Below are positions 1 to 20,000 of a stretch of 20,000 bases of DNA, piece after piece; the stretch's first letter is position 1; every line of letters begins with the position of its first letter. Origin of the DNA: an uncultured Myxococcia bacterium (GTDB lineage: Bacteria > CAZTWC01); contig CAZTWC010000001.1 of the NCBI GenBank assembly GCA_964617105.1, positions 57,938 through 77,937 of the forward strand, written 5' to 3'. Under the pieces are notes generated by a model. That model searched no databases, was not told where the DNA came from, and worked only from the letters and a program-made list of their open reading frames with translations. The translations under genes and the position numbers were made by a program.

Positions 1-3000
1 ATTTATCATAGAGTTGCAGAAGCTCAGAACCCAAAAGGTGCAGACTCCAGCCATCACCGATTATATGGTGCACAGCAATCAGCCAATAGTATTGGTCGTC
101 TTGGGCGCAGATCATCTGCATCTTGAAAAGCGGCCAGGTTTCCGGATCAAATATCTTCTTTTTCAAGTTAATAAAATACTGTTCAATTATTTCCATTTGT
201 TGTTCAGAAGAATTTCCAGCCATCTGGGGCCGTAAATCAATAAACGGCAAAATCTGGTCTGAATCAATACTCTCCATAGCGATAATTTTTTGTTTGGTTT
301 TTACCCCTTCTTTAACAAATATTGCCCTCAGCATGGAATGGCGATCAAGCAACCTGGATAGAACCTGCATAAAGAGTGGCCTATCAATTTTGCCTTTAAC
401 CGGTATAATGGCACACCATTTAGGGCAACTATCGGGCTTTAGCCTTTGGGAGAGGAGGAATCCCGCCTGGGAAGGGGTCAAATCAAAACTCTCCTCGGGG
501 TGATGTGCCGGGGGCTCGATTTGAGCCTGATTCTCTATAGATGATTCTTCTCCACTCTCTTTCTGCCGAGCCAAAAACTCCAGATGTTCTGCCAAAGCAG
601 CAATAGTTCTCTTATTATATAATGTTATGGGACGCGGCAGTACAGGAACCTGCCCCCGCAAACGCTGCAACATATCCAGGGCTAAAATGGAATCACCACC
701 CAGGGAGAAAAAATCTTCCTGATCATCTATCTGGGCCAACCCCAGAAGGTCCTGCCAAATAGCCATCAGTTTCTCTCTAAATGATCGATTTACCCCAGAA
801 CTTTTCTGAATTACCGAGGCTATAAATTGCTTGACTAAAGAGTGCCGGTCAATTTTTTGGGCTCCGGTCAAAGGAATTTCCGAGACCACCTGGAGGCGGT
901 GGGGGATCATAAAGTCGGGCAGCTGTTTTTGCAAAAAATTCAACAGGTTTTCCGCCAAATCCAGGCCGGAGTCCGGGGAAACCGGCTCTACAAAAGCCAC
1001 CAGCCATTGCCGCTTTCCATCCCGATATTCAAGCACCGCTGCTGACCTCACCTGGGCATTAGAGAGCAAGGTGGCCTCTATTTCGCTCAACTCAACCCGG
1101 TTGCCACGAATCTTTACCTGATCATCATTGCGCCCTAAAAAAATCAGGTCGCCTTTGGGGTTCGCTTTGGCCAGATCACCGGTTTTGTATAACCTGCCCT
1201 CAATTCCCGGCACTGAAACAAAAGCGGTTTTGGTCAATTGTTCGTCGGCCAAATAACCGCTGGCCAGACTCTCTCCCCCCACATAGATCTCCCCAATCTC
1301 TCCCGGCGAGCAGAGAACTCCATCTGGATTGATTAAATAGATTTTCGAACCCAGCCTGGCCTTGCCAATAGGAACCTGGGTCTCATTATCCCGGGGAGGT
1401 CCTTTTACCTCGTACCAAATGGCATTGACCACGGTTTCAGTTGAACCGTACAAATTGGCAATCCGGTGACTGAAACCAAAGCGATCGAGCCAGCGCCGTA
1501 TTTGTTCTGCCAGTACCTGTTCTCCGCCGATAAGGACCCAACGCAAATGATCCAGGTTTACTTTCCTCTGCTGGCTATTCAAAATATCAACATAGTCAAG
1601 CAGGCTCATCAACAAAGTAGGCACTGAATTCCAGATGGTGATCCGGTTTTGTTCTAAAAAGTTGACCAACCGGTCAGGATCTCGAGTAATATCTTTACCC
1701 ACCGGGTAAACTGTGGCTCCGGCTAACAGAGGTGAAAATATCTGCCGGATGGAACCGCCGAAACTGATGGAAGAGGTCTGGATAAACCTGTCCTGGGCGG
1801 TGATAGAAAAAGCCTGCTGCACCCAATCGTGAAAAATTGAGGCAGCCCGGTGGCTGACCAGGACACATTTGGGCTTGCCCGTGGTGCCAGAGGTGTACAT
1901 GCCATAGGCAATATCTTCCGGAGATACCCGGGGTAAATCGCTCAAATCTTCTGTGGGATAAATATCCAACACCTGGGACCAGGTTAGCAGGGGCTGGTCA
2001 ATACTGTCGGGTTGTTCCAGACCGTCATTATCCAGCAGTATTATCTGAGTTATCTGGGTATCCTGGTACAGAGAGGCCATCCGGGTCAATTGACGACCCT
2101 GGGTCAAAACCACTTTGACCTCAGAATGGGAGACCATATTGACTATCCTTTGGTCTGGATATTCCGGGTCTATGGGAGTATAGGTGGCGCCGCTGGCCAA
2201 GATAGCCAAAATCCCCACAATAGCCTCCACCCCGGGACTGGCCAGAATCCCTACCATATCTTTGGGTTTGACACCCTGATCTATCAAAGCCTGAGCCAGG
2301 CTTTTGGCCCGTTTTCCCAACTCCTCATAACTAATAGTTTCCTGGGCAGTTACAACGGCCGTATCTTCTGGAATCTGCCCGATTTTATCAAAAATACGTT
2401 GGTGAATCACCTCTCCGGAAGAGAGTTGCTCGGGTTGAGTCTCCAGAGAAGGTTGAAGGGTGGACTGGGATGATAAAAACCGGCCATAGTCACCGATAGA
2501 ACCCTGGCCCCTGGACTGGATAATCTTTTTCAAAAGATCCTGGTGCTGCCTGGCCAACTGCTGAATAGTCGTTTTTTTAAACAGCGATTCGGTATAATTC
2601 CAGGAGAAGTGTAAACATCCGGAGAACTCCCAGCCGATAAGACCCAATTGGGTAAACCCGGAGGCAGAACCTCCGCGCATAGATTCCACCTTCAGAGAAC
2701 CGAAATTGGAAGCAGAAGGAAAATCTGGCCAACTAAGACCGGCAGGAGTAACACCGCGCGGGCCTTGAGATTTACGATCTCCATAAATACCGGCGATCTC
2801 CAGAGAGGAAGTAAGAGGAAAACGCTGGGCCCTGGTAATCTCCTGCTTAACCAACTGAAACAGATCTGGCAGGGTTATATCTTTTTCCAGTTTGATCCGC
2901 ACCGGAAGAGAATCGGCAAAAGATCCCACCACCCTGGTAATATCGGTCACTCTGGCTTCGCGGCGAGCATTGGCCACCCTGATCACAATATCCTTTTCCC

Positions 3001-5137
3001 CAGACAATTTGTTTAGCAACAGGAGATAACTGGCAAAAATCAGATGCAAAGAGGAGATACCCATCTGGCTAGTCAAAAGAGCCAGGGCGGCTGAAGTCTC
3101 TTTATCCAAAATTTGCAGATGGATACTACAGGGACCGGTAGGCTCGGCTAAGGGATCAGAATCAAAAGGAAGCGCCAGAGCTCCCGGCGGATTCTGCAAA
3201 ACCTCTTTCCAGTACTGGCGGCTCCTTTCACCATCCTGACTGCGGGCCGAATTCTCGATAGCCGCCGCACAACTGGTAAAATTGCTCTGCAAAGCCGGTA
3301 AAAGATGGTTGCGCCCCTGCTCAAAGCGGCGGTGGATCTCCAAAAGTTCACTCACCATTATTTGGGCGCTCCAGGCATCGGCGACAATATGGTGAATATT
3401 GAACATCAGGCAATATTGGTTGGGGGCCAGGCGGCATAAAATAATCCGGTAAAGAGGCCCCTTTTCCAGGTCAAATACTCTATTTAAAACCTGCGTCTCC
3501 AGGTTATCTAAAAATTGATTTTGCTCTGCACTATCTTTAGTGCACAGATCCAGACTCTCTATTTCTGGAACGGAAAAACCGCCCTTTCGCTGAATTAACT
3601 CTCCCTGTTCCCACAAAAATATATTCTGCAAAACCTGGTGACGTTGAAAGAGTTGTTCATTGGCCTGCTCCAAATTTTCCAGAGATATGGCGCCGGTTAT
3701 TTGGATCCGCATAAAGACATAGCAGGGCATATGGGGATAAAAAGATTGGTTGGCAAAAAAAGTTTTCTGCGCGGGCAACAGGGGCAAGGGGATCTCTTTA
3801 ACCGGAGATTCCTGGGCCAATTCATTTAAATAGGCTGTCAGTTTTGATACCGTGTCATACTCGAAAAGCAAGGTATTATCCAAAGTTACCCCAAGTTCTT
3901 TTTCCAACTCTTTCACCATATCAACCGCGGTAAGCGAATTTATTCCCAGGTTGAACAGGGGGACATCAGCATCGATTTGATCTGGCGTCAGGTCTAAAGC
4001 ATCGGCCAGCATCTGGCGCACCAGATCCTCTATGCTGCCTGAGGAGATCAATTTATCCTTTTGGACCGCCAACTCACCGGAACTGGTATCTACAACCAGC
4101 TCTGAAGTTTTTTTAACCAATGGCGGTGAGAGAGCCGGAGAGGAAAAGGTGGAGCCCTCAGTGGATACTGCAGGAGATGAGGGTGGACCAACAGTGGAAA
4201 TGATATCATCCTGCAGGAAAGATGAAGCAGGATCTTCCTTAAGGTCTCGGGGATCCAGGGCCAGGCTCAGCCAATGACCGCTGGCCAAAGCCAGAGGCAA
4301 ACACTGAACTGCATCCTGGGGCAATAAAGGATGAATATTAAAAATCTCTTTCACTTTACTCTCATCCATGGTGGCGATCATGCCTACCTTTTGCCACAGA
4401 GACCAGGCCAGGGAGAACCAGGGTTTTCCCTGGCTTTTTTTCCGGCCGGCAAAGATGTTCAAAAAAGCATTGGCTGCCCCATAGTCGGCCATCCCCTTTG
4501 AAAACCTGGCAGATAATTGAGTAAAGGCGCCTGAAATGGAAGATATCAAGAGCACGAAACCATAATCTCTATTGGTAAGGGCTGCCTCCAGGTTCAAAGT
4601 TCCCAACACTTTTGGCTTAATAACCTTCTCTATTTCTGAAAGATCTTTTTTCAGCAAAGATCCGGCAGAGATAAGGCCTGCGCCCTGAAAAACACCCTGA
4701 ATTTTGCCATACTTTTGAAAAAGTTTAGCTATCAGTCCCTGTAAAGCCTGAAAATCGAGAATATCTACTTGAAAATACTCTGGCTGGGCACCCAGTTTCT
4801 GCAACTCTTCTAAATTGGCTCCCATCTCTTCTGCTGATCGCCGTCCAGTGAGGATAAGCACCGGATTATCAACCTGGCGGGCCAGATATTTGGCCAGGTA
4901 AAAACCGACTCCGCCGCTGCCGCCGAGAATCAGATATACTGACTTGGGAGAGGTTTGAAAAAAGTCACTCTGCCCAGTTCCAATTGGTAAAGATGTAACA
5001 ACCGGTGTCAGATTACCGCTGTCCCTAATTGCTGCCGGTGCAAAAGAACGATTTTTTAGGCCTTCCTTTATCTGAACAGCCGCTTTTTCCAGTTGCAACT
5101 CTTCCCAGTTCACCTCCAGGTCGATCACCTGGCCGGT
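1..5137 (-). CDS. Hybrid PKS-NRPS megasynthase, downstream part (KR-ACP-C-A-PCP-C...), running off the left edge; not in the ORF track
   Basis: Manual minus-strand translation from 5137 gives no stop down to the edge, and the ORF track lists no closed ORF in this frame. KR: GGSGGVG (4924-4904), PKV, SS, YGAAN. ACP: LGINSL (Ser 3937-3935). C1: HHIVADAWS (from 3394). A: YTSGTTGKPK (~1897), NLYGSTE, YKTGDL, GRNDDQVKIRGNRVELSEIE, PLTGAQKIDR. PCP: FFSLGGDSI (Ser 691-689). C2: LTPSQ, RHSMLRAIF, HHIIGDGWS (HHIIGDG 70-50). Confidence 0.95.
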
Positions 5138-5247
5138 NNNNNNNNNNNNNNNNNNNNNNNNNNNNNNNNNNNNNNNNNNNNNNNNNNNNNNNNNNNNNNN
5201 NNNNNNNNNNNNNNNNNNNNNNNNNNNNNNNNNNNNNCCTGGCCGGT
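5128..5247. repeat. 10-bp direct repeat CCTGGCCGGT on both sides of the assembly gap
   Basis: Identical CCTGGCCGGT at 5128-5137 and 5238-5247, each abutting the N run. Confidence 0.9.
5138..5237. other. Scaffold gap (100 N) within the KR structural subdomain of the megasynthase
   Basis: Exactly 100 N, a typical placeholder length. The apparent frame change and the stop at 5125 in the ORF track follow from the arbitrary gap size. Confidence 0.97.
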
Positions 5248-8200
5248 GATACAACTATTGGCAGTGACAATATGCAGCGGCGCCTTTAGTTGGGCTGATA
5301 TAACCCCTTTTAAAAATGAGCGCAGCCGGGAAATATCCTCCGTCAACTGGGAATAATCCTGATCTGAAGAGGAAAATTTCATGGGCCCAAAATTGCCCAG
5401 ATAAATAACTCCCGCAATTTTCAATGGGCCCAGAGAGCTTATTAACCATCTGAAATGATCACTGTTTTTCGGATCCAGAATAAAAGTATACTCTGAATCA
5501 CGAATAAAGGCATCGCCCTGAAACAGGGCAAAAACCTCTCTATGAGGATGGCCATCCCCTTTTATCTGATGGGCCAATACCTGGGCGAGACCCTGCTGAT
5601 CTGCCATAATTAGCCAGGCCCCCTCTGAAAAAGAGCCTGAAGATGATTCTGGTGCTGCTTGCCACTCTATCTGGTGCAGTAAACTCTGGATCCGCTCCTC
5701 TCCTGATGGAGATTTCTGAGTACTCAAAAATTCCTGGCCGCCAATCTGGATGCCCTCCCCTTGAGCCTCTTCTGCCAACATTAAGTCCTCATCCTGTAAA
5801 AATTCGGTTTTATACTGACGACCCAAAAAAGGGATTGAAGGGATTGAAAAAGAGTTTATGGGTTGGGAAGGTAAAATCGGGGTCCAGTTCAGGTTGAAGC
5901 CCTGGGTCCACAAACTGCCCAGCACGCTTAAAAATTGCTTAAGTTGCTCCGCCTGAACCTTTGCCTCCCTGACCGCTGGCTCCTCTTGAGCAGAGGACCC
6001 GGGTGCCCGGCTTAGAAAAAAACTTCTATTTCTATCTTTGCCTGATAACAGGGATCTGCACAGAGAGGTTAAGGTGATCCCCGGTCCAATCTCTAAAAAA
6101 ATATCCGCTTTTTCCTGGGTTAGCCGGGAAAAGGCCTGGGTAAATTGAACTGGTTTACTAATATGGCGGCACCAGTAAGTTTGATTCAATTCATCTTGAC
6201 TGCACAGCTCCGCCTTAACCGTGCTCACCAAAGGGGTTTGTAAAGAACCAATTCCCTCCACCTGCTGCAAAAACCGGTCAAAATCCTCCAGCATGGGCTC
6301 CATAAGCGGCGAATGGAAAGCATGGGAAACTTCCAGTTTTTTATACCTTATCTTTTGCTGGGATAAAAGTTGGGCTATCTGGGCCAACTCTTTTTCACCT
6401 CCTGATAGTACCAATTGGTTGGCTGAGTTATAAGCGGCAATAGAGACCCGCTGGCTAAAAGGCTCTACTATAGGCGACAATTGATCGTGGTTGGCAAAAA
6501 CCGCCATCATCTGACCCGCTTCTGGGAGATCCTGCATCAATTGGCCCCGTTTTTCAGCGATCTTCATGGCAGTTTTGGCATCCAGGGCTCCACCTACTGC
6601 GGCTGCGGAAATCTCCCCCACACTATGTCCCAAAACATAGGCTGGTTTAATGCCCAACTCTATAAGCATCTGGGCCATGGCCACCTGGAAAGCCACCAAA
6701 AGAGGTTGGGAGATGGAAGTCTGCTTGATCTGTTGGGCAATAGCATCCAGATTGATACAACTGTCTAAGAGAGTATCTTGCAGATGGCTATAACCGCATA
6801 GTTGTTGAAAATATTGGTTAAAAGAGGGTAAATATTTAAAAAAACCGCTCCCCTGGCCGAGAAACTGGGCTCCCTGGCCGGGAAACAGAAATGCCACCCT
6901 CAATACCCGTCTTTGGTCAACTCCATCTCCGCATATCCACTGGTAATTGGCGGCTGAACCAGGAGTCTGACGGCTGACCGCCACAGAAGATGAACAGTCC
7001 TTCCGCTCAGATTCCTGGTCAAGGACGCCAGCCAACTGTTTCAGCGATTCAGATATATCCTCTTGTTCACAAACTGCCTCCAGGGGGAGCGCAGTACGCT
7101 GGCTGAATCCGGTTCGTCCTTTCGCCATTTGGGAACATAGATCCTCTATGGAAATAGGGATATCCTGTTCAGCCATGGATTGAGCGTAACCCTGCAAATG
7201 TTCCCGATCAGGAGCGCTCAAAGTAAATAAATGGTAAGGCCAACTTGAGATTGCCGGTTTTAAGGTCCGAACCGGGGCCTCTTCCAGCACCAGATGGCAG
7301 TTGGTTCCGCCAAAGCCAAAAGAGTTGATTCCCGCTCTCAACGGTGCGCTGCCTCTCCATTTTTCCAAATCGGTCTGAATCCGTAAGGGAGTTTTAAGAT
7401 CCTTTAGTTGAAAATCCTCTACTGAACAGTGAAGCGACGGGGGCAAAATCTGGTGCTTCAGGCAAAGCAGCATCTTTATAAAACTGGCTACTCCCGCTGC
7501 TCCCAATAGATGGCCTATATTTGATTTAACCGAGCCGATGGGAATGCTGTTTTGTGGCTGACCCGAAAAAAACTTGCTCAGCGAACGCAGTTCTATAGGA
7601 TCTCCCAGCGGAGTTCCGGTTCCATGGGCCTCAATAGCGCTAATAGTAGCAGGATCAATATTTGAATTGGCATAGGCTTTCTCCAGCACTGCCACCTGTC
7701 CCGGAAGATGGGGGGCCATTGCTCCTACCGAGCGGCCATCGTTATTGATGGCACTGCCCTTGATTACTCCCCAGATATGATCACCTTCGGCCAGCGCCCG
7801 GCTCAGAGGCTTCAACAACACCAGACCAGCGCCCTCTCCTGGCACAAAGCCATCGGCCTTTCGGGAAAAGGGGCGGCTTTTACCAGTTTTGGAAAGCGCA
7901 CCCGCCTGGCCAAAATAGCGGTGGGCCACCGGGGTCAAATTTAGATTAATCCCCCCCGCAATAGCCAAATCACACTCTCTGGTCAATAGGCTCTGAATCG
8001 CCAGGTGAATAGTCACCATCGAGGAAGAGCAAGCTGTATCAATGGCCATGGATGGGCCGGTAATATTGAGTTCATGGGAGAGCCTAGATGCCAGCATGTT
8101 TAACAGATTATCAACTAAAAGCAGAGGATGAAGAGAGGGGGTGGAGGAGATCCGTTCCATCTCCTGTTTAAATTGCTGCCTGGTATCTTGATCAAGGGAG

Positions 8201-10479
8201 TTGAAAATACTGCTTTTGGCCAATCGAGCAAAAGCCTCTTGACGATGCAAGGGAGTGGTTAACAACTCCTGGTAAGGGACCTGGTTAGAGCCAATATACA
8301 CACCTATAGATTGATTTTGGCGCCGCTTTTCTCCGTGAAAACTGGTCTCCAGCAACTCCAGCCCCAACTCCAGCAAAACTCGCTGCTGCGGGTCCATCAC
8401 CCGGGCTTCTTCAACATCAACGGAGAAGAAACTGTTATCAAAAGAGTAAGGATCAGTCAAGAAACTACCCCATTTACAATCCAGTTGATCTATGGTGCCA
8501 TCCGAAAATCTCCCCTTAGGGATATCCTCTATCAGATCAGCCCCACTGGCGAGATTGTTCCAGAAATCTTCGGGAGTAGAGGCTTGTGGAAAACGACAGG
8601 CAACTCCAATAACCGCTATATCTACTGTTTCAGTATACCTGGTATCCTCTTTTTTCATCGATTCGATCTTTGCTCTCTTTTTAATGATAAAAGTCTCAGC
8701 ATCTTTTGCATCTCTCTGGGAGGGGAAATGGTCTGGCAATATACTTTTATTGTTTTGGCTGTCCAAATATTTTTTAGCCAGCACATAGCGGCGAATTTTG
8801 CCGCTAGAGGTTCTGGGGATCTTTCTATTGTCAATCAAAAACACCTGTTGGATGGTGATGCCCAACTCCCCTTGCAGCCGCCTTTTCACCTTAAAGGGCA
8901 ATTGAACATGATCTACCCCTTCTGGTTCGGGACAGATAAACACCAAAATCTCCTCGCCATCTATCTCTCCGGCCTGGGCAGTGGAGCAGGCTACCGACAG
9001 ATGGACCCCCTCTACCCTATTGGCCACCTCTTCCAGGTCTTGAGGAAAAACATTGCGGCCGGCAAAATTGATCATCTCTTTGATCCGGCCGCAGATAGCC
9101 AACCTTCCCTCTTTGATAAAACCTATATCACCGGTTCGCAACCAGCCATTGTACCTGGTCTGTAAAGTGGCATTAGCATCCTGAAAATAGCCGGCAGATA
9201 TATTTGGCCCTTTAACCAGAATCTCTCCAGTTCCATCTCCAACCACATCTCTATTCTCCTGATCAACTATTTTTACCTGGCAGCCATCCAAAAGGGGACC
9301 CACGCTAACTACCTGGATCTCCTCTTCTTCTGCCCCATTAATTTCATCACCGGCAACCTGATCCGCCTGGTGCTTTGACACTGCCTCTTCTGTAACCTCA
9401 ATTACCTCTCCCCTTCTTTGCAGCGGTTCTTTTAACAAACTATGGTAATGAAACCCTTTTCCCCGGGCCGCAAAAGATACTCCCACCGAGGCTTCTGCCA
9501 ATCCATAACAGGGCAAAATAGCCTGGCGCCGAAAACCAACAGCGCTAAAGCGTTGGCTAAATTTTTTTAAAACCTTTAGGTTAATTACCTCCGCTCCCAC
9601 CACAAAAATTTCTACAAAACTCAAATCCCAATTATTATGGTCAATATCCTTTATCTGGTTGACAATATAGTGCAAAGCAGTATTGGTGACCGACAGCATG
9701 GTGGCTCGATTTTGGGAGGCCAAATTAAGCCAGTTTTGCGGATTTCTCAAAAACTGGGCCGGGGTCATTTTGATTTGACGGCAGTTGCTGTAAAGAGGAA
9801 GCAGGTGGCAGCCTACCATGCCCAAATCGTGATAGTGGGGGATCCAACTCAACTCCACATCCTTCTCATCCATATTGGACCTGGTCTGCATCTGATGCAG
9901 GTTGGCCAGGATATTCTCCTGACTTAACAAAACCCCTTTAGGTGCGCTGGTGCTGCCCGAGGAGTATTGGATCAGGGCCGGATCCTGAGGTTTAACCTCC
10001 TGATTAAAGAATAGTTGACTGCTCTCTTTTAGAGACTCCAGATAGATAAACTGTTGCTCAAGCCCCTTAATTGGCGGGATATCCTGGGAGATTATAACTT
10101 TGGGACCTTCTAATTTTTCCCAGACATTTATTAGTTTACGCTGGAGGTCCACTTTGCCGGGACCAATAGGGGCAGGTAAGGGCACCGGGATAAACCCGCC
10201 ACATTGACAGGCCCAAAAGGCGGGATAAAAATCAGCCGGCCTCTCAAAAACCAGGGGTAAAGGCGAGCCTGGTTTAACCCCGGCATCCAATAGTCCGGCG
10301 GCAATTCTCTGAGCCTGGTCAAAGAGGCTGGCCAGAGTTTGCTCAACCAAATTACCATTTTGGTTCCAATAGAGTATGTTGCCGGCCTGGCCAATCTTAT
10401 CAGCATCGGCGGCACGGGCCTTTAACATCTGGGACAGGGAGTTAAACTGGTCCATAATTGATCTATCTTTCATTTGCAA
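5238..10479 (-). CDS. Hybrid PKS-NRPS megasynthase, N-terminal part: fatty acyl-AMP ligase-like (FAAL/MycA-type) - KS - AT (malonyl-type) - start of KR
   Basis: FAAL: QYSSGSTSAPKG, SWIPHYHDLGMVG, YGLAEA followed by an insertion, WLRTGDIG, PRTSSGKIRR. KS: DIAVIGVACRFP, MDPQQR, DTACSSS (Cys ~8030), EAHGTGT, KSNIGHL, GINSFGFGGTNCHLVLEEAP. AT: FPGQGAQ, GHSVG (6630-6616), HAFH (6324-6313). No DH motif before the KR structural part (HQIEW...WLIMAD). The start may be TTG 10479 or ATG 10473. Confidence 0.95.
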
Positions 10480-10495
10480 TTTCCCATCCTGGTTT

Positions 10496-11317
10496 TTAAC
10501 TTTTTAAGTTCAATAAATGGCGGCGGTTCACTCGCTCAGTGTCCATGGCCGAGAGGATTGAATTTTTAATACCTGGATATTTTTGATGCAGATTCTCCAG
10601 CAGGGTTTTTAACATTTTTCTCTTGAGATCACCCTGGCTATAGGGACAACCGCAAGACTGCACCGGAATTTTTGTTTTATAGGCAAATTTTACGATCAGC
10701 TCCTCTGGCACATAAACCAGGGGCCGAATAACTCGTCCTTTGCCATCATCACAGAGCAAATTGGCCGACATCCCCTTGATTTGGCCAATAAAAAACAGGT
10801 TTAACAGCAGAGTTTCCACAAAATCATCCATATGATGCCCCAGAGCCAACTTGTTGAATCCCCGTTTCCAGGCAAAATCGTAAAGAACTCCGCGCCTGAC
10901 TCTGGAGCATAGAGAGCAGGGGCAATCCCCGGGTTGAAGCGCCTGGATGATGATCTCATTGATACCGCCATCGCCAGCTGGAATAATATGAAAAGGGATA
11001 TCTATCCGGGCCATATAATTGACCAGCCGCTCCCGGTCAAACTCTTCAAATTTATTATCAACATAGGCTGCCTCCAGATGATACTTAACCGGCGCTTTCA
11101 CCTGCAGCCGCCGCAAAACATGAAGCATGGTCAGAGAATCCTTGCCCCCGGAAACCGCCACCAAAATCTTATCACCATCAGCAGTCAGTTGAAAATCTCC
11201 AATAGCCTGCCCCACCTTTTTGACAATTTTCCGCCCACTTCCGCGGGTCAATTCCTGTTGTATTAAAGCCGGTGTATGCATAGACGCCATCCTATCTTTA
11301 ATGTGATTGGTTGGCAA
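10496..11317 (-). CDS. ttcA: tRNA 2-thiocytidine(32) synthetase TtcA (PP-loop ATPase, Fe-S)
   Basis: SGGKDS PP-loop, CPCSLCSRVRRG, ALGHHMDDFVETLLLNLF, VIRPL and a C-terminal CGC. The true start may be ATG at 11290. Confidence 0.88.
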   Translation of the reverse strand: MPTNHIKDRMASMHTPALIQQELTRGSGRKIVKKVGQAIGDFQLTADGDKILVAVSGGKDSLTMLHVLRRLQVKAPVKYHLEAAYVDNKFEEFDRERLVNYMARIDIPFHIIPAGDGGINEIIIQALQPGDCPCSLCSRVRRGVLYDFAWKRGFNKLALGHHMDDFVETLLLNLFFIGQIKGMSANLLCDDGKGRVIRPLVYVPEELIVKFAYKTKIPVQSCGCPYSQGDLKRKMLKTLLENLHQKYPGIKNSILSAMDTERVNRRHLLNLKS

Positions 11318-11537
11318 TGATTTTTAATTGGGTTTGCTCCCAATTGAGGGGTGATTTCAGGCGTCAAAAGATGTTGGCATACCCATATGGTAACCGAGGC
11401 AGTCGCCCCATATTTGTCGTTGAGATCTGCCCCGGCTTGCCAGTGGCTGGCCAGGTTACCGTTTTGAAACTAACCTGACTAACCATCCAAATTTACCTGC
11501 CTACAGCCCAATCCTCAACTCCGGCGTCACATTTTCC

Positions 11538-11566
11538 TTGCTATATGGGTATCTATACTATATATT
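11538..11566 (+). promoter_or_regulatory. Putative sigma70-type promoter for the exbB operon
   Basis: TTGCTA (11538-11543), 17-nt spacer, TATATT (11561-11566) in an AT-rich divergent intergenic region. RBS-like AGAGGT precedes ATG 11639. Confidence 0.45.
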
Positions 11567-11580
11567 GAGCACCCTTGTGA

Positions 11581-11594
11581 TATGAATATTCATA
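11581..11594. promoter_or_regulatory. Perfect 14-bp palindrome TATGAATATTCATA, putative operator
   Basis: Self-complementary sequence just downstream of the putative -10 and 44 bp upstream of exbB. Confidence 0.5.
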
Positions 11595-11638
11595 GGCTAA
11601 TAATACTTGGCAATTTTATATGATCTAAAGAGGTAGAT

Positions 11639-12268
11639 ATGTTAACCAAATTAGTGATGAATTTTGTTTTAATCGGGGCCGAATGGGTTTTGTGGCTCCT
11701 GTTTATCCTTAGTTTCCTCTCCATTGCCATTGTTATCGAGAGAGCGATCTTTTTTGTCCAGCGAACCCTGGGGGTCAAGACCATTAGAGATAAAATAGTG
11801 CCTCTGCTTAAGGAGCATAAGTTTGACCAGGTGCTGGTTATTGCTAAAAGTAAATCCACCACTGAAGGTAATATTATTGCCGCGGGAATCAAGTCCAGCA
11901 TGACGGAAAACCCCGGGGCGGTAGAGCGCCGGATGAGCGGAACCATGGCCCTGGAACAGGAAAAACTGGAGCGCTGGCTCTCCTTTTTGGGTACCCTGGG
12001 CAACAATGCCCCCTTTATTGGACTATTTGGCACAGTGCTGGGGATTATCAAAGCTTTTCATGATCTGTCTATGGACACCCAGGGCGGAGCCAGTGTGGTG
12101 ATGACGGGAATATCGGAAGCCCTGGTGGCCACAGCGGTGGGGCTGTTTGTAGCTATCCCGGCGGTGGTGACTTTTAATATATTCCAGCGGGCCATTGCCC
12201 GAAAAATGGCCAACAGTGAAGCTTTGGCCGAAGCCTTGCTGGCCGCCCTCAAAGGAAATAAACAGTAA
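11639..12268 (+). CDS. exbB: ExbB/TolQ (MotA/TolQ/ExbB proton channel family)
   Basis: LGTLGNNAPFIGLFGTVLGIIKAF and GISEALVATAVGLFVAIPA motifs, three hydrophobic segments, context with exbD/tonB/TBDR. Confidence 0.92.
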   Translation: MLTKLVMNFVLIGAEWVLWLLFILSFLSIAIVIERAIFFVQRTLGVKTIRDKIVPLLKEHKFDQVLVIAKSKSTTEGNIIAAGIKSSMTENPGAVERRMSGTMALEQEKLERWLSFLGTLGNNAPFIGLFGTVLGIIKAFHDLSMDTQGGASVVMTGISEALVATAVGLFVAIPAVVTFNIFQRAIARKMANSEALAEALLAALKGNKQ

Positions 12269-12744
12269 TGCAACGGTTTAGAAAATTAAAAAATAATAAT
12301 CTAATCACTGATATCAATATCACTCCTCTGGTGGATATCACCCTGGTTTTGCTGATTATCTTTATGGTGACCGCCACTTATATCGCCCGCCTGGCTATCC
12401 CACTAGAGTTGCCCAAAGCCGGGTCTGCGGAGCAGATGGAGGATAGTTTATTGGCGGTCACCCTGGGCCAGGAAAACAAACTCTATCTTAACGGCCAGGA
12501 AGCCCGGGATAGAGATCTGGAACAGGCGGTGGAAAATTTTCAAAAAGATAACAAAAAGATCCGGGTGCTCATATCAGCCGATCGGCGGGTGAGTTTTGAG
12601 CGGTTTGTTAATGTTCTTGACCGGTTACAAATTTTAGGCGTTATACATCATGCCATAAATACCGTCCCCTTTGACCAGGATGAGTTGATTGAAGATGATA
12701 ACCAGAACAGGGATTCCAAAGAGGATAACAAGGTGAAAGAGTGA
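12268..12744 (+). CDS. exbD: ExbD/TolR biopolymer transport protein
   Basis: DINITPLVDITLVLLIIFMV signature with the TM Asp, LELPKA, ISADRRV. TAATG overlap with exbB. Confidence 0.92.
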   Translation: MQRFRKLKNNNLITDINITPLVDITLVLLIIFMVTATYIARLAIPLELPKAGSAEQMEDSLLAVTLGQENKLYLNGQEARDRDLEQAVENFQKDNKKIRVLISADRRVSFERFVNVLDRLQILGVIHHAINTVPFDQDELIEDDNQNRDSKEDNKVKE

Positions 12745-13556
12745 AGAGAGGACGCTGGCCCCTATCCTTTGTTGGCTCTTTGCTGTTGCACCTGGCATTT
12801 GTGGTGATTATGCTTTTCTTGCCCAGAGCAGAGATAAAAAGCAACCATAAAATGGCGGTGATGGTGGTAAAAAAAGATCTGCGCCCCAAAAAAGAACCGC
12901 CGAAAAAAAAGAAACCCGATAAAAAACCGGAACCACCCAAAAAGATAGAGCCGAAAAAAAAGAAAAGGCCTCCCAGGGTAAAATCTCCCAAAAAGATGGA
13001 GAAAAAGGAGCCGGAAAAACCGGTGAAGCCCAAAGAGCTGACTCCCCAGCAGAAACCAAAACCCAAAAAGCCTTTGCCCATCATCCCCAACTTTGGTTTG
13101 AAAATGGAGGCTGCTACTGCGGCCGGCGGTTCAGTGTCGGTGGCGGTTTCAGGCGGCACCACCGTGGCTGATCCAAAAATCGAGGGCAACAGCAACAAGC
13201 CACGAGCCATAAAGGGGGAGCCCAAACAGCCAGTGGCCCAGGACTCTTTGGATGAGGATGGAGTTCCCTCCGCCACCATGCACCAGGTAAAAAAGCAGGC
13301 CCGGGTAATCCAGCGGGTGATGCCAGATTATCCGGAAAAACTGCGCCGGCTGGAAATCGAGGGGAAGGTGAAACTGGAATTGCGCATCGATGAAAAGGGA
13401 GTGGTTACCCATATCAAGGTTTTGAAAAGCCTGCACACTTTGGCTGACCAGGAAGCCATCAAGGCGGCCCGCAAGATGAAGTTCTCCCCAGCCACAGTGG
13501 ATGGCCGGGCAGTGGCAATCAAAATACCCTACACCTTTACATTTGTATTAGAGTAA
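12741..13556 (+). CDS. tonB: Energy transducer TonB
   Basis: N-terminal TM with SLLLH, Lys/Pro/Glu-rich spacer (KKEPPKKKKPDKKPEPPKK), C-terminal TonB domain (PDYPEKLRRLEIEGKVKLELRIDEKGVV...FSPA...G). GTGA overlap with exbD. Confidence 0.9.
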   Translation: MKRGRWPLSFVGSLLLHLAFVVIMLFLPRAEIKSNHKMAVMVVKKDLRPKKEPPKKKKPDKKPEPPKKIEPKKKKRPPRVKSPKKMEKKEPEKPVKPKELTPQQKPKPKKPLPIIPNFGLKMEAATAAGGSVSVAVSGGTTVADPKIEGNSNKPRAIKGEPKQPVAQDSLDEDGVPSATMHQVKKQARVIQRVMPDYPEKLRRLEIEGKVKLELRIDEKGVVTHIKVLKSLHTLADQEAIKAARKMKFSPATVDGRAVAIKIPYTFTFVLE

Positions 13557-13584
13557 ATTTTTTTAAGAAAGAATAGTTTTCCAT

Positions 13585-16221
13585 ATGCTGTATTCAATTT
13601 CTCGTGTTTTGACTTTTTGGCTGCTGTTTTCCCTACTGCCCCTCTCCTCTGGATTGGCCTTTGAAGGAGTGCGTCAAGAGGAGGTGAAGGAGCCGCCCAA
13701 GCCCAAACTAACTAAACCACCCAAAATGCTGAAATTTATTGAAGCCGTCTATCCCGCCACTGCCTTGAAAGATAAAACGCAGGCCTCGGTGGAGATGCTG
13801 ATTACTCTTGACAACCAGGGTAATGTTACGGATGTGAAGGTGACCAAACCGGCGGGACTGGGTTTTGACCTGGCTGCCATGGAGGCTATCAAAAAATTTA
13901 AATTCTCTCCAGCAGAGGTGGATGGAAAGCCCTCCCCTATCCAAATCATCTATGTGTATAATTTTATTATCAAAGAGGAGGTGAAAAAACCAGATTTCTC
14001 CCGACCTGGCCTGGGTACGATCTCAGTTAAGGGGCGGGTCCGGGAGGCTGGCACCCGGCTGGGAATCGCCGGCGCCGCAGTTTCAACCGGCAAAACCATG
14101 GTGTCGGTAACTGCCGACAAGAGAGGTTTTTTCCAGATTCGTGGCCTGGCGCCGGGAAAATACCGTCTGCTGGCCTCCAGCCCGGAGCACCAAAAACTGG
14201 ACACCCCCATAGAGGTCAAAGAGGGGATGGAAACCCAGATTGATCTGTATCTACAGCCCCTGGTGGAAAACCCTTACGAAACCGTGGTTCGGGGGGAGCG
14301 CTTCAAACAGGTGGTCACCCGTTACACGGTGCAGCAACGGCAGTTGGTTACAGTACCCGGCACCTTTGGAGATCCCATCCGGGTGGTGCAAAACCTGCCA
14401 GGCTCCTCCCGGGCTCCCGGAATTCTGGGGGTAATGCTGATTAGGGGCTCATCCCCCCAGGATTCCAAAACCTTTATCGATGGGGTGGAGGTGCCGCTGC
14501 TATTTCACTTTTTAGGCGGCCCATCCATTATCAATGCCCAGATACTGGACAAAATCGACTACTATCCAGGTAACTTTTCAGCCCGGTACGGCAACGCTTC
14601 GGCCGGCATTATTGATGTTAAGACTAAAAATACCTCTCCGGAAAGGTGGCGAGGCAGCACCCAAATAGATTTTTTACACTCTGGAGCCTATATTGAAGGG
14701 CCGGTAACCGACAAACTATCCTTTGCCCTGGCGGGAAGGCGCTCCTATATCGACCTGCTCCTCCCCTCGGTGCTGGAAGCCGCAGGCCAGGAATCACTTA
14801 CCGTAGCCCCCTTCTATTGGGATTACCAAATTAAAACCGACTATTCTCTGCCTGGAGATGACCGCTTATCCCTGTTCTCCTTTGCCTCCCACGACAGCCT
14901 GACGGTGGTGGATACCACCGGCTCAGACACCGAAGATTCCTTTTCTTTAAAAACCAGAATCGGCTTTTACCGCACCTATGTAAAGTGGCTGCACAATGTT
15001 TCGGATCAATTTATTTTTACTCTGCAGCCCTTTTACGCTTACTCGCTGTTTCGAATGGAACTCCAGGATATTAACATTGATAACAACCTGCTGGAGTGGG
15101 GAGCACGCAGCGAAGTTGAGTGGATTCCATCTAAGCAGTTCAATCTGACTTTGGGCATGGATGCCAGATATAGCAATCCCAAAATCAAAATGAAAGTCCC
15201 CGCTTTTACCGACACCAAATGGCCTGGCACCTGGACCGACCGGGGCGGCAGCAACTTTTCCGATGAGATGACAACTATTGTCCGAACCATAGACGGTTAT
15301 TTGCTGGCTCCATACCTTACCGCCACTTGGAAGATTTTGGGCAATCTGCAATTGATTCCCGGTTTAAGGGCCAATTATAACTATTACCATAGTGGCGGAA
15401 ACCGCTTTTGTCTGGACCCCCGTCTGGTGATCCGCTGGATACTGGGGCCTGAAACAGTAATCAAAGCGGGGGCTGGCCTATACAGCCAACTACCCGATTT
15501 TCAATATTTTGATGAGCAGTACGGCAATCCGGATATCCCCTTTCAGAGAGCGGAGCAATACGGATTGGGGATAGAGCAAAAACTAACTTCAGTTATCGAC
15601 CTGGACCTGCAGGCTTTTTATATCTATCGCTACGATATCCCCTGGATGTCTGATCAATATCGAGGAGAAGGGGAAAACCGGCGGCGGGAAAGATTTGCTC
15701 CCACGGGCCAGGCTTTTGCCTTTGGCATGGAAGCCATGCTCAAACACCAGGTGACCAGGAGTTTTTACGGTTGGGTGGCCTATACCCTATCTCAATCCAA
15801 GCAAAAAATGAGAGGCGATCTACCCTGGCGGCTGACCACTTTTGATCAGACCCACATCCTCACGGTGGTGGGCAGTTGGAAACCGGTAGCCGGCTGGGAG
15901 ATGGGAATCCGTTTCCGTCTGGTTTCCGGTAACCCCGATACACCAGTCACAAGCAGCACCTTTGATGCTGACACCCAAAACTATAAACAGTTGACTGGCG
16001 GAATATCATCAATTCGAAATCCCCTGTTTAATCAACTGGACTTTCGGATAGAGAAAAGTTGGACCTTCCAGTATTGGGTTTTATCCCTGTACCTGGATAT
16101 TCAAAACGTTTACAATGCTGAAAACCAGGAAGCCACCCGCTGGGACTATCGGTTTAAATATTCTGGGGCTGTACCCGGTCTGCCAATTTTGCCAACTTTG
16201 GGAATCAAGGGGAGTTTTTAG
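13585..16221 (+). CDS. TonB-dependent outer-membrane receptor with N-terminal TonB_C-like and carboxypeptidase-regulatory-like domains
   Basis: Signal peptide; TonB_C-like domain (aa ~40-126); Ig/CarboxypepD-like domain (VKGRVRE...ADKRGFFQIRGLAPGKYRL); plug (PGTFGDPIRVVQNLPG...IRGS...FIDGVEVP...YGNASAGIIDV); barrel features (DPRL, DIQNVYN) and a C-terminal Phe. Confidence 0.9.
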   Translation: MLYSISRVLTFWLLFSLLPLSSGLAFEGVRQEEVKEPPKPKLTKPPKMLKFIEAVYPATALKDKTQASVEMLITLDNQGNVTDVKVTKPAGLGFDLAAMEAIKKFKFSPAEVDGKPSPIQIIYVYNFIIKEEVKKPDFSRPGLGTISVKGRVREAGTRLGIAGAAVSTGKTMVSVTADKRGFFQIRGLAPGKYRLLASSPEHQKLDTPIEVKEGMETQIDLYLQPLVENPYETVVRGERFKQVVTRYTVQQRQLVTVPGTFGDPIRVVQNLPGSSRAPGILGVMLIRGSSPQDSKTFIDGVEVPLLFHFLGGPSIINAQILDKIDYYPGNFSARYGNASAGIIDVKTKNTSPERWRGSTQIDFLHSGAYIEGPVTDKLSFALAGRRSYIDLLLPSVLEAAGQESLTVAPFYWDYQIKTDYSLPGDDRLSLFSFASHDSLTVVDTTGSDTEDSFSLKTRIGFYRTYVKWLHNVSDQFIFTLQPFYAYSLFRMELQDINIDNNLLEWGARSEVEWIPSKQFNLTLGMDARYSNPKIKMKVPAFTDTKWPGTWTDRGGSNFSDEMTTIVRTIDGYLLAPYLTATWKILGNLQLIPGLRANYNYYHSGGNRFCLDPRLVIRWILGPETVIKAGAGLYSQLPDFQYFDEQYGNPDIPFQRAEQYGLGIEQKLTSVIDLDLQAFYIYRYDIPWMSDQYRGEGENRRRERFAPTGQAFAFGMEAMLKHQVTRSFYGWVAYTLSQSKQKMRGDLPWRLTTFDQTHILTVVGSWKPVAGWEMGIRFRLVSGNPDTPVTSSTFDADTQNYKQLTGGISSIRNPLFNQLDFRIEKSWTFQYWVLSLYLDIQNVYNAENQEATRWDYRFKYSGAVPGLPILPTLGIKGSF

Positions 16222-17157
16222 ATGATTTTAGATAGATTTTTCACGGTCATCCTGTTGGGAATAGTGTTTCTGATTTCCGGATGCAATTTGCCCCAATTTG
16301 AGCCGGCTCACCTGGTAAAGGACCGCCGTATCCTGGCAGTACGGGCAGAGCCACCAGAAGTACATCTGAATATCAAACTAAACCAGGGGAAACTCGACCT
16401 TTCCTCCATAAATCTGGATAAGATAGAGATGCCCTCTCTAAGCCTGTTGTTAGTGGAGCCGGCCGGTGCCATCGGTCCGGTCGCCTGGTCTGCTGTTGCC
16501 TGCCCCACCAATCGTGAATTTCGCTGTGATGGGGAGGCCACCAAAATGGAGTTGGGTCAGGGAGAGGATAAACCTGAAGATATCCGGATCAAACTAAAGG
16601 TAAACCAGTCGCTATTGATGGCCTGCGCCAAAGCGGATCCCCTGGCTGTGCTATCGGGCATTGCGGTTCAGGTTTCCATCAAGATCGGAGAGGGAGAGGA
16701 GGCTCTCTACGCCTCCAAGGATGTGGTTTTCGGATACCCTTTTCCAGCCGGCCGCACCCCCAATACCAACCCGGATAGCACTAAACTGCAAGTGGATCAA
16801 CAGGAATGGAAATCCAACATGAAGCCCGTAATAGAACCTGGACAAAAAATGAAGATAGATCCCATGCCCCGGGAAAATTCCCAGGAAGCCTATCAACTGG
16901 CCACTTTTAGCGGTTCCACCGAAAAATTCCAGGAGCGTTTTAAATATATCTTTTATGCTACGGCGGGTAAATTTTCCCCCGCCAAGACCGGTGGCCGCGA
17001 TTTTTTAGAGGAAGATACCCAGGATCCTTTCCACACCTTTTTTGCTATTCCCAAAGAGTATAAAGAATCAGGCCCCATCCGCTTTTGGATGATAATTGAC
17101 GATCAGCGCGGCGGCATTAACTGGCTGGAACGCGAAATTGAGGTGAAACCCAGGTAA
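16222..17157 (+). CDS. Putative lipoprotein partner of the TonB-dependent receptor
   Basis: Hydrophobic signal ending in lipobox ISGC (Cys21). ATG immediately follows the receptor's TAG. RILAVRAEPPE near the N-terminus and DQRGGINW near the C-terminus. Confidence 0.75.
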   Translation: MILDRFFTVILLGIVFLISGCNLPQFEPAHLVKDRRILAVRAEPPEVHLNIKLNQGKLDLSSINLDKIEMPSLSLLLVEPAGAIGPVAWSAVACPTNREFRCDGEATKMELGQGEDKPEDIRIKLKVNQSLLMACAKADPLAVLSGIAVQVSIKIGEGEEALYASKDVVFGYPFPAGRTPNTNPDSTKLQVDQQEWKSNMKPVIEPGQKMKIDPMPRENSQEAYQLATFSGSTEKFQERFKYIFYATAGKFSPAKTGGRDFLEEDTQDPFHTFFAIPKEYKESGPIRFWMIIDDQRGGINWLEREIEVKPR

Positions 17158-17241
17158 TTTTCAGAAATGCTCGGCTATTGAAAAGAAGATAAATATCTAG
17201 TATTGTAGTGCAATATAATTATTTTCCAATACGCTATCCCC

Positions 17242-19131
17242 ATGTTTTTAATGGCCACCACTGCCGGAGCCAATGAGAACGCCACCCTAATCACCATTAT
17301 TAAGGGAGTGCTGGGATCTCCCGGTAATATTCTTAAGGGTTTGATGGTGATCTTCAAACTGATCAAATATATCTTCAATCACAACACCCAGACCGGGTTC
17401 GATTTGGCCGGCTCTTTTGCCAGCCTTTTGACCGGCCTTACCAACTCTTTGATAACCCAGTTGCTCTTCGCCATACCGGCGGTCTCCACCTGGGTAGCAG
17501 AAAAACTGGTGGAAGAAGAGGCGGAAGAGGCTATCCCCTATGTTGGCTGGGCCTTCAAAATTGTAGCCAATGCAGCGGCTGCCGTCGATATGGCTGCCAC
17601 TACTGCTGAGTATTGTGCTCTCCCCTATGTGATTGAAAACACCATCTCCCTGGCCCACCAAGTTACGGTTACCGTGAAAAAAGACCCCCTTGATTCTCAG
17701 TTCCCCAGGGCAGCCACCAGCGTGGTGCTGAGTGTTTATGCCGGTAAAAATCCGGTGACCCTGACCAAGAAACTGACCGATACAGATTTAGCCAAATCCT
17801 CTTTGACCTTTGTGGTAAACGGTGTGCCTGCTACTGCCAAAACAGAAAAAGTGGTGGCGGTCTTTTATGATGATGTAACTGACTCTCCCGGTTTTGGAAT
17901 TACGCTGGGCTATGGAGAAGGAACCATTTTGAACAAAATAGTAGATGGCAAAACTCCCATTACCTCCTTTGAGATTAAAGAGAATCCAGTGCCTATCAAT
18001 GCCAACACCAAATTTGAACACAAGTTCAAATTAACCAAAGCCGATGGCAAATACGCCTGGGATGACAAAGCGGCAAAACCGGTTTATGAAGCCCTGGATA
18101 CCGGCGGCAAAGAGGGTACCCTCAATGAACTGAACAACATTACCCTTTGGGTACCAGGCGGTATGCTGGGATACTCCTGGCGGGCTGCCTCCAAAGGGAT
18201 GAAAGAGTGCGGCGGTGATGGGAGCGGCTCCCTCTATATGTTCAATAATGTAAATACGGTAATGGGCAAAGAGGACATAGGGCAAAAATTTTCGGGCTGC
18301 GGCTTCTCCCACCCTATGGCCATGGCCTATGACATGACCGCCCTGGGCGATCAGGCGGGTGGACGCCACTTCTATCTGGATGCCTACAATACCGATCCAA
18401 AAATACCCCAGTATCATCTGCGGAAAATAACCCTGGATCAAAACAATGACTTAAATGTGTGGAGCCTGAATAAAGAGAAAGATAAATCCTGGGGTATGTT
18501 CACCATGCCCATTAACCGGATGGCTGTTACCCACAACGGCTATGTGATAGGGATCTCCTCCGAATGGCACCGTATCGGTATTCTCAGACTTCCCGAAAAA
18601 GCCCTCTCCATGGATGACTACAAAAACAACGAACCCTTTGTGGCCCGGAGTTTGCTCACTGGAGGTAAAGGGAAAAATAACGATACCCTGCTCCACACCC
18701 CGGTGGCCCTCACCGTGAGCAAAGATAACGATCTGCTCATCCTGGAAGATAGCGGTACTTTTGCGGTTAAAGCGTTCTCCTGCGAAGGTAAGCCCAGAAA
18801 AATCTTCAAAGACAAATCAACTTCAAGACTGGTGTTGTCAAAATCTAAAGAGGATGCCAAAACCACTAACGTTAAGATGCTGGATATCTCTATTGATCGG
18901 GCCGGCCTATTCTTTGTGCTCTCTCAAACCGGTCATGGCACCTCTGCTGCTGACCATCATCTGGATATCTACGATATGGCGGGAAATCATATCAACCGCA
19001 ATAGTGGTATCACTGTGGCCCGCATGGTGGTTGATCCCTTCCGCAATCTTTACTCATTGAACTACGAAAAGATAAAAACCAGTTCAATAGTGGAGCCTTC
19101 GGTAAGTATTTGGCTACCAAGTATTAAGTAG
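17242..19131 (+). CDS. Uncharacterised protein: hydrophobic helical N-terminal region, beta-rich middle, C-terminal NHL-like beta-propeller; possibly 5'-truncated
   Basis: 629-aa ORF. NHL-like blades LLHTPVALTVSKDNDLLILEDSG...VKAFSCEGKP and MLDISIDRAGLFFVL...LDIYDMAG. No evident RBS or signal peptide. Confidence 0.65.
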   Translation: MFLMATTAGANENATLITIIKGVLGSPGNILKGLMVIFKLIKYIFNHNTQTGFDLAGSFASLLTGLTNSLITQLLFAIPAVSTWVAEKLVEEEAEEAIPYVGWAFKIVANAAAAVDMAATTAEYCALPYVIENTISLAHQVTVTVKKDPLDSQFPRAATSVVLSVYAGKNPVTLTKKLTDTDLAKSSLTFVVNGVPATAKTEKVVAVFYDDVTDSPGFGITLGYGEGTILNKIVDGKTPITSFEIKENPVPINANTKFEHKFKLTKADGKYAWDDKAAKPVYEALDTGGKEGTLNELNNITLWVPGGMLGYSWRAASKGMKECGGDGSGSLYMFNNVNTVMGKEDIGQKFSGCGFSHPMAMAYDMTALGDQAGGRHFYLDAYNTDPKIPQYHLRKITLDQNNDLNVWSLNKEKDKSWGMFTMPINRMAVTHNGYVIGISSEWHRIGILRLPEKALSMDDYKNNEPFVARSLLTGGKGKNNDTLLHTPVALTVSKDNDLLILEDSGTFAVKAFSCEGKPRKIFKDKSTSRLVLSKSKEDAKTTNVKMLDISIDRAGLFFVLSQTGHGTSAADHHLDIYDMAGNHINRNSGITVARMVVDPFRNLYSLNYEKIKTSSIVEPSVSIWLPSIK

Positions 19132-19143
19132 TAATTATCAAAG

Positions 19144-19181
19144 TTATCTGGTGGTGGTAGAGCACTACTACCACCAGATAA
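19144..19181. terminator. 17-bp-stem hairpin between convergent genes, probable terminator
   Basis: TTATCTGGTGGTGGTAG-AGCA-CTACTACCACCAGATAA with one non-Watson-Crick pair (G.U on the + transcript), 12 bp after the 19131 stop. U-tracts are weak. Confidence 0.6.
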
Positions 19182-19240
19182 TAAACCCGAATGCCCGCCA
19201 CCATCCCCGACAGCACAAAAGAGAGAACGGCAGGGCTCGC

Positions 19241-19594
19241 TTACATAAAGAGACTAAACCAATCTTCGGAAGCGCGGAGAATCCTTACTCCAATGCTTCC
19301 CCGTTCTACTCCCTGGATCTCCCGTGGAACCTTTTTTATCCAGGCTACTTCGCCATCTATTTCAAACGGTTTTCCCTCCACCTCCAACTTGACCCACAAT
19401 AGTTGCCCCACCTTTACTTTTACAAAATTGGTGCCTACATGAATTCCAGTGGGCCCCATATCCTTAGAAAATCCCTTGTGCTGTCCTTCTATTCCAGGAA
19501 AACCAAAAGTAAGGAGGCTTCTTTCCTTGGAGCGCGGCATTTGCCGCTGATGACCGCGAACTTGTTTAACAGGTTTCTCTGACTGGCAACTCAT
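19241..19594 (-). CDS. Stand-alone PilZ-domain protein (putative c-di-GMP receptor)
   Basis: RQMPR (RxxxR), DMGPTG (variant of D/NxSxxG), GEVAW and IGVRI strands. Strong RBS AAGGAGG at 19607-19601. Confidence 0.75.
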   Translation of the reverse strand: MSCQSEKPVKQVRGHQRQMPRSKERSLLTFGFPGIEGQHKGFSKDMGPTGIHVGTNFVKVKVGQLLWVKLEVEGKPFEIDGEVAWIKKVPREIQGVERGSIGVRILRASEDWFSLFM

Positions 19595-20000
19595 CGCTAT
19601 CCTCCTTTATGCTATTTTTTACTTCTTTTAACGAAATTCGAGTGGACGGCAGTACTATCAATCCAAAAAGAGCCGCACAGGCTACCTGGATAAAGTGAAA
19701 CATAATTGCAAAAGCGGCGGCAACCGCTGGCGCAACTCCCATCAATACCAGTCCAGACTTGGTAAAAAGATGAAAACCTCCGACCAGCCCCGGGGTGGGA
19801 ATAGCCACGCCAAGGGTCACAAAAGCCTCCAGGGCCATGGCGTGCAGAGCGGACAAGGGGACAGAAAAACATTGAAACAAAAGAAAACCGCAACTGGCAT
19901 AACAAAACCACATCACTATGCTAGAAACAGTCAGCAGAAGTAAATTTTTCAAACTGCCAACCAACCCCATACTCTTAATAAATGAGGATAAAAAGTTGCC
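19566..20000 (-). CDS. UPF0104 / lysylphosphatidylglycerol synthase TM-region (flippase-like) membrane protein, 3' part
   Basis: Frame is open to the right edge. Multiple hydrophobic segments and the family-like motif AIPTPGLVGGFH...AAAFAIMFHF. Overlaps the PilZ gene by 29 bp. Confidence 0.7.
   Translation of the reverse strand, partial: GNFLSSFIKSMGLVGSLKNLLLLTVSSIVMWFCYASCGFLLFQCFSVPLSALHAMALEAFVTLGVAIPTPGLVGGFHLFTKSGLVLMGVAPAVAAAFAIMFHFIQVACAALFGLIVLPSTRISLKEVKNSIKEDSDELPVRETC

Follow-up and report, generated by a model that had tools for sequence, protein, structure and literature searches.

The adenylation (A) domain encoded in the window (the window being the whole stretch of DNA analysed, 20,000 nucleotides, from a marine bacterium) has lost Asp235. 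This loss, which the first-pass annotation had reported, is real, is conserved in a clade of relatives and is accompanied by intact catalytic motifs. The strict conservation of the altered pocket in those relatives makes it probable, as far as sequence comparison can tell, that the A domain loads an acidic non-amino acid.

Architecture and genome context of the megasynthase

The A domain is the sole A domain of a single, self-contained megasynthase, predicted to make a lipid, with the domain order FAAL-KS-AT-KR-ACP-C-A-PCP-C-TAD, where TAD is a putative terminal amidation domain that resembles acyl-ACP reductase. The features of the gene, with C1 and C2 as the first and second condensation domains, are the following:

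8752..10479, minus strand: FAAL, start of the megasynthase ORF (Pfam AMP-binding, residues 47-432; NCBIfam PRK09192, residues 28-576, 323 bits)
7123..8622, minus strand: KS (Pfam ketoacyl-synt, Ketoacyl-synt_C and KAsynt_C_assoc; residues 620-1119 of P0002)
6064..6891, minus strand: AT (Pfam Acyl_transf_1, residues 1197-1472 of P0002)
5138..5237, no strand: scaffold gap of 100 N between the AT-KR linker and KR (from the sequence)
4391..4939, minus strand: KR (Pfam KR, residues 106-288 of P0001)
3827..4024, minus strand: ACP of the PKS module (Pfam PP-binding, residues 411-476; phosphopantetheine Ser at 3937-3935)
2516..3787, minus strand: condensation domain C1, with HHIVADAWS (Pfam Condensation, residues 490-913; catalytic His at 3391-3389)
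854..2377, minus strand: A domain (Pfam AMP-binding, residues 960-1335, and AMP-binding_C, residues 1391-1467)
575..772, minus strand, approximate limits: PCP (second PP-binding stretch; Ser of GGDS at 691-689)
1..484, minus strand: N-terminal part of C2, with HHIIGDGWS (extends beyond the window; the whole domain is G000:C1:57372-58421)
G000:C1:55839-57200, outside the window, after C2: TAD

The gene appears as two ORFs because the 100-N scaffold gap splits it; intact orthologues of 4017-4076 amino acids are unbroken proteins with identical domain order. No carrier domain is present between FAAL and KS in the megasynthase of the window. Concerning the condensation domains, among solved structures C1 comes closest to the C domain of PvdL (E 1e-37). 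C2 was considered as an epimerisation domain and this was rejected, since the solved structures that it matches best are condensation domains, those of bacitracin synthase 3, PvdL, McyB and surfactin (E 1e-30 to 1e-20), while the match to the GrsA epimerisation domain was far weaker (E 6e-08). The A domain and the PCP are contiguous, with no KR between them, and the only KR is that of the PKS module; so, a keto acid would not be reducible in cis. In the genome, which is 96% complete, a search for condensation domains found two only, both in the megasynthase, and there is thus no partner or other multidomain NRPS by this search.

An MMPL transporter gene adjoins the megasynthase here and in the Streptomyces locus L051. 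The downstream neighbours vary among seven loci, with for instance an SDR and an acyltransferase in L005 and an isocitrate/isopropylmalate-type dehydrogenase in L024, and none of these neighbours is common to the seven loci examined, nor is any gene for the synthesis of a special acid conserved beside the cluster.

The C-terminal domain matched the TAD of CarI, from carmabin biosynthesis (9e4x), with E 7.7e-32. The predicted model of the TAD compared to 9e4s_B gave Z 45.2 with an rmsd of 2.3 over 374 residues, and Z was well below this (26.8) against the cyanobacterial AAR 6jzu. As in a CarI-like TAD, the catalytic Cys is present, being invariant in the five sequences aligned. Two differences from CarI concern the loop, which is DDSGP in the CarI TAD and DDSFP in the family of the window (26 of 27 sequences checked, with DDSMP in P0179), and the location of the domain, which does not directly follow the PCP, as a full condensation domain is placed between both. 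When the TAD was used as the query against 40 other genomes, related at the domain level only, none of them matched (0/40).

Identity of the A domain and reality of Gly235

The A domain was matched by Pfam AMP-binding (E 6e-83) and AMP-binding_C (E 1.8e-09), and its TIGR01733 score of 382.7 bits, over a cut-off of 317.4, identifies it as an NRPS adenylation domain. The core motifs YTSGTTGKPK, NLYGSTE, YKTGDL, GRNDDQVKIRGNRVELSEIE and GAQKIDR are present and are followed by GGDS of the PCP; the motifs quoted by the first-pass annotation (ITIWNSVP, WVLIGGE, NLYGSTETVVNA and GAQKIDR) were all found within the domain. Compared to alpha-amino-acid A domains such as GrsA-PheA, whose structure 1amu matches with E 5e-73, the domain shares the fold family, the core motifs A1-A10, Lys517 and the downstream PCP, and it differs by the changes of Asp235 to Gly, Ala236 to Gly and the A5 Pro to Ser. 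On the minus strand, atc agt ttc ggc ggt tcc atc cgg translates as I S F G G S I R, which places FGGS at 1762-1751, as had been annotated. The pocket positions are:

1751..1762, minus strand: A4 motif FGGS (translation and alignment; invariant in 13/13 clade members)
1762-1760, minus strand: Phe of FGGS
1759-1757, minus strand: Gly235, codon GGC
1756-1754, minus strand: Gly236, codon GGT
1753-1751, minus strand: Ser of FGGS
1745..1747, minus strand: Arg239, a specificity position, codon CGG (kept in 13/13 clade members and in DARS-type sister clades)
1442..1444, minus strand: Ser in place of the conserved A5 Pro, in NLYGSTE (motif comparison)
854..856, minus strand: A10 Lys517, a specificity position, codon AAA (kept in 13/13 clade members)

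The codon of Lys517 (856-854) falls beyond the range 1410..1800 of the first-pass annotation. The pocket code GGRNLGLVNK, which had been an approximate one obtained by eye, was reproduced by two alignment routes, based on motif anchors in a MAFFT alignment and on a profile-HMM alignment; as a check, the column mapping reproduces the codes DAFWIGGTFK, DASTVAAVCK and DALTTGEVVK of a review table. Gly235 aligns under the Asp of FDGS/FDIS in linear gramicidin synthetase A domains. A search of representatives with the A domain only, ranked by summed score, gave as its best 150 matches giant multi-module NRPSs of 31-37% identity. These multi-module matches were unfit for finding orthologues and their proteins were reused solely as a background set. 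This background comprises 1092 A domains from 243 multimodular NRPS proteins; Asp stands at position 235 in 1075 of them, Val in 11 and Gly in 3, and Gly235 is thus not a matter of chance.

That GGC at 1759-1757 could be a misread or misassembled GAC had been raised as a refutation of the pocket reading. The contigs obtained from four of four runs (two studies; marine/seawater metagenomes) covered 1751-1762 without a differing letter and have GGC at 1759-1757, at a low depth of 3-5 and with runs that may include the source sample of the window itself. None of the public runs listed was an RNA run. In addition, 12 further sequences, taken from other genomes and metagenomes, contain the motif FGGSIRQ. 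An error could take some support from the low coverage, but the letter-for-letter agreement of the contigs of the four runs and the recurrence of Gly-Gly in those 12 sequences refute it, and its probability can be taken as negligible.

Conservation of the pocket within the family

The megasynthase architecture is widespread: species-representative genomes yielded 332 relatives or loci, many from Streptomyces. Most relatives, mainly actinomycetes and Herpetosiphon, retain Asp235 (DARSHGLINK, DASRGGHINK), the codes of the sister clades being DARSHGL[IV]NK in 77 rows and DASRGGHINK in 6 rows, and an Arg in the pocket, at either 239 or 278, is common to the whole family. The orthologues with Asp235 (Streptomyces, Micromonospora, Actinoplanes, Herpetosiphon) have the same eleven-domain order in about 4000-4200 amino acids and share the pocket Arg and Asn331 with the domain of the window, from which they are set apart by FDAS/FDAA, by the retained A5 Pro and by a C1 motif of the form HHxxxDG. 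Two of them checked with Pfam (P0168 and P0174) have a loading ACP after FAAL, and a motif scan suggests the same in some others. A TAD-only search for longer proteins returned five, with P0153 as the sole orthologue, which ends before the A4 motif.

The domain of the window belongs to a monophyletic clade (SH-aLRT support 100) of 13 sequences, where the ten positions of GGRNLGLVNK are all identical. Compared in pairs, the A domains of this clade are 35-95% identical (median 55%), and FGGSIRQ is the same in all 13 of them. So, the conservation of FGGS in homologues, which the first-pass annotation had proposed to check, is complete in the clade, while most sister relatives keep Asp235. The motifs A2, A3, A5, A6, A7, A8 and A9 and the A10 Lys are also intact in the 13 members. 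The A5 Pro is replaced by Ser in all 13 (NLYGSTE) and is present in all 91 family members which keep Asp235. In the background set, the A5 Pro is missing from 16 of 17 domains without Asp235 versus 184 of 1075 with it. Among the 15 background domains with A5 Ser, four have beta-alanine-like V-D codes and five have Asp235 plus Arg239; A5 Ser is thus not specific to non-amino acids, and this pattern points equally to substrates with the amine off the alpha-carbon.

A second, independent change of Asp to Gly was found within the Herpetosiphon-type clade, where P0167, along with P0279 of the same cluster, reads GASRGGHINK. P0167 has lost neither the A5 Pro nor the canonical HHxxxDG of C1, and its code differs from those of its Asp235 relatives at position 235 alone. 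The changes of Gly235, A5 and C1 are therefore not always joined, and their co-variation at the level of the clade goes back to a single evolutionary event or, at the most, to two. The HHxxxDA variant of C1 is present in 70 of 1102 background motifs and absent from the P0167 lineage; it was ruled out as an ester signature, and in view of its background frequency it is not diagnostic of ester formation. In P0179, Pro replaces the first His of the C1 motif.

Because 13 diverged sequences keep the pocket and every catalytic motif, the pocket is predicted to be functional and re-tooled, and neither an error nor part of a dead domain. An A domain that is dead or purely structural, with the PCP loaded in trans or never, would be in line with the missing canonical A4 Asp and with the Pro that P0179 has for the first His of C1. 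Nevertheless, this is very unlikely, as all 13 members preserve Lys517 and the motifs that bind ATP, ribose and carboxylate, the ten pocket residues are invariant at overall identities of 35-55%, and no further condensation domain, and so no second multidomain NRPS, was found in the genome.

An ordinary small alpha-amino acid (Gly, Ala, Ser), with its amine held by backbone carbonyls alone and Asp235 dispensable, was also considered. The positions 299-330 (L-G-L-V) resemble background codes of the DILQLGLIWK type, which we take to be Gly codes, and P0167 departs from its Asp235 relatives solely at 235. Excerpts of PMC11253843 contain one case, that of McyG, with Val at 235 and reportedly accepting Phe, in which Asp235 is then not strictly required. 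On the other hand, Asp235 is present in 1075 of the 1092 background domains, and in the clade G-G-R is invariant and the A5 Pro is gone in 13/13, which argues for selection for a different ligand. It seems reasonable to consider a small alpha-amino acid unlikely.

Substrate of the A domain and its meaning for the family

The premise of the first-pass annotation, namely that Asp235 is replaced in A domains for hydroxy, keto and aryl acids, agrees with reviews. The domain of the window has the Lys517 of alpha-amino-acid domains but FGGS instead of their FDxS with Asp235. Aryl-acid domains (DhbE/EntE) are marked by Asn235 and an A5 of the QQVxFMAEGL type, unlike Gly235 and NLYGSTE here. Alpha-keto-acid domains (of the StsA/cereulide, cryptophycin and dolastatin 15 type) have both Asp235 and the A5 Pro replaced, as here, but they combine a hydrophobic residue at 235 with a KR in the NRPS module, whereas here there are Gly235 and no KR between A and PCP. 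In StsA, according to excerpts of PMC11253843, the A5 Pro is Met and restoring Pro abolished activity. The A5 Pro site adjoins the backbone carbonyl that contacts the alpha-substituent, and in the window it is Ser.

The mark of alpha-hydroxy-acid domains, as given in section 2.4 of PMC11253843, is a small neutral residue at 235, in agreement with Gly235. Native and engineered domains of this kind have Gly or Ala there (excerpts of PMC11253843): the native D-hydroxyisovalerate domain of enniatin synthetase, EnSynA1, has Gly235, and the engineered TycA for phenyllactate has Ala235. The pockets of both are hydrophobic, whereas Arg239, Asn278 and Asn331 are found here; EnSynA1 is moreover fungal, while the domain of the window comes after a PKS module and before C-TAD. 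The nearest precedent for a hydroxy-diacid substrate is a fungal polymalate synthetase, an NRPS-type A-T-C enzyme which, in excerpts of PMC9210645, is said to activate malate and esterify it; it is likened to our domain by description, and it is a eukaryotic, membrane-anchored polymerase, unlike the megasynthase of the window.

The Arg at 239/278 throughout the family, together with the resemblance of the pocket to acidic-residue codes, suggests an anionic substrate without an alpha-amino group, e.g., malate or 2-hydroxyglutarate. The role that had been proposed for Arg239, the binding of a second anionic group, fits with its retention in the clade and with the family-wide Arg. The background codes nearest to GGRNLGLVNK are two uncharacterised codes with Asp235 and Arg239, with three and four differences; those with five differences include DAKDLGVVNK and DAQDLGVVNK, presumably of Glu/Gln type. 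The sister code DASRGGHINK resembles DLTKVGHIGK, common in the background set, which we take to be an Asp code.

The same residues could also serve the activation of the side-chain carboxyl of an amino diacid (iso-Asp/iso-Glu type) or of a beta/gamma-amino acid, with C1 making an amide. In such a case, Asp235 would be left without a partner, the free alpha-carboxylate would be bound to Arg239, and the amine would be held by Asn278/Asn331. The conservation of Arg239 in the clade is consistent with this, and so is the recurrence of NxYGSTE in beta-alanine-like codes (4/15) and Arg239 codes (5/15) of the background. Arg at 239 is also a feature of the domains characterised for aminoadipate, Glu and methyl-Asp linked through the side chain, and the best solved relative of C1 comes from PvdL, which acylates a Glu that is passed on via its gamma-carboxyl. 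However, GGRNLGLVNK is devoid of any acidic residue to hold the amine, whereas characterised iso-linking domains retain one at 235. Furthermore, the sister clades with Arg keep Asp235 and the A5 Pro, and for this reason the changes specific to the clade look like lost amine recognition, not like reorientation of the substrate. We regard a side-chain-linked or beta/gamma-amino acid as rather improbable, albeit with an appreciable chance of being correct.

Returning to the anionic hydroxy acid, the clade would have given up an acidic alpha-amino acid in favour of a carboxylic acid that lacks the alpha-amino group, most likely an anionic alpha-hydroxy acid of the malate/2-hydroxyglutarate type with its distal carboxylate held by Arg239. 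FAAL would prime the chain, and one extension and reduction would give a 3-hydroxyacyl group on the ACP, which C1 would join to the loaded acid via an ester, not an amide. The C-TAD pair would then release the product, and the neighbouring MMPL transporter would export it. Several points count against it: the acceptance of Phe reported for McyG with Val235, the A5 Ser of background domains with beta-alanine-like or Arg239 codes, the A5 Pro and C1 motif that P0167 retains beside its Gly235, the background frequency of HHxxxDA, the single or at most double origin of the co-variation in the clade, and the neighbouring genes, among which no conserved one would make a special acid. Taken as a whole, from the switch of substrate to the ester link, release and export, we judge this explanation, the best of those considered, evenly balanced between right and wrong.

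The known A domains that lack Asp235 act on hydrophobic hydroxy or keto acids or on aryl acids. In the main text of open full-text papers, no record was found of a conserved Gly-Gly-Arg pocket seemingly made for an anionic nitrogen-free acid, nor any match to the pocket codes of the family; likewise, in open full text no product or function was found for the FAAL-PKS-NRPS-C-TAD family, and the terminal amidation domain came up in a single preprint.

A broader reading, which we put forward tentatively and hold to be somewhat doubtful, is that the family contains a natural amide-to-ester switch. In actinomycetes and Herpetosiphon, the enzyme would acylate the nitrogen of an acidic amino acid, and the marine/myxobacterial/Saprospiraceae clade, to which the window belongs, would load the matching nitrogen-free hydroxy diacid, of the malate/2-hydroxyglutarate type, to give a 3-hydroxyacyl depsi-lipid released by C-TAD and exported by MMPL. 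If true, the bacterial lipids so made would form a new class, the A domain would be the first in a bacterial NRPS to take a hydroxy dicarboxylic acid, and the C-TAD release pair would be unprecedented. As the sister clades keep Asp235, the family offers matched natural pairs of amino versus non-amino substrates, which could show how the switching between both, and possibly between amide and ester, takes place, and which could be useful in engineering.

The A4 motif and the specificity code

The minus-strand DNA at 1768-1745 reads atc agt ttc ggc ggt tcc atc cgg, which gives I-S-F-G-G-S-I-R, with the following features taken by direct reading of the DNA:

1762-1751, minus strand, FGGS (A4 motif)
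1759-1757, minus strand, Gly235 codon GGC

In a phmmer comparison with solved structures, GrsA (1amu) was a strong match to the query A domain (E 5e-73), and the A4 stretch aligned with its counterparts in the two linear gramicidin synthetase A domains, whose Asp is in the column of the first Gly. The location of FGGS and of its GGC codon in the first-pass annotation was thus borne out. Concerning a possible GAC in place of GGC, contigs from 4/4 public runs, at depth 3-5, had zero differing letters in the FGGS codons; the runs, of marine or seawater metagenomes, belong to two studies, and the source sample of the window may be among them. The ten specificity positions were G-G-R-N-L-G-L-V-N-K, as approximately read before, with the same result from motif anchors in a MAFFT alignment and from a profile-HMM alignment. 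The HMM column mapping gave back three review-table codes (DAFWIGGTFK, DASTVAAVCK and DALTTGEVVK), so the position numbering is sound.

Among 1092 background A domains, from 243 multimodular NRPS proteins returned by earlier searches, position 235 was Asp in 1075, Val in 11 and Gly in 3, and Arg occupied position 239 in 33. The nearest background codes were DARSLGLVNK (3 differences) and DARGLGHVNK (4 differences), followed at 5 differences by about a dozen, including DAKDLGVVNK and DAQDLGVVNK, which we take to be Glu/Gln-type codes, and also hydrophobic ones such as DGFFLGVVFK. The lack of Asp235 is a correct observation and far from chance.

Conservation of the Gly235 clade

A protein search with the part of the query spanning C2, the condensation domain after the PCP, and TAD, the putative terminal amidation domain, gave 336 matches at E <= 1e-20. 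In 27 of the best 120 of these, query coverage was at least 95%; 22 of the 27 had 3836-4207 residues and the remaining 5 were shorter. The high-coverage relatives came from Streptomyces, Micromonospora, Actinoplanes, Herpetosiphon and metagenomes, and the domain order of the query was found in 3/3 relatives examined by Pfam (P0160, P0168 and P0174). A five-sequence TAD alignment scanned against species-representative genomes gave 332 relatives, with 80 loci kept; the upstream A domain was readable at 77 of them, the 3 others ending too early. The single-module lipid megasynthase family, for which no product assignment was found, is widespread.

Specificity codes in 106 rows (query, 77 loci and 28 proteins); some rows are the same gene twice, e.g. 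P0168 = L015 and P0169 = L028
Code; rows; where found
DARSHGLINK; 62; mainly Actinomycetota
DARSHGLVNK; 15; mainly Actinomycetota
GGRNLGLVNK; 13; query clade
DASRGGHINK; 6; Herpetosiphon and a Chloroflexia MAG
DARSQGLINK; 4; various
Single-variant codes; 6; including GASRGGHINK (P0167) and truncated P0153

The GGRNLGLVNK rows are the query, the loci L005 (Saprospiraceae), L006 (Polyangiaceae) and L024 (a Deltaproteobacteria-labelled MAG), and nine metagenomic proteins (P0159-P0166 and P0179). In a maximum-likelihood tree of 57 A domains, which held all rows not of DARSHGL type except P0153, a random 14 of the 80 DARSHGL-type rows and 17 outgroup domains, these 13 rows formed one clade (SH-aLRT 100). 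P0167 was nested, also with support of 100, in the Herpetosiphon-type clade, apart from the Gly235 clade, so that Asp235 was lost at least twice. The same FGAA motif is present in P0279, the cluster mate of P0167 on another contig.

Within the clade, pairwise A-domain identity ranged from 35% to 95% (median 55%). FGGSIRQ, which contains the FGGS whose conservation in homologues was in question, was identical in 13/13 members, as were NLYGSTE and all ten code positions; motifs A2, A3, A6, A7, A8 and A9 and the A10 Lys were intact in 13/13, and the PCP of the query keeps its GGDS serine. This clade-wide conservation rules out a sequencing error and, as judged from the motifs, makes a decayed A domain very unlikely.

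The megasynthase gene and its surroundings

The minus strand of the window holds one very long reading frame, interrupted solely by 100 N, which shift the frame and make the gene appear as two ORFs; two 10-N runs occur elsewhere in the same contig. By Pfam and NCBIfam the order in the window is FAAL-KS-AT-[N gap]-KR-ACP-C-A-PCP-C, and comparison with orthologues indicated no domain missing at the gap. Beyond the window the frame runs on into a terminal domain of about 450 residues.

5138-5237, run of exactly 100 N, scaffold gap inside the megasynthase, between AT and KR
8740-8622, FAAL-KS linker of the query, compared with P0168/P0174
G000:C1:55839-57200 (contig numbering), TAD-like terminal domain, same gene, outside the window

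Pfam finds two carrier domains each in the query and P0160, with none serving as a loading ACP between FAAL and KS; P0161-P0166 look alike in a motif scan. A third carrier lies at about residue 590-630 in the checked Herpetosiphon and Streptomyces orthologues (P0168/P0174) and, by motif scan, in P0167 and P0179.

The terminal domain had no Pfam match. It matched PDB 9e4x/9e4s at E 8e-32 and also the N-terminal part of PigE, and its AlphaFold model (mean pLDDT 84.8) aligned with 9e4s at Z 45 and with a cyanobacterial acyl-ACP reductase at Z 27. The TAD preprint assigns the 9e4 entries to CarI, a carmabin biosynthesis protein, as its TAD, with a proposed terminal amidation role and NAD bound beside an invariant Cys, the chemistry being left unsettled there; for the related domain of PigE, an abstract excerpt gives reduction of a thioester. 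The query differs in having DDSFP where the CarI TAD has DDSGP, and in that a complete condensation domain, C2, stands between PCP and TAD with no carrier domain downstream of it; this PCP-C-TAD arrangement is not mentioned in the abstract, introduction, homologue section or discussion of the preprint.

MMPL/RND and MFS transporter genes lie downstream of the megasynthase. A PP-loop ATPase gene on the same strand ends 17 bases before its start; it is probably housekeeping and could be co-transcribed. ORFs resembling ExbB/ExbD/TonB and a receptor are divergent from the megasynthase.

10496-11317, minus strand, PP-loop gene (TtcA-like, Cys-rich motifs), upstream of the megasynthase
11639-13556, plus strand, ExbB/ExbD/TonB-like ORF set, translations judged by eye
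13585-16221, plus strand, TonB-dependent-receptor-like ORF, 878 residues, translation judged by eye
16222-17157, plus strand, ORF, 311 residues
17242-19131, plus strand, ORF, 629 residues

At L024 a gene of isocitrate/isopropylmalate dehydrogenase type (L024:9508-10905) overlaps the megasynthase end; substrates of this family are 2-hydroxy di- and tricarboxylic acids. It was absent from the other loci examined and may be housekeeping. At L005 a short-chain dehydrogenase gene (L005:11151-11948) overlaps the megasynthase stop. A split membrane acyltransferase (Acyl_transf_3) lies about 1.8 kb beyond that gene, the interval holding an unassigned 506-residue ORF on the opposite strand.

The genome (G000; 4.07 Mb, 96% complete) has just two condensation domains, both within the megasynthase gene, so the enzyme has no NRPS partner. 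The organism is apparently without a close relative in the searched species set, 40/40 relatives from the genome search being related at domain level only, and its megasynthase clusters with homologues from Myxococcota and Bacteroidota MAGs.

The A5 proline and the putative substrate

The A5 proline (NxYGPTE) is Ser in 13/13 clade members and Gly in truncated P0153, and is kept in P0167 and in 91/91 family members with Asp235. In the background it was missing in 16/17 domains without Asp235 and in 184/1075 with it. According to the excerpted text of PMC11253843, alpha-hydroxy-acid domains, native and engineered, have Gly (EnSynA1) or Ala at 235 and keto-acid domains a hydrophobic residue; the A5 proline is Met in the keto-acid domain StsA, where putting Pro back abolished activity, and DhbE has Asn at 235. 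Excerpts of PMC11355689 and PMC13643306 are concordant on the role of Asp235. With Asp235 and the A5 Pro both lost, the two protein elements that normally touch the alpha-amino group are altered in the Gly235 clade, as far as the alignments indicate.

The query code is devoid of acidic residues; position 239 is Arg, and both 278 and 331 are Asn. In the sister clades an Arg is retained at 239, or at 278 in Herpetosiphon, and their codes resemble the background codes of presumed Glu/Gln type and DLTKVGHIGK, presumably an Asp code. The simplest reading would be that the ancestral substrate of the family was an acidic alpha-amino acid and that the Gly235 clade takes its nitrogen-free counterpart. 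As the NRPS module has no KR in the Pfam domain order, a keto acid could not supply the nucleophile, which leaves an alpha-hydroxy diacid, e.g. malate or 2-hydroxyglutarate, as the best guess from the code and domain order. The chief alternative is that the side-chain carboxyl of an amino diacid is activated, or that a beta- or gamma-amino acid is loaded; Asp235 would then likewise have no role, and Arg239 would gain a carboxylate to bind. This alternative also fits the Ser in place of the A5 Pro, since of the 15 background domains with A5 Ser, 4 have beta-alanine-like V-D codes and 5 have Arg239 codes. The non-alpha-amino-acid substrate proposed in the first-pass annotation is partly supported, having gained the conservation of the Asp235 loss and the altered A5 Pro; it is reasonable and unproven.

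If the substrate is a hydroxy diacid, FAAL-KS-AT-KR would make a 3-hydroxyacyl chain and C1, the condensation domain upstream of the A domain, would form an ester between the two. There is precedent in a fungal NRPS-like A-T-C enzyme, which is described as adenylating and esterifying malate (excerpt of PMC9210645).

C1 and C2 are of ordinary condensation types, with PvdL and bacitracin synthase 3 as the best solved matches; the epimerisation type was rejected because such matches were far weaker. C1 has HHxxxDA in 9/10 Gly235-clade members examined (in P0179 the first His is Pro and DA is kept) and HHxxxDG in P0167 and 16/16 Asp235 members. HHxxxDA was discounted as evidence of ester formation because 70/1102 background motifs also carry it.

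A domains re-tooled for non-amino acids are a known kind, and the query domain is one more variant of these. That the family harbours a natural switch between amide and ester, leading to a new class of depsi-lipids, is a tentative and rather unlikely proposition.

Follow-up and report, generated by a model that had tools for sequence, protein, structure and literature searches.

The minus strand of the 20,000-nucleotide stretch that we analyzed (the window) carries two long open frames, at 5238–10479 and 2–5137, with a 100-N scaffold gap between them. Do both frames belong to one gene, and what would that gene make? On balance, we favor a single, intact-looking megasynthase gene with the order FAAL-KS-AT-KR-ACP-C-A-PCP-C-TAD, which is predicted to start from a fatty acid and build a lipid-like conjugate for export; its product and release chemistry are what we infer below.

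The first-pass annotation had described one assembly line of more than 3,400 amino acids, largely hidden from ORF calling. Nothing is in fact hidden, as a plain ORF listing gives both halves (5125..10479 and 2..5254), which overlap only over the N run; the latter ORF is open at the window edge. The idea of one very long protein stood, but its length had been underestimated: the gene runs on for 700 codons left of position 1 to a stop, giving a readable length of 4,159 residues without the gap. Counting the residues presumably hidden there, the whole synthase would comprise about 4,180.

That one megasynthase spans the gap, as had been proposed, was corroborated by alignment: the two flanks represent adjacent parts of the KR structural subdomain, colinear with that of seven full-length homologues. 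In these, the distance from a "VT" to a "V.DL" landmark is 26–37 residues, compared with 8 + 3 visible here, so that ∼24 residues probably lie unseen in the gap; by analogy with the homologues, they would encode a helix with the rough consensus P.QAA...L..E.P...G. The N run breaks the frame, with an offset of 101 nt separating the two frames, and 100 N is therefore a placeholder rather than a measured length. At two of the assembly's three 100-N gaps, the flanks overlap (by 10 and 55 nt), and the flank overlap at its 10-N gaps is just 0–2 nt in 76 of 76 cases. Because the sequence in the gap is unseen, the 100 N are out of frame, and the same 10-mer, unexplained, stands on both flanks, one could suppose that the gap conceals a stop or frameshift, or else a gene boundary, leaving a broken gene or two genes, possibly a pseudogene or a mis-scaffold. 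We regard this as very improbable. Both flanks are open up to the N run, the seven homologues continue without a break at this point, none of 20 full-length relatives has a boundary within the KR subdomain, and every downstream motif is intact. Judged from the sequence, a stop or frameshift within the gap is unlikely.

Within the window, the order FAAL-KS-AT-KR-ACP-C-A-PCP-C given by the first-pass annotation agrees with Pfam, and a TAD follows beyond the window edge (Table 1). The upstream piece matched AMP-binding, KS, KS C-extension, and AT models, and the downstream piece matched KR, PP-binding, C, A, PP-binding, and C models; neither piece had a Pfam match to a dehydratase (DH). The catalytic motifs are intact, as had been stated: DTACSSS, HGTGT, and NIGH in the KS; GHSVG and HAFH in the AT; GGSGGVG and YGAAN in the KR; GINSL in the ACP; GGDSI in the PCP; and HHIVAD and HHIIGD in the C domains. 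KS-AT-KR-ACP thus has the Pfam matches above cut-offs and all the motifs of a type I modular PKS module, and C-A-PCP has the C-domain HHxxxD, the A core, and the PCP serine of an elongation module. Apart from these two, the genome has no C domains; it carries two PPTase genes at other sites.

Table 1. Features of the synthase gene and its exporter neighbor. Positions are those of the window except where prefixed with L002 or G000:C1.
Feature	Position	Strand	Remarks
Gene start and FAAL-like adenylation domain	8752..10479	-	Residues ~28-576; start TTG at 10479, ATG two codons on
KS and C-terminal extension	7123..8622	-	Pfam ketoacyl-synt 620-895, Ketoacyl-synt_C 904-1018, KAsynt_C_assoc 1029-1119
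AT, malonyl-type motifs	6064..6891	-	Pfam Acyl_transf_1 1197-1472; GHSVG, HAFH
KR structural subdomain, first part up to gap	5238..5598	-	Aligned to seven full-length homologues, to the VT landmark
100-N scaffold gap in KR structural subdomain	5138..5237	.	~24 codons probably missing
Rest of KR structural subdomain and KR catalytic subdomain	4391..5137	-	Pfam KR 67-249 of downstream piece; GGSGGVG, YGAAN
ACP, sole PKS carrier domain	3827..4024	-	Pfam PP-binding 372-437; GINSL
First condensation domain, C1	2516..3787	-	Pfam Condensation 451-874; HHIVAD
A domain, pocket GGRTLGLVN(K)	854..2377	-	Pfam AMP-binding 921-1296, AMP-binding_C 1352-1428; TIGR01733
PCP	563..775	-	Second PP-binding stretch; GGDSI at residue 1480
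Second condensation domain, C2, N-terminal part	1..484	-	PF00668 match G000:C1:57372-58421; HHIIGD
Gene left of window: rest of C2, ~400-aa TAD-like domain, stop	L002:17836-19935	-	
MMPL/HAE3 RND exporter gene	L002:15510-17855	-	Start overlaps synthase stop by 20 nt; outside window

The first-pass annotation did not recognize this architecture as that of a characterized cluster. We likewise found no characterized cluster with the order FAAL-KS-AT-KR-ACP-C-A-PCP-C, but the architecture recurs. The TAD matched 675 representative proteins at E ≤ 1e-3; among 159 relatives examined, 79 end in C-TAD, with the full domain order present in 20 and a split form, KS-KR-...-C-TAD, in 23. The full and split forms occur in Bradymonadales, Planctomycetota, Chloroflexota, Streptomyces, and Melainabacteria/Sericytochromatia; no protein of either form carries a product name, and we found no paper on them. 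Six full-length homologues share the order FAAL-...-KS-AT-KR-ACP-C-A-PCP-C-TAD and are colinear with the synthase at 31–46% identity: P0024 (MBN1944640.1, from a Bradymonadales MAG), P0050, P0041, P0045 (Planctomycetota MAG, locus L084), P0062 (Chloroflexota MAG), and P0065 (WP_413805908.1, Streptomyces sp. OE57). The closest of them have the same A-domain pocket, GGRTLGLVN. Pfam confirmed the order in P0024, P0050, P0041, P0045, and P0034, which are colinear with the synthase at 35–46% identity. The sole annotation given to the full-length homologues is "amino acid adenylation domain-containing protein"; these proteins differ from the synthase in having a loading ACP between FAAL and KS, and their neighborhoods are different and lack an MMPL gene. 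As judged by these comparisons, the architecture is that of a recurrent, widely distributed, uncharacterized family and is not unique.

The N-terminal domain (Pfam AMP-binding 47–432) scored 323 bits against the fatty acyl-AMP ligase model NF006624, under the 600-bit cut-off and nearly equal to the 315.7 bits of a CoA-ligase subfamily model. Its best solved relatives are FAALs, aligned over the full length (3pbk, E 2.2e-64; 3kxw; FadD23/32/28), whereas CoA ligases among the solved structures align with its C-terminal part only. Pfam detected no PP-binding match in the upstream piece, and the distance from the A10 motif to the KS start is 65 residues, compared with 114–164 in 12 of 14 other proteins measured, which leaves no room for a loading ACP. 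In the pathway that we propose, the FAAL would adenylate a fatty acid, and, as there is no loading ACP, the acyl group would pass to the module's single ACP and from there to the KS. HAFH in an AT denotes malonyl specificity. With a malonyl-type AT, a KR, and no DH, the expected intermediate is a 3-hydroxyacyl-ACP extended by two carbons, in line with the chemistry suggested at first pass.

C1 would then couple the 3-hydroxyacyl chain to whatever unit the A domain loads. This domain matched TIGR01733 at 378.8 bits, above the 317.4-bit cut-off. Asp-235 of an A-domain pocket normally binds the α-amino group. The alignment placed a glycine opposite this residue, which in the two A domains of LgrA is the Asp of FD(x)S; the substitution bears out the earlier view of an atypical A domain. 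Among 100 aligned rows (the synthase and 99 relatives), Gly occupies this column in 25, and the pocket GGR[TS]LGLVN occurs in 24, the closest homologues among them. The glycine, together with an arginine lining the pocket, suggests that the unit is likely something other than an ordinary α-amino acid. Our guess is that the possibilities include a small, possibly anionic hydroxy acid, which would give an ester product, or an acid activated at its side-chain carboxyl.

The order read at first pass stops at the second C domain. The sequence left of position 1 extends it: a TAD/AAR-like domain comes after C2, and C2 is therefore not the terminus. This ∼400-residue domain is homologous to the putative terminal amidation domain (TAD) of the carmabin synthetase CarI (E 6.6e-32 to chains 9e4x/9e4s by phmmer) and has an AAR-like fold. 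An AF2 model built with an alignment reached a pLDDT of 91 and contains the macrodomain-like N-terminal and Rossmann C-terminal domains of the TAD structures 9e4s, 9e4x, 9e4u, 9e50, and 9e56; Foldseek aligned it to ten TAD chains at TM 0.77–0.83, followed by AAR 6jzu at 0.65. A preprint on CarI (bioRxiv 10.1101/2024.10.28.620694) lists as TAD landmarks TTG, GxGxxG, a DDSGP loop, a cysteine at the catalytic position, and an Asp for NAD selectivity. We found TTG149–151, GxGxxG183–188, DDSFP274–278 (with Phe in place of Gly), and Cys-342, whose column is C in 35 of 36 aligned sequences. Glu-209 stands at the position of CarI Asp-2102, a column with D in 34 of the 36 and E in 2. The same preprint reports that the acidic residue in the CarI TAD shuts out NADPH, and gives AAR as NADPH-dependent. 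It also describes zero substrate release in all conditions tried, and TAD catalysis is not known to have been reconstituted, so that "amidation" is itself hypothetical.

The TADs of CarI, VatR, and HcaD (carmabin, vatiamide, and hectoramide) are likewise ∼400-residue C-terminal megasynthase domains and share with ours the fold, TTG, GxGxxG, the acidic NAD-selectivity residue, the DDSxP loop, and the invariant cysteine. However, their identity to it is only 24–26%, they belong to multi-module peptide lines rather than to a FAAL-PKS module with one NRPS module, and they directly follow a PCP. In the synthase, C2, with its HHxxxD intact, stands between the last-module PCP and the TAD. Of 69 relatives, 68 retain the second His of C2, and C2 looks catalytic as judged by these residues. 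In a tree, all 55 carrier-linked TADs examined formed one clade (support 99), and none of the 78 C-linked TADs, the synthase TAD included, fell inside it. Given this separation and the intervening C domain, the function of the C-linked TADs may differ from that of the characterized ones.

How, then, would the chain be released? In our proposal, the conserved C2-TAD pair would free it via the invariant cysteine and the NAD(H) site of the TAD; an amide is the most likely outcome, and an aldehyde a less likely one. Alternatively, the terminal domain could be an AAR/PigE-type thioester reductase, transferring the chain to Cys-342 for NAD(P)H reduction to an aldehyde, a reading that we consider rather doubtful. 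We find it similarly doubtful that the product is a lipid aldehyde, or an amine or alcohol after possible transamination or further reduction, instead of an amide. The cyanobacterial acyl-ACP reductase AAR (6jzu) and the N-terminal region of PigE have the two-domain fold and a catalytic-position Cys beside the nicotinamide site, and they accept a carrier-bound thioester, as we predict here. The only family model that the TAD-like domain matched is NF053554 (PigE N-terminal part, E 4e-12), and one study makes the case for this part of PigE being a thioester reductase of the AAR-like type, with a conserved Cys (PMC8341465). Immediately upstream of the synthase at one homologous locus (L005) are two class-III aminotransferase genes, an arrangement that fits the pairing of reductase and transaminase in PigE and, as reported in PMC9594044, in TamH. 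Yet aminotransferase neighbors occur at only one of four loci examined and are absent here, and PigE joins the domain to an aminotransferase whereas the synthase joins it to an NRPS. The domain is far nearer to the CarI TAD than to AAR, to which it has 16–17% identity (TM 0.62–0.65). AAR is free-standing and makes fatty aldehyde in an NADPH-dependent reaction, whereas our domain is fused and keeps the acidic residue that, according to the preprint, bars NADPH in CarI. A reductase would also leave the conserved C2 without a role.

The final step of the favored pathway would be export to the envelope by a translationally coupled MMPL/HAE3 pump. The first-pass annotation had seen no export genes upstream; this was incomplete, as MMPL/HAE3 and MFS genes lie directly downstream of the synthase, outside the window. 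The MMPL gene scored 134.7 bits against Pfam MMPL (cut-off 20.5) and 223 bits (E 5.4e-66) against HAE3 TIGR00921, under the 351.9-bit cut-off. By tblastn, the MMPL, MFS, 357-aa, SpoU, and TtcA neighbors had no match in 81 related loci, indicating that the exporter link is not conserved; the neighborhoods of four full-length homologues also differ among themselves. On the other side, a divergent operon resembling exbB-exbD-tonB-TonB-dependent receptor (11639–16221) raises the prospect of an amphiphilic metal chelator as product, a lipo-siderophore imported by this system, and not an envelope lipid. A 3-hydroxyacyl chain with a hydroxy-acid unit could bind metal, and the TAD preprint notes many TAD-ending hybrid clusters with aspartate β-hydroxylase domains, for which its authors suggest siderophores (bioRxiv 10.1101/2024.10.28.620694). 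The synthase, however, has no hydroxylase and no hydroxamate- or catechol-forming domain, the tRNA-thiolation gene ttcA separates it from the TonB operon, the 83 ORFs that flank four homologous loci include no TonB-receptor family, and the coupled transporter is of the lipid-type MMPL/HAE3 kind. We give the lipo-siderophore little credence.

For the exported lipid-like conjugate that we favor, mycobacteria offer a precedent. In the FadD32-Pks13-MmpL3 system, a type I PKS receives its starter from a fatty acyl-AMP ligase, and the lipid leaves through an RND pump of the MMPL family, an established logic that matches the synthase and its MMPL neighbor overall. The synthase had partial model matches to Pks13 (487.8 bits) and FadD32, but scores against the mycobacterial models are far under their cut-offs (2100 bits for Pks13 and 1400 for MmpL3), and Pks13 has another domain order with neither an NRPS module nor a TAD.

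Orphan biosynthetic genes are very numerous, and this one has dozens of look-alikes. Its C-TAD ending, an A domain that lacks the amino-binding Asp, and the absence of a loading ACP are nevertheless departures from textbook assembly-line rules. We tentatively suggest, with low confidence, that FAAL-PKS-NRPS-C-TAD proteins could constitute a self-contained pathway, within a single protein, to bacterial envelope lipids of an undescribed class in at least six distant lineages, combining a 3-hydroxy fatty acid with a small non-amino acid unit and a modified terminus, with the conserved C-TAD pair as a new release device unlike a thioesterase, a classical R-domain, or a PCP-linked TAD. If so, the version in this genome, MMPL-coupled and without a loading ACP, would be a minimal form. 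If expressed, the gene would offer a tractable substrate for the TAD-type domain, of which even the carmabin example has unproven chemistry, and should show the product of a widespread, unstudied family of hybrid megasynthases.

The megasynthase is encoded on the minus strand by two long open frames (window 1-10479), the overlap of which is confined to a stretch of exactly 100 N (positions 5138-5237). Pfam placed an AMP-binding domain, the N- and C-terminal parts of a ketosynthase, a KS C-terminal extension, and an acyltransferase in the upstream piece (P0001). In the downstream piece (P0002), the KR and a first carrier domain are followed by condensation and adenylation domains, another carrier, and the beginning of a second condensation domain. 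Every motif listed in the first-pass annotation was recovered: DTACSSS, HGTGT, and NIGH in the KS, GHSVG and HAFH in the AT, GGSGGVG and YGAAN in the KR, GINSL in the ACP, GGDSI in the PCP, and HHIVAD and HHIIGD in the condensation domains. Neither piece gave a Pfam match to a dehydratase, the absence of which had also been claimed, or to an enoylreductase, methyltransferase, or thioesterase. The nearest solved structures to the N-terminal adenylation domain are fatty acyl-AMP ligases, aligned over the full length (3pbk, E 2.2e-64; 3kxw; FadD23/32/28). CoA ligases align to its C-terminal part only, and the NCBIfam FAAL model scores 323 bits, under its curated 600-bit cut-off.

The window spans G000:C1:57938-77937 of a 489-contig assembly, in which 76 gaps are written as 10 N and three as 100 N. 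Passing from one frame to the other across the Ns involves a shift of 101 nt, and the 100 N must therefore be regarded as a placeholder. In the structural subdomain of the KR, the landmarks "VT" and "V.DL" are separated by 26-37 residues in seven colinear homologues, and 8+3 residues are visible here; a more distant homologue gave a comparable estimate. Sized by homologue alignment alone, the gap most likely conceals ~24 codons. Our first idea had been a plain overlap join, as the same 10-mer, reading T-G-Q each time, is found on both flanks (window 5128-5247). At two of the three 100-N gaps in the assembly the flanks overlap (by 10 nt and by 55 nt, the latter at G000:C2:13038-13137, on another contig of this genome); flank overlap is 0-2 nt at all 76 of the 10-N gaps. 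We no longer take this join as the most probable reading, since all seven homologues in the alignment contain a helix that it would remove. Both copies of T-G-Q also match places of their own in that alignment, and the repeated 10-mer apparently does not represent a genuine overlap. A stop or frameshift inside the gap is possible though unlikely. Given the colinearity with the homologues, a boundary between two genes at this point is very improbable. The flanks are colinear with all seven across the landmarks, in agreement with their initial interpretation as adjoining parts of one KR. A word-index search for long proteins resembling the AT-KR linker returned distant PKSs only.

The first-pass annotation had described a FAAL-KS-AT-KR-ACP-C-A-PCP-C line, a candidate new lipid or lipo-(depsi)peptide pathway. 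Its domain order stands, but the gene runs farther than was proposed. Following it leftward past position 1, as had been suggested, we found 700 more codons of open frame (one across the window edge, then 699 aa in the adjacent locus, L002:17836-19935), which complete the second condensation domain and add a terminal domain of ~400 residues. The visible megasynthase thus totals 4,159 residues (1,747 + 2,412).

Pfam found nothing significant in this terminal domain (best E 0.035), and NCBIfam offered only a weak match, to PigE's N-terminal portion (E 4e-12). A phmmer search of solved structures matched chains bearing the title "TAD from Carmabin Biosynthetic Pathway" at E 6.6e-32. Structure prediction reached a pLDDT of 91 with a 36-sequence alignment and 37 without one, and the former model was used for fold comparison. 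Foldseek ranked ten TAD chains at the top (TM 0.77-0.83), followed by cyanobacterial acyl-ACP reductase (AAR; TM 0.62-0.65). According to the TAD preprint (bioRxiv 10.1101/2024.10.28.620694), CarI, VatR, and HcaD end in a "putative terminal amidation domain," and their products bear a terminal primary amide. The preprint also describes NAD(H) bound beside an invariant Cys that the PCP phosphopantetheine can reach; its authors were unable to obtain substrate release in vitro and proposed several mechanisms. All the landmarks named by these authors are present here (TTG, GxGxxG, the acidic NAD-selectivity residue, DDSFP, and the Cys), although this copy has Glu instead of Asp at the NAD-selectivity position and DDSFP instead of DDSGP.

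Two modes of release have to be weighed. Amide formation by the second condensation domain and the TAD is the favored reading, because the kinship to the CarI TAD is much closer and the acidic residue is of the NAD type. A serious rival is that the chain leaves reductively as an aldehyde, in the manner of AAR and PigE; the N-terminal region of PigE, to which the terminal domain is related, has been argued to be an AAR-like thioester reductase (PMC8341465). The condensation domain preceding the TAD resembles ordinary elongation C domains by sequence, and its catalytic second His is retained in 68 of 69 relatives.

A HMMER search of 1.84 billion representative proteins with the terminal domain yielded 675 matches at E<=1e-3, with 510 of them at 1e-10 and 108 at 1e-30, and in nearly all of the 675 the TAD-like domain lies at the extreme C terminus of a long protein. 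We labeled 159 relatives (147 from this search and 12 from another, excluding the megasynthase itself along with six unrelated PKSs) by BLAST with the megasynthase's own domains, a procedure that overlooks weak carrier domains. A C-TAD ending was found in 79 of the 159, and the TAD directly follows a carrier or other domain in 57; the remaining 23, short proteins with the TAD alone, are probably fragments. Proteins with the same domain order, the search for which had been proposed at the outset, do exist: FAAL-(ACP)-KS-(AT)-KR-ACP-C-A-PCP-C-TAD occurs in 20/159, with the AT in 16 of these 20, and KS-KR-(ACP)-C-A-(PCP)-C-TAD occurs in 23/159. Each of the five full-length relatives analyzed with Pfam showed the complete order, including three carriers. 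The nearest relatives are colinear with the megasynthase at 35-46% identity. Source names include a Bradymonadales MAG, a Chloroflexota MAG, Streptomyces sp. OE57, and Melainabacteria and Sericytochromatia MAGs; annotations are generic in every case. The Bradymonadales homologue has the accession MBN1944640.1, and that of Streptomyces, a cultured strain, is WP_413805908.1.

In a FastTree phylogeny of 153 TAD segments (7 aligning over <300 residues were omitted), a single clade with support 99 united all 55 carrier-linked TADs and 9 of the TAD-alone rows; the 78 C-linked TADs, that of this megasynthase among them, all fell outside it. Searching genome contigs with the terminal domain alone yielded no related loci; with the whole proteins P0041 and P0024 (two related proteins) as queries, loci were obtained from Planctomycetota, Myxococcales, and "Deltaproteobacteria" MAGs. 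No TAD was found in 40 other genomes, all related at the domain level only. The genome studied here is the sole member of its phylum among 199,900 species genomes. Apart from the TAD preprint, our literature search turned up nothing on synthetases that end in C-TAD or on a FAAL-PKS-NRPS-TAD system.

Three features distinguish this copy, one of them the MMPL coupling described below. Pfam detected no carrier domain upstream of the KS, and hence no loading ACP; the distance from the FAAL A10 motif to the KS start is 65 residues, compared with 114-164 in 12 of 14 other proteins measured. The exceptions are an unrelated PKS (1,214) and the family member P0057 (3,724 aa; 33 residues), which likewise has no room for a loading ACP, so that the ACP-less form is not unique to this genome. 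The adenylation domain, already suspected to be atypical, has Gly in the Asp235 column and the pocket GGRTLGLVN. Of 100 aligned A domains, 25 have G in this column and 24 carry the code GGR[TS]LGLVN; another group reads DAR..GLIN, and position 239 is Arg in 59. The Asp235 mapping was upheld by HMMER alignment to both LgrA A domains, the second of which is the nearest solved A domain.

Features of the megasynthase, its surroundings, and four homologous loci (L005, L083, L084, L081); plain coordinates refer to the window, and L002 is the locus to its left
Feature	Position	Strand	Annotation
Upstream open frame (P0001), 1,747 aa	5125..10479	-	open-frame listing
Downstream open frame (P0002), 1,712 aa	2..5254	-	open-frame listing
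MMPL-family RND transporter, 781 aa	directly downstream, 20 nt overlap with megasynthase stop codon		Pfam MMPL, 134.7 bits
MFS gene	after MMPL gene	opposite	
TtcA-like tRNA thiolase	upstream of megasynthase, 17 nt away	same	
exbB-exbD-tonB-receptor operon	farther upstream than TtcA-like gene	divergent	
878-aa protein	13585-16221	+	TonB C-terminal domain at N terminus, CarboxypepD_reg, Plug
311-aa ORF	16222-17157	+	no Pfam family
629-aa ORF	17242-19131	+	no Pfam family
1,704-aa protein	L002:6798-11912 (G000:C1:44798-49912)	-	TPR repeats
L005, two class-III aminotransferases	directly upstream of homologous megasynthase		
L005, Iso_dh-family gene	L005:20214-21557	-	
L083, PPTase			
L083, Iso_dh-family gene	L083:14684-16126	+	
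L084, enoyl-CoA hydratase and AcrB-type pump			
L081, GNAT			

The HAE3 model matched the downstream transporter with E 5.4e-66, yet under the model cut-off. Genome-wide, the only condensation domains are the two of this megasynthase; PPTase genes number two, both on other contigs. The 878-aa fusion, which comes after exbB, exbD, and a separate tonB, is unusual for a TonB-dependent receptor, and the 311- and 629-aa ORFs sit right behind it. On the other side, the TPR-repeat protein ends beside a 10-N gap, beyond which lies an endonuclease/exonuclease/phosphatase-family ORF.

We found no conserved gene neighborhood around the homologous megasynthases: homologues of five genes neighboring the megasynthase in this genome were absent from 81 related loci, and four full-length homologues each have a different set of flanking genes. 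A gene of the isocitrate/isopropylmalate-dehydrogenase (Iso_dh) family adjoins the megasynthase in two of these four loci; together with the L005 aminotransferases, it may hint at an unusual A-domain substrate or at product processing.

When a FAAL primes a KS-AT(malonyl)-KR module that lacks a DH, the starter is extended by two carbons and emerges as a 3-hydroxyacyl thioester. Domain order, motifs, and family membership are seen directly in the sequence; in the proposed pathway, priming would proceed via the module's single ACP, and the first condensation domain would join the acyl chain to a unit other than a standard α-amino acid. One candidate for this unit is a small hydroxy acid, possibly anionic, in which case an ester would form; the other is an acid activated at its side-chain carboxyl. 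The latter option is raised because the aminoadipate-activating domain of ACV synthetase is likewise without Asp235 and carries Arg at position 239. Release would then occur through the conserved pair of second condensation domain and TAD, via the TAD cysteine, and the product would be exported by the coupled MMPL pump, a coupling peculiar to this genome. Dozens of look-alike synthetases exist, and the megasynthase is a variant among known kinds, namely FAAL-primed PKS-NRPS hybrids and TAD-terminated synthetases.
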